From NCBI GenBank assembly GCA_964537265.1, contig CAZHZE010000001.1, positions 91,103-155,102 of the forward strand: DNA of 64,000 nucleotides, in the 5' to 3' direction. The translations under genes and the position numbers were made by a program. This DNA comes from an uncultured Gammaproteobacteria bacterium. Lineage in GTDB: Bacteria > Patescibacteriota > Patescibacteriia > Patescibacteriales > GWC2-42-12. The notes below the pieces were generated by a model, which was not told where the DNA came from, made no database searches, and was given only the letters and a program-made list of their open reading frames with translations. Shown here piece by piece: positions 1 to 64,000 of the stretch (the stretch's first letter is position 1; each line of letters starts with the position of its first letter).

Positions 1-832
1 CCAACTTCATATTGCTAATTGGACAATGAGAAACTTTTACATCTCTTTTTTTATAAATTTCTAAATCATTATCGCTTAACCAAACGCTATGCGCGGCTAT
101 TAAATTGCCCGACAATAAGCCAAGTTCGTCTAAATATTCAACCGGCGATTTGCCGTTATTTTTTATAGAATCTTCAACTTCTTTTTTAGTTTCGCTCACA
201 TGAATATGAATGCGTAAATTTTCATCTTCAGCAACTTTTTTAATTTTTAATAAATTTTCTTTTGAACAGGTATAAATTGCATGCGGCGCTAAAACAATTT
301 TTATAAATTCATTATCCGCATATTTTTTCGATAACCTCGCCGCTTCTTTTAGAGCTAAATCAGGATCTTTGAAATCTATACCCGTAATTCCAACCGCTGT
401 CCGTAAACCTGCTTTAATCGCTGGCTCAGCCATAGCTTCGCCTAAAAAATACATATCATTATAATATGTTACGCCGGCTTTAATCATTTCTAAACAGGCT
501 AACTCGCCAGCTTGCTTTACAAAATTTTCATTGACATATTTAACTTCAGCCGGCCAGATATGTTTATTAAGCCAAATATCTAAAGGCAAATCATCAGCTA
601 ACCCGCGAAAATATGTCATGGCTGCATGCGTATGCGTATTTATTAAGCCCGGCATAATAATTGAATTTCCCGCGTCAATCACTTCTTGAGTTTTATAATT
701 TTTAATTTCATTATCGCCGCCTAAAGCTAAAATTTTATTTTTAGACACAGCAACAAAACCGTTTTCTATAACGGTTAATTTTTCATCCATGGATAAAATG
801 TATTTTCCTTTTATAATTAAATCACACTGCAT
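1..832 (-). CDS. amidohydrolase-family deaminase, MTA/SAH deaminase (MtaD)-like; partial, C-terminus runs off the window
   Basis: Absent from the ORF track because it is edge-truncated. Manual reverse translation from ATG (832-830) gives MQCDLIIKGKYILSMDEKLTVIENGF...MPGLINTHTHAAMTYFRGLADDLPLDIWL. The HxH metal motif and context are typical of MtaD/chlorohydrolase amidohydrolases. Confidence 0.7.
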   Translation of the reverse strand, partial: MQCDLIIKGKYILSMDEKLTVIENGFVAVSKNKILALGGDNEIKNYKTQEVIDAGNSIIMPGLINTHTHAAMTYFRGLADDLPLDIWLNKHIWPAEVKYVNENFVKQAGELACLEMIKAGVTYYNDMYFLGEAMAEPAIKAGLRTAVGITGIDFKDPDLALKEAARLSKKYADNEFIKIVLAPHAIYTCSKENLLKIKKVAEDENLRIHIHVSETKKEVEDSIKNNGKSPVEYLDELGLLSGNLIAAHSVWLSDNDLEIYKKRDVKVSHCPISNMKL

Positions 833-834
833 AA

Positions 835-1893
835 TTATTTTAATAAACTTTTTATAATTTTTACCATCTCTTGATTGGCTCCTTTTTTCATGGCTTGCGC
901 CATATTTACGGATAAATTAGTTAGTATCTTCTCGTCGGCTAATAAATCCTTAATCATATGCGTAAAATTTTCCGCGGTCAAATCTTTTTGATTTATTACA
1001 ATTGCAGCTTTTCGATTTTTAAAAAATTCGGCGTTAACTTCCTGGTGCGAATCTGGCATAGGAATTATTATGGATGGCTTACCTAGATATGATAACTCGG
1101 ACAAAAACCCTAACCCAGCGCGAGTTATTACTAAATCCGCCGCATGCAAAACTTCAACCATTTTTTCTACATCCAAAAATTCATAATTTTTATAATTCAC
1201 AATTTCAGTATTTGATATATTTCTTTTTTCCCCTGTTATATGAATAACATGGCAGAGCTTAACTAATTGACTTAAACTATCTTTTACTAATTCATTAATT
1301 GCCATTGCCCCGGTTCCGCCGCCAATAATTAAAACTACTGGTAAGTGGTTATGCGTTTTTAAACTATTAATTTTTAACTCTCGCCTAATCGGATTTCCTA
1401 TCCAAATCGCCTTTTTACCATAATCTTTTAACGAACTTTCAAATGTTACAGTAATAATTTTAGCAAACGGCGCCATTAATTTATTGGCTAGACCAGCTAC
1501 AATATCCTGCTGATGAATTAAAACTGGCACGCGTAAAACCCAGGCCGCCCAAGCGATAGGCACGCTTATAAAACTACCGGCGCTCATAATTAAATCCGGG
1601 CGGGATTTTATCATTATAAATAAAGCCTGGAAAAAACCTATTTTAATTTTTATAATATCTAAAAAATTTTTAAAGGAAAAATAGCGGCGCAATTTTCCTC
1701 CGCTTATAGCTTTAAATTTAATACCAGCTTTCTCTACCATGACTTTTCCCGGGCCGAACTTCGTGCCCAACCATAAAAATTCAAACTCACTTTCATTTTT
1801 TAGTTCATCGTAAATTGCTAGTAGCGGAGTTACTGATCCGCCCGTTCCGCCGCCGGTTAAAAGTATTTTGTATTTTTTATTTTCAGAATACAT
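835..1893 (-). CDS. murG: UDP-GlcNAc:lipid I N-acetylglucosaminyltransferase MurG
   Basis: 352 aa. N-terminal GGGTGGSVTPLLAI glycine-rich loop. Sits in dcw context after ftsW. Confidence 0.9.
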   Translation of the reverse strand: MYSENKKYKILLTGGGTGGSVTPLLAIYDELKNESEFEFLWLGTKFGPGKVMVEKAGIKFKAISGGKLRRYFSFKNFLDIIKIKIGFFQALFIMIKSRPDLIMSAGSFISVPIAWAAWVLRVPVLIHQQDIVAGLANKLMAPFAKIITVTFESSLKDYGKKAIWIGNPIRRELKINSLKTHNHLPVVLIIGGGTGAMAINELVKDSLSQLVKLCHVIHITGEKRNISNTEIVNYKNYEFLDVEKMVEVLHAADLVITRAGLGFLSELSYLGKPSIIIPMPDSHQEVNAEFFKNRKAAIVINQKDLTAENFTHMIKDLLADEKILTNLSVNMAQAMKKGANQEMVKIIKSLLK

Positions 1894-1920
1894 TTTATTT
1901 AATTCGTAATTTAAAATTGA

Positions 1921-3054
1921 TTATCTCGTCTGCTTACTAATATTAATTAAAATACCAATGGAAGACAAAGCGACTAGCATAGCTGATCCGCCGTAGCTTA
2001 TCATAGGCAAAGGCACGCCAGTCATTGGCATAATATTAACCATACCGCCGATATTTATAAAGGCTTGCATAACAATCCAGCTTACTATGCCAATAGCCAA
2101 AATTTTTCCAAAATCATCCGGGGCTTTTTTGGCTATAAGAAAACCTCGATAAAATAAAGCTAAATATAATAAAACTAAAATAACTGAAAAAACAAATCCT
2201 ATTTCTTCGCTGATAATTGGAAAAATTGCGTCGTTTTGCGCTTGTGGAAGATATAAAAATTTCTGTCTTGATTCGCCTAAACCTCGACCGAAAAATCCAC
2301 CTGATCCGATCGCGATCAAAGATTGATTAATCTGATAACAATATTTATCCGGAGAATATGAAGGATCCATCATGCATTTAAAGCGATTAGCCTGATACGG
2401 ATAAATATTTACCATTATAATTATAGCCGTTAATCCTAATAATATTAAAACTATTAAATGCTTAACGCTGCCTCCACCAATAAAATAAACGATTAGTGAT
2501 GATAAGGCAATAATAGTTAGAGTGCCCATATCCGGCTGCAATATCATAAGTAAAGCGATTATCCCAAGAATAACTAAAAATGGTCCAAGGCCAGTAGCAA
2601 TTTCCCCTAATTTCTTTTTTCTCCCCTCGAGCCAAGCGGCTAAATAAATTAAAAAGGTAATTTTAACAAATTCCGACGGTTGCAAAGAGTAACCAAAAAC
2701 ATTTATCCAACTTTTAGAAGTGCCCCAAGTTCCGGCTAAACCTGGAATAAAAACTAAAATTAATAAAATAATAGAAAAAATAAGCATCCATAAAGCATAT
2801 TTTTTCCAAACCTGATAATCAATTCGCGAAAAAATCCAAGCTGCTATAAGACCTAAAATTAAGCCAAAAAGCTGATGTTTAAAAAAATAATAACTGTCTT
2901 GATGGGCGCTATAAGAAATAATTGATGAGGCGCTAGAAAGCATAATCATTCCAAAAATAATAATCGCCCCAACTATAAAAATAAGCGGCTTGTCTGATTC
3001 ATGATCGCCGCGATAGGATAATATTTTATTAAAAGAATTTATTAATGACTTCAT
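1921..3054 (-). CDS. ftsW: SEDS-family peptidoglycan glycosyltransferase FtsW/RodA
   Basis: 377 aa polytopic protein with SEDS-like motifs (NDAIFPIISEEIGF, PLPMISYGGS). Lies between mraY and murG. Confidence 0.85.
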   Translation of the reverse strand: MKSLINSFNKILSYRGDHESDKPLIFIVGAIIIFGMIMLSSASSIISYSAHQDSYYFFKHQLFGLILGLIAAWIFSRIDYQVWKKYALWMLIFSIILLILVFIPGLAGTWGTSKSWINVFGYSLQPSEFVKITFLIYLAAWLEGRKKKLGEIATGLGPFLVILGIIALLMILQPDMGTLTIIALSSLIVYFIGGGSVKHLIVLILLGLTAIIIMVNIYPYQANRFKCMMDPSYSPDKYCYQINQSLIAIGSGGFFGRGLGESRQKFLYLPQAQNDAIFPIISEEIGFVFSVILVLLYLALFYRGFLIAKKAPDDFGKILAIGIVSWIVMQAFINIGGMVNIMPMTGVPLPMISYGGSAMLVALSSIGILINISKQTR

Positions 3055-3060
3055 AATTTT

Positions 3061-4110
3061 TTACATCTTCTTGTCTAACAAAAATATTATTAAACCCATG
3101 GCCGCGCTAACTCCGGCGATAACCCAAAAACGCATGACAATTTTCGGCTCGCTCCAACCAATAGCTTCAAGATGATGATGAACCGGCGAAGAAATAAATA
3201 TTTTTTTGCCTCTAATTTTTTTAGACAACTGCTGAATGATTACAGATAAAGATTCAATAACAAAAATTAAACCAATAACCGGTAAAATCAAAGCTGAATT
3301 AGTCAACATAGCGATGACGCCCAAAGTAATACCTAAGCTCATAGCCCCGGTATCGCCCATATAAAACCTGGCGGGGTTAATGTTAAACCACAAGAAAGCC
3401 AATAAAGCTCCGACAATAACCCCGCAGAAAGCAGCTAAATCATACTTGCCTGTGATAAAAGCTATCACGCCAAAAGAGGCAAAAGCAAAAAGCAAAGTTC
3501 CACCGGCTAAACCGTCCAAGCCATCCGTTTCGTTAACTGAAAAAGCTGTGGCCACTAAAACAAAAATAAAAATCAAAATATATGGCCAACCCATCTGATA
3601 ATCTCCTAAAAATGGCACATGAAAAATATCCCAATCCAATTTAAAATAAAACCACCAGGCGCCGAAGCAAGCGATAATAGTATAAATCAATAAGCGATGT
3701 TTAACTTTCAGTCCGCCGCCGCCCAAAATACCTTTACCTCTTACATCTAACCAATCATCAACTAAACCAACCAAAGCTGTAGCTACTAAAACGCCTAAAG
3801 GCAAAAGAGTTTCCTTACGAGATAAAAAATTAAAATAATTAAAAAAATCTGCAGTAAAAATTTTTGGCAAATAATAAAACACAACGGCCATAATTAAAAC
3901 CGTTAACCAGATTAAAATTCCGCCCATAGTCGGCGTGCCGTCTTTATGAGCATGCATTTTTGTAAAAATCGGAGTCGTGCCGTTTGATCTTATTTTTTTT
4001 CCGCAATTATATTTATATAAATAATGAGTTAAGAGTGGCGTCCAAAAAATAGCAAAAATAAAGGCTAAAGCCGTTAAAAATAAAATTTTAATAACATAAA
4101 AATCAAACAT
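3061..4110 (-). CDS. mraY: phospho-N-acetylmuramoyl-pentapeptide transferase MraY
   Basis: 349 aa with MraY motifs (GLVDDWLDVRGKG, NETDGLDGLA, MGDTGAMSLG, PVHHHLE). Confidence 0.92.
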   Translation of the reverse strand: MFDFYVIKILFLTALAFIFAIFWTPLLTHYLYKYNCGKKIRSNGTTPIFTKMHAHKDGTPTMGGILIWLTVLIMAVVFYYLPKIFTADFFNYFNFLSRKETLLPLGVLVATALVGLVDDWLDVRGKGILGGGGLKVKHRLLIYTIIACFGAWWFYFKLDWDIFHVPFLGDYQMGWPYILIFIFVLVATAFSVNETDGLDGLAGGTLLFAFASFGVIAFITGKYDLAAFCGVIVGALLAFLWFNINPARFYMGDTGAMSLGITLGVIAMLTNSALILPVIGLIFVIESLSVIIQQLSKKIRGKKIFISSPVHHHLEAIGWSEPKIVMRFWVIAGVSAAMGLIIFLLDKKM

Positions 4111-4114
4111 ATTT

Positions 4115-4528
4115 TTATCGAAAATTTACCAAATATATAGCCAGCGTGCTGGCGATTAAAAATAAATTAATTAATAAAGAAAAGCTTAAAATCAAATGAA
4201 TCAAAAATTTGCTTTTTCTAAAAATATTTAAAAGCAAAATTAAATTTATAACAATAAAAGCTAACCCTAAAGTCGGAATAATATAAATATCTCGAACATC
4301 ACCGATAAGATTAACACCTAGATTAACATTATAATGCAAAATAACCAAATTTTGGCTTACATTTCTGTTTACATATAAAACTAATAGCCAATTAATTACA
4401 TTCAAAGAAAACAAAAATATAAGATATATCCTAACGAAAACAAGGCTGACCAAAAGCAAAACAGCTTGAACCAATTTTTCTCGGCTAAGATAAAGATAAT
4501 TTAAAATTTTATGGCTATCGATCGCCAT
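4115..4528 (-). CDS. hypothetical integral membrane protein
   Basis: 137 aa, several hydrophobic segments, 4 nt upstream of mraY on the same strand. No recognisable family. Confidence 0.5.
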   Translation of the reverse strand: MAIDSHKILNYLYLSREKLVQAVLLLVSLVFVRIYLIFLFSLNVINWLLVLYVNRNVSQNLVILHYNVNLGVNLIGDVRDIYIIPTLGLAFIVINLILLLNIFRKSKFLIHLILSFSLLINLFLIASTLAIYLVNFR

Positions 4529-4602
4529 ATATTTAATTTAACATATTTCCATTTAAAAATAAACTTTAACCAAAAATTGCTAGATATATCAATAAACTAC
4601 TC

Positions 4603-4631
4603 TTGCGCTAAAATAATTTTTCTGCTATATT
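4603..4631 (+). promoter_or_regulatory. sigma70-type promoter with extended -10 (TTGCGC-17 nt-TGCTATATT)
   Basis: -35 TTGCGC at 4603-4608, 17-nt spacer, TGC + TATATT at 4623-4631, about 40 nt upstream of the ATG at 4671. Confidence 0.45.
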
Positions 4632-4670
4632 AATTTGTCACTCTTAAAATATAAAAATTAGGGGGAAAAA

Positions 4671-5012
4671 ATGGAAAAAATAAAATATTTTTTTGTTTGG
4701 TTGCACTTTAAAATTATAATGAAACGTTTAAACAATTGCCAGGAGATAAGTTTTTCTTCACTTTCAAGCACAACGCTGGAACATCCTGAATTTAAAAAAT
4801 TAACCTCTTTGGGGCCGACAATTATGCCTATGCTCCTAAAGAATTTACAAAAAATAAGGGATGATAAAAAAACTCTTGGTGCGTTAACAATTTTGCTCGC
4901 CCTACCTATTATTTCCGGAGAAAATCCTATTCTCAAAGAGCATCGCGGCAAAATGTCTAAAATGCAAAAAGATTGGATAAGATGGGGTAAAAAGAAAAAA
5001 TATTTAAAATAA
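4671..5012 (+). CDS. hypothetical protein (orphan, self-contained transcription unit)
   Basis: 113 aa. Strong SD (TAGGGGG, 5 nt before the ATG), own promoter and own terminator. Preferred over the overlapping antisense ORF 4658..5056. Confidence 0.5.
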   Translation: MEKIKYFFVWLHFKIIMKRLNNCQEISFSSLSSTTLEHPEFKKLTSLGPTIMPMLLKNLQKIRDDKKTLGALTILLALPIISGENPILKEHRGKMSKMQKDWIRWGKKKKYLK

Positions 5013-5030
5013 ATCTCCGTCAAAATAGTT

Positions 5031-5069
5031 ATAGCCAAATGAAGTCTTGTCTTCATTTGGCTATTTTTA
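5031..5069 (+). terminator. rho-independent terminator
   Basis: 14-bp perfect stem ATAGCCAAATGAAG / CTTCATTTGGCTAT, 6-nt loop, then TTTTT. Confidence 0.8.
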
Positions 5070-5080
5070 TATTTTAGGTA

Positions 5081-5110
5081 TTTACCTTATATAAACTTTT
5101 ATGTTATAAT
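5081..5110 (+). promoter_or_regulatory. candidate promoter of the pil operon (extended -10 TGTTATAAT)
   Basis: TGT + TATAAT at 5102-5110. Weak -35 (TTTACC/TTACCT) 17-18 nt upstream. 45 nt before the pilB ATG. Confidence 0.35.
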
Positions 5111-5154
5111 ATAGCTAAGTTAAATCCTCTTTTTTATTTATATTTAATAAACCC

Positions 5155-6876
5155 ATGCTATCTGACCAACAACTTAAAAAAATACTGGCCAAATCAGATA
5201 TAATGCCGGCTGAAGAATTCGAAAAATTCTCCAAAGAAGCAGCCAAGTCCGGTAAAAACCTTGATAGTTATTTAATTGAAAAAAAAATAATAACTTCTAA
5301 CGCTCTTTACGAAAGTGCGGCTATTTTTTTTAACGTGCCTTTCATAAATCTAAAGGATCAAATTATAAGAAAAGACGTTTTATTTAATATACCGGAACCG
5401 ATTGCTACTACCCACCAGGTAGTTGCTTTTGCAGCTGATGAAAAAGAAATTAAAATAGCCACTTTAGATCCTGAAAATATAGAAATTTTTGAATTTATTA
5501 AGAAAAAAACCAACCTTAAGCCGGTTATTTATTTAACCACGCCAGAAAGCTTAAATGAAACTATAAAGCAATATCATAAAAGCTTAAAAGCTGAGTTCAA
5601 AGACCTAGCTGAAGAGAATATAGGTGGTGATGACGAAAATCTAAAAAAATTAGCAGAGAATTTACCAATTGTTAGAATTGTAGATACTCTCTTAGAATAT
5701 GCTATTTTTGAAGGCGCTTCCGATATTCATATAGAGCCGGAAGAAAAAGATGTTATTGCCCGCTACCGCGTGGACGGAATTTTGAGAAATGTTATGACTT
5801 TGCCTAAAAATGTTCAGCCGGGAATTATTGCTCGCATAAAAATATTAGCCAATCTTAAAGTTGACGAACATCGCCTACCCCAAGATGGACGCTTTAAAAT
5901 AACTGCTAAAGACTATAAAGTCTCTTTCAGAGTTTCCATCATACCTACTTTTGACGGAGAAAAAATTGTCATGCGCTTATTAAGCGAAAAAGCGCAGGTT
6001 TTAACTTTGGAACAACTCGGTTTCCAACCCTCAGCCCTGGAAGCTTTAAAAAGAAACATTTCCAAACCGCATGGAATGATTTTAGTAACCGGACCGACCG
6101 GCTCAGGAAAAACCACTACGCTTTATACTGTTTTAAACATTTTAAACACTCCAGAAGTTAATATAGTTACTATTGAAGATCCAATTGAATATCGCATGCC
6201 TCATGTTAACCAATCACAAGTCAATCCTAAAATCGGTTATACTTTTGCCGCCGGTTTAAGAGCTTTTTTAAGGCAAGATCCTAATATTATTATGGTTGGA
6301 GAAATAAGAGACCAGGAAACAGCGGAAATCGCTATCCATGCCGCTATGACCGGACATTTAGTATTGTCAACTTTGCACACCAACGATGCTGTCACTACCC
6401 TGCCCCGCCTTTCTGATATGGGTGTCCCGGCTTTTTTAGTAGCTTCAACTACTAATGTTATAATCGCTCAAAGACTGGTTAGAAAAATTTGCCCTAATTG
6501 TATTCAAAGCTACAAATTAGACAAACAAGTTATAGAAGAATTGATGCAACAATTAGACGTAGAAAATATCATGAAAACTCTTGAAGAAAAGAAAATTATT
6601 ATTAACGCTAAACAAGGTATAGAAAATTTATTATTTTACCGGGGCAAAGGCTGTAAACAATGCTCTAACACAGGCTATAAAGGCAGGCTTGGTATTTATG
6701 AAGTCTTGGAAATTACCGCTGAAATATCGGAATTAATTTTAAAAAAGGCTTCAGCCTCAGAACTTAAAAAACAAGCAGAAAAACAAAAAATGCTAACTAT
6801 TATTGAAGATGGTTTTATTAAAGCTAAAAATGGCATTACCACAATCGAAGAAATTATGAGAGTAACTAAGGAGTAA
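5155..6876 (+). CDS. pilB: type IV pilus assembly ATPase PilB (GspE family)
   Basis: 573 aa. Walker A GPTGSGKTTT, Asp/His boxes, tetracysteine CPNC...CKQC, N-terminal GSPII_E_N-like region. Confidence 0.9.
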   Translation: MLSDQQLKKILAKSDIMPAEEFEKFSKEAAKSGKNLDSYLIEKKIITSNALYESAAIFFNVPFINLKDQIIRKDVLFNIPEPIATTHQVVAFAADEKEIKIATLDPENIEIFEFIKKKTNLKPVIYLTTPESLNETIKQYHKSLKAEFKDLAEENIGGDDENLKKLAENLPIVRIVDTLLEYAIFEGASDIHIEPEEKDVIARYRVDGILRNVMTLPKNVQPGIIARIKILANLKVDEHRLPQDGRFKITAKDYKVSFRVSIIPTFDGEKIVMRLLSEKAQVLTLEQLGFQPSALEALKRNISKPHGMILVTGPTGSGKTTTLYTVLNILNTPEVNIVTIEDPIEYRMPHVNQSQVNPKIGYTFAAGLRAFLRQDPNIIMVGEIRDQETAEIAIHAAMTGHLVLSTLHTNDAVTTLPRLSDMGVPAFLVASTTNVIIAQRLVRKICPNCIQSYKLDKQVIEELMQQLDVENIMKTLEEKKIIINAKQGIENLLFYRGKGCKQCSNTGYKGRLGIYEVLEITAEISELILKKASASELKKQAEKQKMLTIIEDGFIKAKNGITTIEEIMRVTKE

Positions 6877-6887
6877 ATTTTTATATT

Positions 6888-8087
6888 ATGACAATAATTT
6901 TACCGCCACAAAACGAACCGAATAACCAAGGTGAACAAACTTCGCCGGCCATAGATCAGGCTGGCAAAACTAATGAAACCGAAGCGTCAGAAGAAAAAGC
7001 AAAAAAAATAAATATAATGAGTTCTATCAATGGCGTCTTAGAAAAATTTTCTAGGATACCTATTTCAGAAAAATTATTTTTTGTGCAAAATTTAGGCATC
7101 ATGCTTAAGGCTGGCATATCCTTATCCGTAGCTTTAAAAACTTTAGCGCGCCAAACTAATAATAAGAGATTTGCTAAAATAATAGCGGAAATTTCTAAAA
7201 ATGTTGAAAAGGGCGTAAGTTTTACCGAAAGTTTAAAACCGCACGAAAAAATATTTGGCCAACTTTTTATTAACATGGTTGAATCTGGAGAAATATCAGG
7301 AAAACTTGAAGAAGTTTTAAAAAGACTGCATATACAATTTAAAAAAAACCATGAATTAGTTGCCAAAGTCAAGGGCGCGCTTACTTACCCAGCCGTAATT
7401 TTATTAGTCATGATCGGCATGGGTATTTTTATGATGATATCAGTAGTGCCTAGTATCGCCGCCATGTTTAAAGACCTTAATGCTGAATTACCTTTTGCGA
7501 CTAAAATGTTAATTAAACTATCTGAAAGTTTAGTGGCGCATGGGGCGCTTTATTTAATAGGCGCGGTAGTTTTAATTTTAATTATAGTCCAAGCGGCTAA
7601 AACAAAAAAAGGTAAATATTTTTTTCATGGCCTGCTATTAAAACTGCCAATTTTTTCCACAATTATAAAAAAAATAAATTTAGCCCGCTTCGCTAGAACC
7701 ATAAGTTCGTTATTAAAAACCGACATCATGATTATAAAAAGTTTACAAATAACCGCTAATGTTTTAGGCAATGTTTATTATCGTGACGCCCTTAATGAAA
7801 TGAGCGTCAAAATTAAAAAAGGCGGTACTATTAATGAAGTTATTGCCAACTACGAAAAATTATTCCCGCCAATAGTAACGCAGATGATTGCCGTAGGTGA
7901 AGAAACTGGCGAGCTTGATTTTATACTTGAAGAATTGGCCGAATTTTACGAAGGAGAAGTAGATCAAACCATGAATAATTTACCATCAATAATTGAACCG
8001 GTTTTAATTTTAGTTCTTGGTTCAGCTGTTGGCGGCATGGCTGTCGCCATTATCATGCCTATGTATTCCTTAAGCTCGGCAATATAA
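6888..8087 (+). CDS. pilC: type IV pilus platform protein PilC (GspF family)
   Basis: 399 aa. Two GspF-type repeats (GISLSVAL..., VGEETGELD), 3 TM segments. Confidence 0.9.
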   Translation: MTIILPPQNEPNNQGEQTSPAIDQAGKTNETEASEEKAKKINIMSSINGVLEKFSRIPISEKLFFVQNLGIMLKAGISLSVALKTLARQTNNKRFAKIIAEISKNVEKGVSFTESLKPHEKIFGQLFINMVESGEISGKLEEVLKRLHIQFKKNHELVAKVKGALTYPAVILLVMIGMGIFMMISVVPSIAAMFKDLNAELPFATKMLIKLSESLVAHGALYLIGAVVLILIIVQAAKTKKGKYFFHGLLLKLPIFSTIIKKINLARFARTISSLLKTDIMIIKSLQITANVLGNVYYRDALNEMSVKIKKGGTINEVIANYEKLFPPIVTQMIAVGEETGELDFILEELAEFYEGEVDQTMNNLPSIIEPVLILVLGSAVGGMAVAIIMPMYSLSSAI

Positions 8088-8100
8088 AAAAGGTAAAAAT

Positions 8101-8553
8101 ATGCAATTATGCCGAAATAAAAAAGGCAGCATGCTCACAGATTTATTAGTAGTTCTAGGTATTATCGCGCTGCTGTCTACAATCAGCATACCTTATTTAA
8201 GAAGATACCAGCCAAACTTAAAATTAAATGCCGCCGCCAGAAATTTAACCACTGACTTAAGATATGCCCAACAATTAACCATAACTGAGCAAAAAGTTCA
8301 TCAGGTTGTTTTTGATTTAAATAATGATTCATATCAAATTCAAAAAATAGACGTAGCTACAACCACCATTAAAACAGTTGCCCTTGAATCAGAAATTAGC
8401 ATCAAGCAAATTAATGATTTAACCGGCGACAAGGTGGTTTTTAATTATTATGGCGGAGTCAGCCAATCCGGACAAATAATTTTAACTAACATAAATAATG
8501 CGGACGCCATTGTTAATATAAAACCATCTGGCTATGTGCAATTCGATCAATAA
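8101..8553 (+). CDS. pilin-like minor pilin, FimT/GspH-like
   Basis: 150 aa. N-terminal KKG|SMLTDLLVVLGIIALL class-III-like signal with Asp at +5, followed by a LRYAQQLTITEQ GspH-like segment. Confidence 0.6.
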   Translation: MQLCRNKKGSMLTDLLVVLGIIALLSTISIPYLRRYQPNLKLNAAARNLTTDLRYAQQLTITEQKVHQVVFDLNNDSYQIQKIDVATTTIKTVALESEISIKQINDLTGDKVVFNYYGGVSQSGQIILTNINNADAIVNIKPSGYVQFDQ

Positions 8554-8561
8554 AAATAACT

Positions 8562-9002
8562 ATGACGATTAAAAAAATAAAAATATTTTCCTGCCAAAAA
8601 GGCCTTAGTCTTTTAGAAATAATGGTATCTTTTTCTATACTAGTAATCGCTTTTATGGCTTTAATGCAATCTTTCCCTATAACTTTATCTATTAATAAAA
8701 CTTCAGAAAATGCCACTAAGGCCGCTTATTTAGCGCAAGCAAAATTAGAAGAATTAAATTCTTTAGGCTATAACAGTGTTGCCGTCGGCACAATAGAAAC
8801 TAAACATCGCCTATCCAACGATACATCAAATTATTTATACTATTTTCAAAGGCAAACTGTGGTAAATTATGTTGATGGAAATTTGCAGAATAGTGGATCG
8901 GACACGGGATTAAAAAAAATTTCTGTAACAATCTACTACACTAATGTTTTATCAAGAATTGAAAAAGTCTACACCACGGTTACACTTATAAGCCAATTAT
9001 AA
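8562..9002 (+). CDS. prepilin-type minor pilin (PilV-like)
   Basis: 146 aa. QKG|LSLLEIMVSFSILVIAF prepilin cleavage/methylation motif with Glu+5. Confidence 0.65.
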   Translation: MTIKKIKIFSCQKGLSLLEIMVSFSILVIAFMALMQSFPITLSINKTSENATKAAYLAQAKLEELNSLGYNSVAVGTIETKHRLSNDTSNYLYYFQRQTVVNYVDGNLQNSGSDTGLKKISVTIYYTNVLSRIEKVYTTVTLISQL

Positions 9003-9003
9003 T

Positions 9004-9669
9004 ATGCGGGGTTTTTCCATTATAAATATCATAATAATCATGGGCTTAATTTTGCTGGCCTATTTGGGTTATGCGCAGTATTTAGATAATAAGGTTGAAA
9101 AAATATTAAAAAATTCTGAATCGCCTAGTAAATTTGTAACTTCAGAAAATCCACAAACCGCTACTACAACTAACTCAATAACTATAGAAAAAAATTCATC
9201 AACAACAACTCAAGCAACTTCTAAAATTCTTACTACGGAAAAAATAACAGAAACAACTAAAACAGGGTTCTATAAAAACAATACTTATTTTTATCAAATT
9301 AGTTTTCCTGAAAATTGGCCCATAAAAATACAAGCGGCAAGCAATGTTTCTTTAGGCACCGTACCACCTAAAAATGGCCAAGGAGCCATAACTATAGAAG
9401 TAACCCAGGGGCAAAGCAATGAAATTAACCAAGCAAAAGCTGAGGCAAAAAAATATCCGGAAATTATTTCTCTGACTGAAGAATTTATTACTTTAAGCGG
9501 GGTAAATGGAAATAAAATAACTATTACCAACCTTATAACAAAAAATAAAACTATTAATATTTTATTAAATAAACTAAATTATAATTACATTATAAAATAC
9601 AGCGAAGAATCTGCTGAATTTGTCAAACAAGTAAACCAAGCTTTAGCTACTTTTAAATTTCTTAAATAA
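9004..9669 (+). CDS. pilin-like membrane-anchored protein lacking Glu+5, Thr-rich linker plus globular C-terminal domain
   Basis: 221 aa. MRG|FSIINIIIIMGLILLAY (Asn at +5), T/S-rich stretch, C-terminal YQISFPENWPIK... reminiscent of a PsbP/DcrB-like fold (weak). Start is 1 nt after the preceding stop. Confidence 0.4.
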   Translation: MRGFSIINIIIIMGLILLAYLGYAQYLDNKVEKILKNSESPSKFVTSENPQTATTTNSITIEKNSSTTTQATSKILTTEKITETTKTGFYKNNTYFYQISFPENWPIKIQAASNVSLGTVPPKNGQGAITIEVTQGQSNEINQAKAEAKKYPEIISLTEEFITLSGVNGNKITITNLITKNKTINILLNKLNYNYIIKYSEESAEFVKQVNQALATFKFLK

Positions 9670-10254
9670 ATGAAAAATATAAATAAAAAAAATAAATTTT
9701 CTGGTTTCACTTTATTAGAAATTATAGCTAGCATTTCTTTATTTACTGTCATTATTCTTTTAACAACCAATATTTATTTAGCCACTCAACGAGCTTACAA
9801 TAAAAATTCTAACATGGCCGAATTAACACAAAACGCTCGAGTATCTATAGACAGAATTTCCAGAGAATTAAGACAATCTTCAAGCATCATCACAGCTTTA
9901 CCCGAAACAAACAACGACCCGAGCAACCCGCCAACTAACCAAATATTTTTTCAAGACGGACACAATATAAATCAAGTTACTTATTTAAGGTATTATTTAG
10001 AAGACACTAATTTAATGCGAGAACATAAAGCTTACTATTTCAATAATGAACCTTCAGTTTATGTAACTTATAATAGCCTTGATAGCGGAGGCAGCCCGCC
10101 GCAAGAAATTATATTGGAAAATAGAATAATTGGAGAATATTTTAATGAATTAGAATTTTGGGGAACAAGCGGATTAATTAATATTGTTTTAAATCTAGAA
10201 AAAAATCAAAGCGTTTTCGATATAGAAACTTCAGTCTATTCCCGAAATTATTAA
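9670..10254 (+). CDS. prepilin-type minor pilin (PilW-like)
   Basis: 194 aa. FSG|FTLLEIIASISLFTVIILL canonical class III signal. ATG abuts the upstream TAA. Confidence 0.65.
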   Translation: MKNINKKNKFSGFTLLEIIASISLFTVIILLTTNIYLATQRAYNKNSNMAELTQNARVSIDRISRELRQSSSIITALPETNNDPSNPPTNQIFFQDGHNINQVTYLRYYLEDTNLMREHKAYYFNNEPSVYVTYNSLDSGGSPPQEIILENRIIGEYFNELEFWGTSGLINIVLNLEKNQSVFDIETSVYSRNY

Positions 10255-10258
10255 AATT

Positions 10259-11494
10259 ATGGATAAAATTACTCTTAAAAAACAAAACCGAGGAGTAGCT
10301 CTTATTTTAACCATTCTTCTAATGGCTTTGGTTTTATTTTTATCATTATATCTTATAAATTTTACTTTAACCGAAGATCGTATCGCCAGAAGCCAATCTT
10401 GGGGAGCTAAAACTTATTATCTTTCTGAAGCTGGAATTCAAGACATGGTGTGGAAACTAAAAAACGATAATACTTACAAAAATAATTTTGAAACTAACCC
10501 TAATTGGACTGCAAGTTTTACTCGCACAAATCCGTTCGGTTCCAGCAACGGTTCATATACAGTTAGTATAGCCAACAGCAGTTTAGCTCATGGCGTAATT
10601 ACTTCTATTGGCACAATTGATATCGGCAACGGCAAAACCAGCCAAAGAATAGTAAAAACTTATGTTTACAGAGCCTTAGGACAATCAGGTGTTGAAGACA
10701 ACTGCGGTTTTGCTGATGGTAATATTGATATTTCGGCAAGCATTGTTAATTTTCATGATGGTAGCTCACATTCAAACAATAATTTTATTGTTAATGGATT
10801 AAGCACTGTTAATGTGGATACAGATTTAGATGCTGTTAACCAATATAATAAATCTTGGCTTTCTACGGTAAATGTAGGCGGAGATATTCACTCAGCAAAT
10901 TATCCTCCGGCGGCTACAGCCATTACTATGCCGGCTATAGACTTTGATTCAGCAAGCCCCAACTCTTTAAAAAATAGAGCCGACGTCGTATATAGCCAAA
11001 ATCAATTTGATAATTTAATGGCTAACAACCAAAATTTAACTTTAACCGGACCAATAACTTATGTTGATGGAGATGTAGAATTAAGAGGAAACCAACATTT
11101 AACTATTAACGGCCTTTTAGTGGTAAGTCGTGATTTAATAGTCGGCCATTGGCTTTGTAGGGGTTTGCGCTGCGGCAATAATTCCATAACAGTAAATCAT
11201 ACTACCGGTGAAGCAGCTGGTATAATAGCTAAAAGAAAGATAAATTTTGAAACTTGGACTGGCGACATTGACATCAACGGCGCAGTTTACGCAAATGACC
11301 AATTGAATTTGTTAAGCTTCCCTATAGGTTTTGACTTTGATGTTACCGGAGGTTTAATAGCCAGAAAATTAACCATAACCAGCGTTTGGCAACCTCTTAA
11401 CATTAATTATGACAATACAATTTTAACTGAAGTTTTAGGCGCAACTGAATTTTCCCCCGTGATAACAGTCGAACATTGGGAAGAAGAATACTAA
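10259..11494 (+). CDS. large pilus-associated protein with PilX-like N-terminus
   Basis: 411 aa. NRGVALILTILLMALVLFL PilX_N-type hydrophobic N-terminus. Asn/Gly-rich, probably beta-rich C-terminal region. Confidence 0.5.
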   Translation: MDKITLKKQNRGVALILTILLMALVLFLSLYLINFTLTEDRIARSQSWGAKTYYLSEAGIQDMVWKLKNDNTYKNNFETNPNWTASFTRTNPFGSSNGSYTVSIANSSLAHGVITSIGTIDIGNGKTSQRIVKTYVYRALGQSGVEDNCGFADGNIDISASIVNFHDGSSHSNNNFIVNGLSTVNVDTDLDAVNQYNKSWLSTVNVGGDIHSANYPPAATAITMPAIDFDSASPNSLKNRADVVYSQNQFDNLMANNQNLTLTGPITYVDGDVELRGNQHLTINGLLVVSRDLIVGHWLCRGLRCGNNSITVNHTTGEAAGIIAKRKINFETWTGDIDINGAVYANDQLNLLSFPIGFDFDVTGGLIARKLTITSVWQPLNINYDNTILTEVLGATEFSPVITVEHWEEEY

Positions 11495-11512
11495 TGTGAT
11501 ATAATAAATATT

Positions 11513-12679
11513 ATGATATTAACCAACGGATCAACACGCCCGGTCGGTTTAGATATATCAGATTTATCCATAAAATTAATTCAACTAGACAAACGCCGGG
11601 ATAAAATAAAAATTAGAGCTTTGGGCAAAATAGATTTGCCCCAAGGCGTTGTTGTTAATGGAGAAATAAAAAATAATGTCGAAATTATAAAAGCTATTAA
11701 AAAACTTATATCTAACCCGCTTTACGGAAAAATAAATTCTGAAGAAGTTGTAGCCTGCCTGCCTGAATCTAAAACATTTATTAAATTAATCGAGGTGCAA
11801 AAATCGCCAAATCACTTATCGGACATTATTGGTTCAGAGATCGAAAAGCATGTTCCTATGGCGCTTAACGAAATTTACTATGACTGGCAAACTATTAAAG
11901 AGCTGCCTGATAAATATTTAGTATTAATAGGAGCGGCCCCAAAAAATATAGTTAACCAATATACGGAAATGCTGGATGGAGCAAAATTATCAGCAGTAGC
12001 TTTGGAAATAGAGCCGGTAGCTATTTGTCGCTGTTTATTAAAAGAAGAATCTTTAAATTTAAAAAACGCCAAAGCCGAAATTAACAAAAATTATGGGATA
12101 ATCGATATTGGCGCTAATCATACTTGCATGATATTTTATTCAGGCAATTCCATACTTTTCACAGTTAGCATGCCAATATCCGGCGAAGAAATAACAGCTA
12201 AGATTTCTCAAAGTCTTAATTTAACAAAAGAGCAGGCTGAAAAAGCTAAAATTATTTGCGGTTTAGATGAAAAAAAAGCCAACGGAGTAATTAAAGACAT
12301 CTTATCAGATACTTTAAAAAACTTAATGGAAAAAATAAAAGAGGCCATTTCTTTTTATGAAAATTATTTTCCACAAAACGGACCATTAAATCAAATTTTA
12401 TTATGCGGCGGCGGAGCTAATATACCTAATCTAGAAAAAATTATAAGTGAAGAAATTTCAGTTGAAGTAAAATTAGCCGATACTTTAGTTAATCTATCTG
12501 AAGTAAAAAATAAATTAGACGAAATATTCACCGAAAAACATACACTAAATGTCGCCTCAACAAAACTTGAATCCAATAATGACAAAGAGCATGATTTATC
12601 AATTAAACAAAGTTACAGCGCAACTTTTGCTACGGCCTTTGGCTTGGCTTTAAGAGGTATTTTTATAGACGAACTATAA
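11513..12679 (+). CDS. pilM: type IV pilus assembly protein PilM (actin-like ATPase fold)
   Basis: 388 aa. GLDISDLSIKLIQL start and LLCGGGANIPNL are typical of PilM/FtsA-like proteins. Followed by pilN/O-like genes. Confidence 0.85.
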   Translation: MILTNGSTRPVGLDISDLSIKLIQLDKRRDKIKIRALGKIDLPQGVVVNGEIKNNVEIIKAIKKLISNPLYGKINSEEVVACLPESKTFIKLIEVQKSPNHLSDIIGSEIEKHVPMALNEIYYDWQTIKELPDKYLVLIGAAPKNIVNQYTEMLDGAKLSAVALEIEPVAICRCLLKEESLNLKNAKAEINKNYGIIDIGANHTCMIFYSGNSILFTVSMPISGEEITAKISQSLNLTKEQAEKAKIICGLDEKKANGVIKDILSDTLKNLMEKIKEAISFYENYFPQNGPLNQILLCGGGANIPNLEKIISEEISVEVKLADTLVNLSEVKNKLDEIFTEKHTLNVASTKLESNNDKEHDLSIKQSYSATFATAFGLALRGIFIDEL

Positions 12680-12680
12680 T

Positions 12681-13211
12681 ATGATTACTTTAAACCTAAT
12701 TTCCGAGGAATTAAAAAAAGAAATAAAACTACGTCATCTTTATTTATTTATAAAAAAAATAAATTTGGCGCTAATTGTTATTACTATTATTATTGCGATT
12801 ATTCTTTTAGCTGCCAAAACCATATTGCAAGTAAATTTTAATAATATCGTTGAGCAAACTACGCTGGTAACCAAAAATAACCAAGGGTATAACAATAAAA
12901 TAAAAGAAATAAATAGTAAAATAGATTTTATAGAAAAAATACAGAACGATTTCATACCTTGGTCAAATTTATTAGAGATTATAGCTGAGATAACGCCTGG
13001 AGATGTTAATCTATATTATTTAAAAATTAATGAAGACAAATCCATTAAAATTAAAGGCAAGGCTAATTTACGTGATAGCTTATTAAATTTTAAACAAAAG
13101 ATGGAGGCCGCCACAGTCTTTAAAGATATCGATTTTCCTATAAAAAATATTTTAGAAAAAGAAAATATTGATTTTGAAATAAATGCTAAAATAATTGTTG
13201 ATAAGATATAA
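12681..13211 (+). CDS. pilN: PilN-like bitopic pilus alignment protein
   Basis: 176 aa. N-terminal ITLNLISEE (INLLP-like) motif, single TM, position after pilM. Confidence 0.6.
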   Translation: MITLNLISEELKKEIKLRHLYLFIKKINLALIVITIIIAIILLAAKTILQVNFNNIVEQTTLVTKNNQGYNNKIKEINSKIDFIEKIQNDFIPWSNLLEIIAEITPGDVNLYYLKINEDKSIKIKGKANLRDSLLNFKQKMEAATVFKDIDFPIKNILEKENIDFEINAKIIVDKI

Positions 13212-13219
13212 ATTTATCT

Positions 13220-13816
13220 ATGAATGGCATTAAATACTTAAAACTAAATTTAAAAAATAAAATTACCATAACTATGGTTGGTTTTATTATAATAATTTTA
13301 TCTTTAGTTTATTTTATTGTCGCTCCGACAATCAAAGATATAAAAACTATGGGCAATTCGATAGAAGCGCAAAGAGAAGATTTAGAAAAAAAATATATTA
13401 AGGGCCAAAGTTTAAAAAAATTGACTGAAAATTTAAATAAAATAGAGCCTAAACTTGAATTACTAAACCAAATTTTTATTAATAAAAATCGAGAGTTAGA
13501 ATTTATTACTAGTTTAGAAAAAGAAGCAAATAAAAACCAAATAGGTCAAAAAATAAATTTAAGTTCTTTAGAAAAAACAGAAAACCAAAATTTCGGAAAA
13601 ACCAATCTACAACTCTTTACTAAAGGAAATTTTATAAAACAATTGCAATATTTAAAAGATTTAGAACAATTAAACTATTATATAAATATTAATGTTATTG
13701 AATTATCGCCGCTAACTAGCGGGGAACAATTAAAAATGTTTGGTCAAGAATCTCAAGCCGCCGCAGGACAAACTAACCTTAATATGTATATTAGCGCTGA
13801 TACTTATTGGAATTAA
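13220..13816 (+). CDS. PilO-like bitopic coiled-coil protein
   Basis: 198 aa. One TM then a predicted coiled coil. Synteny after pilM-pilN. Confidence 0.45.
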   Translation: MNGIKYLKLNLKNKITITMVGFIIIILSLVYFIVAPTIKDIKTMGNSIEAQREDLEKKYIKGQSLKKLTENLNKIEPKLELLNQIFINKNRELEFITSLEKEANKNQIGQKINLSSLEKTENQNFGKTNLQLFTKGNFIKQLQYLKDLEQLNYYININVIELSPLTSGEQLKMFGQESQAAAGQTNLNMYISADTYWN

Positions 13817-13817
13817 T

Positions 13818-14096
13818 ATGAAGATAATCAAACCAATAAAAATAACTCCGAAAAAATTATCCAGTCTAACAACTATGAGTATTATTTTAATAACTCTGCT
13901 AATTTTAATCTGCATGTCCTTATTTTTATATAAAAATTTCTACCAGACTATAACGCAATCTAAGGAAATCATAATTTTGAGAGAAAAGGTAGCTGTAGAT
14001 ACTGTAAATATAGAAAAATTTAATATTATAATGAGTAAAATAGATAAAAAAACCACTTTTAATAAAACAGAAAATATTACAAGCCCATTTCATTAA
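13818..14096 (+). CDS. small single-TM protein, last gene of the pil operon
   Basis: The track ORF 13740..14096 overlaps pilO. The internal ATG at 13818 (1 nt after the pilO stop) gives MKIIKPIKITPKK..., 92 aa with one TM. Confidence 0.4.
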   Translation: MKIIKPIKITPKKLSSLTTMSIILITLLILICMSLFLYKNFYQTITQSKEIIILREKVAVDTVNIEKFNIIMSKIDKKTTFNKTENITSPFH

Positions 14097-14110
14097 AAAT
14101 TCTAAATATA

Positions 14111-14150
14111 AAAAACACCCTTCGCTCTAATCTAGCGAAGGGTGTTTTTT
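14111..14150. terminator. bidirectional rho-independent terminator (pil operon / Fe-S operon convergence)
   Basis: AAAAACACCCTTCGCT ... AGCGAAGGGTGTTTTTT. A perfect stem flanked by an A-run and a T-run. Confidence 0.85.
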
Positions 14151-15342
14151 ATAACGCCGGGGATATATGCCTTAATTTTTTTATTATTGGAGGTAAAATT
14201 TTTAAAACATGCTTTATTTCCGATCTGGTGTTGCCTTTACCGAAAGTAAATCTAATAGTGCTATGTGCGATTTCCTCTTTTATCCCCATAGCTAAAAGCA
14301 CAGATGAGGCTTTTAAACTTTCTGATGCGCAAGCGGAACCAGTAGAAACAGCGATACCTTCTAAATCTAGGGCGATTAAAATTGACTCCCCCTCAGAACC
14401 AACAAACGAAATATTGGCGTGCGCCGGAGTAGCATTTTTAAAATCAGTATTAAAAATAATATTAGGAACTTTTTGCTTAATTAAATAAACAAATTCATCG
14501 CGTAATAAAGAAATTTTTTTATTATTTTTTGCTTGCTCTTTTGCTAATAATCTTATGGCCGCGCCTAAACCAATAATGCCAGGGACATTAAGCGTTCCGC
14601 TTCTTAGATTATTTTCATGGTGACCGCCGAGCTGAATTCCGATGATTGGCGTTCCAGTCTTCACAAATAAAGCGCCAACCCCTTTAGGCCCGTAAATTTT
14701 ATGACCAGACAAAGATAATAAATCAACATGCAAATATTTAATATCGCAATTCAAAAAATTCAAAGCTTGCACTGCGTCAGTATGAAAATAAATTTTATTT
14801 TTATTATTCTGTTTACCCCTTTCTTTATTAATCTTTTCAATAATTTTTCCAATTTCTCTAATAGGCTGGATGCTACCGACTTCGCTATTAACATACATTA
14901 TAGAAACAAAAACCGTATTATCTTTTATAGCTTTTTTAAAAGTCTCTAAATTAACTACGCCATTTTTCTCAACCGGTAAATAAGTAACTTCTACGCCCTG
15001 CTTTTTTAACTTATTAAAAGGTTCTAAAACCGCCGGATGTTCTATGGCTGAAGTAATTATATGCAATTTTTTACCTTTATTTTGCAAAGCGCTTACCACG
15101 CCAAAAATAGCTAAGTTATCAGCTTCGGTAGCGCCAGAAGTAAAAATTATTTCATCGGCTTGGCAATTTAAAAATTTAGCTGTATTTTCTCGTGCTTGCA
15201 TAACAGCTGCTGAAGCTTTTTGTCCAAAGCCATGGAGCGAAGATGGATTGCCAAAATTTTTCGAAAAATAAGGTGATATAGCTTTCAACACGGCCTTATC
15301 AACGGGTGTAGTAGCGCTATGATCTAAATAGATTGGTTTCAT
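14149..15342 (-). CDS. cysteine desulfurase (NifS/IscS class)
   Basis: 397 aa. PLP-lysine motif SLSGHKIYGPKG, catalytic-loop STGSACAS. Confidence 0.9.
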   Translation of the reverse strand: MKPIYLDHSATTPVDKAVLKAISPYFSKNFGNPSSLHGFGQKASAAVMQARENTAKFLNCQADEIIFTSGATEADNLAIFGVVSALQNKGKKLHIITSAIEHPAVLEPFNKLKKQGVEVTYLPVEKNGVVNLETFKKAIKDNTVFVSIMYVNSEVGSIQPIREIGKIIEKINKERGKQNNKNKIYFHTDAVQALNFLNCDIKYLHVDLLSLSGHKIYGPKGVGALFVKTGTPIIGIQLGGHHENNLRSGTLNVPGIIGLGAAIRLLAKEQAKNNKKISLLRDEFVYLIKQKVPNIIFNTDFKNATPAHANISFVGSEGESILIALDLEGIAVSTGSACASESLKASSVLLAMGIKEEIAHSTIRFTFGKGNTRSEIKHVLKILPPIIKKLRHISPAL

Positions 15343-15405
15343 ATAATTATTTATTAGCTAAACGACTCGCCCAAAAAATTAGGCGAGCTTATCCAACCAA
15401 TAAAA

Positions 15406-15549
15406 TTATTTACAGCAACCACAAGTGCATTTTTTTATTTCAACTTTATCGCCAGCCTTTTTCATCGGCTTGCCGCAACAAGTTGGGACTTTATCGCCTT
15501 TAGCTTCAACTATGGCACCACAACCGCATTGGCATATATATTTTAACAT
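15406..15549 (-). CDS. unannotated 47-aa cysteine-rich small protein (9 Cys), desulforedoxin-like motif plus C-terminal CTCGCC tail
   Basis: Below the track's size cut-off. Manual translation: MLKYICQCGCGAIVEAKGDKVPTCCGKPMKKAGDKVEIKKCTCGCCK*. Fills the gap between the Nfu and NifS genes on the same strand. Confidence 0.5.
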   Translation of the reverse strand: MLKYICQCGCGAIVEAKGDKVPTCCGKPMKKAGDKVEIKKCTCGCCK

Positions 15550-15577
15550 ATGTTTTTTAGTTAATTAATTAATAATT

Positions 15578-15838
15578 TTAAATAGCTTTAACTTCTTTAA
15601 CGCCCTTAACCGACTTTTTTATCTCCGCTTCAATACCCTGTTTTAAAGTTAATTGCGACATCGGGCAATGAGCGCAATGACCCATTAATTCCACTTTTAA
15701 AACTCCTGATTTTTTATCAAAATTAACAAAATGTACATCGCCTCCGTCCATTTGTAAGGCCGGTCGTACTTTTTCTAAAATATTTTTTATTTTATCTTCA
15801 ATATTGTCTTTATTATCTTTATTGTTTTTTTTGATCAT
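15578..15838 (-). CDS. Nfu/NifU C-terminal-domain Fe-S carrier protein
   Basis: 86 aa. VRPALQMDGGDVHFV...GHCAHCPMSQLTLK (CxxC Nfu motif). Confidence 0.85.
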   Translation of the reverse strand: MIKKNNKDNKDNIEDKIKNILEKVRPALQMDGGDVHFVNFDKKSGVLKVELMGHCAHCPMSQLTLKQGIEAEIKKSVKGVKEVKAI

Positions 15839-15849
15839 ATTATTTTGTA

Positions 15850-16224
15850 TTATTTCTTAAATTTTATTTTATACTTCTTAATTGCTTGTCTCAAAGCTTC
15901 TATACCCAGCATTGAACAGTGAATTTTAATCTGTGGCAATCCGCCTAAATTTTTAACTATTTCATCTTTTTCAACTTTTAAAGCCTTTTCTAAAGTTTGA
16001 CCTTTAACAATATCAGTTAAAGCCGAAGATACGGCGATAGCCGCAGCGCAACCTAAGGTTTCAAATTTAATATTTGTTATTGCATTATCTTTAATTTTTA
16101 AATAAATTTTCATAACATCGCCACAGGCAGGATTGCCGACCTGGCCGATAGCATCAGCATTTTTAATTTTACCCTGATTATGGGGATTTTTAAAATGCTC
16201 AATTACTTTTTTAGAATATTGCAT
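15850..16224 (-). CDS. IscU/NifU N-terminal-type Fe-S scaffold
   Basis: 124 aa. Three scaffold cysteines in GNPACGD, LGCAAA, HCSML. Confidence 0.88.
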   Translation of the reverse strand: MQYSKKVIEHFKNPHNQGKIKNADAIGQVGNPACGDVMKIYLKIKDNAITNIKFETLGCAAAIAVSSALTDIVKGQTLEKALKVEKDEIVKNLGGLPQIKIHCSMLGIEALRQAIKKYKIKFKK

Positions 16225-16234
16225 ATTTTTATTA

Positions 16235-16975
16235 TTAATATATTTTAACTATCATACCTATTTCCGCCCAATTGTAAATTAATTTAGCCGGTCCGATGCC
16301 TAAACGAATGCAACCATGAGAAACCGGGATACCTAAATGACTTTCTCCTTCACGATAACCGTTAGGCCACACCGGTAATTCATGAATACCAAATTTACCC
16401 TGGCCTAGACCAATCCAATAAGGCATCCATAATCCGTAAGGCGACCAAGCCTTAGGGGCTTTATTTAAAATTTTAAATTCTCCTTTCGGCGTAGGCGTTG
16501 ATGGTTTGCCGGTGGAAACTTTAAAAGTGCCCATTTCTACCCCGGCTAAAAAATAACTTAGTTCCTGATTTTTGATATTAATTTCAATTTGTTTTAATAA
16601 TTTAACGCCTGCTTGAGAATTTAGCGGATCATGACCGCTATTTATCTCTTCTCCATCTTTATAGCCATCTCCATCGGTATCTGGGTTAGTTAAATCTGTC
16701 TTAAATTTTATTTCCTGTTCATCATTTAATCCGTCATGGTCATAATCGTTATTTTTCGTTTTTACTTTTTCTGTATTTAATGCGGAATAACCAGCCGCCA
16801 CTTCAACGCCGTCACTATAGCCATCGCCATCAGTGTCAGGATTTAAAAAATTAGTGTGATAAATATTTATTTCATCTTCATCAAATAGGCCATCTTTATC
16901 GCTATCAATTTTTACATCAGCCAAACAAGGAACAGCTAACAAAAATAAAATGGCTATTAAAGCTATTTTTTTCAT
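16235..16975 (-). CDS. secreted L,D-transpeptidase (YkuD) with thrombospondin-type-3-like Ca-binding repeats
   Basis: 246 aa. Signal peptide, repeated DxDxDG motifs (DTDGDGYSDGVE, DHDGLNDEQE, DTDGDGYKDGEE), catalytic SHGCIRL. Confidence 0.85.
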   Translation of the reverse strand: MKKIALIAILFLLAVPCLADVKIDSDKDGLFDEDEINIYHTNFLNPDTDGDGYSDGVEVAAGYSALNTEKVKTKNNDYDHDGLNDEQEIKFKTDLTNPDTDGDGYKDGEEINSGHDPLNSQAGVKLLKQIEINIKNQELSYFLAGVEMGTFKVSTGKPSTPTPKGEFKILNKAPKAWSPYGLWMPYWIGLGQGKFGIHELPVWPNGYREGESHLGIPVSHGCIRLGIGPAKLIYNWAEIGMIVKIY

Positions 16976-17373
16976 AATAGCTGGCTTAATTTTATATTTT
17001 TTAAAGTTTTTTCAATCGCCTGGTCTACTCTAGATAAAACATAAGTGGCCTGGCAATTGCAAAGTTTACTGCAATAGATTTTGGCGTTTTTGCCAGTACA
17101 ATGAAAACAGTTAAGCTCGCCTTCTAAAGATTTAATAATATCGTAAACATTTATTTTTTTAGAATCTTTAGCTAATAAATAACCGCCCGTAGCTCCTTTT
17201 ACGGATTTTACTAACCCGGCTTTTTTTAAACTAGCAAAAAGCTTTTCTAAATATTTTAAAGAAATATTCTCCTGTTTAGCAATAACCGATAAAGAAACAT
17301 TGCCAAACTTTTGTTGTTTAGCTAAATTTATTATGGCCCTTAAGCCATAAGTTGAACGGGTAGAAAAAATCAT
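16972..17373 (-). CDS. Rrf2-family transcriptional regulator (IscR-like)
   Basis: 133 aa. STRSTYGLRAIINLAK wHTH start, Cys-rich segment CFHCTGKNAKIYCSKLCNC. Its stop overlaps the next ATG (ATGA). Confidence 0.85.
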   Translation of the reverse strand: MIFSTRSTYGLRAIINLAKQQKFGNVSLSVIAKQENISLKYLEKLFASLKKAGLVKSVKGATGGYLLAKDSKKINVYDIIKSLEGELNCFHCTGKNAKIYCSKLCNCQATYVLSRVDQAIEKTLKNIKLSQLL

Positions 17374-17377
17374 ACTT

Positions 17378-17402
17378 AATACCTACTAAATTAGTTGGTA
17401 TT
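17378..17402. promoter_or_regulatory. 25-bp palindromic operator candidate (IscR type-1-like)
   Basis: AATACCTACTAA A TTAGTTGGTATT, 11 of 12 arm positions complementary. Lies 5-29 nt upstream of the Rrf2 ATG and over the predicted TSS. Confidence 0.45.
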
Positions 17403-17405
17403 TAT

Positions 17406-17433
17406 ATAATATCATACATTCTTTTATTGTCAA
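17406..17433 (-). promoter_or_regulatory. promoter of the Rrf2/Fe-S operon (TTGACA-16 nt-TGATATTAT)
   Basis: Minus-strand TTGACA (17433-17428), 16-nt spacer, extended -10 TGa TATTAT (17411-17406). Confidence 0.45.
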
Positions 17434-17458
17434 GTTCTGCCTCTATCGGCAGGCAAGC

Positions 17459-17487
17459 TTGACGCCGGATGCTTCTTCTGCTATATT
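17459..17487 (+). promoter_or_regulatory. rpmA promoter (TTGACG-17 nt-TGCTATATT)
   Basis: -35 TTGACG at 17459-17464, 17-nt spacer, TGC + TATATT at 17479-17487. Confidence 0.55.
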
Positions 17488-17534
17488 GAAATAGTGGTTT
17501 TTCGCCACATTTTTATTTATTAAATTATCACAAT

Positions 17535-17816
17535 ATGGCACATAAGAAAGCGGGCGGTTCTACATCGCTAGGCCGCGATTCGCAAAGTAAAAGACTGGGC
17601 GTAAAACTCTACGACGGAGAATACGCTAAAGCCGGATCGATTATTATCCGCCAACGCGGCACAAAATACAGACCAGGCAAAAATGTTAGGATTGGTAAAG
17701 ACGATACTCTGTTTGCAAAAATTGCCGGTTTGGTAAAATTTTCTACAAAAAAAATAAGGAAATTTGATAATCATCTGGTTGCTGCAAAATTCGTCAATGT
17801 AATTCCGCAAAAATAA
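17535..17816 (+). CDS. rpmA: 50S ribosomal protein L27
   Basis: 93 aa. [24 protein letters not shown]...[16 protein letters not shown]. Confidence 0.95.
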
Positions 17817-17830
17817 AATTTTACGAATTT

Positions 17831-17866
17831 AAAAAAGAAAGCTTCATTTAAAAGCTTTCTTTTTTA
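17831..17866. terminator. bidirectional rho-independent terminator (rpmA / pyrG)
   Basis: AGAAAGCTT-CATTTAA-AAGCTTTCT flanked by an A-run and a T-run. Confidence 0.75.
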
Positions 17867-17879
17867 TTATAAATTTTAT

Positions 17880-19529
17880 TTATTTTTTCCCTTTACTACA
17901 AACCCTAATAAATTCTACAAATAGCGGATGCGGATCTAACGGACGAGAAATGTATTCAGGATGAAATTGCGTACCGATAAAAAATGGATGGTTGGTTATT
18001 TCTACGGCTTCAACGATCTTTCCATCTGGCGATGTTCCAGCAATACGCAAACCAGCTTTTTCAAATTGCTGGCGATACTTATTATTAAATTCATATCTAT
18101 GCCTATGGCGCTCGCTAATAGTCCCCTTTTTACCGAATTTAGCGTAGGCTGTGGCTAAATGTGTGCCTGGCATAATTTTACACGGCCAACCGCCTAATCT
18201 TATGGTTCCACCGTATTGTTTCTTAGCCAATAATTCTTTTTGGTGAGGCATCATATGAATAACCGGACAAGCAGTTTTAGTATTAGCTTCTTCGCTATTA
18301 GCGCCTTTTAATTTTAAAACATGACGGGCAAACTCAATAACCGCCATCTGCATGCCATAGCATAAACCAAAATAAGGCACATTTTTTTCTCGACAATATT
18401 TTATGGCTTTAATTTTTCCTTCACAGCCACGCGATCCCCAACCCTGAGGTACGATCACGCCGTCGCAATTTTTTAATAAAGATACACCTTTTTTCTCAAG
18501 TTCTTCAGCGTCTATCCAAAAAAATTCGGTCTTACAATTATTGACTGACGAGGCATGCTTAATAGCTTCAATTACGGAAATATATGAATCGGAAACAAAA
18601 TATCCACCTTTTTTAAAATATTTTCCAACCAAAGCGATTTTGACTTTATTTTTAGCTTTTTTAACCCGCTTGACCATGGCCTGCCATTCGCCTTTTGATT
18701 TTTGACGAGCTTTTAACCCAAATTTATCTAAAATTCTGTCCCCCAATCCGCTTTTTTCAAAATTCAAAGGCACGTCATAAATTGAATCTATATCAGGCGC
18801 GGCGATAACATCATCAGCCGAGATATTGCAATTCAAAGCTATTTTTTCTTTACGCTGTTTATCAATAGCTTTTTCGCTTCTAGCGATAACAAAATCTGGC
18901 TGAATACCAGCAGAATTTAAAGTGCGAATGGCGTATTGAGTTGGCTTGGTTTTCATTTCTCCGACTTTGTTTGGTATAGGCAAATAACTGACAATGGCGA
19001 ATAAAACATCTTTAGGATTATATAATTTCATCATTCTGGCTGCTTCTAAAAAAAGTAAATTTTGATATTCGCCAACCGTACCGCCAATTTCAATGATCAT
19101 AATTTCGGCCTTGGTTTTTTTAACAGCCTTATGAATGCGATCTATTATCTCTAACGGAATATGGGGCACCACCTCCACGTCATCGCCCTTATATTCTAAA
19201 TTACGCTCTTTTTGAATTACAGATAAATAAACCCTGCCGGTAGTCATATAATTCTCGCGGTAAATATTCTTATTTAAAAATCTTTCATAATTGCCAATAT
19301 CTTGGTCAGTTTCGTCTCCATCTTCAGTAACAAAAACTTCACCATGTTCAAAAGGGTTGATAGTGCCGGCATCAACATTAATATAAGGATCAATTTTTAT
19401 TGCGCTGACATTAAATCCTCTGGATTGTAAAATTTCTGCTATTGAAGCTACTGATATGCCTTTGCCTACGCTAGACATTACTCCACCAACAACAAAAATA
19501 TATTTGGTTTTATTAGTTTTAGTTGCCAT
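17880..19529 (-). CDS. pyrG: CTP synthase
   Basis: 549 aa. N-terminal synthase domain (KYIFVVGGVMSSVGKG) and C-terminal glutamine amidotransferase (GLCYGMQ, HRHRYE). Confidence 0.95.
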   Translation of the reverse strand: MATKTNKTKYIFVVGGVMSSVGKGISVASIAEILQSRGFNVSAIKIDPYINVDAGTINPFEHGEVFVTEDGDETDQDIGNYERFLNKNIYRENYMTTGRVYLSVIQKERNLEYKGDDVEVVPHIPLEIIDRIHKAVKKTKAEIMIIEIGGTVGEYQNLLFLEAARMMKLYNPKDVLFAIVSYLPIPNKVGEMKTKPTQYAIRTLNSAGIQPDFVIARSEKAIDKQRKEKIALNCNISADDVIAAPDIDSIYDVPLNFEKSGLGDRILDKFGLKARQKSKGEWQAMVKRVKKAKNKVKIALVGKYFKKGGYFVSDSYISVIEAIKHASSVNNCKTEFFWIDAEELEKKGVSLLKNCDGVIVPQGWGSRGCEGKIKAIKYCREKNVPYFGLCYGMQMAVIEFARHVLKLKGANSEEANTKTACPVIHMMPHQKELLAKKQYGGTIRLGGWPCKIMPGTHLATAYAKFGKKGTISERHRHRYEFNNKYRQQFEKAGLRIAGTSPDGKIVEAVEITNHPFFIGTQFHPEYISRPLDPHPLFVEFIRVCSKGKK

Positions 19530-19537
19530 ATTATTAT

Positions 19538-20824
19538 CTATTTTTTATTTAATATTTCTATCGCTTTGTTAATTTGCGGATCTTTATCAGCGTTATAATC
19601 TTCCAGGATTAAATCTATCTGAATATCAGGAGTTATGCCCTGATCATTAATATTATAGCCTTTTGGCGTCAACCATTTAGCTACAGTTATTTTTATAGAT
19701 GAACCATCATCCATATCTTCTAGGGTTTGCACCGATCCTTTGCCAAACGTTTTCATTCCTACTATAGTAGCTTTGCCATAATCCTTTAACGCCCCGGCAA
19801 CAATTTCCGAAGCTGAGGCGCTACCTTGATTAACTAAAACAACTGTTGGAAAATTTTTTAATCTAGCTAAACCTCGATTTTTATACTCGTTCTTTTTTTC
19901 CTGGCTAAATTGCTCTGATACTATGATGCCTTCGTCAATCCATTCACTAGCTACATCAATAGCAGTTTCTAAATATCCTCCTGGGTTATTTCTTAGATCA
20001 AGAATAATACCTTTAGGATTTTTACTAACCGCTTCAGCTACCGCCTGTTTAAACAAATCGCTAGTATCATCATTAAAATTAGTGATGGTAATAATAAATA
20101 TACCATCTTCACTTATTTTTGTTTTAACGCTTTTAACTATAATCATTTCTCTAATTATAGTAATATCTTCAGTTTTCTCAAAACCTTTTCTAAAAATAGT
20201 TAAAGTAACTTTAGTGCCTTTTGGCCCGCGTATTTTATTTACTACTTCATCAATTGTTAAACCAGCCGTTGACTCTCCGTCGACCGCATAAATCTGATCT
20301 CCGGCTTGCAGACCAGCTTTTTCCGCCGGCATACCGGCCAGGGGCGCGACAATAGTTATAATATCATTTTTTTTACCTAATTCAGCGCCGATACCTTCGA
20401 ATGTTCCAGCCAAATCATTAGAAAATTCCTTGGCTATTTTTGGATCCATAAAAATAGTATAAGGATCGCCGGTTGATTCTACTAATCCCTTTAAAGCTCC
20501 ATAAAACATTTTTTTGTCATCTAACTTATCTTTATCAACATATTTTTCTTTCAGCTGATCCCAAACATCCCAAAATAAATTAAAATCAATATCTTTGGTT
20601 AATTTGTTGGCTGGGGCAGTAATATATTTATTATAAACTTGGCCAGCATAAACTGCTTCTTTTAAACTCACGGCTTTCAAAAATTCATTTTTTTGCGATG
20701 ACAACATGCCCGCACCAAAAGCGACTGATAATAAAAATAAATTTAATAAAATAACGCCGGTAATTTTCCAGCGCTTAAATCTCTTAATTTCCGGCGCGCT
20801 TGATGGTAAATTCTGATTATCCAT
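19538..20824 (-). CDS. carboxy-terminal processing protease (S41) with PDZ domain
   Basis: 428 aa. PDZ (AGLQAGDQIYAVDG), RNNPGG, catalytic GSASASEIVAGALKD. Confidence 0.9.
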   Translation of the reverse strand: MDNQNLPSSAPEIKRFKRWKITGVILLNLFLLSVAFGAGMLSSQKNEFLKAVSLKEAVYAGQVYNKYITAPANKLTKDIDFNLFWDVWDQLKEKYVDKDKLDDKKMFYGALKGLVESTGDPYTIFMDPKIAKEFSNDLAGTFEGIGAELGKKNDIITIVAPLAGMPAEKAGLQAGDQIYAVDGESTAGLTIDEVVNKIRGPKGTKVTLTIFRKGFEKTEDITIIREMIIVKSVKTKISEDGIFIITITNFNDDTSDLFKQAVAEAVSKNPKGIILDLRNNPGGYLETAIDVASEWIDEGIIVSEQFSQEKKNEYKNRGLARLKNFPTVVLVNQGSASASEIVAGALKDYGKATIVGMKTFGKGSVQTLEDMDDGSSIKITVAKWLTPKGYNINDQGITPDIQIDLILEDYNADKDPQINKAIEILNKK

Positions 20825-20960
20825 AGATAATTATTGAGTATTACTTATTATATATTATCATATCTGGGTTTATTTTGACAAATCAATTTAAGGCATTGAA
20901 AAATAAGCAAATTTAGGTTATTATAAATATAATAATAAATAATAAAAATATATAAATATT

Positions 20961-22259
20961 ATGTCTAATTTTGTAATAAAAGGCGGCAAAAAACTCCATG
21001 GTAAAATTAAAACTAATTCAGCTAAAAATTCAGCTGTGTCCATTCTTTGCGCTCTCCCCATGATTAAAGGAAAAACAATTTTAAATAATATGCCGCGCAT
21101 TGAAGAAGTCAATCGGATTATTGAAATTTTAACCTCTATCGGTTTAAAAATAAGCTGGGCTGGATCTAGCACTTTACACGTCTTAAATAATGGTAAAATT
21201 AACTTAAAAAAAATAAATATAGAATCATACGAGAAAACCAGATCGGCTATTTTACTTATTGGTTCTCTGGCTTCTATTTTTAATAAATTTTCTCTGCCAA
21301 AAATTAGCGGCTGTAAATTAGGAAAACGTACTGTTAATCCGCATATGATCGCCTTAAACCATTTGGGAATAGAGGTTAAAAAAACTAACAATTTATTTCA
21401 TATTAACCGCGGCAAGGCCAAAGGATCAGATTTTACTATGTATGAATCTGGCGATACAGCCACGGAAAACGCTATTTTAGCAGCGGTTTTGCTTCCTGGA
21501 AAAACAAAAATAAATTTAGCCTCGCCTAATTATATGGTGCAGGATTTATGTTACTTTTTGATCAAAGCTGGGGCGAAAATAAAAGGCGTAGGAACAACAA
21601 AATTAGAAATTACCGGCGTAAAAAAATTAAAACAAATAAGCTACTCTATAATGCCTGATCCAATAGAATCTATGGCTTTTATCGCTATTGCTATCGCTAC
21701 GGAATCAAAATTAAAAATCACTGGCTGCCCGATAGAATTCTTAAGTTTAGAATTAGAAAAATTAAGAGTCATGGGACAAAAAATGAAAATTAGCAAAACT
21801 TATAAATCAAGCAATGGTAAATTCGACTTGGTTGACATAGAAATAATTCCTTCAAAATTAACCGCTCTACCGGACAAAATTTACGGCCGCCCTTTCCCAG
21901 GATTAAATATCGATAATTTGCCGTTATTTTTACCAATTTTGATAAAAGCTCATGGGCAAACTTTAGTACATGACTGGGTTTATGAAAATAGAGCCGTATA
22001 TTATCTAGAATTAAATAAACTCGGCGCAGACATTATGCTTCATGACGCTCACCGAATAACAGTCTCTGGGCCATCTAAATTAAGACCGGCGGAAATTATT
22101 TGCCCGCCAGCCTTAAGACCAGCTATAAACCTTTTAATTTGCATGCTCGCTGTTAAAGGCACCTCAACGCTCTATAATTCATACTCGATTGACCGCGGTT
22201 ATGAAAATATCTGCGAACGCTTGAATAAACTCGGCGCTAATATAAAAAAAGTTGATTAA
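20961..22259 (+). CDS. murA: UDP-N-acetylglucosamine 1-carboxyvinyltransferase
   Basis: 432 aa. IKGGKKLHGKIKTNSAKNS start, active-site loop ISGCKLGKRTVNPH (Cys retained). Confidence 0.9.
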   Translation: MSNFVIKGGKKLHGKIKTNSAKNSAVSILCALPMIKGKTILNNMPRIEEVNRIIEILTSIGLKISWAGSSTLHVLNNGKINLKKINIESYEKTRSAILLIGSLASIFNKFSLPKISGCKLGKRTVNPHMIALNHLGIEVKKTNNLFHINRGKAKGSDFTMYESGDTATENAILAAVLLPGKTKINLASPNYMVQDLCYFLIKAGAKIKGVGTTKLEITGVKKLKQISYSIMPDPIESMAFIAIAIATESKLKITGCPIEFLSLELEKLRVMGQKMKISKTYKSSNGKFDLVDIEIIPSKLTALPDKIYGRPFPGLNIDNLPLFLPILIKAHGQTLVHDWVYENRAVYYLELNKLGADIMLHDAHRITVSGPSKLRPAEIICPPALRPAINLLICMLAVKGTSTLYNSYSIDRGYENICERLNKLGANIKKVD

Positions 22260-22293
22260 TCTCGCTAAAAAATATTTAATAAGATAAAATACT

Positions 22294-23610
22294 ATGACTC
22301 TAAAAGTTAGAAGAATATTGAGTATAATATTTATTATCTTATTTCTTGTTATGACGCCGGCTATTATGTTATATGCTGCCGGTTATCGTTTAGGTAATAA
22401 TGGTTTATCTATCCAAAAAACCGGCATGTTTATTATTGACTCAAGGCCTAAGGGCGCAAAAATATATATAGATGGCGAGCTACAAAAAACCTGGCCGAAC
22501 TCAATTATCACCACGCCGGCTAAAATAAAAAATTTATTGCCTAAAGAATATGAATTAAAACTTGAACTTGATGGCTATTGGAGTTGGCAGAAAAAATTAG
22601 TCGTTAAGCCCGGGGCTTCAACTTTCGCTGAAAATATTTATCTTTTCAAAAATGATTTGCCGGTCCAAATTTTACCAGCCGATATTGAATCTATCCGTTT
22701 ATGGTCAGGCAAAAATCAATCTATAATTTTATCCAAAAATTTGATAACTTTTTTAAATTTAAACGATGAATCGCAGAAAATAATTCAACGCGACAAATTA
22801 GTCGCAAAAAATATATTTTTTTCTAAAGATCAAAATAAAATAGTAATAGATAATTATCTATACAATTTAATAAACTTAAATTCATCTATCAACTTAAAAA
22901 ATTTCAATATTAACTCATTTAATTATAAATGGGATGATAATATTTTATATTATCAGGACAAACTTTCTATTTATAAATTAGAAGAAAATAATAAACCGAT
23001 AAAAATCGTCAATAATAAAATATTTAATGATTATTTAGTAAAAAATAATTATTTATATTTAATCATTGAAACTAAACAAGGATTTGATTTGGAAATAATA
23101 GATATAGATAGCGGAAAAAATTTAAAAAATATAAACCTACCTGCAGCCGGTAATTATTCTTTTATTAATACTGAAAATAATCTGCTCAATATTTATGATA
23201 AAAATCATAAAACTCTTTTCTTGATTAACCCTATGTCAACTTTTGAGCCATTAGTAGCTGTTATTAATAACTTAAAAACGGCTTCTTGGAATGACAGCAA
23301 CAGCTTAGTATACTCTAATGATTTTGAAATATGGCTTTATGATTTATCATCAAAAAATAAAACTTTAATAACCAGAATATCTGATACTATAACTAACGCT
23401 ATCATGCACCCAAGCAAAGACTACATTATTTACTCCACAGAAAAAACTATCAACACTATTGAGCTAGACGAAAGGGACAAAAAAAATGTTAATGAGTTAG
23501 TAAAATTTGATTCTGTTAATTCATTCATCTTAACTAACGGCGACATTCTTTATTTTTCCGGTAAAATAGGCAATTCAGAGGGTTTATATAAAAAATCTTT
23601 GATGCAATAA
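22294..23610 (+). CDS. membrane-anchored PEGA-domain protein, beta-propeller-like C-terminus
   Basis: 438 aa. N-terminal TM, PKGAKIYIDGELQ...YELKLELDGYWSW (PEGA-like). The remainder is Asn/Ile-rich and repetitive. Confidence 0.5.
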   Translation: MTLKVRRILSIIFIILFLVMTPAIMLYAAGYRLGNNGLSIQKTGMFIIDSRPKGAKIYIDGELQKTWPNSIITTPAKIKNLLPKEYELKLELDGYWSWQKKLVVKPGASTFAENIYLFKNDLPVQILPADIESIRLWSGKNQSIILSKNLITFLNLNDESQKIIQRDKLVAKNIFFSKDQNKIVIDNYLYNLINLNSSINLKNFNINSFNYKWDDNILYYQDKLSIYKLEENNKPIKIVNNKIFNDYLVKNNYLYLIIETKQGFDLEIIDIDSGKNLKNINLPAAGNYSFINTENNLLNIYDKNHKTLFLINPMSTFEPLVAVINNLKTASWNDSNSLVYSNDFEIWLYDLSSKNKTLITRISDTITNAIMHPSKDYIIYSTEKTINTIELDERDKKNVNELVKFDSVNSFILTNGDILYFSGKIGNSEGLYKKSLMQ

Positions 23611-23615
23611 TAAAT

Positions 23616-23652
23616 AAAAAAACAGACTGATGCTATTTTAGTCTGTTTTTTT
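23616..23652. terminator. bidirectional rho-independent terminator
   Basis: AAACAGACT / AGTCTGTTT 9-bp stem, A-run upstream, T7 downstream, between convergent genes. Confidence 0.8.
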
Positions 23653-23673
23653 ATTTATTCGCAAATTTATTTT

Positions 23674-24798
23674 TTATTTAAATTCGTCTAAGACTGCGAT
23701 TAAAGTAATGAATTTACCGTCACGAAAAACTTTTAATCCTATTTTATTGCCTGGTTTATATTTTTGTATAACAGACAATAAAGTTGTTTGACCTTGCAAT
23801 TTAATAGCGTTTACTTCTGTTATAATATCGCCTGGCTTTAGACCAGCTTTATCGGCCGGAGAATCAGATAAAACAGAAGGTGTTTCTTCTTTATTGCCAG
23901 TCGGTATCCAAGCGCCAGTATCTTTCGTTAAATTATTTTCTTCAGCAATTACCGGGGTCAGCATAATATATCTAACGCCCAATCTAGTCCTAACTATGCG
24001 CCCTATTTCTTTAACAGTCTTTATAACTGGCCTAGCATCATTTATTGGTATGGCGAATCCTATAGATGTTCCGCTTTGGTCAATAGCTACGTTAATGCCC
24101 ACAATATTACCATTTAAATCTATTAACGGGCCGCCGGAATTACCTAAATTTATTTCCGCATCAGTCTGTATGACATTATCTAAAATTTCCGTCGTTGATC
24201 CAGATTGGTCTGAAGCCTCTAAACTTCTGCCTAACCCGCTAACTATGCCTTTGGTGGCGCTATTTTGGTATTTGCCTAAAGTATTGCCAATAGCAATAAC
24301 CGTTGAACCAATCTGCAATTTATCACTGTCTCCTAGCTGAGCATAAGGTAAATTTTTATCAAAAATCTTTAACACCGCCAAATCATTAATCGGATCCTTG
24401 CCGATCAGCTGCGCATAATATTTTTTGCCAGAATTTAAAACAATTTTATACTCTGCGGTTTTTTCATCACCAGCGCTTACCACATGCTTATTGGTAAGAA
24501 TAAGGCCATCAGAGGAAATTAAAAAACCTGTGCCAGAACCTTTCTGTACCGTTTCTGTTTTTTGTGTTTGCTCTCCAGTATTTAAATTTATTGTAGTGGT
24601 AGTTTCTTTATCCATTATAATAATATTTACTACCGCCGGCATAACTTTCTTTATAGCTCTAATAGTCGCTTCTTGATCATCCAAATGCAAAGTATCGGCA
24701 ACAACATCGGTTATATTTGAATTATTATTTAAAACAAAAAAACTTACACTAAGACAAGTTAATAACAAACTTATTATGATATATTTTTTTATTGACAT
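23674..24798 (-). CDS. htrA: HtrA/DegP-family serine protease with PDZ domain (catalytically intact)
   Basis: 374 aa. His (TNKHVV), Asp (DLAVLKI), Ser (GNSGGPL), C-terminal PDZ. Confidence 0.9.
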   Translation of the reverse strand: MSIKKYIIISLLLTCLSVSFFVLNNNSNITDVVADTLHLDDQEATIRAIKKVMPAVVNIIIMDKETTTTINLNTGEQTQKTETVQKGSGTGFLISSDGLILTNKHVVSAGDEKTAEYKIVLNSGKKYYAQLIGKDPINDLAVLKIFDKNLPYAQLGDSDKLQIGSTVIAIGNTLGKYQNSATKGIVSGLGRSLEASDQSGSTTEILDNVIQTDAEINLGNSGGPLIDLNGNIVGINVAIDQSGTSIGFAIPINDARPVIKTVKEIGRIVRTRLGVRYIMLTPVIAEENNLTKDTGAWIPTGNKEETPSVLSDSPADKAGLKPGDIITEVNAIKLQGQTTLLSVIQKYKPGNKIGLKVFRDGKFITLIAVLDEFK

Positions 24799-24834
24799 AT
24801 TTTATAAATTATTTAATTTCTTAATTTTATGAAT

Positions 24835-25242
24835 TTACTCATAGAAATCAGGCCTACTTTCTTTATATTTTTTTACTCTTTCTTCAGCATCTTTCTCGCT
24901 ATAAAATTTACTACTTTTATAAACATTATAAACGCCTATATTTTTATTTTTTAAAATTTCGACTACAGCGGAATTTATTTTATCTAAAAATTTTGGGGTT
25001 TCTGAAAAATTATCTAAATTTCCATATTGCGAATTATAATAATGAGCGGCGCGAGACAAAAAGAGTTTACTAACAGTAGCGGAATTAGACTTACCTTCTT
25101 TAGCCAACATTTGATTAACAACATCCTCCAATTTTTCATGATCAATTGGTTCTATTATTTCCCTATCTTGCATTTTTTTCTCTTGAGAGATAAAATCAAA
25201 GCTTAAATTTTCTGGACCTTGTAGACCCTTTAATTTATCCAT
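24835..25242 (-). CDS. hypothetical protein
   Basis: 135 aa, soluble, no recognisable motif. Confidence 0.45.
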   Translation of the reverse strand: MDKLKGLQGPENLSFDFISQEKKMQDREIIEPIDHEKLEDVVNQMLAKEGKSNSATVSKLFLSRAAHYYNSQYGNLDNFSETPKFLDKINSAVVEILKNKNIGVYNVYKSSKFYSEKDAEERVKKYKESRPDFYE

Positions 25243-25291
25243 AATTTTAATTTATTTTTATATTATAACCCAAACAAAAATTCCTAGCAAC

Positions 25292-25320
25292 TTTACAAAA
25301 AACATAAAATCTTTTATTAT
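25292..25320 (+). promoter_or_regulatory. candidate promoter for tRNA-Gln/yhhQ (TTTACA-17 nt-TATTAT)
   Basis: -35 at 25292-25297, -10 at 25315-25320. Confidence 0.4.
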
Positions 25321-25328
25321 AACAATAG

Positions 25329-25348
25329 TCCCGAATATTCGGGATTTT
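25329..25348 (+). promoter_or_regulatory. perfect 16-nt palindrome plus T-run in the tRNA-Gln leader (terminator/attenuator-like)
   Basis: TCCCGAATATTCGGGA followed by TTTT, located between the predicted promoter and the tRNA 5' end. Confidence 0.4.
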
Positions 25349-25357
25349 ACTTATCAA

Positions 25358-25431
25358 TCGGGGATCGTCCAATGGTAAGACAGCGGCCTTTGGAGCCGTT
25401 AATCATGGTTCGAATCCATGTCCCCGAGCCA
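25358..25431 (+). tRNA. tRNA-Gln (anticodon UUG), CCA encoded
   Basis: Manual cloverleaf. Acceptor TCGGGGA/TCCCCGA, anticodon loop CTTTGGA, T arm CATGG-TTCGAAT-CCATG, then GCCA. Confidence 0.9.
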
Positions 25432-25444
25432 TTAAATCAATTCA

Positions 25445-26071
25445 ATGAAATTCTTCTCTAAAATTAACTTCCCTATTTTAAGCAGCTCTCTTTATGTGGC
25501 GGCGCAAATCTTCGCCAACATTCTTTCAACAAAAATTACAATTTTACCATTAATTAATCTAGCAGTTGATGGCGGCACAATAATTTACCCTCTAACTTTT
25601 ACTTTAAGAGATTTTGTACATAAAACTTGTGGAAAAAATAGCGCTAGACAAGTAGTTTTGATTGCCGCTAGTTTAAATGCTTTTATGTTTCTTCTATTCT
25701 GGTTAATTGGTAAAATGCCTGCCGACCCAACTTGGCAATTTCAAGAAGCTTATGAAAATATTTTATTGCCAGTCGGGAGAATTGTTATCGCCAGCATAAT
25801 TGCCCAAGTAATTTCCGAATTAATTGATACAGAAATTTTTAGTATTATTTTTAAAAAAATTAATGATCTATCAGCCGTTTTTATATCTAACTTAGTCGGT
25901 TTATTAATTGATAGTTTTATTTTTGGCTTTATCGCTTTTTTTGGCAATTTACCATTAACGACCGTATTAGAAATTATTTTAGCTAATATTTTAATTAAAT
26001 TAATTATTAGCATTTTAAGCACTCCGACAATAAAATTAATCCCTAGGTTAGTCAACTTCGAAAAAATTTAA
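25445..26071 (+). CDS. yhhQ: queuosine-precursor transporter, YhhQ/DUF165 (VUT) family
   Basis: 208 aa polytopic. YPLTFTLRDFVHK and ...SNLVGLLIDSFIFGFIAFFG match the YhhQ pattern. Confidence 0.7.
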   Translation: MKFFSKINFPILSSSLYVAAQIFANILSTKITILPLINLAVDGGTIIYPLTFTLRDFVHKTCGKNSARQVVLIAASLNAFMFLLFWLIGKMPADPTWQFQEAYENILLPVGRIVIASIIAQVISELIDTEIFSIIFKKINDLSAVFISNLVGLLIDSFIFGFIAFFGNLPLTTVLEIILANILIKLIISILSTPTIKLIPRLVNFEKI

Positions 26072-26075
26072 TAAT

Positions 26076-27188
26076 ATGATTTATTTATTTATTTTAGCCA
26101 CCACGGCTATTTTAGCGATTATTTTCGCGGCGCATTATTTTTTATTTCAATCGTTAATTTATTTTTTGGGCATAACCAACCAGGTCTATCTAATAATATT
26201 AAAAAGTATCTTTATTTTTTTACCCATTAGTTTTATTGTAGCGTCAATTTTAATTTCTCGTTTTTCAAATATTTTAGTACGGCTTTATTATATTATTTCA
26301 GCCAGCTGGTTTGGCATATTACTTTATTTTACGCTCGCTTGTCTACTCACCTATTTTATTATATGGTTAGGAAAAATTTTTTCTTTTGACATAAACCAAA
26401 AAAGTATATTTATTAGTTTATTAATAACCGCTACCACCATAATAATTTATGGCATTATTGCTGCGCAAAATATAAAAATAAAAGAATTAAATATTTCTTT
26501 GCCTAACATACCAAACGAATGGCGAGGTAAAACCGCAGTTTTTATAAGCGACTTACATTTAGGCACAATTGATAATTATGAATTCGCTTCAAAAGTCGCA
26601 GATCAGATTGAAAATTTAAAACCTGATTTACTATTAATCGGCGGGGATTTTTATGATGGCCAAGCCAATGTTAACTTAAATAGATTAGCGCAAATTTTTT
26701 CAACAATTAAAACGCCTTTAGGCAAATTTTTCGTAACTGGCAATCATGAAGAATTCGGCGACAACACTAAATATATTGAAGCGATTGCTAAAGCCGGCAT
26801 AAAAGTTTTAGATGATGAAATGGTAGAAATAAACGGGCTACAAATAATCGGCATTGATTATAAATCTGCTTATAATAAAAATGATTATGAAAATATTTTA
26901 GCAGATCTTAAAATAGACAAAAACAAACCAAGTATTTTATTAAGACATGTGCCTGATAAAATGAGTGTACCGCCTAAATTTGGCATTTCTTTGGAACTCT
27001 GCGGCCATGCGCATAAAGGTCAGCTCTTCCCAATCCAAATTATTGAACATTTTTTATACAACGGCTTCCAGTATGGTCTAAAAAAATCCGGTTCTACTCT
27101 AGTTTATACTTCTTCAGGGACTGGCACCTGGGGACCGCCTATGAGAATTTTAGCCGCACCTGAAATAGTTAAAATAAAATTTAAATAA
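26076..27188 (+). CDS. membrane-anchored calcineurin-like metallophosphoesterase
   Basis: 370 aa. Four or five N-terminal TMs, then ISDLHLG, GGDFYDG, GNHE, GHAHKGQ. Confidence 0.8.
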   Translation: MIYLFILATTAILAIIFAAHYFLFQSLIYFLGITNQVYLIILKSIFIFLPISFIVASILISRFSNILVRLYYIISASWFGILLYFTLACLLTYFIIWLGKIFSFDINQKSIFISLLITATTIIIYGIIAAQNIKIKELNISLPNIPNEWRGKTAVFISDLHLGTIDNYEFASKVADQIENLKPDLLLIGGDFYDGQANVNLNRLAQIFSTIKTPLGKFFVTGNHEEFGDNTKYIEAIAKAGIKVLDDEMVEINGLQIIGIDYKSAYNKNDYENILADLKIDKNKPSILLRHVPDKMSVPPKFGISLELCGHAHKGQLFPIQIIEHFLYNGFQYGLKKSGSTLVYTSSGTGTWGPPMRILAAPEIVKIKFK

Positions 27189-27190
27189 TA

Positions 27191-27224
27191 AAAAACAGCC
27201 GATAATTATACCGGCTGTTTTTTT
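27191..27224. terminator. bidirectional rho-independent terminator
   Basis: AACAGCCG / CGGCTGTT stem with flanking A5 and T7 runs. Confidence 0.8.
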
Positions 27225-27235
27225 ATACCAATGGA

Positions 27236-28150
27236 TTATACTTTTGAATACTTGCCTACCGCCACCAAACTAGCCATTATATTTATAAAACTAGCGGCTA
27301 AAAATTCTAAACCAAAAATTAACAAAAAATTACTATTATAATAATCTATTAAATTAATTTGAGCGCCGGCAAAAAATGAAGCCAAATAAGGCTGAATTAA
27401 ACTTAAAAATGGATAAATAACAGCTAAAATAACAACTACGCCAAAAAATGAGTAAATTAAACCAGAAATCAAATAAGGAGCGCGTATAAACCAAGCTGAA
27501 GCTCCAACTAACCTCATAATTGCAATTTCACGCTTATGAGTGGAAATAGCTACGCGCACAGCGTTATAAACAACTAATAGGGTTATAAAAATAAAAAGTA
27601 AACTAATAAATAAACTAGCTTCGTTGGCTTTTTGCGATATGCTATTTATCTTATTTAAAATAGCTTTATGATCATCAAAATTTCTTGATTCGATTATTTG
27701 ATTATCAATTTTATTTAGATCGACAATCAATTCGTCATAATTATCAATATTTTTTGGCTTTATTATTAAGCTTGGTGATAAAGGGTTTTTACCCAGCTCC
27801 AAAAGAGCTTGCAATATTTCAGGATCGTTTTTATGTTTTTCCCTAAAACTTTCTATGGCTGCCTGTTTAGAAATATAATTAACTTGCTTAGCAGAATTTA
27901 AATTCTCAATTTCAATTTTTAAAGCTAATATAGCTTCTTCGCTAGAATCTGGTTTTAAATATAAACTAATATCAACTTTTTCTTTTACTGCATTTACCGT
28001 AGCAGAAGTTAAAACTTTTACTATCACTAATAAATTAACAGAAAATAAAGCCAAAGAAATAATAACTATGGTAATAAGAGATAGCCAAATATTGCGAATA
28101 ATATCTTGAAAACTAAATTTTATAACTCTTAAAAATGATAATAGAAACAT
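27236..28150 (-). CDS. ftsX: cell-division ABC transporter permease-like protein FtsX
   Basis: 304 aa. 4 TM with a large first extracytoplasmic loop, IAIMRLVGASAWFIRAPY motif. Confidence 0.85.
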   Translation of the reverse strand: MFLLSFLRVIKFSFQDIIRNIWLSLITIVIISLALFSVNLLVIVKVLTSATVNAVKEKVDISLYLKPDSSEEAILALKIEIENLNSAKQVNYISKQAAIESFREKHKNDPEILQALLELGKNPLSPSLIIKPKNIDNYDELIVDLNKIDNQIIESRNFDDHKAILNKINSISQKANEASLFISLLFIFITLLVVYNAVRVAISTHKREIAIMRLVGASAWFIRAPYLISGLIYSFFGVVVILAVIYPFLSLIQPYLASFFAGAQINLIDYYNSNFLLIFGLEFLAASFINIMASLVAVGKYSKV

Positions 28151-28224
28151 AAAAACAAATTTATATTTGATATATTATATTTTTTAAAATATTAAAAACT
28201 TTTTTGAAAAAATTTTTAAGGATT

Positions 28225-28905
28225 TTATAAAACGTATTTGCCGACTGCTTGATCACTAACAATTAATCCGTTTTCTATAGTAATAACCCTTTTCTTTAGT
28301 TTATTAACAACTTCTCTATTATGAGTCACTAGAAGAACAGTGGTGCCAAATTTATTAATTTTCTGCAAAATTTCAATAATTTCGTCAGCATTAATAGAAT
28401 CTAAATTGCCTGTTGGTTCATCTGCTAAAAGAATTTTTGGTCGATGAACTAAAGCGCGAGCTATAACAGCTCGTTGCTGCTCGCCTCCGGAAATTTGTAG
28501 CGGATAACGATGCATTTTGTTTTCTAAACCCACAATCTTTAAAACTTGCGGGACAATACCATTTATTTTTTTCTGTGATTCTCCACAAACCTGCAGAGCG
28601 AAAGCAACATTTTCAAATAAAGTCTTTTTTTGCAATAATTTAAAATCTTGAAAAACTACGCCAATTTGTCTTCTTAAAACTGAAATTTCTGACTGACCTA
28701 TATTAGTAATATCCCATCCGCCAATTACTATTTTTCCTTCATCTGCCTTCTCTTCGCTTATTAAAAGTTTTACTAATGTTGTTTTTCCTGTGCCTGATTG
28801 ACCTACGATAGAAACAAATTCTCCGGGTTTGATATGCAAATTTACTTTACGAAGCGCAGTAATATCGGGCGGATAAATTTTAGTAATATTTTTTAAATTA
28901 ATCAT
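28225..28905 (-). CDS. ftsE: cell-division ATP-binding protein FtsE
   Basis: 226 aa. Walker A GQSGTGKTT, signature LQISGGEQQR, Walker B ILLADEP. Confidence 0.9.
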   Translation of the reverse strand: MINLKNITKIYPPDITALRKVNLHIKPGEFVSIVGQSGTGKTTLVKLLISEEKADEGKIVIGGWDITNIGQSEISVLRRQIGVVFQDFKLLQKKTLFENVAFALQVCGESQKKINGIVPQVLKIVGLENKMHRYPLQISGGEQQRAVIARALVHRPKILLADEPTGNLDSINADEIIEILQKINKFGTTVLLVTHNREVVNKLKKRVITIENGLIVSDQAVGKYVL

Positions 28906-28906
28906 A

Positions 28907-30508
28907 TTATTTATTTTTCAACACATATTTTAATAATCTCTCGGTCTCGTTAAAACTATTTTCCCTAGTATCAACACCCATGGTAACTGCAATTATATCT
29001 TTTCCTGAACTATTTTTTACTCTAACCATTAGACAATATTGAGATTCATCAATATAGCCAGTTTTAGACCCGGTGATATTAAAATTACTAATATGCAAAA
29101 GTTTATCAGTATTTTTTATAGTATGAGACTTTTTTGTATTATTGGTAATAAATTTATACTGAGCCATAGTGCTGGCTTTTTGAATAATCGGATTAGTATA
29201 AACTTCTTTAGTTATTATAGCATAATCAAGCGCTGAACTCACATTTTTAGGAGATAAACCTGTCGGTTCAATAAAATGTGTGATAGTAGCGCCCCAATTA
29301 ATTACTTCCTGATTCATTTTTTCTATAAATTCATCGCGCGTTAAACCGCTTACCCTAACCAAAGTTTCAATAGAATTATTGGCAGAACCGACTAAAGCGG
29401 CATAAAGCAAATCTTCAATAGTTAAAGTATCGCCATCGTTTAATTTCAATCTAGCTGATTCCCATTTATTTACATACTCATAATTATATTCTTCATCTTT
29501 TATGCTATAAGTGACTAAATTATTTAACGTCGGCTTAGTATCAAGAAAAACTTTAATAGCTACTAATTTAGTTAAACTCGCCAAAGGTAAGGTGCTAGTA
29601 GCATTTTTTTGCCAAAGTATTTCGCCTGTTTGTTCGTCAACGGCGACAGCTGATTTAGCGGTAAGCTTGAACTCTGTTTTAGCTCCTGAATCATCTATAT
29701 CTAAAATTTTATTATTTTCCGGAGTAACGCTAAGCGGTTGCACTCTCACATCAATTACTCCCGCGCCAATAGAAGATAATTTTTTAAAAGCCACTTTATC
29801 CAAATCAATAACTCTATCTGGGTGCAATTTTCTGTCCGGTCCAAAATCATTAACTACCACATCAACAAACTTATTGTTAGCGGTATTATAAACCCGCAGT
29901 TTTGAACCTTTAGGAAAATCCGGCGAAGCGGCGAATAAACCTCCCTTATATGAATACCAACTGGCTCGACCGGTAACTAAAGCTTCTGGGTTGGCAAAAA
30001 CTGCAATACGGGCAAACGGTAAATGGATTAAAGAACGCACAAATGATTTGTCCGGATAATCAACGGTTGGTAAAGGCCTCCATGAAGAATAATTTTTATC
30101 ATAATAAAAAACTTGCTTATAATAATTTGAGTCTTTATTATAAGATAACTGCACATAGAAAGGTTTTTTATTATCATAAGCGGATTTATTTTTAAATTCA
30201 AATTGATAAACATTACTTAATCTTTCCAGCTGCCAAGGCTCATCCATCTCTTCATTTAATTCTACAATTTCTACTCCCGTCGAATCGCTTAATATTCCGG
30301 GAGTTAAAGAAAGTTTTAAAACATCCTTAAAAGCGCCAACTGTATAACCTCGAACGATTGTTTTTTTGTCTAAATTTATAAAGTAAAAATTGTTTTGTGA
30401 TGATATATTATTTTTCTGCGCATAAACAAAACCACCGGCCGTTTGCGCCAGCGTTAATATTAGAAAAAATATTACAATTTTACTATAAATTTGACTTTGC
30501 CCAATCAT
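28907..30508 (-). CDS. secreted fusion protein: RlpA-like DPBB domain plus S11 D-alanyl-D-alanine carboxypeptidase domain
   Basis: 533 aa. Signal/TM, GRASWYSYKGGLFAASPDFPKGSKLRVYN...VVVNDFGPD (RlpA DPBB). Then SLTK (SxxK), GSANNS (SxN), SKTGYI (KTG). Its stop is 1 nt before the ftsE ATG. Confidence 0.75.
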   Translation of the reverse strand: MIGQSQIYSKIVIFFLILTLAQTAGGFVYAQKNNISSQNNFYFINLDKKTIVRGYTVGAFKDVLKLSLTPGILSDSTGVEIVELNEEMDEPWQLERLSNVYQFEFKNKSAYDNKKPFYVQLSYNKDSNYYKQVFYYDKNYSSWRPLPTVDYPDKSFVRSLIHLPFARIAVFANPEALVTGRASWYSYKGGLFAASPDFPKGSKLRVYNTANNKFVDVVVNDFGPDRKLHPDRVIDLDKVAFKKLSSIGAGVIDVRVQPLSVTPENNKILDIDDSGAKTEFKLTAKSAVAVDEQTGEILWQKNATSTLPLASLTKLVAIKVFLDTKPTLNNLVTYSIKDEEYNYEYVNKWESARLKLNDGDTLTIEDLLYAALVGSANNSIETLVRVSGLTRDEFIEKMNQEVINWGATITHFIEPTGLSPKNVSSALDYAIITKEVYTNPIIQKASTMAQYKFITNNTKKSHTIKNTDKLLHISNFNITGSKTGYIDESQYCLMVRVKNSSGKDIIAVTMGVDTRENSFNETERLLKYVLKNK

Positions 30509-30554
30509 ATAAATATAATTATATCATAAAATACGTAAAAATTAAAAATTTTAA

Positions 30555-30625
30555 GCGGGTATAGTATAATGGCAGTACGCGACCTTCCCAAGGTTGAGGC
30601 ACGGGTTCAATTCCCGTTACCCGCT
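30555..30625 (+). tRNA. tRNA-Gly (anticodon CCC), no encoded CCA
   Basis: Acceptor GCGGGTA/TACCCGC, anticodon loop TTCCCAA, T arm ACGGG-TTCAATT-CCCGT. Confidence 0.9.
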
Positions 30626-30629
30626 CCCT

Positions 30630-30962
30630 ATGTTAAAAAAATCTGAATATATTAAAATTCGAGTTAGCGTACCCGTTGAAGCCGCCGATAAAATTCGTCT
30701 AGCGATTGGTAAAGCTGGCGCCGGACAGCAAGGAAATTACAAATTCACTAGTTCTTCTTTAAAGCAGACTGGTTATTTTAAGCCTATGGCCGGCGCACAT
30801 CCAGCGATTGGCGAAATTGGCAAACTTGAAAAAGTACAAGAAGAATTAATCGAAACCATCTGCCACAAAAATTTAGTAAAAAAAGTTATTTTTGAAATTA
30901 AAAAAGTACATCCTTACGAAGAACCAGCTATTGATATTATACCCAGATATGATATAGTTTGA
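30630..30962 (+). CDS. PII-like small protein (COG3323 / NIF3-insert-like family)
   Basis: The track ORF starts at a TTG inside tRNA-Gly. The ATG at 30630 gives 110 aa: MLKKSEYIKIRVSVPVEAADKIRLAIGKAGAGQQGNY...HPYEEPAIDI. Confidence 0.55.
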   Translation: MLKKSEYIKIRVSVPVEAADKIRLAIGKAGAGQQGNYKFTSSSLKQTGYFKPMAGAHPAIGEIGKLEKVQEELIETICHKNLVKKVIFEIKKVHPYEEPAIDIIPRYDIV

Positions 30963-30968
30963 TTTTAT

Positions 30969-31041
30969 GCCGAGATAGCTCAACTGGTAGAGCAGCGGTA
31001 TCGTAAACCGCAGGTTGGAGGTTCAATTCCTCTTCTCGGCT
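30969..31041 (+). tRNA. tRNA-Thr (anticodon CGU), no encoded CCA
   Basis: Acceptor GCCGAGA/TCTCGGC, anticodon loop ATCGTAA, T arm GGAGG-TTCAATT-CCTCT. Confidence 0.9.
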
Positions 31042-31101
31042 CAAAAAATAATTTTGTAAACTATAAGTTCGCCCCGTTTTGATATTTCAGAAATAAGCAC
31101 C

Positions 31102-31131
31102 GAGGAGCTTCAATTTACGGTCTCGGCTCAA
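31102..31131 (+). repeat. degenerate duplicate of the tRNA-Thr 3' end (T-loop to acceptor 3' strand)
   Basis: TTCAATT-5 nt-TCTCGGCTCAA recurs 87 nt downstream with identical spacing. 18 of 23 positions are identical, including an exact 11-mer at 31034-31044 = 31121-31131. Confidence 0.6.
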
Positions 31132-31134
31132 TAT

Positions 31135-31166
31135 AAAAACAACCTTAATTTTTGGGGTTGTTTTTT
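31135..31166. terminator. bidirectional rho-independent terminator
   Basis: AAAAACAACC ... GGTTGTTTTTT. Confidence 0.7.
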
Positions 31167-31178
31167 ATTAACGATATT

Positions 31179-32489
31179 TTAATTAGCTAAAATAAAAATT
31201 TTTATTTTTGATAATTTCTCGGCGACATATTGGTCTAAAGTTTTTGCGCCGACAAAAAGATATTTAATGCCTAATTGTCCGTTTATATTATTAATTACCT
31301 GAACAATATAATACCCCGTGGGGCTTAAAATTATATCGCTAATTTGGTTATCTTTTAGGTTTAAAATGCCTGGGCCGAAAATTTTTGAAGCATCTTCAGC
31401 ATTATAATAACTTAAATCTTGATATTTGTCGGCGTACCTGCTTAATTCTTCTATGTTGTTAATATTTTTTACCAGGTCATTAATTTTTTTAATTCTAGAG
31501 AAACCTACTTGGTTATAATCATCGTCTACGATGAAAGATTTAACCAAATCTTCTTCCTGGGTGTTAGGCGGCAAATTATATTTTTTGCTTAAATTATTTA
31601 GAATTAACCAATTAGCCAAAATATCTCTTTTTTGATTTAAATTATTAAAGTTGTTTTTATTTATATTTATAAAATCATGATAATTAATTATTCCTTGGCT
31701 TGTTATTACCGCCGGCACTGGTATAGAATATTCTATTTTTTTAACAAAACTATTATCAATTTTAAATCTTAAAACCAATAAACAAAAAAATAGATAAGTA
31801 AAAATTAAAAAAATAAATAAATACAGTATGCCATAAAAAAAATTTTTCTTAACCGCTAAAAACAGACTATTTAATTTGTATTTTAAATTTTTTTTAAAAA
31901 TTTTAATAGCTTTTTTACGTTTTATTTTTATTTTTTCTTTAGCTTTAATTTTAGCTAATTTTAATTCTTCTTTTATTCTTTTTATTTCCTCTGCGCGCTT
32001 TATCTTTTCTAAACGCTTATTTTCCCTTATTACTCTTTCTCCTTCTTTTGCTTCCTCCTCTAATTTTAATTTTTCTTGCAACTTTTTACTTTTTTCAATT
32101 TTAGCCTTTTCCTCAGCTTCAATTTTGGCTTTTTTTATCATGATTTCAGCCTGGGCCTTTTCTTTGATTTGACGTTTATTTTTTTCAACAATTTCTTTTT
32201 TAACCAATTCTTCTTGCTGAATTTTTTCTTGAGATTTTTCTATATTTAAACCTATATTTTTCTTTTCTATATCTTTACTATTTAAAGATGATTTTTTAAA
32301 TATATCCCTAACTTTTGATTTAATTCCATCAACTTTATTAAAACCGGAAGGCAAAATTTCGGGAATTTCCTTTTTTTCGACTAGTTCCGTATCTTTTTCT
32401 CCTATATATCTTAAAACTATTTTACGATTCTCTTTAATTTCTTCTGGGGTTAATTTTTTTATGCCATCTAAACTTTTTACCATAAACAA
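31179..32489 (-). CDS. membrane-anchored protein with long Lys/Glu-rich coiled coil and a weakly parvulin/SurA-like C-terminus
   Basis: 436 aa. About 130 aa of KE-rich low complexity, one TM, C-terminal ...SPTGYYIVQV... (weak PpiC-like resemblance). Confidence 0.45.
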   Translation of the reverse strand: MFMVKSLDGIKKLTPEEIKENRKIVLRYIGEKDTELVEKKEIPEILPSGFNKVDGIKSKVRDIFKKSSLNSKDIEKKNIGLNIEKSQEKIQQEELVKKEIVEKNKRQIKEKAQAEIMIKKAKIEAEEKAKIEKSKKLQEKLKLEEEAKEGERVIRENKRLEKIKRAEEIKRIKEELKLAKIKAKEKIKIKRKKAIKIFKKNLKYKLNSLFLAVKKNFFYGILYLFIFLIFTYLFFCLLVLRFKIDNSFVKKIEYSIPVPAVITSQGIINYHDFININKNNFNNLNQKRDILANWLILNNLSKKYNLPPNTQEEDLVKSFIVDDDYNQVGFSRIKKINDLVKNINNIEELSRYADKYQDLSYYNAEDASKIFGPGILNLKDNQISDIILSPTGYYIVQVINNINGQLGIKYLFVGAKTLDQYVAEKLSKIKIFILAN

Positions 32490-32506
32490 AATATTAATAA
32501 ATTACA

Positions 32507-32941
32507 TTACTTTAAAAAATAATTAAGCCATTTTTCCGGGTTTGACTTCTTAACTTCTGGTTTTATTTTTTCGTAACCAGGAATGCTAAAAATTGTCTGG
32601 CTGCTAGAAGAATTTTCAATTAAACTATTTTCATTTGCATTTTTTATTATCATTACTTCTTCGCCAGGTTTTTTTAGACCTAAATTAAGTCTGGCCTGCT
32701 CTTCAGCAAATTGGTCAGATTCCAAATAGGAAACAAAATTTTTTAAATCAACGTTTTTATTTTGTAAATCAGCAATTTCTTTTTTCAGTTCACTAATTTC
32801 TTTATTAATCTTATACTGCTTAAGAGTGTTTTTTATAAAAGGAAAACTAATTAAAATAATTATAATTAAACCTAGCGATGCTAAAAATTTTTGGTTAAAG
32901 AATATTTTTTGAAAATTATTATTTTTTCTTTTTGCAATCAT
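32507..32941 (-). CDS. septum formation initiator FtsB/DivIC-like
   Basis: 144 aa. One TM then a leucine-zipper-like coiled coil, and ...SDQFAEEQARLNLGLKKPGEEV typical of the DivIC/FtsB family. Confidence 0.7.
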   Translation of the reverse strand: MIAKRKNNNFQKIFFNQKFLASLGLIIIILISFPFIKNTLKQYKINKEISELKKEIADLQNKNVDLKNFVSYLESDQFAEEQARLNLGLKKPGEEVMIIKNANENSLIENSSSSQTIFSIPGYEKIKPEVKKSNPEKWLNYFLK

Positions 32942-32973
32942 ACATATTTAAATTATCTGCTTTTTCGGAGTAA

Positions 32974-33180
32974 TTATAATAGTATTATTATACCAACAAT
33001 CAGCCAAAATATCAAAACGTAATTTAAATTTAAATAAGCTAAAATAATTCCCGGCCAAAATATTTCTAAACAAACAAAAATTATTAGAGCTACGGTAAAA
33101 ATATAGAATAATTCATAAAAAAAACATTTAAAATATTCTTTTATTTTGGCGAATTTTTCGCTTTTTATATTATCAAGCAT
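32974..33180 (-). CDS. small two-TM membrane protein
   Basis: 68 aa hydrophobic ORF, same strand and tight spacing within the operon. Confidence 0.4.
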   Translation of the reverse strand: MLDNIKSEKFAKIKEYFKCFFYELFYIFTVALIIFVCLEIFWPGIILAYLNLNYVLIFWLIVGIIILL

Positions 33181-33191
33181 AATTATCTAAA

Positions 33192-34598
33192 CTAAAAATA
33201 TTTTTTAATCTTTTCTTTAAGGCTAGTGCCATAAAGATCAACTTTTATTTCTTTTATAATAACTTGCCCCTGAGTAAATTCTTCGGCCTTAAGAGAAGGA
33301 ATGGAAATTAAAAATTGATATTTTCCCTTTTCTTGATAAGCTTTAGTTAAATCAAAATCAGCGCTAGCTATTTGCCAACCGTCATAGTCAATCGGCGTTT
33401 CATAATTTGTTAAAACATATTCTATATTTTCGTTTTTTATATCTAAACTTTCGCTGATATTTTTAAAACTTGGGTCAAGCAAACTATCTTCTGAAAAACT
33501 AAAAACACCATCTCCGGAAATAATCATATCGTCCTTATAAAGTTCTATTTTTACCGGCTGAACTAAAGTTTTCATTGAAAATTGTCTATAAGTTTCTTCA
33601 ATATCTAAAAAATTATCGCCAATTTTTAGTCTGCCAGCACTAGCGGGATTTATAGTTTGGGCGTTAACTAAACGGCTATTAGTAAATAAAATTATATTAT
33701 TTTTATTGCCTTCAGCTAGCCAAATTTTATTAATTAAAGAAAATTGGCTTTGTTTTGTCTTTATGCTATCAGTTATTATATCGTCATTAACAATAATGCT
33801 AAAACGATAAACACCTTCTGGCAAATCAGGCATTTTTATAGAGGCTTGACGTTCAACTTCATCTTTATTTTTATCGTTAATAATTATTGAATAGATTTCC
33901 TTGCTGCCTGAATAAATTTTAATTTCAACTGGATCTTCGTCAGCGTTAATATTTAAGTCGCTAAAATTAAAATTATAATTAAGCTCCTCCTGTTTTATGT
34001 AAGTATAAAATTGATAAGAACCGCGAAATTTATAATTAATTATATTATTTTCTTGCGTTGGCTTGTAATTACCAATTAAAAAATTGTCTTTAAGGCTATA
34101 ATTATATAAAGCGATTTTATCCTTGACCGGTAAATTATTAGAAAATTCTTCAACTGTATTATATTTTTTTTCACGCTGGATTAATTTTATATCATCTTCC
34201 CCTCTTGTAATTTGCCAAACTAAAAGCAACTGGTCAATAATTTTATTTTGCAAAGGCTTTAAATCATAGCTCCAGGAATTTTTATTATTCAGCAGACCAA
34301 TTTCCATAATCGGAAAAGTTGTATTGTTTTTAAATTTTATAGTTACTTTGGCATGCTCAAATCTTCTTGACGGTTTTAAAGAAAAATAAATCGGATCGCC
34401 TTTTATTTCTGCGCCTGTTTCTTTTGTAATAACTCTTTCCTCTGGGGCTAATTTACCAATAAAATAACTTGGACGGCTAAAATTATAAATGTAGCTTATA
34501 GACCCCGACGGCACTATTTTCATATAAACAAACCAGCTAATAATTATACCTAAAATTAGCCATAAAAAAACTCTAATTTTAAAAAATGTTTTATTCAT
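33192..34598 (-). CDS. hypothetical N-terminally anchored extracytoplasmic protein
   Basis: 468 aa. One N-terminal TM, no recognisable motif. Overlaps the upstream GT gene by 8 nt. Confidence 0.5.
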   Translation of the reverse strand: MNKTFFKIRVFLWLILGIIISWFVYMKIVPSGSISYIYNFSRPSYFIGKLAPEERVITKETGAEIKGDPIYFSLKPSRRFEHAKVTIKFKNNTTFPIMEIGLLNNKNSWSYDLKPLQNKIIDQLLLVWQITRGEDDIKLIQREKKYNTVEEFSNNLPVKDKIALYNYSLKDNFLIGNYKPTQENNIINYKFRGSYQFYTYIKQEELNYNFNFSDLNINADEDPVEIKIYSGSKEIYSIIINDKNKDEVERQASIKMPDLPEGVYRFSIIVNDDIITDSIKTKQSQFSLINKIWLAEGNKNNIILFTNSRLVNAQTINPASAGRLKIGDNFLDIEETYRQFSMKTLVQPVKIELYKDDMIISGDGVFSFSEDSLLDPSFKNISESLDIKNENIEYVLTNYETPIDYDGWQIASADFDLTKAYQEKGKYQFLISIPSLKAEEFTQGQVIIKEIKVDLYGTSLKEKIKKYF

Positions 34599-35730
34599 TA
34601 TTAAATATTTTTAAATATTGTTCGGCCGCATTACGCCAATTAAATTTTTTTGCCTGTTCTAATCCTCGAACAACTAATTTATTTTTTAAATTTTCATCAC
34701 CAAGTATCTGCTTAATTGCTTGAGCTATATCATTAATATTATAAGGATCAACCATCAGCGATGCTTCTTCTACTACTTCTGGCAAACTTGCGGCATAGCT
34801 CGTAATAACTGGGCAGCCGCAAGCCATGGCTTCTAAGGGTGGGAAGCCAAAACCTTCATAAAAAGACGGGTAAATAAAAACTGAGGCCGAACTATAAAAA
34901 TAAATTCTCTCTTGGCTATTTATATAACCTAAAAATTTAATATCATTTTTAAACTCTGATCTACCCCATTCTTTATAGACATTATTGCTTTTCCACCCCT
35001 TATCGCCTATTATTACCAATTTATAATCTTTAAATTTACTACTACTTTTTCGTAATTCATTATAAGCCTTAATTACTCCCTCGACATTTTTTCGCGGCTC
35101 AACCGTGCCTAAATATAATATATATTTATCTGATAATTCATATTTACTTTTAACAGCAGATCGCTTGCTTTCGTTAATTTCTTTATTAATAAATTCTTCT
35201 GACAACCCGGGATAAATAACTTTTATTTTATTTTCATTTATATCGCACAATTTCACAATATCTCTCTTAGTATTTTCACTCACCGCTATTATCATATCAA
35301 ATCGCTTAATTAACTTTTTAACATTAATCATCTTGTGCCAAAAATTCTTGCGCCAGCTAAAAAATTCTGAATATTTTAGAAAAGATAGATCATGAATAGT
35401 AATTATTTTTTTGCCGGCCAAAGACATGCCAATAAAATTTATATGGGGCATAAAAAAAGTATCAACCATCAAATCTTTATTTATTTTAGGGTAATTAAAA
35501 AATTTAAAAAGCAAATAATTTAAAATTTTATTGGGATAATTATATTTTACGAGCCGAACATTATTTTCTTTAAATTCGGGCATTTTAAAATCGCCGAATG
35601 AATTATAAAAAAGCCGGTATTCATTATTATGATCCAGCCTTAAAATCTCCTTAATTAAATTAACTGTATATTCGGACACGCCGCTATATCGCGAGTCCAT
35701 AAGAGTTCTTATGTCGATACCAATTTTCAT
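34591..35730 (-). CDS. glycosyltransferase family 4 (GT-B)
   Basis: 379 aa. EGFGFPPLEAMACGCPVITS EX7E-type motif. Confidence 0.85.
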   Translation of the reverse strand: MKIGIDIRTLMDSRYSGVSEYTVNLIKEILRLDHNNEYRLFYNSFGDFKMPEFKENNVRLVKYNYPNKILNYLLFKFFNYPKINKDLMVDTFFMPHINFIGMSLAGKKIITIHDLSFLKYSEFFSWRKNFWHKMINVKKLIKRFDMIIAVSENTKRDIVKLCDINENKIKVIYPGLSEEFINKEINESKRSAVKSKYELSDKYILYLGTVEPRKNVEGVIKAYNELRKSSSKFKDYKLVIIGDKGWKSNNVYKEWGRSEFKNDIKFLGYINSQERIYFYSSASVFIYPSFYEGFGFPPLEAMACGCPVITSYAASLPEVVEEASLMVDPYNINDIAQAIKQILGDENLKNKLVVRGLEQAKKFNWRNAAEQYLKIFNNE

Positions 35731-36837
35731 CTAATTATCTTTAAAATTTTTCCATGATTCTTCTATATATTCTTTCATATCTTTTTTAAATCTCTCTACG
35801 CTAAATTTTTCTGCATGCCTCCTAATTACTTGAGGATCGAATTTAGAGCTGTTAAAATTTTGTAAAGCTTCAGCTAAACTATTTGCAGTCTGCTCTTTAA
35901 AAAATGTTCCGGTTACACCGTCGACTACTGTTTCCGTAGCTCCACCTTTGGCATAAGCGATTACTGGCCGGCCACTAGCCATAGCTTCGACCGCAGTAAT
36001 GCCGAAATCTTCTTCTTGCGGATAAATAAAGGCTAAACAATGGCTATAGAGATCGGCTTTAGCAACATCATCTACCCAGCCCAAAAATTCAATATTAGTA
36101 TAACCTTTAGCTATGTCTTCAAGTCTAGTTAAATCTATGCCGTCCCCATAAATTTTTAATTTTTTGCCAGTTTTTTTGCAAGCCTCTACCACTAAATCAA
36201 CTCTTTTATAAGGCGCTAAACGGCCACCAATTAAAAAATAATCCCCTACTTGCTCGGCAATTTTAAATTGCTCGGTTTCTACCGGCGGATAAATTACAGT
36301 TGATTCCTTCTTGTAATATTTTTTTATTCTTTTAGCCACAAATTTAGAATTGGCAATATATTGATCAACTCTGTCGGCAGCTAGTCTATCCCACATTCTA
36401 ATGTAATTTAACACCAACGATATAACTTTTTTAAAATATTTATTATATTTTAACTCATTTATATATTGATGCGTATCGCTCCAAAGATAGCGTGTCGGCG
36501 TATGGCAATAACATATATGAAGAGTATGACTGGAAGTTATTACACCTTTGGCGAATGAGCTAGTATCAGAAATTACTAAATCAAAGTTAGATAAATCAAA
36601 AAATTCTACAGCCATAGGCATAAAAGGCATATACCATTGATAATGGGAAATTCCGCCTGGCAATTTTTGGATAATTGAAGTTTCAATATTACGATGGCGA
36701 TAATATTTATCCGTATGCTTTTTCTCATAAAGCAAAGTAAAAATTGGGGCCTCCGGAAACATTTCGGCTAAAACCTTTAAAACTTTTTCGGCTCCGCCGT
36801 CTTGTGCTAAATGATCATGGATTAAAGCTACTTTCAT
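35731..36837 (-). CDS. glycosyltransferase family 4 (GT-B)
   Basis: 368 aa. EDFGITAVEAMASGRPVIAY motif. Confidence 0.85.
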   Translation of the reverse strand: MKVALIHDHLAQDGGAEKVLKVLAEMFPEAPIFTLLYEKKHTDKYYRHRNIETSIIQKLPGGISHYQWYMPFMPMAVEFFDLSNFDLVISDTSSFAKGVITSSHTLHICYCHTPTRYLWSDTHQYINELKYNKYFKKVISLVLNYIRMWDRLAADRVDQYIANSKFVAKRIKKYYKKESTVIYPPVETEQFKIAEQVGDYFLIGGRLAPYKRVDLVVEACKKTGKKLKIYGDGIDLTRLEDIAKGYTNIEFLGWVDDVAKADLYSHCLAFIYPQEEDFGITAVEAMASGRPVIAYAKGGATETVVDGVTGTFFKEQTANSLAEALQNFNSSKFDPQVIRRHAEKFSVERFKKDMKEYIEESWKNFKDN

Positions 36838-36845
36838 ATTTAAAT

Positions 36846-38267
36846 TTATACAACTCTTCTGCCTCTTATAACCGCTATTGGTGTTCTTAATAAAATAGCG
36901 ATATCAAAAAGCAAAGACCAATTTTCAATATAATAACTATCTAATTTTACTTCATCTTCGAAGCTTAAATCGCTACGACCTGAAATCTGCGCCAAACCAG
37001 TAATACCCGGCTTGATTGTTAAAACTTTTTTATGATGACGTTCATATTTAGCTACTTCTCTTGGTTGATGCGGACGTGGGCCGACTAAGCTCATATCACC
37101 TTTTAAAACATTAAAAAACTGGGGTAATTCATCTATGCTCCAACGCCTAATAAATTTACCAACCCTGGTTAAACGAGGATCGTTGGCTATTTTATAAACC
37201 GGTCCGACTTTTATACTTTTCTCTTCAATTAATTTTTTTTCAACTTCTAAAGCCTGATCGTTGCCATATTCTTCACCAACACAATATTGATAAATCATTG
37301 ATCTAAATTTAAAAAGTTTAAAAGTTCCATTTTTAAAAACACGCTCATTTTTATAAATAACCGGGCCGCGCGAATCTATTTTAACCATCAAAGCGGTTAT
37401 TATTATTATGGGGCTGAAAATAATTATCAAAATTAAGGAAAAAATAATATCAAAAATTCTTTTTATAATTCTCCCCCAACCTTCGAGCGGTGTCTTTTTT
37501 ACTTCTACAACAGGGATGCCGGCAATTTCCGAAACTTCAGTCTTCATTACTTTCGCACCCAACAAATCGGCTGCATATTTAAAAGTAATATGATTTTCAT
37601 CAGCAAAATCAAACAATCTAATAGCTTCAGCCTTGCTTAAATTAGGATCGCTCTGCATTATTTCATCAACTCTATATATTTTTAAAAATTCGGCTAATTC
37701 ATCCGCCGCTTCCAGACTAAAATTTTTCAATCTCTTAACAACCTCATAGCCAGAATTATTACGACTGGAAAATTCATAAATTAAAGCGTCGGTAGTATTA
37801 CTGTCGCCGACTAAAACTATTTTATGGACGCCAAAGCCGTATCTTAATAAAACTTTTTGAATTAACCTGATTATCATTCTGGCAAAACTTATATAAACTA
37901 TAGCTAAAATCCAGCCAGCTAAAACTATAAAACGAGAGGAAAAAAGTTCCCTTGAAGCAAAAATCATAATAACTATTAACATTAAACCGGTTGAACAAGC
38001 TAAAATAACTCGATAAATTTCCGAGGTTAAACGTAAAGAACTTTTTATGCTATATAAACCTGCAAAAGCAAAAATAATTACCCAGGCTACGGCAATCATT
38101 AATAAAATTTGAAAATATTCGCTGAAAGGCAAATTAAAAATAACTGGCCTTATTTCAGTGGCAATATTAGCAAAACGCAAAGAATAAGCAGAAATTCCAG
38201 CTAAAAGAATCATTAAAAAATCTAACGGAACTAATAAGCCTGAAAAAACTAACTCACTTTGTTTCAT
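36846..38267 (-). CDS. polyprenyl-phosphate sugar phosphotransferase (WbaP/EpsB-type initiating transferase)
   Basis: Multi-TM N-terminus plus C-terminal bacterial sugar transferase domain (DELPQFFNVLKGDMSLVGPRP). The track start at 38288 is GTG and overlaps the rnpB terminator hairpin, so the ATG at 38267 is preferred. Confidence 0.85.
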   Translation of the reverse strand: MKQSELVFSGLLVPLDFLMILLAGISAYSLRFANIATEIRPVIFNLPFSEYFQILLMIAVAWVIIFAFAGLYSIKSSLRLTSEIYRVILACSTGLMLIVIMIFASRELFSSRFIVLAGWILAIVYISFARMIIRLIQKVLLRYGFGVHKIVLVGDSNTTDALIYEFSSRNNSGYEVVKRLKNFSLEAADELAEFLKIYRVDEIMQSDPNLSKAEAIRLFDFADENHITFKYAADLLGAKVMKTEVSEIAGIPVVEVKKTPLEGWGRIIKRIFDIIFSLILIIIFSPIIIITALMVKIDSRGPVIYKNERVFKNGTFKLFKFRSMIYQYCVGEEYGNDQALEVEKKLIEEKSIKVGPVYKIANDPRLTRVGKFIRRWSIDELPQFFNVLKGDMSLVGPRPHQPREVAKYERHHKKVLTIKPGITGLAQISGRSDLSFEDEVKLDSYYIENWSLLFDIAILLRTPIAVIRGRRVV

Positions 38268-38281
38268 AAAATGTTTAAAAC

Positions 38282-38303
38282 ATAACACGCTACTGCGTGT
38301 TAT
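38282..38303 (-). terminator. terminator hairpin downstream of rnpB
   Basis: ATAACACGC-AGTA-GCGTGTTAT on the minus strand, followed by GTTTT. Confidence 0.55.
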
Positions 38304-38319
38304 GAGAGTTATATTTCAC

Positions 38320-38713
38320 TAATATCAAGGTAAGCTATAAGCCGGATTCTGTATAAATGATTATCTATCTAGCCTTAGCGTTGCCGCTAAGGTCAAGCGA
38401 GCTACTTTTCATTATTCCGCGGATACGGAATAGTTTGCTCTTGCTCCAGGCAGGGTTTACCATCTAGCGCTGTTGCCAACGCAGAATGCTCATAGCCTAA
38501 GTTATTTGGATATCCTAATATAACTTAAACACTGGGCAACTTTTCACCTTTCCCTCATGTTATACGAGGTAGTATTGTCTCTGTGGCACTTTCCCTAAGA
38601 TTACTCTTGGTGGACGTTATCCACTGCCGCTTTCCAGCATAAAAAATGCTTTTGGAGTCCGGACTTTCCTCCCACTTAAATTAGTGGGCAATCATCCGCT
38701 TACCTTGATATTA
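38320..38713 (-). ncRNA. rnpB: RNase P RNA, bacterial type A
   Basis: The minus strand contains GGGAGGAAAGTCCGGACTCC (P4 5'), GGGAAAGTGCCACAGAGA, AAGGTGAAA, GATGGTAAACCCTGCCTGGAGCAAGAGCAAA, ACAGAATCCGGCTTATAGC (P4 3'). P1 pairs 38322-38335 with 38698-38711. Confidence 0.92.
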
Positions 38714-38742
38714 TTAAAATATAAATAGCAAATTATATAAAA

Positions 38743-38771
38743 ATATTACCATTAAATAGAAAAAAAGTCAA
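38743..38771 (-). promoter_or_regulatory. candidate rnpB promoter (TTGACT-17 nt-TGGTAATAT)
   Basis: Minus-strand TTGACT at 38771-38766, 17-nt spacer, extended -10 TGg TAATAT ending at 38743. Confidence 0.4.
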
Positions 38772-38785
38772 ATAATTAATTGAAT

Positions 38786-38820
38786 AAAAAAAGCTGCGAC
38801 ATTAAAAACTGCCGCAGCTT
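38786..38820 (-). terminator. rho-independent terminator of the small-ORF islet
   Basis: GCTGCG/CGCAGC stem followed on the minus strand by T7. Confidence 0.65.
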
Positions 38821-38834
38821 TATAAATACATTTA

Positions 38835-39350
38835 TTAAACAAAACCAGTTATGTCCTCCTGCTCATTATCATCTCCCCGGGATAACCATTTAACAATTGC
38901 GATTAACATAATGATTGAAGATATAATGACCGCGGTTACCACCTTCCAGCCGAAAATGAAAAAGATAATAATTGTTGTAACTATTGTCGAAACAACACCC
39001 ACCGCGATCCAAAAAATACTCTTTCTAAATCCCTCGAGGTCTTGCTCGCTATTATCCTGTTTGTTTGTTTCGCTATCCATTATTTTCTCGGCTAATCTTC
39101 TCTCTTTTTTATCTTTTTTAGCTCTTAGGCCGCAAAGATAAAAACAGAAAAAAATCCAGAGACCGATGACAGACCAGGCTTTATGAGATAATAGCCAGGC
39201 TATTATTTGATCGAACCTGCTCAAAAATTCATGGGTTGATCTCCATAAATTCGCCTGATAGATGATAACCGAAAAAGATATCGCAAGAAAAAAAATCAAT
39301 AACAAACTAACAACTAAATGGAACTTACTCCCCTGATTAATTTTGCTCAT
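38835..39350 (-). CDS. hypothetical 4-TM membrane protein (islet gene 3)
   Basis: 171 aa. SD-like TAGGGGGT 8 nt upstream of the ATG. Charged KKDKKERR...DNSEQD loop between TM pairs. Confidence 0.55.
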   Translation of the reverse strand: MSKINQGSKFHLVVSLLLIFFLAISFSVIIYQANLWRSTHEFLSRFDQIIAWLLSHKAWSVIGLWIFFCFYLCGLRAKKDKKERRLAEKIMDSETNKQDNSEQDLEGFRKSIFWIAVGVVSTIVTTIIIFFIFGWKVVTAVIISSIIMLIAIVKWLSRGDDNEQEDITGFV

Positions 39351-39388
39351 TTTTTATACCCCCTATTTAAAATAAAAAATCAATTTTT

Positions 39389-39529
39389 TTAAATCAGCTC
39401 ATCCCCTACAACCCTGCCACATTTAGGGCAAATCTCTCTGATGTATTTTCTTTTTGTTTTTGGATCTGTTCCTCTTTTCTTTATGGTTTTTCCGCTAAAA
39501 TTTTTACTCCAGCAACTACATTGGCTCAT
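39389..39529 (-). CDS. unannotated 46-aa basic zinc-ribbon-like small protein (islet gene 2)
   Basis: Manual translation: MSQCSCWSKNFSGKTIKKRGTDPKTKRKYIREICPKCGRVVGDELI*. Canonical SD GGAGGA 5 nt before the ATG. CxC...CxxC. Confidence 0.45.
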   Translation of the reverse strand: MSQCSCWSKNFSGKTIKKRGTDPKTKRKYIREICPKCGRVVGDELI

Positions 39530-39593
39530 AAATTCCTCCACAATCATTAATTGTTATAAAAATAAGATAAATGCGATAATAAACCATCTTTAC

Positions 39594-39749
39594 TTAAATA
39601 CTAAATCTTGCCATTATTATTGCATCTCTTGCTGATTCTTCTATTGATTTAATTAAAGCTTTGTCTTCTCTTTTTTTCCTTTTAGCTTCCGAAAAACTTC
39701 TCCGCCATTTTTTAAACAACTCACGCCATAACCATATTTTAAAGAACAT
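39594..39749 (-). CDS. unannotated 51-aa basic amphipathic small protein (islet gene 1)
   Basis: Manual translation: MFFKIWLWRELFKKWRRSFSEAKRKKREDKALIKSIEESARDAIIMARFSI*. Canonical SD AAGGAGGA 8 nt before the ATG. 34 nt downstream of the outer tRNA 3' end. Confidence 0.4.
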   Translation of the reverse strand: MFFKIWLWRELFKKWRRSFSEAKRKKREDKALIKSIEESARDAIIMARFSI

Positions 39750-39843
39750 AATATTTTTCCTCCTTTTGAAAAATATAACTTTGTGAACAATAGAGGACTC
39801 GAACCTCTGACCTTTCCGATGTGAACGGAACGCTCTAACTTCA

Positions 39844-39856
39844 CCCCGTCACCTTT
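39844..39856. repeat. 13-bp inverted-repeat arm flanking the inner tRNA-Val (3' side on the minus strand)
   Basis: AAAGGTGACGGGG (minus-strand reading) is perfectly complementary to CCCCGTCACCTTT at 39945-39933. Confidence 0.9.
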
Positions 39857-39858
39857 TG

Positions 39859-39932
39859 TGGGCACAAAAGGACTCGAACCTTTGACCTCTCCGATGTGAA
39901 CGGAGCACTCTAACCAACTGAGCTATGTGCCC
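39859..39932 (-). tRNA. tRNA-Val (anticodon CAC), inner complete gene, no encoded CCA
   Basis: GGGCACA-TA-GCTC-AGTTGGTTA-GAGT-G-CTCCG-TTCACAT-CGGAG-AGGTC-AAAGG-TTCGAGT-CCTTT-TGTGCCC-A. Confidence 0.92.
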
Positions 39933-39945
39933 AAAGGTGACGGGG
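39933..39945. repeat. 13-bp inverted-repeat arm flanking the inner tRNA-Val (5' side on the minus strand)
   Basis: CCCCGTCACCTTT abuts nucleotide 1 of the inner tRNA directly and pairs with 39856-39844. Confidence 0.9.
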
Positions 39946-39969
39946 CAAGCCTGAGCTAATTGTCCTTAA

Positions 39970-40383
39970 TCATTTTCCCGCGTTATCTAAAGCTTTATTA
40001 ACCAATTTATCAGCCTGACTATTTTTTTCTCTAAAAATATGCTTAAAAATAATCTTTTTAAAACCCAACGAAATATTATACACTTGAACGAATAAAGGCG
40101 CAAGGTCTTTATCTTTAACCCGATATTCTCTATTTAACTGTTTAACTACAAGTTCAGAATCAAGAAAAACATCTATTTCGCTAGCGCCCAAATCTTTGGC
40201 CTTATCCAAACCGGCTATTAAAGCTTTATACTCGGCTTGATTGTTAGTAGTTTCCCCTATATATTTAGAAATTTCAGCTACTAAATTTTCCTGCTCATCA
40301 AAAATAACCACACCAATACCAGCGGGGCCAGGGTTGCCTCGAGCGCCACCGTCAGTATAAAGTTTTAATTTTTTGTATTTCAT
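39970..40383 (-). CDS. rnhA: ribonuclease HI
   Basis: 137 aa. LYTDGGARGNPGPAGIGVVI, NNQAEYKALIAGL, DSELVVKQL. The TGA stop is 4 nt before the outer tRNA. Confidence 0.88.
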   Translation of the reverse strand: MKYKKLKLYTDGGARGNPGPAGIGVVIFDEQENLVAEISKYIGETTNNQAEYKALIAGLDKAKDLGASEIDVFLDSELVVKQLNREYRVKDKDLAPLFVQVYNISLGFKKIIFKHIFREKNSQADKLVNKALDNAGK

Positions 40384-40385
40384 AA

Positions 40386-42116
40386 TTATTTTTTACTTAA
40401 TTTTATATCAATAATTTTCATCTGGGTTGTCCGCCGGTTATTAAACTCATTAAACTCTAAATAATAGACTACATCGACTTCATCACCTATTTTAAAATCT
40501 TTTAAATTTTCCGCCTGGCTAAAAGCTACCGCCCAGATAGAATCAAATCTGAATTTAATATGTTGGGCTTCGGCTCCCATATTTATCTTATCCATAATTT
40601 TTAATTTTCTGCTTAAAAATTTAGGCTTTTCATTATCTTCGCCAAAAGGTTCAAATTTTTCCAATGTCTCTAATAGCTCATCGTTAATATCAATCAAATC
40701 AACTTCCGCTTCAATAAAAATTTTTGGCGCTAATTCAACCATCGCCAATGCTTCATCGGTAATTTTTTTCATATTCTTTTTGAAATCTCTTAAAACTTGA
40801 TAATTTTTCAAAGTAAATCCACAGGCTGACGCATGTCCGCCAAATTTTTCTAGATAAATACTAGATTTTTCAATCGCATTCATAATATTAAATTCGTCGA
40901 TGCTTCGACCAGAGCCTTTGATTTCGTCTTTTATTTTAGTAATAACTAAAACTGGCCTGGCATATTCATCACACAACCTGCCAGCTACTAAACCTACTAC
41001 TCCTTCAGGCCAACTTTCTGATTTATCATCTTCAATATTGGGTGAACAAAAAATAAAAATTTTATCTTTGAGCATTCCTTGATTAGCAATTTTACGGCAA
41101 AATTCTGTTATATCTTCGGTTATTTTTTGCCTTTCGCTATTTTTCACGTTTAATTTTCTAGCAATTTCTTGCGCTTCTTTTTTATTTTTAGTAATTAAAA
41201 TTTCGTAGGCTGTATTAGCATGGTCTAAGCGTCCGGCAGAATTTAATCTCGGTGAAATCTGCCAACCTAAATGAAAAGAATTTATTTTTTTATTAAAACT
41301 ATTATTAGTCTGAGCAACTTTTATTAGTTCGTTTATTCCTAATCTTTTTTGTTGATTTATTATTTCTAAACCGCGACTAACCAAAGTCCTATTCTCCCCA
41401 ATCAAACTCACCATATCAGCCACTGTACCAATCGCTACTAAATCTAAAACTTTCTCGGATAATTTATTCTTTAATTGTTCATCTAATTTCGATAATTCAA
41501 TTAAACCTTGAATAAATTTAAAAGCTACGCCTACGCCAGCAAAATTTTTATAACTATAATTTTCGGCTTTAGGATTTATGATTAAGCAGTCCGGCCAATT
41601 ATTTTTATCCGGCGGAGGCTCATGATGATCAGTTATAATTATATCTAAACCTAATTGTTTGGCATAAACCACTTCTTCCTTATTACGTATACCGTTATCA
41701 ACAGTGATTATTAATTTTGCGTTTATTTTTGCTAATTCATTAATAGCTTTTTTATTTAAGCCATAACCTTCGCTCGTTCTGGCTGGTATATAGACGCTTG
41801 TTTTAGCTTTAAAAATATTTAAAATTTCCACTAAAGTGGCTGTAGCAGTCACTCCATCAGCATCATAATCACCATAAACTATAATTAAATTTTGCTCTTT
41901 TATATGTTTAATAGTTAAATTTATCGCTTCTTTCATGTCTTTAAACAAAAAAGGGCTTGATAATTCAATTTTTTCAGGTTGAAAAAAATTTTTTATCTCT
42001 TGTTTGCTAACTATTCCCCTATTAAAAAGCAACTGAAGTATAATCTTATTATAGTCAGAATTTTCTTTAATAAAATCATTCGAAGCAACAGGTTTTAATT
42101 CCCATTTATTAACCAT
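40386..42116 (-). CDS. recJ: single-stranded-DNA-specific exonuclease RecJ
   Basis: 576 aa. DHH motifs (GDYDADGVTATA, ITDHH), DHHA1 (GGHASACG). Confidence 0.9.
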   Translation of the reverse strand: MVNKWELKPVASNDFIKENSDYNKIILQLLFNRGIVSKQEIKNFFQPEKIELSSPFLFKDMKEAINLTIKHIKEQNLIIVYGDYDADGVTATATLVEILNIFKAKTSVYIPARTSEGYGLNKKAINELAKINAKLIITVDNGIRNKEEVVYAKQLGLDIIITDHHEPPPDKNNWPDCLIINPKAENYSYKNFAGVGVAFKFIQGLIELSKLDEQLKNKLSEKVLDLVAIGTVADMVSLIGENRTLVSRGLEIINQQKRLGINELIKVAQTNNSFNKKINSFHLGWQISPRLNSAGRLDHANTAYEILITKNKKEAQEIARKLNVKNSERQKITEDITEFCRKIANQGMLKDKIFIFCSPNIEDDKSESWPEGVVGLVAGRLCDEYARPVLVITKIKDEIKGSGRSIDEFNIMNAIEKSSIYLEKFGGHASACGFTLKNYQVLRDFKKNMKKITDEALAMVELAPKIFIEAEVDLIDINDELLETLEKFEPFGEDNEKPKFLSRKLKIMDKINMGAEAQHIKFRFDSIWAVAFSQAENLKDFKIGDEVDVVYYLEFNEFNNRRTTQMKIIDIKLSKK

Positions 42117-42119
42117 AAT

Positions 42120-42221
42120 TTAATAAGTAAAAAACGCTCCTACAGTCCAAATAACCATAGAAAAAATTACCATAATGCTAATAATTGTCCAAATTATCCT
42201 GTTAAAATTTTTCTTTTTCAT
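42120..42221 (-). CDS. possible 33-aa hydrophobic small protein
   Basis: Manual translation: MKKKNFNRIIWTIISIMVIFSMVIWTVGAFFTY*. Fills the lepA-recJ gap, and its stop is 3 nt before the recJ ATG. Confidence 0.3.
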   Translation of the reverse strand: MKKKNFNRIIWTIISIMVIFSMVIWTVGAFFTY

Positions 42222-42248
42222 ATTTTATTTTAAAAAATTTAAAAATCT

Positions 42249-44042
42249 CTATTTTTTTAATAACTTAACAAAAGCATCGCTAGGAATTTCCACTTTGCCC
42301 TTGCCGTGCGCTTCCATTTTTTTCTTGCCTTTTTTCTGCTTTTCTAATAATTTTCTTTTGCGAGAAACATCACCACCATATAATTTAGCCGTTACATCTT
42401 TACGCATAGCAGAAATTCTTTCAGCCGCAATAATTTTTCCACCTACAGCCGCCTGCAATTTAATAACAAACATTTGCTTGGGCAAAGTTTCTTTTAAAGT
42501 ATTTACCACTTCTTTGCCGCGCCTAAAAGCCTCGTCGCGATAAACTATCATAGCCAAAGCTTCAACCGGCTCTTCGGCGACTAAAATATCCATTTTTACT
42601 ACATCGGCTTGGCGGTAACCAGCGAATTCATAATTTATTGAAGCATAGCCTGAACTTACGCTTTTAATTTTATCATAAAAATCCGTTAGAATTGCTGCCA
42701 TAGGAATATTATAATGTAAAATCACCCTGCTCTCGTCTATATATTCAGTATTTTTATAAACACCTCTTTTATCTTGGACTAAATTTAAAATAGCTCCTAT
42801 ATATTCTTTCGGCGCAATAATATCCAAATTAACCCATGGCTCTTCAATTTTATCTATTTCTGTCGGATCTGGTAACTTTTGCGGGCTACGAATAATCGAG
42901 TTATCACCATTTTTTTTATAAACTTTATAAGCTACGCTAGGAATAGTAACTGTTAAATTTAAATTATACTCTCGACTTAAACGTTCCTGAAAAATTTCCA
43001 AATGTAATAAACCTAAAAAACCGCATCTAAAACCAAAACCTAAAGCTTCGGAGTGCTCTGGCTCATAAATTAAAGCCGCGTCATTTAATTTTAGTTTAGC
43101 GATTGCTTCTCTTAATTCTTCGAATTCGTTACCTTCATGAGGAAAAACTCCGGCGAAAACCATAGGCTTAACTTCATTATAACCCTTTAAAGGCTCTGTT
43201 TCTTTTTCACGACTAGAAAGCGCAATAGTATCACCTACTCGGCATTCACCAACATCCTTAAAGCCAGTGACAATATAACCTATTTCTCCAGTCTTTAATT
43301 CTCCGGTAGATTTATATTCTGGTTTAAAAATTCCCACGTCTAAAGCTTCGCTCTTGGCTTTAGTAGCCAATAAAACTATTTTATCGCCCTTTTTTATGGC
43401 ACCGTCAAAAATTCTAATATAAGCCACCACTCCTCTATATTCGTCATAAGTAGAATCAAATATTAAAGCTCTAAGCGGTGTATCAAGCTCCGTTAATTTA
43501 ATACAGGAAGGAGCCGGCACATTTTTTATAACTGCCTTTAAAACATCCTCGACGCCCTGACCGGTTTTACCAGAAGCTAAAATTATTTCTTCTGGCTTAC
43601 ATCCTAATAACTGAATAATTTCTTTTTTTGTTTTTTCTACATTGGCTGCCGGTAAATCGATTTTGTTAATTACCGGAATAATATTTAAATCTTGTTCTAA
43701 AGCTAAATATAAATTAGCTAAAGTTTGTGCCTGTATTCCTTGAGACGCATCAACTAAAAGCACTGCGCCTTCGACAGCCGCTAAGCTACGCGAAACTTCA
43801 TAAGTAAAATCAACATGACCGGGCGTATCAATTAAATTCAACGCATAACCTTGATATTCCATTTTAACTGGTTGCAATTTTATAGTTATTCCTCTTTCTC
43901 TTTCTAAATCCATGCGGTCTAACACCTGATCTTTCATTTTTCTTTTTTCAATTGTACCGGTAATTTCTAACATACGATCAGCCATAGTTGATTTACCATG
44001 GTCTATATGAGCTATAATGCAAAAATTACGAATATTTTTCAT
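42249..44042 (-). CDS. lepA: translation elongation factor 4 (LepA)
   Basis: 597 aa. NFCIIAHIDHGKSTMADR, DTPGHVDF, NKIDLP, LepA C-terminal domain. Confidence 0.95.
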   Translation of the reverse strand: MKNIRNFCIIAHIDHGKSTMADRMLEITGTIEKRKMKDQVLDRMDLERERGITIKLQPVKMEYQGYALNLIDTPGHVDFTYEVSRSLAAVEGAVLLVDASQGIQAQTLANLYLALEQDLNIIPVINKIDLPAANVEKTKKEIIQLLGCKPEEIILASGKTGQGVEDVLKAVIKNVPAPSCIKLTELDTPLRALIFDSTYDEYRGVVAYIRIFDGAIKKGDKIVLLATKAKSEALDVGIFKPEYKSTGELKTGEIGYIVTGFKDVGECRVGDTIALSSREKETEPLKGYNEVKPMVFAGVFPHEGNEFEELREAIAKLKLNDAALIYEPEHSEALGFGFRCGFLGLLHLEIFQERLSREYNLNLTVTIPSVAYKVYKKNGDNSIIRSPQKLPDPTEIDKIEEPWVNLDIIAPKEYIGAILNLVQDKRGVYKNTEYIDESRVILHYNIPMAAILTDFYDKIKSVSSGYASINYEFAGYRQADVVKMDILVAEEPVEALAMIVYRDEAFRRGKEVVNTLKETLPKQMFVIKLQAAVGGKIIAAERISAMRKDVTAKLYGGDVSRKRKLLEKQKKGKKKMEAHGKGKVEIPSDAFVKLLKK

Positions 44043-44060
44043 AATTATATTAATTTATAT

Positions 44061-44083
44061 AAAAACAGGTTTAAAAACCTGCG
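44061..44083 (-). terminator. terminator-like hairpin between murJ and lepA
   Basis: CAGGTT-TTTA-AACCTG plus TTTTT on the minus strand, only 18 nt before the lepA ATG, so it may be a partial terminator or a leader element. Confidence 0.4.
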
Positions 44084-44129
44084 CCATACCACTAATCCTA
44101 CTTGTTTTTTAATTTTTGGTCAAACTAAT

Positions 44130-45773
44130 TTATATGCCTCGCGCTTCGGTTTGATCAGGCGTTTCAATTTTTTTAGAGCCAACTAAACGTCGTTTAAAAG
44201 AAAGCCAAAAATCAAATAATTCTTCGCTTTTCAAAATATAACAAACAAAAATATAAACTATTATGCCAACTAAGCCAGCCATAAAACCTTGGGTCGCAAT
44301 TTCCCAAAATCTATCTAAGTCAACTTGATTGCCAATAAATAATTTTACGCATTGGACAGAAAAGCCACAAGCCAAAGCGGCTAAACAAAATTTTAGAGTT
44401 GAAATCAAAATTCTTGCTTCATCAATTTTACCTATTTTTATATTAAGCCATAACCATAGCCACAGTAAATTTATAATATTGCTGATAGAAAATGCCAAGG
44501 CTAAACCAGCCACGCCCATGCTTTGAGAAAGCTCAATAGATAATAAAATATTAATTATAGCTGTTATCAAACCTATAATAAATGGCGTTTTAGAATCATG
44601 CCTAGCATAAAAAACACGAATTAATAAAGGAATTAGAGATTGAGCGAAAAGAGATATGGAAAAAAAGCCTAAAGTATCAATAGTTAGAAGAGTATCCTGC
44701 CAATCAAATTGACCAGTACCTAAAATAACTCTAATAATCTGGGCGCGCAAAGATAAAAGAAGGACCGTAGATGGGATAATAAAAAATAATATCTGCCTTA
44801 TAGTTAAGGATAAATTTTTAACTAATTCATTTTTATTAAAGCCAGAAGAAGATAGTGCGGGAAAAGCTGCTATCGCAAAAGAAATACCGAAAATACCCAC
44901 GGGAAAAGATTGTAAATTATTAGCGAAATTAAAAACAGCCAGTGAACCGCTCGCTATAGTTGAAGCAATAACCGTAATAACTAATAAATTTAATTGTGAA
45001 ATAGCTAAACTCATCGTCCTGGGGATCATTATTATCCAAATTTTTCTGACCATATTATCTTTGATTTTAAATATGAAATTGTATTTAAAACCTAATTTAA
45101 TCAAAGCCGGAATCTGCACAGCCATATGAATAAAAGCGCCCAGTACTACACCCCAAGCTAAACCATAAATTCCGCAGACTGGCACAAAATATAAAGCGCC
45201 AATAATGATGCCTATATTGTAAAAAATTGGCGATAAAGAATAGACAAAAAATCTTTTGAAAGATTGCAATATACCGCCAAAAACGCTAGAAATGCCTAGA
45301 AAAATCGGTGATAAAAACATAATTCTTGATAAACCGATAGTTAAATTCATTTTTTCTCCGCTAAAACCCGGGGTAATCAAATGCATAATTTGTGGAGCAA
45401 AAATTACTCCTAAACCACATAAAATTAAAAGTGCAGCAACTAAAATATTTAAAATATTGCTAGCTAACTGCCAAGCCGCTTTGTATTCTTCTTGTATAAA
45501 AGATTTTATTTTTTCTAAAGGGCTTTTAATTAAAGAAGTAAAAATAGGAATAAAGCCAGCTGATAAAGCTCCTAAAACTAACAAATTAAAAATTAAATCT
45601 GGAACACGAAAAGCCGCATAATAAATATCTAAAGTATCTCCGGCTCCAAATTGACCGGCTAAAATACGATCGCGAAAAATTCCTAATAAACGGCTAATTA
45701 AAGAAGAACCGCCAACCAACAAAGCGGCTACGGTTATGCTATTTATTTCTCCATTTAAAATCCGTTTTATCAT
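44130..45773 (-). CDS. murJ: lipid II flippase MurJ (MviN)
   Basis: 547 aa, about 14 TM. SRLLGIFRDRILAGQFGAG...D.YY.AFRVP is the typical MurJ N-terminus. Confidence 0.88.
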   Translation of the reverse strand: MIKRILNGEINSITVAALLVGGSSLISRLLGIFRDRILAGQFGAGDTLDIYYAAFRVPDLIFNLLVLGALSAGFIPIFTSLIKSPLEKIKSFIQEEYKAAWQLASNILNILVAALLILCGLGVIFAPQIMHLITPGFSGEKMNLTIGLSRIMFLSPIFLGISSVFGGILQSFKRFFVYSLSPIFYNIGIIIGALYFVPVCGIYGLAWGVVLGAFIHMAVQIPALIKLGFKYNFIFKIKDNMVRKIWIIMIPRTMSLAISQLNLLVITVIASTIASGSLAVFNFANNLQSFPVGIFGISFAIAAFPALSSSGFNKNELVKNLSLTIRQILFFIIPSTVLLLSLRAQIIRVILGTGQFDWQDTLLTIDTLGFFSISLFAQSLIPLLIRVFYARHDSKTPFIIGLITAIINILLSIELSQSMGVAGLALAFSISNIINLLWLWLWLNIKIGKIDEARILISTLKFCLAALACGFSVQCVKLFIGNQVDLDRFWEIATQGFMAGLVGIIVYIFVCYILKSEELFDFWLSFKRRLVGSKKIETPDQTEARGI

Positions 45774-45784
45774 AGATATTAATA

Positions 45785-46831
45785 TTAAAAGGCTAAAGTC
45801 TTAATTTCTCTCATAATCATTAATTCTTCATTAGCTTTAACCGTCAACATGGGCAGTTTGCCCAAGCATTTTATTTTTTTCATAACCTGATTACGAGTCA
45901 TCGGGTTGCCCGACCCTATAGCTCCGGTAAAAACAATCGCTTGTACTTTGCCTTCTAGCTCTGTCCAATAAGAGCCGATATATTTTACTAAACGATTAAT
46001 AGCTAAATCAAAAGCTAAGTTAGCGTCTTTATCTCCCAGCGAAACCATTTTTAATAATTCCTGAAAATCATTAACGCCTGCCAAGCCTTTAATGCCTGAC
46101 TGCTTATTTAATAAATCATAAACTATTTCTACTTTTTCTTTATTTATTTCTTCTGGCAGATATTCCAATAGTTTAAAAATTATACCCGGGTCGATATCTC
46201 CAGCTCTAGTCATCATGATTAAGCCTTCTAAAGGCGTAAAGCCCATTGAAGTATCAATGGGTTGGCCATTTTTTATGGCTGTGATTGACCAGCCGCCTCC
46301 TAAATGGCAACTAATTAAATTAATTTTATTGATTTCTGTTTTTAACGCTTTAGCGCTTTCTTGCATAGCATATTTATGAGAAGTGCCATGAAAACCATAA
46401 CGATAAATTTTATACTTTTCGCTTATATTTTTAGGCAAAGCGTAAAATTTAGAAATATCCGGCAAATTGGCATAAAAAGCGGTATCAAAAACTGCCACCT
46501 GTTTAATATGCGGCAAATATTCCATAACTGCCTTAATGCCGGCTAAATTATAAGGGTTATGTAAAGGCGCTAAATCATTAAATTTTTCTAAATCAGAAAA
46601 ATTATCTTGATTTATAATAATAGGTTTAAAAAAATTATAGCCGCCATGAACTACTCTATGGCCAACTGCTTTTAAGTCTTGCAAACTTCCTACATCTCTT
46701 AAAATTTTTTTTAAGGCTGCTTGATGATCAACAACATTATCAATTTCGCCTTGCTTTAATTCTTCTTCTTGCTCAGAAAATAATTTATATTTTATGGAAG
46801 TTGATCCGGAGTTTATAACAAGTATAGACAT
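45785..46831 (-). CDS. ackA: acetate/propionate-family kinase (short form)
   Basis: 348 aa. LVINSGSTSIKYKLF, GHRVVHGG, YGFHGTSHKY, TRAGDIDPG. Confidence 0.8.
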   Translation of the reverse strand: MSILVINSGSTSIKYKLFSEQEEELKQGEIDNVVDHQAALKKILRDVGSLQDLKAVGHRVVHGGYNFFKPIIINQDNFSDLEKFNDLAPLHNPYNLAGIKAVMEYLPHIKQVAVFDTAFYANLPDISKFYALPKNISEKYKIYRYGFHGTSHKYAMQESAKALKTEINKINLISCHLGGGWSITAIKNGQPIDTSMGFTPLEGLIMMTRAGDIDPGIIFKLLEYLPEEINKEKVEIVYDLLNKQSGIKGLAGVNDFQELLKMVSLGDKDANLAFDLAINRLVKYIGSYWTELEGKVQAIVFTGAIGSGNPMTRNQVMKKIKCLGKLPMLTVKANEELMIMREIKTLAF

Positions 46832-46868
46832 AAATTAAATTTGAAATGTAAAATTTGTTTAACAATTA

Positions 46869-48458
46869 TTATATCAGGCTTCGGCCAGTCATATCTGCTG
46901 GTTTATCTAAGCCCATAACTTTTAAAATTGTTGGCGCTACGTCAGAAAGCATTCCTTGGGGCTGAAGCAAGCTTAAATCACCTCCCGGCGCGTCAGGCAA
47001 AGATAAAGTTTTGCCCTCATAATCTTTACCAATAATTAAAAACGGCACCGGATTAGCTGAATGTTCTTTATCAATTATTCCTGTCTGCATATTAAATAAA
47101 TCCTCAGCATTACCATGATCAGCCGTAATAAATAACATGCCATTTTTATTTAAAACCGAATTTACTATCTTGCCCACGCATTTATCAATCACTTCAATCG
47201 CTTTGATTGTAGCCTTTAGATTGCCGGTATGGCCCACCATATCTGGATTGGCAAAATTTATTAAAATGAAATCATAAGTATCCTGGTCAACGGCTTTAAT
47301 AACTTTATCAGTAACTTCTAGAGCCGACATTTCTGGTTTAAGATCATAACTAGGTACGGCTGGAGATGGAACTAATATTTGATCCTCTCCGTCTGATTTT
47401 GTTTCACGACCTCCGTTAAAAAAATATGTTACATGAGCATATTTTTCCGTTTCAGCTATTCTTAATTGTCTTAAACCTGATTGAGATAAAACTTCTCCTA
47501 AAGTATTTTTTAAAGTATCTGGAGGAAAAATTAATTCTACTGGTAAATTTTTTTCATATTCAACAAAAGTAGCAAATAAAATATTTAAATATTTTTCTCT
47601 TTTAAATTTTTCGAAACTGGGCAAAGTAAAAGCTTTGGTAAGTTGGCGCGCCCGATCAGGACGATAATTAAAAAATATAACCGCATCACCATCTTCAATT
47701 TTGGTTATGGGCTGGTTATTTTTAGTAATAACGGTAGGCATAAATTCTTCATCATATATTCTTTTTTCATAACTGTCGACAATAGCTTTTTCAACTGATT
47801 CACTTTTTTCGCCAATGCCTAAAACCATAGCTTCATAAGCCTTTGACGTTCTATCCCAATGGTTATCTCTATCCATAGCATAAAAACGTCCAGACAAAGA
47901 AGCTATTTTACCGTTTGTATTATTTAAAGACGCTTCAAGCTCTTTAATAAAATTTAAACCAGAATTAAATGCTGTGTCCCGGCCGTCTAGAATTGCATGA
48001 ATATAAAATTCTTTAACTTTTTCTTCTGCCATTAGAGCTATTAATGCTTGTAAATGATCGATTGAAGCATGAACTCCACCGTTAGAAGTTAAACCGATTA
48101 AATGCAATTTGGAATTGTTATTTTTTACTTGCTCAACGGCTTTTAATAATACTTTATTTTTATAAAAACTATTATCGGCTATAGCTCGATTAATTTTAGG
48201 AAGATTTTGATAAATAATTCGGCCTGAGCCTAAGTTTAAATGTCCGACTTCACTGTTGCCAAATTCCCCCCAAGGCAAACCCACGCCCTCGCCAGAAGCC
48301 ATTAAAACCATAGAAGGATATTTAGCTATATAATTTTTTATGTTTGGTATATTGGATTGGCTAATAGCATTGCCTGCGTAAGAGCTAGCTATGCCCCAAC
48401 CATCAAGAATCATCAAAACAACCGGTCTGGGACAAGAAATTTTTTTATTATCTTTCAT
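46869..48458 (-). CDS. gpmI: 2,3-bisphosphoglycerate-independent phosphoglycerate mutase, copy 1
   Basis: 529 aa. LDGWG, GNSEVGH (catalytic Ser), SNGGVHAS, DGRD, GRFYAMDRD, ETEKYAHVTYFFNGG, NPDMVGHTG, ADHGN, EHSANPVP. Confidence 0.92.
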   Translation of the reverse strand: MKDNKKISCPRPVVLMILDGWGIASSYAGNAISQSNIPNIKNYIAKYPSMVLMASGEGVGLPWGEFGNSEVGHLNLGSGRIIYQNLPKINRAIADNSFYKNKVLLKAVEQVKNNNSKLHLIGLTSNGGVHASIDHLQALIALMAEEKVKEFYIHAILDGRDTAFNSGLNFIKELEASLNNTNGKIASLSGRFYAMDRDNHWDRTSKAYEAMVLGIGEKSESVEKAIVDSYEKRIYDEEFMPTVITKNNQPITKIEDGDAVIFFNYRPDRARQLTKAFTLPSFEKFKREKYLNILFATFVEYEKNLPVELIFPPDTLKNTLGEVLSQSGLRQLRIAETEKYAHVTYFFNGGRETKSDGEDQILVPSPAVPSYDLKPEMSALEVTDKVIKAVDQDTYDFILINFANPDMVGHTGNLKATIKAIEVIDKCVGKIVNSVLNKNGMLFITADHGNAEDLFNMQTGIIDKEHSANPVPFLIIGKDYEGKTLSLPDAPGGDLSLLQPQGMLSDVAPTILKVMGLDKPADMTGRSLI

Positions 48459-48460
48459 AA

Positions 48461-50044
48461 TTATTTTATCAATGATTTACCAGTCATTTCTACTGGTTTT
48501 TTAAAACCTAATAATTCTAAAATTGTGGGGGCAATATCGCCCAAAATACCTCCCTTTCTTAATTTAATTTTATTGCGTAAATTTTTATTTACTAATATAA
48601 AAGGCACTTGATTTATAGAATGTTCTGTATCAATTTCGCCGGTTTTTAGATTAATCATTTCTTCTATATTACCATGATCAGCAGAAACTAAAACAGTGCC
48701 GTTAACATTTAAATAGGCCTTAATAATTTTCCCTAAATATTTATCAACTTCATGGCAGCATTCTATGCCAGCTTCCAAATTGCCTGTATGGCCTATCATA
48801 TCCGGGGCGGCAAAATTTAAAACCGTAAAATCATATTTATTTTTATTAAGATTTGCTATTATTTCATCGCACAGTTTTTCTGAACTCATGGCCGGTATAA
48901 CATCATAAGATTTTACATCGGGCGAAGGTATAACTTGTCTATCTTCGCCATCGACTGAATCAGCGTAACCACCATTAAAAAAATAGGTCACATGAGCGTA
49001 TTTTTCCGTTTCGGCAATATATAATTGTTTTAAGCTAGCCAACTCCATGGGCAAAGTATTTTTTAAATCGCTTGAAGGGAAGGCCGTAAAAATACTATCT
49101 AAATCAGGCCCAAAATCCGTCATAGCCACAAATAATAAATCGCGCAAGAATTTTTTCCTAGTAAAACAAAATTTATTTTTTTCGCAGAAATCTTTCTGCA
49201 CAAAAACTTTAGCTAATTGTCTGGCTCGATCAGACCTCAAATTAAAAAATATTACACTATCCTTAGAAGCTATTCTCGGCAAAGGTTTTCCGTCTTTAGT
49301 AATAATATAAGGTTCGATAAATTCATCATTTTCTCCCCTATTATAACTTTCGGTAATTGCCGATTGCGCGCTAACGGCTTTTTTGCCAAGACCATTAACT
49401 AAAGCATTATAAGCTTTTTCTGTCCTGTCCCAAGTTTTTTTTCTATCCATAGCATAAAATCTTCCCATAACGGTAGCTATAGCTTCGCCATTTTTAAAAG
49501 ATTTTTGAATATCAGTAATTAATTTTAAAGAGGCGTATTTTGGAGAATCTCTTCCGTCTGTAAATAAATGCAAATAAACATCTTTCACATTATTATCTCT
49601 GGCTAAAGATAATAAGGCCAATAAATGTTTAGGGTCGCTATGCGCGCTCATGCCGTTAGACACCATGCCCATAATATGCAAATTTGATTTATTTTTTTTA
49701 GCATGCCTAATAGCTTCAATAAAACTAGCATTTTTATAAAAAGTACCGTTGTTAATACTTTGGGAGATTCTTTCAGCGTCTTGTTCTACTATACGACCAG
49801 CTCCAATGTTCATATGGCCGGCTTCGCTATTGCCAGATTGCTGGGCTGGCAATCCAACATATTTGCCATAAGCATAAAGCTTGGTGCTAGGATATTTTTT
49901 ACTTATCCCATCCATAGTCGGAATTTTTGCTAAAGCGATAGCATTGCCACGATTTGGCATAGCCAAGCCCCAACCGTCAAGGATTATTAAAATCATGGGT
50001 AAATTATTTTTTTCTAGTTTATTTAATTTTTCTTTTTTAGGCAT
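48461..50044 (-). CDS. 2,3-bisphosphoglycerate-independent phosphoglycerate mutase, divergent tandem paralog (copy 2)
   Basis: 527 aa. Same catalytic and metal motifs (GNSEAGH, DGRD, APDMIGHTG, ADHGN, EHSINQVP), but the GGVHSH motif is altered to SNGMSAHSD. Confidence 0.88.
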   Translation of the reverse strand: MPKKEKLNKLEKNNLPMILIILDGWGLAMPNRGNAIALAKIPTMDGISKKYPSTKLYAYGKYVGLPAQQSGNSEAGHMNIGAGRIVEQDAERISQSINNGTFYKNASFIEAIRHAKKNKSNLHIMGMVSNGMSAHSDPKHLLALLSLARDNNVKDVYLHLFTDGRDSPKYASLKLITDIQKSFKNGEAIATVMGRFYAMDRKKTWDRTEKAYNALVNGLGKKAVSAQSAITESYNRGENDEFIEPYIITKDGKPLPRIASKDSVIFFNLRSDRARQLAKVFVQKDFCEKNKFCFTRKKFLRDLLFVAMTDFGPDLDSIFTAFPSSDLKNTLPMELASLKQLYIAETEKYAHVTYFFNGGYADSVDGEDRQVIPSPDVKSYDVIPAMSSEKLCDEIIANLNKNKYDFTVLNFAAPDMIGHTGNLEAGIECCHEVDKYLGKIIKAYLNVNGTVLVSADHGNIEEMINLKTGEIDTEHSINQVPFILVNKNLRNKIKLRKGGILGDIAPTILELLGFKKPVEMTGKSLIK

Positions 50045-50105
50045 AAATATAAAAAGTTAATTAGTCGCGTAGTTAAAATGCAAAACTAATTAACCAACCA
50101 ACTAA

Positions 50106-51380
50106 TTAACTAATTAACTGTTCCTCTATTTCCATTAGCCTATTATATTTTGCTACTCTTTCTCCGCGAGATAGTGAACCAGCTTTAATATAATCCGCTT
50201 GAGCGGCTACGGCTAAATCAGCTATAAAATCATCAGATGTTTCACCACTTCTGTGCGAAATAATGATTTTATAATTATGTTTTTTAGCTAATTTTATACA
50301 ATCAATGGTTTCTGTTAATGTCCCGACCTGATTTAATTTTATTAAAATAGCATTAGCCGCGCGTTCCTTAAGCCCCCTTCTTAAACGTTCTACGTTGGTC
50401 ACAAATAAATCATCTCCAACTAGCATAATTTCCGAGCCTAATTCTTTATTTAATTTTTGCCAACCTTCCCAATCATCTTCAGCTAAACCGTCTTCAATAT
50501 AAATAATTGGATATTTCCTAAACCATTCATAATATAAATTAGTTAAAGTGTCTGATGTAAAACTGGCCTGATCTAATTTAAAAACATATTTTCCGTCAGT
50601 TTTATTGTAAAGTTGCGATGAGCCAACATCAACTCCCAAAGCTATTTCACTGCCTGATTTAAAACCGGCCTGAACGGCTGAAGCCATTATCAATTCAATG
50701 GCCTGAATAGAAGAATTAATATTAGGAGCATAACCGCCTTCATTGCCAACGTCAGTATCAAAACCAGCCTTTTTTAAAACTCTGCCTAAAGAATGAAAAA
50801 TTTCTGATCCAATTCTTACTTTTTCTTTTATGCTAGTATTCAAAACTGGAATAACCATAAATTCCTGAAAATCAAGATTAGTATCAGCGTGTTTCCCACC
50901 ATTAAAAATATTAAAACAAGGCGTAGGCAATTTATAGCTTTTGCCGTCTTTGGGTGCGCCTAATTCATAAGTTCTGCTAATATACTCATAAAGCTCTAAA
51001 TCTAAACTTAAAGCTGCGGCTCGGGCACAAGCCAAAGATACGGATAGAATGGCGTTGGCTCCCAATTTGCTTTTAGCTTTTGTACCGTCTAGCTTTATCA
51101 TTAAATCATCAATTTTTTCCTGTTCAGTTATACTAAAACCTATTAATTCAGGAGCAATTTTTTTCTCTACATTTTTTACAGCTTTAAGAACGCCAAGACC
51201 CTCATATCTTTTTACATCTTCGTCGCGCAATTCTAAAGCTTCATGAACTCCGGTAGAGGCGCCAGATGGCACGCTAGCTTTTGCCTTTAAACCATTATCT
51301 AAAAAAACATAAGTTTCTATCGTCGGATTTCCTCTTGAATCTAAAATTTCACGCGCGATTATTTTTTTTATTTTTGGCAT
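50106..51380 (-). CDS. eno: enolase
   Basis: 424 aa. EILDSRGNPT, SHRSGETSDDFIADLAV, IKAGSLSRGERVAKYNRL. Confidence 0.95.
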   Translation of the reverse strand: MPKIKKIIAREILDSRGNPTIETYVFLDNGLKAKASVPSGASTGVHEALELRDEDVKRYEGLGVLKAVKNVEKKIAPELIGFSITEQEKIDDLMIKLDGTKAKSKLGANAILSVSLACARAAALSLDLELYEYISRTYELGAPKDGKSYKLPTPCFNIFNGGKHADTNLDFQEFMVIPVLNTSIKEKVRIGSEIFHSLGRVLKKAGFDTDVGNEGGYAPNINSSIQAIELIMASAVQAGFKSGSEIALGVDVGSSQLYNKTDGKYVFKLDQASFTSDTLTNLYYEWFRKYPIIYIEDGLAEDDWEGWQKLNKELGSEIMLVGDDLFVTNVERLRRGLKERAANAILIKLNQVGTLTETIDCIKLAKKHNYKIIISHRSGETSDDFIADLAVAAQADYIKAGSLSRGERVAKYNRLMEIEEQLIS

Positions 51381-51497
51381 AATTATATATAATCAAATAA
51401 AAATTTATTGCCTTATAGTTTAGATGATTATCCTCGCCTTAACTTTTTTTGAGCGAGTTAAAAAATTTTTATTTGATACCTTATATTTTTTAAGTAT

Positions 51498-52253
51498 CTA
51501 TAAAATTTCATACTGGACTGTAGCAAAAACTGTTATTTCATTACTGCCAGCTTCAACTGCTGGCGCTGCGCCGCCGCCGCCCATACCTTCTGCCATGGCA
51601 TAACCGCTATAATATTGGGTTGGCGTGCTTGAAGATTCACTAAAAGAAACTACCTTGCCAAGTTTTACGCCGACTATGTTAGCTAAAGCCTCTGCTTTGG
51701 TTTTAGCTTGCTCTAAAGCTTTTTGCCTAGCTTCTTCTTTAAGCTTATCCGGATTATCTATCTCAAAAGTCAAACTGCCAACTTGATTCAAACCAACAGT
51801 GCCAGCCGCATCTAAAATCTGGCTTACCTTATTCATATCTCTTACTTTAACGCTTAAATCCTGACTTACCAAATAACCTCTTAACGACTGCTTGCCACTG
51901 CTTAACCAATCATACTGCGGAGAAATATAATAATTAACTGTCTTAATATCTTTAGCATCAACTTTAAAATCTTTTTTTAGCTTATCAATCATAGCATTAA
52001 TTTTAGTAGTATTTTCTTTTTGGGCATCAGCTACGGTTTTTTTCTCCACGCTAAAACCTAATTGAATTTTAGCTACATCAGGTACGCCAGTTACTTTGCC
52101 TTCGCCAGTGATGGTTATAGAATGGCTTTCTTTAGGGCTGATACCAATATAATCATGGGTTTTAAAAGCGTTCCAGCTTAAAATTCCTAAATAAATTGTG
52201 CCGAGCGTTAAAAATACGCCGACAAAAATTGTTACGATTTTGTTTGGAATCAT
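51498..52253 (-). CDS. SIMPL/DUF541-domain periplasmic protein
   Basis: 251 aa. N-terminal TM, ITITGEGKVTGVPDVAKIQLGF start of the SIMPL domain, Gly/Ala-rich segment near the C-terminus. Confidence 0.7.
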   Translation of the reverse strand: MIPNKIVTIFVGVFLTLGTIYLGILSWNAFKTHDYIGISPKESHSITITGEGKVTGVPDVAKIQLGFSVEKKTVADAQKENTTKINAMIDKLKKDFKVDAKDIKTVNYYISPQYDWLSSGKQSLRGYLVSQDLSVKVRDMNKVSQILDAAGTVGLNQVGSLTFEIDNPDKLKEEARQKALEQAKTKAEALANIVGVKLGKVVSFSESSSTPTQYYSGYAMAEGMGGGGAAPAVEAGSNEITVFATVQYEIL

Positions 52254-52270
52254 AGATTTATATTTAAAAA

Positions 52271-53440
52271 TTATTTAGCGATTCCTTTTAGGCCGGGCAT
52301 TTTTTCTCCGCCCAAGTAAGTAAGCATAGCTCCCCCGCCGGTTGAAATCCAATCAATATAATCTTCCATTTTAGACATTTTTAAAGCTTCAATAGTTTCT
52401 CCGCCGCCAACTACACCAAATGCCTTACCGCTAGATCTTGTTGCTACAAAACGAGCTATAGATAAAGTACCATGTTTAAAATGTTCATTTTCAAAATAAC
52501 CCAATGGACCGTTCCAAATTATAGTATTGGCGTGCCTTATAAAATTCACAAAAAGTTTAATTGTTTGAGGACCAACATCAAGTATTATATCATCTTTGCT
52601 AACTTGATTAACCGGCTTGACTTCTACAATTTTACTTTTAATACTTTTAGCCGTAATTACATCAATCGGCAAAATAATATTTTTATATTTTTTAGATAAA
52701 GCTACTGCTATTTTTATACTGCCTTTGTCGGCCATCGAATTACCGATCTCAAAGCCGTGAGCGGCTATAAAATTATTAGCCAAAGCCCCGCCGATTAAAA
52801 CTTTTTGGGATTTTCTAGCTAATCTTTTTATTAAAGCAATTTTAGTTTCTATTTTAGCTCCGCCAATTATGGATATTAATGGTTGCTTAGGATTCAAAAC
52901 TTTATTTAAATTTAAAATTTCTTTTTCTAAAAGTGGGCCAGCAAACGATGGCAAATATTTCTTAATTATACTGACCGAAGCATGGTTGCGATGGCTTACA
53001 GCAAAAGCGTCGTTAATGTAAATATCGGCTAGCTGCGCCAATGATTTGGCAAATTTTTTTTCATTTTTTTCTTCGCCTGGATTAAAACGCAAATTTTCTA
53101 AAAATATTATACTTTTGTTTTCTGCTTTTTTTATAGCCGATTTAACTCTTTCGCCGACACACTCATTAATAAATAATATTTTATGGCCTAAAATATGAGC
53201 CAATTTTTCAGCTATTGGTTCAGCTTTATTTTTCTTATCTACATGGGTAATAATAACTATTTTTGAATTATGTCTTAATAAATAGCGAAGGGTGGGCAAA
53301 ATAGCTATAATTTTAAAATCGTTTTTTATCTGGTCATTTTTTATCGGCACATTTAAATCCGCGCGCAATAAAATAGTTTTTCCAGCTAAACCCTTAATAT
53401 TTCTTATAGATTTTATTTTTGTCTGATTATAAATTTTCAT
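52271..53440 (-). CDS. pgk: phosphoglycerate kinase
   Basis: GKTILLRADLNVP, AFAVSHRNHASV, GGAKIETKI, GGGETIEA. The track start at 53461 is TTG, so the ATG at 53440 (MKIYNQTK...) is preferred. Confidence 0.92.
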   Translation of the reverse strand: MKIYNQTKIKSIRNIKGLAGKTILLRADLNVPIKNDQIKNDFKIIAILPTLRYLLRHNSKIVIITHVDKKNKAEPIAEKLAHILGHKILFINECVGERVKSAIKKAENKSIIFLENLRFNPGEEKNEKKFAKSLAQLADIYINDAFAVSHRNHASVSIIKKYLPSFAGPLLEKEILNLNKVLNPKQPLISIIGGAKIETKIALIKRLARKSQKVLIGGALANNFIAAHGFEIGNSMADKGSIKIAVALSKKYKNIILPIDVITAKSIKSKIVEVKPVNQVSKDDIILDVGPQTIKLFVNFIRHANTIIWNGPLGYFENEHFKHGTLSIARFVATRSSGKAFGVVGGGETIEALKMSKMEDYIDWISTGGGAMLTYLGGEKMPGLKGIAK

Positions 53441-53610
53441 GGATAGATAGAATGAAAACAAATCAAAATTATATTTAACGCTTTATTAAAAATTCAGAAA
53501 AAAACTTCCAACCTGAATGTATAAAGCATGTTAATATTATAACATAAATTAAGTAAAATAAAAACCCGCTTAATTACAGTAAAACGGGCTTAAATTTATT
53601 TATTTTATAA

Positions 53611-54786
53611 TTATTTTTGCTCCCCTAATATTACTTCAATTTTTTCTGCTACACCTGATCTTATAATCTCTATAGTTATCTTATCTTCGGCTGCATAATT
53701 TTGAATAATATCGGCCAAATTATTAAATTCATTAAGAATTATATTGCCAACAGAAATTATAATATCACCTTCACGCAAACCGGCTTTTTCGGCAGAACTA
53801 TTTTTTTTAACCGCAACACCCTTCTGATCCCTGGCGATAATCGCTCCTTTTTGCCAATTTTTATTTTGATTATCTGCGCCATAAATAAGCGAGGACAAAT
53901 TTATATAATTAACTCCTAAACTCGGCCTTTTTATAGATTTATGTTTAAATAAACTGTTAACCGCAGATTCTAAATGATATATAGGCTCAATTTCCCCTTT
54001 GAGATTAATTAAACCTAAAACATCGCCGGCCATATTAAAAACTACCGCACCTTTAAAATCCTGGGGCACATCACTATTCAAAATCAATTTGTTGGTAAAA
54101 CTATCGCTTGATTCAACTAATTCGTTTTTTTTAGTAAAACCTAACACAGAAGAAATCCAACTTAACCCCGACCAATTTATACAAATAGTAAAATTACCTT
54201 CATTAATATCTTGACTTTCTATAAATTTTCTAACCGGGAAATCTTTAACTGCAACATGTATAAAAGTAAAACCGGAAGAAATATCGCTAATAGCTTTGTC
54301 AATTTGATAAATTTTTTTATCTTGAGCGATCACTACATAATCAACATAAACTTTTTCTAAAGACAAAGTTGTTATTATCCAACCATCGGATGTTATAATG
54401 AAGCCTTGGCCGTCAGCATCGTTTATTTTATAAAAATTGTTTAAAGAAAAATTATTAACCTGGCTAATTTTCTGTTTTTTATAAATGCCAACTAAACTTT
54501 GGCTAACCGATTTTATAGTCTCCTCAATTTTAACATCTTGTTGCACTATAACATTTTTTGCATTGCTAATTATTATTCCTTGATCCTTAAATTTACCTTG
54601 GGAAAAATCAATGTTATTTAAAGAAGAAAAATTATAAGAAGCATCTAAAAAATAAGATTTAACGATGATGCTGCTAATTAAACCGCCGATTAAACTTAAA
54701 ATTAAAATAGTCAATAATAACAAAAATAATTTATGTTTTTTAAAAAAATTTTTTATATAATTCATATTATTTTTTACTAAATCCAC
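53611..54786 (-). CDS. HtrA-like trypsin-fold protein with PDZ domain but without the catalytic triad (pseudoprotease)
   Basis: 391 aa. Aligns to the HtrA at 23674..24798, but TNKHVV becomes ITTLSLE, DLAVLKI becomes GFTFIHV, and GNSGGP becomes DFKGAV. PDZ retained (AEKAGLREGDIIISVG). Confidence 0.7.
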   Translation of the reverse strand: MDLVKNNMNYIKNFFKKHKLFLLLLTILILSLIGGLISSIIVKSYFLDASYNFSSLNNIDFSQGKFKDQGIIISNAKNVIVQQDVKIEETIKSVSQSLVGIYKKQKISQVNNFSLNNFYKINDADGQGFIITSDGWIITTLSLEKVYVDYVVIAQDKKIYQIDKAISDISSGFTFIHVAVKDFPVRKFIESQDINEGNFTICINWSGLSWISSVLGFTKKNELVESSDSFTNKLILNSDVPQDFKGAVVFNMAGDVLGLINLKGEIEPIYHLESAVNSLFKHKSIKRPSLGVNYINLSSLIYGADNQNKNWQKGAIIARDQKGVAVKKNSSAEKAGLREGDIIISVGNIILNEFNNLADIIQNYAAEDKITIEIIRSGVAEKIEVILGEQK

Positions 54787-55553
54787 TTAGCTGTAAGTAA
54801 TATTAAAAATAAACTTATTGAACCTAACATCAAATACATTTTTACCTTATTAGCGTCTAACTTGTCAAGCAAATAATTTTTTATTAAACCAATAATAACA
54901 TAAAAACAAATTGCTAAGCAAAGACCGGAAATATTGTAATTAAAAGGTAAAAATGAAATTGACCAACACAATTCAACTAAAAGCAAACAACTAATTAAAA
55001 TATAAGGCAAACCACTTTTAAAATCTATTTTATTAACCCAGATAACTTGATAGATAATTAAAATGGATACAGCTAAAAAAATTAAAGCTAAATTTAAAAT
55101 AGGTAAATTCAGAAAAGATTGCAATCCATAAATTACCGACGAGAGCATAAAGAAGCTAAACCAACTTATATAGGAAGAAATATTTTCTATGCTAAAAATT
55201 TCGTAAGCGCTGGGATTTATAAGATAATAATAAATATGGCGTAAATAAAAATACAAAAAAAATAAATTCAAAATAAATAAAAACTGAATAATTAATTTTG
55301 AACTTAAAAAAATTGAGTAGCCTATAATTACGCTAGACATGACGGCTGGTAAAATAAAATAATTCCACCACTGTTTATCAACTTGGCTGGCTGCGCAAAA
55401 CTGCCAAACTGCAAAAAAAATAAATAAATTTATTAAAACAACGGCTATATAAATTAATTTTGGATAGAAAAAATACATTTCTTCTAAAGCAAAAATTAAC
55501 AATGGTATTAATAAAGGCAAAAGGCGATTTAATTTCATATTGAAAATAAACAA
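54777..55553 (-). CDS. hypothetical polytopic membrane protein (about 8 TM)
   Basis: 258 aa, highly hydrophobic. Overlaps the downstream gene by 10 nt. Confidence 0.5.
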   Translation of the reverse strand: MFIFNMKLNRLLPLLIPLLIFALEEMYFFYPKLIYIAVVLINLFIFFAVWQFCAASQVDKQWWNYFILPAVMSSVIIGYSIFLSSKLIIQFLFILNLFFLYFYLRHIYYYLINPSAYEIFSIENISSYISWFSFFMLSSVIYGLQSFLNLPILNLALIFLAVSILIIYQVIWVNKIDFKSGLPYILISCLLLVELCWSISFLPFNYNISGLCLAICFYVIIGLIKNYLLDKLDANKVKMYLMLGSISLFLILLTAKWI

Positions 55554-55557
55554 TAAA

Positions 55558-55971
55558 CTAACTATTTAACCAACTATAATTGGCTTTTAATTGATTAACC
55601 ATTTGCAAACTATCAATTTTTTCCTGCTCATCTTTATTATTCAAATAATTTTCCATTTTAGTTAAAGCTAAAACTAGCTGAATATGCAAATCTTTAAATT
55701 TAGCCGGCACTTTTAACTCTAATAATTTATTTTTTAATTCAGCTAAATTTTCCTGATTAAAACTGCTATTTTTAATTAAAATATCAAAAGAATAAAAAAC
55801 TTCTTTAGCTTTGGGTTTATAATCAGCTTCTAATTGAACTAGATTAGTTTGCTTCGCTTGTTGCTCGGGATTATTTATTTGTTTAACTGACTCTGAAGTA
55901 AGAATTAAATATAAAACAAGAAAAAACAGAATAGATAAAAGAAGAATCAAAATTTTTTCATTTTTTTTCAT
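55558..55971 (-). CDS. hypothetical N-terminally anchored protein
   Basis: 137 aa, one TM, helical remainder. Confidence 0.45.
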   Translation of the reverse strand: MKKNEKILILLLSILFFLVLYLILTSESVKQINNPEQQAKQTNLVQLEADYKPKAKEVFYSFDILIKNSSFNQENLAELKNKLLELKVPAKFKDLHIQLVLALTKMENYLNNKDEQEKIDSLQMVNQLKANYSWLNS

Positions 55972-55998
55972 ATTATTAAAATTATTATTTAAAATAAA

Positions 55999-56328
55999 TT
56001 AAAAATTAAAATTTTTTGCTTCCATTTCTGACCAATCGTTTAAGACCTCATCCCATTTATAAACTTTTAATTTATGAGATTTTTCTTCTTTACTGTAAAT
56101 ATAATCAACCACAGTTTCTGAGCCAATACGATTTGAATATTTTGTTTTTTTATCAAGAATCACTGGCCTAGAAATAAATTCTAATCTCATCCTGCCTAAC
56201 GGCCCGTTAAAAACTATAAACTCCACATCTATACCGCCCTCTTCTTCAACATGCTCATGGCCGTTTTCTTCAACTTCAAAATTATCCTTTATATTTCCAA
56301 CTATTTCCTGCCATTTTTCAGGTAACAT
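55999..56328 (-). CDS. hypothetical acidic cytoplasmic protein
   Basis: 109 aa, immediately downstream of pilT. Confidence 0.45.
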   Translation of the reverse strand: MLPEKWQEIVGNIKDNFEVEENGHEHVEEEGGIDVEFIVFNGPLGRMRLEFISRPVILDKKTKYSNRIGSETVVDYIYSKEEKSHKLKVYKWDEVLNDWSEMEAKNFNF

Positions 56329-56337
56329 AAATTTATA

Positions 56338-57381
56338 TTAATAATAAGATGCTTGAGTTTCTAAATTTCTTTTGCAATTACGCGCCACATCATCGCTAAT
56401 TAAGCCCTGTACCAACAATTCATCAATCGATTTATTCATGGTAATCATACCTTCTTTGCGGCTAATTTGAATTGCTGAATAAATTTGGCCTATTTGACCG
56501 TTTCTGATTAAATTAGCTACTGCGGCATTAATTATTAAAATTTCTCTAGCCACTACCCGCCCACCGCCAATTTTCGGTAATAGTTGCTGAGCGACAACTG
56601 CGCGTAAATTTGAAGCTAATTGATTTAAAATTTGATGCTGTTGATGGGCCGGAAACGCATCTACGATACGACTAATAGTTTCAGCAGCAGTAGAGGTATG
56701 CAGGGTTGAAAAAACTAAGTGGCCTGTTTCAGCTGCCGTTAAAGCTGCGGCTATTGTCTCCTGATCCCTCATTTCTCCTAACATAATAATATTTGGATCC
56801 TGGCGCAAAGCGTACTTTAGAGCCGAGGCATAACTCTCAGTATCACGACCTAATTCACGCTGTTCTATAATGCTTTGTTCTTCGGTAAATAAATATTCAA
56901 TCGGATCTTCTATAGTAATAATATGAGAGCGCCTTTCCTTATTGATAATATTTATCATGCAAGCCAAAGTAGTTGATTTGCCTGAACCTGAAGGACCCGT
57001 AACCAAAATCAACCCATCTTTTAAATGCGTCATTTTGTAAATAACTTCGTCAAAAATTAATTCGTTTGGCTCGGGAACATTTTTGGGCACCAATCTAGCG
57101 GTTAAAGCAATTTTGCCTTCTTGATAATGTAAATTTACCCTAAAACGTGAACCAAAAAATTCCTGGGAAAAATCTAATTCGCGATGCCGCGCAAATTTTT
57201 CCATAGTTTTATTATCTATTAACGAAGCAATCGCCTGTTCTAAATCTTCATTATTAACAATATCATGATTAAGCTTTATTAAATCCCCGCCAATACGTAA
57301 AGCCGGGATGCTGCCGGCAGCCAAATGTAAATCTGAAGCTTTTTTCTCGATGGCTTGTTTGAAATAAGAGGAAATATCCAT
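56338..57381 (-). CDS. pilT: type IV pilus retraction ATPase PilT
   Basis: 347 aa. GPSGSGKSTT, ITIEDPIEY, LRQDPNIIMLGEMRD, GHLVFSTLHT, AHQQHQ. Confidence 0.9.
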   Translation of the reverse strand: MDISSYFKQAIEKKASDLHLAAGSIPALRIGGDLIKLNHDIVNNEDLEQAIASLIDNKTMEKFARHRELDFSQEFFGSRFRVNLHYQEGKIALTARLVPKNVPEPNELIFDEVIYKMTHLKDGLILVTGPSGSGKSTTLACMINIINKERRSHIITIEDPIEYLFTEEQSIIEQRELGRDTESYASALKYALRQDPNIIMLGEMRDQETIAAALTAAETGHLVFSTLHTSTAAETISRIVDAFPAHQQHQILNQLASNLRAVVAQQLLPKIGGGRVVAREILIINAAVANLIRNGQIGQIYSAIQISRKEGMITMNKSIDELLVQGLISDDVARNCKRNLETQASYY

Positions 57382-57413
57382 GAAATGATTATAACATTAA
57401 AAGCTGCTATTTT

Positions 57414-57956
57414 TCAACTCACCCTTAAAGAAAATTCGCAACCGCAATAATTTTGGCGATATAAATTTAATTCTTTCGCCAATGCGGCTGACTTTTTAAA
57501 ACCATCCTGTTTTTTAAAATCTTGGTTTAAAAATTTTATACCATTTTCTTCAGCTATTTGCTGCCCGATTTCATTAATCGCCGTGGCAATTTTATGCGGG
57601 CTGGTAGTTAAAGTGGTAGTTAAATAATTACAATTTAATTTTTTAGCCATGACCGCGGCCGCCTGCAATCTAAACTTATAACAGATTAAACAACGCTCGC
57701 CTTTTTCTAAATCAGCTTCGCGCCCGCGTACTGCTTCTAGCCATTTATCATGTTCGTATTCTCCTTTTATTAATTCTAAATTAAATTGTTTAGCAACTTT
57801 ATTTGCTTCGTCTATTCTTTTTTTATATTCTTCTTCCGGCCAAATATTGGGATTATAAAAAAACAGTATTACTTCGTAATCCTGCTTCAACAACTGGCTA
57901 ACATAAACTCCGCAACCAACACAACAAATATGAAGAAGAAGTTTTGGTTTTACCAT
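57414..57956 (-). CDS. queH: epoxyqueuosine reductase QueH (DUF208)
   Basis: 180 aa. LLLHICCVGCGVY N-terminus and YRQNYCGCEFS C-terminus, characteristic of QueH. Confidence 0.8.
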   Translation of the reverse strand: MVKPKLLLHICCVGCGVYVSQLLKQDYEVILFFYNPNIWPEEEYKKRIDEANKVAKQFNLELIKGEYEHDKWLEAVRGREADLEKGERCLICYKFRLQAAAVMAKKLNCNYLTTTLTTSPHKIATAINEIGQQIAEENGIKFLNQDFKKQDGFKKSAALAKELNLYRQNYCGCEFSLRVS

Positions 57957-57963
57957 AAATTAA

Positions 57964-59172
57964 TTACTTTAGATATTTTTTGCCTTTTAATTTTTCTGGC
58001 AAATATTCCTGTTTTTCTTGATAATTAAAGTTCGGCGAATATTTGTAATCTTTACCATAACCTAAATCTTTCATTAATTTAGTCGGCGCATTTCTAATGT
58101 GCAAAGGCACCGGCAGATTGCCTAATTCGCGCACATCGGCCGCGGCTTGGTTATAAGCCATATAAAGCTCATTAGATTTTTTACATTCAGCTAAGTAAAC
58201 TACAACTTGCGCTAAAATTACGTTACACTCAGGTAAACCTATAAAATGACACGCCTGATAAGCGGCCACGGCTTGTTCCAAAGCGCGCGAATTAGCTAAA
58301 CCGACATCCTCGGAAGCAAAACGCACTAAACGCCGCGCCACATAAAGTGGATCTTCACCGGCCTCGAGCATTCTCGCTAACCAATATAAAGCCGCATCAG
58401 CGTCTGAACCGCGTAAAGACTTATGCAAAGCCGAAATTATATTATAATGTTCTTCACCGTCTTTATCATAAAGTAAATATGATTTTTGAAAAGCTTCTTT
58501 TATAACTTCACTAGAAATATTTTTACTTATAGTGGCGGCATACTCTAAAACATTCAATGCTGTTCGCGCGTCGCCATTAGACATCTGCGCTAATAAATTT
58601 ATAGTCTGATCATTTATTTTTATAGCTAACCCGCCTAATCCTTTAATTTTATCAGCTAAGGCTCTTTTAATAATTTCTATAATCTGCTCGGCGGTTAACT
58701 GTTTTAAAACAAAAACACGGCACCTTGATAATAAAGCTCCACGAACTTCAAAACTGGGATTTTCCGTGGTAGCGCCAATTAAAATAATCGTGCCGCGTTC
58801 AACGTGTGGCAGCAATGCATCTTGTTGTGCCTTATTCCAACGATGAATTTCATCGATGAATAGAATAGTTTTTTTATCTTCAATAGCATTCTCTCTGGCT
58901 TTTTTTATAACTTCTTTTAAATCCTTAACGCCGCTGGTTACCGCACTAAATTGGATAAATTCAGCTTTAGTATTTTTAGCTACAATATGAGCTAATGTGG
59001 TTTTACCTGAACCAGGCGGACCCCAAAAAATCATAGACGGAGCCTTGTCCGCTTCTATGGCTTGTCTTAGCATTTTTCCTTGGCCAATAATCTCGTCTTG
59101 GCCTAAAAATTCCTCTAATATTTGCGGCCTAATTCGATCGGCTAAGGGAGTATTTTTTGTCTCTTTATTCAT
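57964..59172 (-). CDS. rarA: replication-associated recombination protein A (RarA/MgsA AAA+ ATPase)
   Basis: 402 aa. GPPGSGKTTLA, ILFIDEIHRWNK, ALHKSLRGSDADAALYWLARM. Confidence 0.9.
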   Translation of the reverse strand: MNKETKNTPLADRIRPQILEEFLGQDEIIGQGKMLRQAIEADKAPSMIFWGPPGSGKTTLAHIVAKNTKAEFIQFSAVTSGVKDLKEVIKKARENAIEDKKTILFIDEIHRWNKAQQDALLPHVERGTIILIGATTENPSFEVRGALLSRCRVFVLKQLTAEQIIEIIKRALADKIKGLGGLAIKINDQTINLLAQMSNGDARTALNVLEYAATISKNISSEVIKEAFQKSYLLYDKDGEEHYNIISALHKSLRGSDADAALYWLARMLEAGEDPLYVARRLVRFASEDVGLANSRALEQAVAAYQACHFIGLPECNVILAQVVVYLAECKKSNELYMAYNQAAADVRELGNLPVPLHIRNAPTKLMKDLGYGKDYKYSPNFNYQEKQEYLPEKLKGKKYLK

Positions 59173-59208
59173 GCCAGCAGTTTAGCAAAATATAATCAAA
59201 AATTCAAT

Positions 59209-59236
59209 AAAAAAATCCTTCTTAAAAAGAAGGATT
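59209..59236 (-). terminator. rho-independent terminator after uppS
   Basis: AATCCTTCTT / AAGAAGGATT 10-bp stem, followed on the minus strand by T7. Confidence 0.75.
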
Positions 59237-59252
59237 AATTATATAAAAACCC

Positions 59253-59966
59253 TTAATCACCGCCAAACTTTCTCTGTCTTTCTGCATATTCCCTTAAAAC
59301 AACATCTACGTCAGACTCCTCAAAATCCGGCCAATATTTTTTTATAAAAAATAATTCGCTATAAGCCGATTGCCAGGTTAAAAAACCTGATAATCTCTCT
59401 TCGCCTGAAGTGCGCACAATTATGTCCGGGTCAGGCAAATCAGTTTGATACAAATATTTTTTTATCATGCCTTCGTGGACCTGCTCTAATTCAACTTTAT
59501 TTTTTATCATTTTGCGAACAGCATCAACTATTTCGGCTCTACCGCCGTAATTTAAACAAAAATTAATAACACCATGATTATTTGATTTTGTTTCTTGCAT
59601 TATAGCTAAGCATTTAGCTGGCAAGTCGCCAGGCAACTCTTCTATCCGCCCGCTGATTAAAATTTTATAATTTTTCTTTTTAGCGAGTTCGCGCAAATTA
59701 TTTTCTACCGCTTTCTCTAATAATTTCATTAAATAATTCACTTCGGCCGGTTGGCGATTCCAATTCTCCGTGGAAAAAACAAAAAGCGATAAAACTTTAA
59801 CGTTGCGAGAAAAAAACCATTCTGGTACTTTTTTAATTTTTTCGTAACCGATGGCATGGCCTTCGAAAGTAGGCAAATTTCTTTCTTTGGCCCAACGCCT
59901 ATTGCCGTCCATAATAATACCGACATGAACGGGAATATTAGAATTTTTTGATTCTATTTCTGGCAT
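59253..59966 (-). CDS. uppS: undecaprenyl diphosphate synthase
   Basis: 237 aa. HVGIIMDGNRRWA, FSTENWNR, RTSGEERLSGFLTWQSAYSE. Confidence 0.92.
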   Translation of the reverse strand: MPEIESKNSNIPVHVGIIMDGNRRWAKERNLPTFEGHAIGYEKIKKVPEWFFSRNVKVLSLFVFSTENWNRQPAEVNYLMKLLEKAVENNLRELAKKKNYKILISGRIEELPGDLPAKCLAIMQETKSNNHGVINFCLNYGGRAEIVDAVRKMIKNKVELEQVHEGMIKKYLYQTDLPDPDIIVRTSGEERLSGFLTWQSAYSELFFIKKYWPDFEESDVDVVLREYAERQRKFGGD

Positions 59967-59970
59967 ATGT

Positions 59971-60240
59971 TTATTGTTTTATAATTTTTACTAATTTCAA
60001 CCTCTCGCCTGCTCCGCTGATTATTTTAACATTATCGGTTATTATACCAAACTGTTTTGCTAAAAATTTTATTAATTCTTTATTAGCTTTTCCTCTCTCC
60101 GGCGCGGCAGCTAAATTAACCTTAATCGTTTCGTTAGACATTATTTCTTTAATGCAGGTTTTATCGGCATTAGGACGAACTTTAACGCTCAAATAAACTT
60201 CGCTTTTTTCCTGAAAAATTTTTTTAAATTTTCTTATCAT
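59971..60240 (-). CDS. DUF167 (YggU) family protein
   Basis: 89 aa. VKVRPNADKT...LAAAPERGKANKELIKFLAK pattern. The ATG is 1 nt after tRNA-Pro. Confidence 0.7.
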   Translation of the reverse strand: MIRKFKKIFQEKSEVYLSVKVRPNADKTCIKEIMSNETIKVNLAAAPERGKANKELIKFLAKQFGIITDNVKIISGAGERLKLVKIIKQ

Positions 60241-60241
60241 G

Positions 60242-60313
60242 TCGGGGTACCCGGAATTGAACCGGGATTACACGCACCCGAAGCGTGCGTAATAGCCTTT
60301 ATACCATACCCCG
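60242..60313 (-). tRNA. tRNA-Pro (anticodon CGG), no encoded CCA
   Basis: CGGGGTA/TACCCCG acceptor (C1-G72), anticodon loop TTCGGGT, T arm CCCGG-TTCAATT-CCGGG, 4-nt variable loop. Confidence 0.88.
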
Positions 60314-60316
60314 CTG

Positions 60317-60387
60317 TGGACCTAGCCAGAATCGGACTGGCGTCTCGGCAATGCGAATGCCGCGTCATACCACTAGACCATAGGCCC
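60317..60387 (-). tRNA. tRNA-Ala (anticodon CGC), no encoded CCA, unusual T-loop
   Basis: GGGCCTA/TAGGTCC acceptor with G3.U70, anticodon loop TTCGCAT. T arm GCCAG-TCCGATT-CTGGC, with C at position 55. Confidence 0.85.
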
Positions 60388-60393
60388 CGGATT

Positions 60394-61152
60394 TTATTTA
60401 ATTAATTCTATACTGCTTACAATAACATCTTCAGTCGGATGGTCATTCTCATTCACCACAACTTTTTCTATTTTTTCTACCACATCCATACCATCGGTTA
60501 CGTAACCGAAATTAGTATGTTTACCATCTAGCCAAGGAGTTGAACTGGCGGTTACTATAAAAAATTGCGAACCGTTCGTATTTGGCCCAGCGTTAGCCAT
60601 GGCTAAACTGCCTTTAACTAATTTATATTGGTTGATTTCATCTTGGAATTTATAACCTGGGCCGCCAGTTCCGTCATTCGACCAATCGTCATCTTTGCTA
60701 TTAGGATCGCCGCCCTGAATCATAAAATCTTTAATCACTCTATGAAATTTAGTGCTATTATAAAAACCGGCTTTAGCTAAATTCATAAAATTATTTACGG
60801 TAATCGGCGATTCTTCGGCGTAAAACTTTATTGTAATGTCTCCGAAATTTGTTTTTATGACCGCGCTGCTATACTGCGCAGCTAAATTTTCCAGTTGTTT
60901 ACCCTGGTTTGCTTGCTCTTGATTTTGCGTTTGTTCATTTTGCATAGTTGATGATTTACTTGGTTTAATTTTTGGCGTAGCGCCATTTTTTATATCATTC
61001 ATTCTGTCAATTATATCAGCTTCGCTAGAATTATCCATAGATTTAGACATGTTATTTTCATTATAATTATACTGCTTGCTAGAATTCATTGAACAAGCGG
61101 TTAAAATTATTAGTAATGAGGCTAGCACAATTAATTTTTTATAATTTTTCAT
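60394..61152 (-). CDS. cyclophilin-type peptidyl-prolyl isomerase, lipoprotein
   Basis: FHRVIKDFMIQGGDP, GSLAMANAGPNTNGSQFFI. The ATG at 61152 gives MKNYKKLIVLASLLIILTAC|S (lipobox). The track start at 61179 is TTG. Confidence 0.88.
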   Translation of the reverse strand: MKNYKKLIVLASLLIILTACSMNSSKQYNYNENNMSKSMDNSSEADIIDRMNDIKNGATPKIKPSKSSTMQNEQTQNQEQANQGKQLENLAAQYSSAVIKTNFGDITIKFYAEESPITVNNFMNLAKAGFYNSTKFHRVIKDFMIQGGDPNSKDDDWSNDGTGGPGYKFQDEINQYKLVKGSLAMANAGPNTNGSQFFIVTASSTPWLDGKHTNFGYVTDGMDVVEKIEKVVVNENDHPTEDVIVSSIELIK

Positions 61153-61600
61153 ACTTTTGCACTTTGCTATTATTATCAAAATAAAATTTCATTTTTATAA
61201 ATTCACCATTTAAAATATTCGGTAGCCAATATGAGTCATCGTCCCACATTTCATTGTAAGGAATTTCATTAATATTAAACCACTTTAATTTACCCTCTTC
61301 GCTATCGATTATACTGCCATTAAAATCTCGAGTTATATAAACATGGGCTATCTGATTCCATTCCGCTTTATTAATAAAATAAAATTCTAATTCCGCCATT
61401 TTTTTTAAATTTTTTATATCTAGCCCGGTTTCTTCCTTTACTTCTCTAACCGTCGCCTGCTCTAACGTTTCTCCGGGCTCCACCTTGCCTCCTGGCCCGT
61501 TCCATTTACCAACGCCGAAACCTTTACGTTTATATTGCAAAAGTATTTCATCTCTATTATTAATTACATAACACAAATTTACAGCCCTTAAATCTGACAT
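61139..61600 (-). CDS. NUDIX hydrolase (MutT-like)
   Basis: 153 aa. Nudix box GGKVEPGETLEQATVREVKEETGL. Confidence 0.85.
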   Translation of the reverse strand: MSDLRAVNLCYVINNRDEILLQYKRKGFGVGKWNGPGGKVEPGETLEQATVREVKEETGLDIKNLKKMAELEFYFINKAEWNQIAHVYITRDFNGSIIDSEEGKLKWFNINEIPYNEMWDDDSYWLPNILNGEFIKMKFYFDNNSKVQKYEKL

Positions 61601-61609
61601 GGGTTTATT

Positions 61610-63082
61610 TTATTTAACGTAAAACTCTTTTTTTATTTCTTCATCATCTTCCATTTTTTTCTCTTCAATTTTTTCTTTAGCTTGATCGCGCAATTCTTTT
61701 AAATCCATCTCATTTAATTCTAAACTTCGTTTTTCCAAATATTCTTTATTATTTAATTTTTGATCTTCGATTACTTCTGATAATAAAACATCTAAAATAG
61801 CGCCGATTTTTGGGCCTGGTTCTATTTTTAATATTTTCATTAAACCATCGCCATTTATTTTTAACATTTTAACCGAGACTGCATCGAACCTAACTTTTTT
61901 CATCATGTACTCTAAATGGCGCAATTTATATGGTTTGGCTTTGGGCACGCCCGAACCTAAACGATCGGCAATGCGCAAATCAATTAAATCAGCTAAATTT
62001 TCTTCACCAACTTTTCGAATTAAGCGACGTACTGAACTTTCCGTTACTTCGCCTACATTATAATAAAACATATGATTTTTAACTAAAGTCGTAACTTTTT
62101 CAATATCCGCGTTAGAGAATTTTAACCTCTGCATTATTTTATTAGTAACTTTTGCTCCCACTATATCATGATTATAAAAAGTGGCGTCACCTTTTATAAT
62201 TCTTTTGGTCTGCGGCTTAGCTATATCATGAAGTAACGAAGCCAGCCTAACTTGCCACTTTTTATTTGGCGTATGCTTTAATGATAAAACACTATGTTTA
62301 AAAACCGTATAAATATGATGTCTGTTTTGATCCATACCTACGCCGCGCTCTAATTCTGGAAGAATATACTGAAGCAATTTATATTCATGAAGCCTCATTA
62401 TTCCTTCATAAGCCTGCTCGGATTCCAAAATTTTTATAATTTCATCACGTAATCTTTCGCCGGAAATAAATTTAATACCACCAGCCATTTTAATAATTGC
62501 CCGTTCGGTTTTAGGCTCGATAGAAAATTTAAGCTGACAGGCGAATCTAACGGCACGCATCATTCGTAAAGCGTCTTCTTTAAATCTATCTTCCGGTTCT
62601 CCGACGGCGCGAATAATATGTTTTTGTAAATCTTTTTGCCCGCCAAACAGATCAACTATTTCAAAATCTACATTTTCAACTTTTGACTTTTTACTTTTAA
62701 CTTTTAACTTAATGGCCATGGCGTTAATAGTAAAATCTCTGCGGCTTAAATCTTTTTCTAAACTATCTTCAAAAGTAATTTTATCAGGATGGCGACGGTC
62801 GCTATAACCTTGCTCACTGCGATAAGTAGTTACTTCTACAACATCCTCGGTTTCGCCATTTTTAGATTTAATCGGCACTAAAACCGTGCCAAAAATATTT
62901 TCATATTTACCATCAGAAAATACTTTCAACATATCTTCCGGTCGCGCATTAGTAGTTACATCCCAATCTTTCGGCGTTTTACCCAATAACAAATCACGCA
63001 CGCAACCGCCAACAACAAAAGCTTCGAAACCTGCTTGTTCTAATTTTTCAACAATATTTTTTACGTATTCAGGAATTTTCAT
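61610..63082 (-). CDS. cca: CCA-adding enzyme (tRNA nucleotidyltransferase) with HD domain
   Basis: 490 aa. GGCVRDLLLGKTPKDWDVTT, RDFTINAMA, HDIAKP HD motif. Confidence 0.88.
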   Translation of the reverse strand: MKIPEYVKNIVEKLEQAGFEAFVVGGCVRDLLLGKTPKDWDVTTNARPEDMLKVFSDGKYENIFGTVLVPIKSKNGETEDVVEVTTYRSEQGYSDRRHPDKITFEDSLEKDLSRRDFTINAMAIKLKVKSKKSKVENVDFEIVDLFGGQKDLQKHIIRAVGEPEDRFKEDALRMMRAVRFACQLKFSIEPKTERAIIKMAGGIKFISGERLRDEIIKILESEQAYEGIMRLHEYKLLQYILPELERGVGMDQNRHHIYTVFKHSVLSLKHTPNKKWQVRLASLLHDIAKPQTKRIIKGDATFYNHDIVGAKVTNKIMQRLKFSNADIEKVTTLVKNHMFYYNVGEVTESSVRRLIRKVGEENLADLIDLRIADRLGSGVPKAKPYKLRHLEYMMKKVRFDAVSVKMLKINGDGLMKILKIEPGPKIGAILDVLLSEVIEDQKLNNKEYLEKRSLELNEMDLKELRDQAKEKIEEKKMEDDEEIKKEFYVK

Positions 63083-63122
63083 AACAAAAATAACACTTAA
63101 TTTAGCGTTATATTACAGTTAA

Positions 63123-63151
63123 AATATATAATAAATAATTAGTTATGTCAA
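63123..63151 (-). promoter_or_regulatory. cca promoter (TTGACA-17 nt-TATATT)
   Basis: Minus-strand TTGACA at 63151-63146, 17-nt spacer, TATATT at 63128-63123. Lies between the sRNA terminator and the cca ATG. Confidence 0.45.
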
Positions 63152-63157
63152 AATTAA

Positions 63158-63195
63158 CAAAAAACAAATAACCCCGACAAAACAGGGTTATTTTT
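63158..63195 (-). terminator. rho-independent terminator of the sRNA candidate
   Basis: AATAACCC / GGGTTATT 8-bp stem. On the minus strand it is followed by TGTTTTTT. Confidence 0.65.
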
Positions 63196-63391
63196 GATAA
63201 ATTAACATATATCAATTATTTAAACTTGGCGAAGAGTAGTAGTCATATTTTTAGCTAACTCGTCCCAGGGAATAACATTTTATAATTTTCAAATTTTTAT
63301 TTAAACTATCTGCTAGGGACGGCAGTAGTTAAATCATATATTATTCCCAAGCATTAAGGAGAGCTGCTAAAAATATTTTCTTACTCTCCGG
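63160..63391 (-). ncRNA. candidate stand-alone structured sRNA (about 230 nt, rod-like, 6S-like architecture)
   Basis: Nested helices in + coordinates: 63230-63238/63382-63390 (9 bp, including one pair that is G.U only on the minus strand), 63245-63255/63366-63376 (11 bp perfect), 63259-63265/63358-63363, 63268-63275/63341-63348 (8 bp), apical 63310-63313/63322-63325. Own promoter and terminator. Confidence 0.45.
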
Positions 63392-63395
63392 CCAT

Positions 63396-63424
63396 ATAAT
63401 ATAGCAAAATTTTTAAAAAGTCAA
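63396..63424 (-). promoter_or_regulatory. promoter of the sRNA candidate (TTGACT ... TGCTATATTAT)
   Basis: Minus-strand TTGACT at 63424-63419. TGC + TATATT (63403-63398, 15-nt spacer) or TATTAT (63401-63396, 17-nt spacer). The predicted TSS falls at the base of the rod helix. Confidence 0.45.
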
Positions 63425-63479
63425 GAGTTAAAGCCCGCTACTTTTCAACTATTAGCTCACAATTTATCCACCTTTTCAT

Positions 63480-64000
63480 TTAAAATCTCTTCAACCACTT
63501 TAAAATCGCCCAAGCAATCATGCCGCCGATTACGGCCGTAGCCAGTTGCGGCCAGCTCATCATTTGCGCTATTTTTACGGCTAATTCTTGTTTTATTAAT
63601 AAATTAGATATCCAATTAACGCTTAAATATAAAAAAGCAAATTTTAAAATTGAGGCCGCTAAAATGCCTCTGATATAACCGGTTTCGGAATTTTTTGACC
63701 AATCATAAAACCGATCAATTGTTAAAATATAAATTACATTGCTAATCATAATAAAAGGCACGGCTGGCGCTAAAACCGCCGGCAAAAGCCCTCCGGCTAA
63801 AGCCATTAAGCTCGGTATTAAAGCCACGACTAAAGCGCTTCTTATACCGACTAAAAATAAAATTAAAATTAACAAAGCGTTAATTATCGGGCCGGTGATC
63901 CATTGCAAATGAATAAGAAATGGTAAAAATAAAGCAACGCCAGCTAAAATTATAAATTTAGCTAAGTTTTGGGCATTAACTTTATCTAAAATTTGTTCCT
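63480..64000 (-). CDS. polytopic membrane protein, possibly an ECF-type substrate-binding (S) component; partial, N-terminus off-window
   Basis: The track ORF starts at a TTG (63908), but the frame stays open to the window edge (...EQILDKVNAQNLAKFIILAGVALFLPFLIHLQWITGPIINALL...). At least 5 TMs. Confidence 0.5.
   Translation of the reverse strand, partial: EQILDKVNAQNLAKFIILAGVALFLPFLIHLQWITGPIINALLILILFLVGIRSALVVALIPSLMALAGGLLPAVLAPAVPFIMISNVIYILTIDRFYDWSKNSETGYIRGILAASILKFAFLYLSVNWISNLLIKQELAVKIAQMMSWPQLATAVIGGMIAWAILKWLKRF

Follow-up and report, generated by a model that had tools for sequence, protein, structure and literature searches.

The window analyzed here, a stretch of DNA of 64,000 nucleotides with a G+C content of 32%, harbors a gap between a small membrane-protein gene, which ends at position 63480 and weakly matches the S component of ECF transporters, and cca, which encodes the CCA-adding enzyme (61610 to 63082). 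Both genes lie on the minus strand, the former 5' and the latter 3' of the gap. The first-pass annotation had placed in this gap a minus-strand transcription unit without any credible open reading frame (ORF), and every element of it was recovered in place. The unit opens with a predicted sigma-70-type promoter (63396 to 63424, minus strand), which consists of a -35 TTGACT (63424 to 63419) and TGCTATATTAT (63406 to 63396), in which either TATATT or TATTAT can be read. As TTGACT-17-TATTAT, this promoter scored 10/12 in a consensus scan. At the other end of the unit, a terminator scan detected the proposed intrinsic terminator (63159 to 63193, minus strand), formed by an 11-bp stem (63193 to 63166) followed by GTTTTTT. 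The same-strand promoter of cca itself, TTGACA-17-TATATT (63123 to 63151; 11/12 in the scan), lies outside the RNA gene and bounds it. The predicted transcript would thus extend on the minus strand from about 63392 to about 63159, that is, over about 235 nt; we infer its promoter use, ends and abundance from the sequence.

The stretch that separates the stop codon of the upstream gene from the RNA promoter contains no terminator. Upstream of the -35 element it carries a 36-nt box (AAGGTGGATAAATTGTGAGCTAATAGTTGAAAAGTA, 63439 to 63474, minus strand), which is conserved in 10/10 RNA-bearing loci (see below) and reads as a DnaA-box-like TTATCCAC on the opposite strand. As L006, a locus without the RNA, also has the box, the latter may be no part of the RNA unit. 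We also considered it as a regulon motif and rejected this reading, the box being unique within the window.

Folding, covariation and a covariance model (R1) delimited an imperfect hairpin of 169 nt on the minus strand (63226 to 63394), referred to below as the rod. Its helices had been proposed by eye in the first-pass annotation (a 9-bp basal helix, an 11-bp perfect helix, the helix now called P4 and an apical hairpin), and all of them were found. From the base upwards, the rod consists of the 9-bp basal helix P1 (CGGAGAGTA/TACTCTTCG, 63390-63382/63238-63230), internal loop 1 (AGAAA, 63381-63377/GACTAC, 63244-63239), the perfect 11-bp helix P2 (ATATTTTTAGC/GCTAAAAATAT, 63376-63366/63255-63245), P3 (63364-63357/63265-63258), internal loop 2 (63356-63349/63267-63266), P4 (GGGAATAA/TTATTCCC, 63348-63339/63277-63268) and the 13-bp apical stem P5 (63334-63322/63313-63299), which is closed by the apical loop (63321-63314). 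Between P4 and P5 lies the large A/U-rich internal region that had been noted earlier. An unpaired stretch is indeed present there, but it is not two-sided: it is a one-sided A/U-rich 3' bulge of about 21 nt (AAAAATTTGAAAATTATAAAA, 63278 to 63298) that faces only about 4 nt (63338-63335). The consensus displays the same asymmetry, as do the single-sequence folds that are unbranched (L003 and L132), the large loop having 1 to 6 nt on its 5' strand versus 18 to 22 nt on its 3' strand. Inspected by eye, the internal loops did not fit a K-turn or a loop E.

Directly 3' of the basal helix lies a CCAA tail (63226 to 63229, minus strand), followed by an A/U-rich linker in which a small hairpin can form (ATTGATATATGTTAAT, 63201 to 63216, minus strand). 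The loop of this hairpin holds the AUG of a mini-ORF of 6 codons (MLIYQK, then stop; 63207 to 63187, minus strand), the stop codon of which is located inside the 5' arm of the terminator.

The 251-nt minus-strand RNA folded at -75.4 kcal/mol, compared to a mean of -43.4 for shuffled sequences (z = -7.6), and none of 200 shuffles folded as well. The plus strand folded at only -53.7 kcal/mol (z = -4.6).

Homologues were searched for using the cca protein as an anchor and were detected with nhmmer and covariance models. The anchor search covered 80 loci from one-genome-per-species contigs, whose lineages, for those loci in which one was stated, were Candidatus Falkowbacteria, Parcubacteria or other Patescibacteria. 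The cca protein of the window was unique in the protein collection, its nearest relative being 86% identical, and only L003 among the 80 cca-anchored loci carried the RNA. Further loci were obtained from contigs of near relatives and from a single metagenome scan for an invariant pattern of 22 bases. This pattern represents the linker and terminator, not the rod, and the scan returned only three contigs, two of them in the same context with an upstream transporter-like gene and the third ending inside the RNA just before cca. Overall, the RNA was found in ten loci representing nine distinct rods (the window, L003, L129, L130, L138, L137, L134, L132, L140 and L142), all of which belong to Candidatus Falkowbacteria (Patescibacteria); one more contig (L131 = L136) ends inside the RNA. 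In 10/10 loci the RNA immediately precedes cca and has the same orientation. It follows the transporter-like gene in all of them except L132, in which a glycosyltransferase gene is inserted upstream and the RNA still adjoins cca. Covariance model R1 scored 174 bits in the window and 130 to 182 bits in the homologues.

The RNA is missing at the cca site in many close relatives, among them L001, L002, L004 to L007, L133, L135, L139, L143 and the P0020 contig, the latter being judged from the size of its gap (134 nt). In L001, L005, L006, L007, L133, L139 and L143, a short hairpin that resembles a terminator by eye comes after the stop codon, the conserved cca promoter being next, and in L135 a longer G+C-rich hairpin occupies the site instead. 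Carriers and non-carriers are interleaved on a neighbor-joining tree of cca. Moreover, L008 retains a recognizable 3' remnant (z = 13.8), with most of the rod gone. The distribution indicates that the RNA would predate the core clade and would have been lost repeatedly; alternatively, it may have moved elsewhere in the RNA-less genomes. The patchy presence and the L008 remnant imply that the RNA is either dispensable or located elsewhere in those genomes. It looks like an accessory rather than a universal RNA of a narrow Falkowbacteria clade. The flanks of the RNA loci revealed no partner protein gene that co-varies with RNA presence.

We then considered more distant relatives. Model R2, applied to 560 kb of other loci, gave its best two matches in L020 (22.9 bits, E = 0.005) and L018 (19.7 bits, E = 0.04), both of them exactly upstream of cca and on the correct strand. 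Folding of both loci gave a long rod, then a small hairpin and then a terminator. When the filters of the covariance search were turned off, any long hairpin, such as the one in L013, scored 15 to 21 bits on both strands, and weak matches alone therefore cannot prove homology. L020 and L018 are probably distant members, their homology being unproven.

The rod measures 166 to 174 nt across the homologues, with five helices in all of them and an apical loop of 5 to 12 nt. The first-pass annotation had proposed conservation or covariation of the helices in relatives as a check, and we analyzed this in two alignments. In a structure-independent MAFFT alignment of eight full-length sequences, comprising 65 consensus pairs in the rod, linker hairpin and terminator, 97.9% of the cells were paired and double changes were found in 11 of the 65 pairs. 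The mean for shuffles was 4.2, none of 500 shuffles reached 11, and slid controls gave 0 to 3. Similarly, in a model-based alignment of the nine distinct rods (52 pairs), 95.9% of the cells were paired and 14 of the 52 pairs displayed compensatory double changes (shuffle mean, 5.2; 0/500 shuffles reaching 14; slid controls, 1 to 4). In the latter alignment each helix contained at least two covarying pairs, and in L142 the apical stem is largely rewritten yet still paired. The ten sequences are closely related (mean identity of about 80%), and the counts therefore include inherited changes; the slid controls nevertheless argue that the covariation signal is real despite this kinship.

Minus-strand expression of the unit had been supported earlier by a single G.U pair that would be A.C on the plus strand. 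This argument now holds on a larger scale: the aligned homologues contain 41 G.U cells versus 3 A.C cells, and the minus-strand fold is the more stable one. Such an excess argues for selection on the RNA of the minus strand and not on a DNA cruciform. Taken together, the substitution patterns among homologues show selection on the fold of the minus-strand RNA, and not on protein or DNA. With its promoter, rod and terminator present in ten loci and its helices covarying, the locus is, as far as sequence comparison goes, the stand-alone, noncoding structured small RNA (sRNA) that had been proposed, and we regard a real structured RNA gene as highly probable.

The homologues also differ in which parts are kept. 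In the promoter, CTTGACT and TA..AT are invariant in the ten homologues and the 17-nt spacer is variable; the distance from the -10 element to the basal helix is 5 to 8 nt in every homologue. A terminator is found at this position in all homologues, with a different stem sequence in L138 and L142, and L130 and L138 combine the same rod with different terminators. Within the rod, the sequence UAAGAAA at internal loop 1 is invariant, and the 3' bulge displays a pairwise identity of about 81%, compared to 52 to 53% in both internal loop 2 and the apical loop. The resemblance of L020 is located in the mid-rod block YUCCUA..CGUUUGAGAAU/AUUCUC..GGGGAUGAG. The CCA directly 3' of the basal helix, which has 9 to 10 bp, is invariant in 10/10 homologues, and the base that follows it is A, U or G. 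In L132, an extra C-G pair keeps the CCA adjacent to the helix. GCCA is also present in L008 and L018, and CCA is lacking in L020. In the linker, both the hairpin and the mini-ORF, in frame as MLI[YF][KQR]K followed by a stop, are present in 9/10 homologues, L142 lacking both. The changes UUA/CUA, AUU/AUC and UAU/UAC in the mini-ORF are synonymous. The significance of the linker hairpin and of the mini-ORF is unproven.

No other coding potential emerged. No ORF of at least 12 codons was common to the homologues on either strand, and the short ORFs inside the rod vary in frame and length between them. An SD-like GGAGAG in the rod, followed by AUA, AUG or UUG, was tried as a start signal and rejected, as the resulting peptides have 3 to 29 codons in different frames. 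Indeed, the A/G change at this SD-like site is part of a covarying stem pair, which argues against an ORF. A Shine-Dalgarno sequence precedes only 2 of 48 ORFs in this genome; its lack before the mini-ORF is thus uninformative.

A repeated palindromic element of the MITE or REP type had been named in the first-pass annotation as an outcome that would undermine the sRNA. Neither blastn-short nor the covariance model found a second copy of the rod arms in the 64-kb window, and in about 0.6 Mb of related DNA the covariance model detected one RNA copy per locus; we thus rejected such an element. Beyond repeats of this kind, the rod could be a non-functional or selfish insertion, for example, the relic of a mobile palindromic element that folds well by chance. 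The patchy occurrence among close relatives and the decayed copy in L008 fit such an origin, and other palindromic insertions are present in these intergenic regions. However, the RNA is single copy in the window and related loci, and the contigs returned by the metagenome scan have it in the same context where there is enough sequence. Searches of phage and plasmid sequences with blastn gave nothing beyond a 29-nt chance match. In viral contigs, a pattern derived from the apical hairpin hit only coding repeats of tail fibers, and one derived from the 3' arm hit five contigs with short, partial and weak matches to the RNA profile (best E = 0.006). In addition, the compensatory changes and the asymmetry of G.U over A.C imply purifying selection on the RNA fold, and promoter and terminator have been maintained. 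We therefore consider an insertion of this kind very improbable.

We next asked whether the RNA belongs to a known family. At the gathering score, Rfam identified the RNase P RNA and tRNAs in the window and nothing in the gap. With lax filters and E <= 10, searches of the RNA region of the window, L132 and L134 returned only chance matches driven by the terminator. The RNA matches no Rfam family and, by its sequence and predicted structure, is a new, clade-restricted family of structured sRNA. This bears out the option of a novel sRNA that the first-pass annotation had kept beside its main suggestion, a 6S-like RNA.

The 6S suggestion itself did not stand. In this reading, the RNA would be a functional 6S RNA or an analogue of it, mimicking an open promoter and sequestering the sigma-70 RNA polymerase holoenzyme, with the A/U-rich bulge as the non-template strand. 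In 6S RNA, a two-sided central bubble of about 15 nt per strand is present, whose 5' strand templates the product RNA and whose 3' side carries the -10-like non-template strand, and the terminal stem is long enough to mimic upstream promoter DNA to the -35 region. Like 6S RNA (ssrS; RF00013), the RNA described here is stand-alone, of similar length (about 170 to 190 nt) and abundant-looking, and it folds into a single extended, irregular hairpin, whose 3' strand includes a large A/U-rich segment left unpaired, at the place of the non-template strand of 6S RNA. The rod, with its own strong promoter, falls within the 6S size range of about 150 to 200 nt. Moreover, our literature search yielded no account of a 6S RNA from the candidate phyla radiation, so that the slot may be open. 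Unlike 6S RNA, however, it has a one-sided loop, with only 1 to 6 nt on the 5' (template) side, and an apical stem of 13 bp, which is too short for a -35 mimic; the two-sided bubble and the long terminal stem are thus both missing. In the window, L132 and L134, there was no match to RF00013 or to the other 6S-type models at E <= 10. The distribution also differs, being clade-restricted and patchy: sister species lack the gene at the syntenic site and L008 has a decayed copy, and absence from close relatives is unexpected for a housekeeping 6S RNA. Of note for the comparison of folds, the minimum free energy fold of Escherichia coli 6S RNA had a branched central region (positions 42 to 143) with an unpaired run of about 9 nt on the 5' side, and no single unbranched rod. 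A 6S function thus appears quite unlikely.

The fixed position of the RNA raises the question of whether it acts in cis. It could be a leader or attenuator of cca, in which translation of the mini-ORF modulates read-through of the terminator in a pyrBI-like manner, or a structured 3' untranslated region (UTR) of the mRNA of the ECF-transporter-like gene. Indeed, cca is always the next gene downstream of the RNA and has the same orientation, even in L132, and this is also true of the weak matches in L018 and L020; for a 3' UTR, no terminator intervenes between the upstream stop codon and the RNA promoter. The mini-ORF, in frame in 9/10 homologues with synonymous changes, has an A/U-rich context that resembles a normal start site in a genome devoid of Shine-Dalgarno sequences. 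In pyrBI-type attenuators, a translating ribosome masks the terminator. Similarly, a short ORF (6 codons) ends here in the 5' arm of a terminator upstream of a same-strand gene. In contrast to such attenuators, the downstream gene has its own promoter, located after the terminator and conserved across Falkowbacteria including the RNA-less species. This is in agreement with the earlier claim that the RNA is not simply the cca leader, and on the same ground, a near-consensus cca promoter intervening between terminator and cca, we rejected a cca riboswitch or 5' leader. Furthermore, L142 has the rod and terminator without the mini-ORF or linker hairpin, no conserved antiterminator alternative was seen, and a leader peptide leaves unexplained a covarying rod of 170 nt with a conserved promoter, a rod that has no counterpart in attenuator leaders. 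A cis-acting element is, in our judgment, improbable.

An action in trans is what we consider probable, with less assurance than the existence of the gene itself. One way to act in trans would be base pairing, the rod serving as a scaffold from which a seed, located either in the 3' bulge or in the A/U-rich linker, would pair with the A/U-rich translation start regions of mRNAs devoid of Shine-Dalgarno sequences. As this genome barely uses Shine-Dalgarno sequences (2/48 ORFs), its start regions would be A/U-rich and complementary in composition. The unpaired segment of 18 to 22 nt, whose 81% identity is above that of the other loops, the conservation of the linker in 9/10 homologues and a promoter and terminator layout typical of sRNAs all fit such a role. 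Nevertheless, a 50-bp rod is rare among base-pairing sRNAs, A/U-rich matches are expected by chance, no target was found and the locus shows no link to any known RNA chaperone. A pairing between the terminator arm and the cca start region of the window was rejected, as homologues that carry the other type of cca leader have not conserved it. Base pairing is thus rather unlikely.

We tentatively favor binding of a protein, which we hold to be possible without claiming it as probable. Rigid rods of 50 bp whose internal loops and one-sided bulge are conserved are found more typically in RNAs that bind proteins than in base-pairing sRNAs, which favors a protein platform or decoy. In the mechanism that we propose, the conserved sigma-70-type promoter would start transcription at the foot of the five-helix rod, and the terminator would end the transcript just upstream of the cca promoter. 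The RNA would then act in trans, its rigid rod serving as a platform to which a protein binds or as a decoy for such a protein, and the likely recognition sites would be the UAAGAAA loop, the mid-rod block CGUUUGAGAAU/GGGGAUGAG and the A/U-rich 3' bulge of 18 to 22 nt. Whether our core claim as a whole holds, namely, that the sRNA is real and structured, acts in trans and represents a new family, we judge to be evenly balanced.

The rod end with its invariant CCA resembles the acceptor end of a tRNA: a helix is followed by a single-stranded CCA in 10/10 homologues. This suggests maturation or recognition by RNase P, by 3' trimming or by the neighboring CCA-adding enzyme. Five of the six tRNA genes in the window lack an encoded CCA and thus depend on the CCA-adding enzyme, and the RNase P RNA gene is located in the same window. 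The rod may be a giant mimic of an acceptor stem, matured by RNase P and 3' trimming, and may serve as a partner, decoy or sensor of the CCA-adding enzyme or another tRNA-3'-end enzyme. This specific analogy is a long shot, and an involvement of tRNA-end enzymes in any form is only slightly less doubtful. Other causes might underlie the conservation of the CCA, which is lacking in L020, the probable distant relative. A rod this long could equally be a substrate of RNase III or a stabilizer of a 3' UTR. If the acceptor-mimic reading were true, it would represent a new kind of RNA-enzyme regulatory pair.

Very little is known of regulatory RNAs in the candidate phyla radiation, whose members are ultra-small, uncultured and reduced in genome. 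The present locus adds a covariation-supported RNA gene from this group that lies outside the Rfam families, and it offers handles in its conserved unpaired motifs, its acceptor-like CCA end and its fixed site beside cca. Its narrow and patchy distribution limits its general importance. Should the ribosome, RNA polymerase or a tRNA-end enzyme prove to be a binding partner of the RNA, the latter would illustrate the regulation of core processes in minimal cells.

Two other groups of known RNAs share features with this gene. MicL/DapZ-type sRNAs are embedded after a coding gene, from which they are transcribed by an internal promoter up to a shared terminator. Similarly, the RNA described here follows the stop codon of an upstream gene with no intervening terminator, has its own promoter and ends at the sole terminator of the unit. 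However, MicL/DapZ-type sRNAs are short and Hfq-dependent with a single-stranded seed, whereas this RNA is dominated by a 50-bp rod. The precursor of 4.5S/SRP RNA and the C4 antisense RNA of phages P1 and P7 are hairpins with a 3' (N)CCA that are processed by RNase P like tRNA precursors. Although the RNA described here has no SRP domain IV motif, no GNRA tetraloop and no sequence similarity to them, it shares with both a long basal helix followed by a single-stranded CCA, as well as a short 5' leader between the predicted start and the helix.

Five of the six tRNA genes in the window (25358-25431, 30554-30628, 30969-31042, 39858-39932, 60241-60313 and 60316-60387) do not encode the 3' CCA, the sole exception being tRNA-Gln. 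The CCA-adding enzyme, whose gene (cca) adjoins the predicted small RNA, should therefore be essential. A further stretch directly adjoining tRNA-Val (39784-39844, minus strand) gave a borderline match to the tRNA model, its 29.6 bits lying barely above the cut-off of 29, and ARAGORN called no tRNA at this site. The class A RNase P RNA is encoded at 38322-38707 on the minus strand (209 bits).

We found a conserved hairpin in the 5' leader of cca (63083-63122, minus strand), approximately 10 to 20 nt upstream of the AUG, both in the window and in the cca loci of related genomes (L001-L143). As judged by eye, the stem is retained among variants such as UUAAGGCG..UGCCUUAA, AUAACGCU..AGUGUUAU and AGCGCU..GGCGCU. 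This hairpin may act as an mRNA stabiliser or as an operator. The sequence TTAGCTATAAT, immediately 3' of the -10 in the cca leader region, is conserved as well.

The window has 48 ORFs that are 150 codons or longer, and a Shine-Dalgarno-like motif precedes only two of them; the start regions are merely A/U-rich. Translation initiation in the source organism thus seems to proceed without Shine-Dalgarno pairing. The linker that follows the rod of the RNA carries a mini-ORF of six codons (AUG UUA AUU UAU CAA AAA UAA; 63187-63207, minus strand), which starts in the loop of the linker hairpin and stops within the 5' arm of the terminator. Its frame is retained in 9 of the 10 homologues, with some of the changes being synonymous.

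Several related loci harbor palindromic insertions resembling MITEs, by which the apparent cca start is displaced. Those of L132 (~2840-3000) and L006 (~2835-2905) have their termini in common (ACCCCGTTAAATA ... TATTTAACGGGGT) but differ in their sites, the former lying in the cca leader and the latter between the stop codon of the upstream transporter gene and a conserved box, whereas the insertion in L129 (~2915-3000) is of another type (ACCCCAGTTAG ... CTGGGT). In L129, the stretch from the transporter stop to the box also carries a perfect hairpin of about 70 nt (GAGCCTGTCTAATAAGTT...AACTTATTAGACAGGCTC; 2447-2530), and L130 and L138 have only the half-site GAGCCTATCTAA, directly 3' of their own transporter stop. 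In L013, two long, near-perfect palindromic hairpins (1191-1341 and 1376-1495) scored with the covariance model of the rod on both strands, their sequence being unrelated to the rod; they may represent repeat elements.

The box itself spans 36 nt 5' of the RNA promoter (63439-63474, minus strand) and is kept in every locus bearing the RNA as well as in L006, which lacks it. A 27-nt A/T-rich insertion separates it from the -35 in L132 and L134. On the plus strand, the box contains TTATCCAC(C/T), a sequence similar to a DnaA box, with a perfect TTATTCACA in L140.
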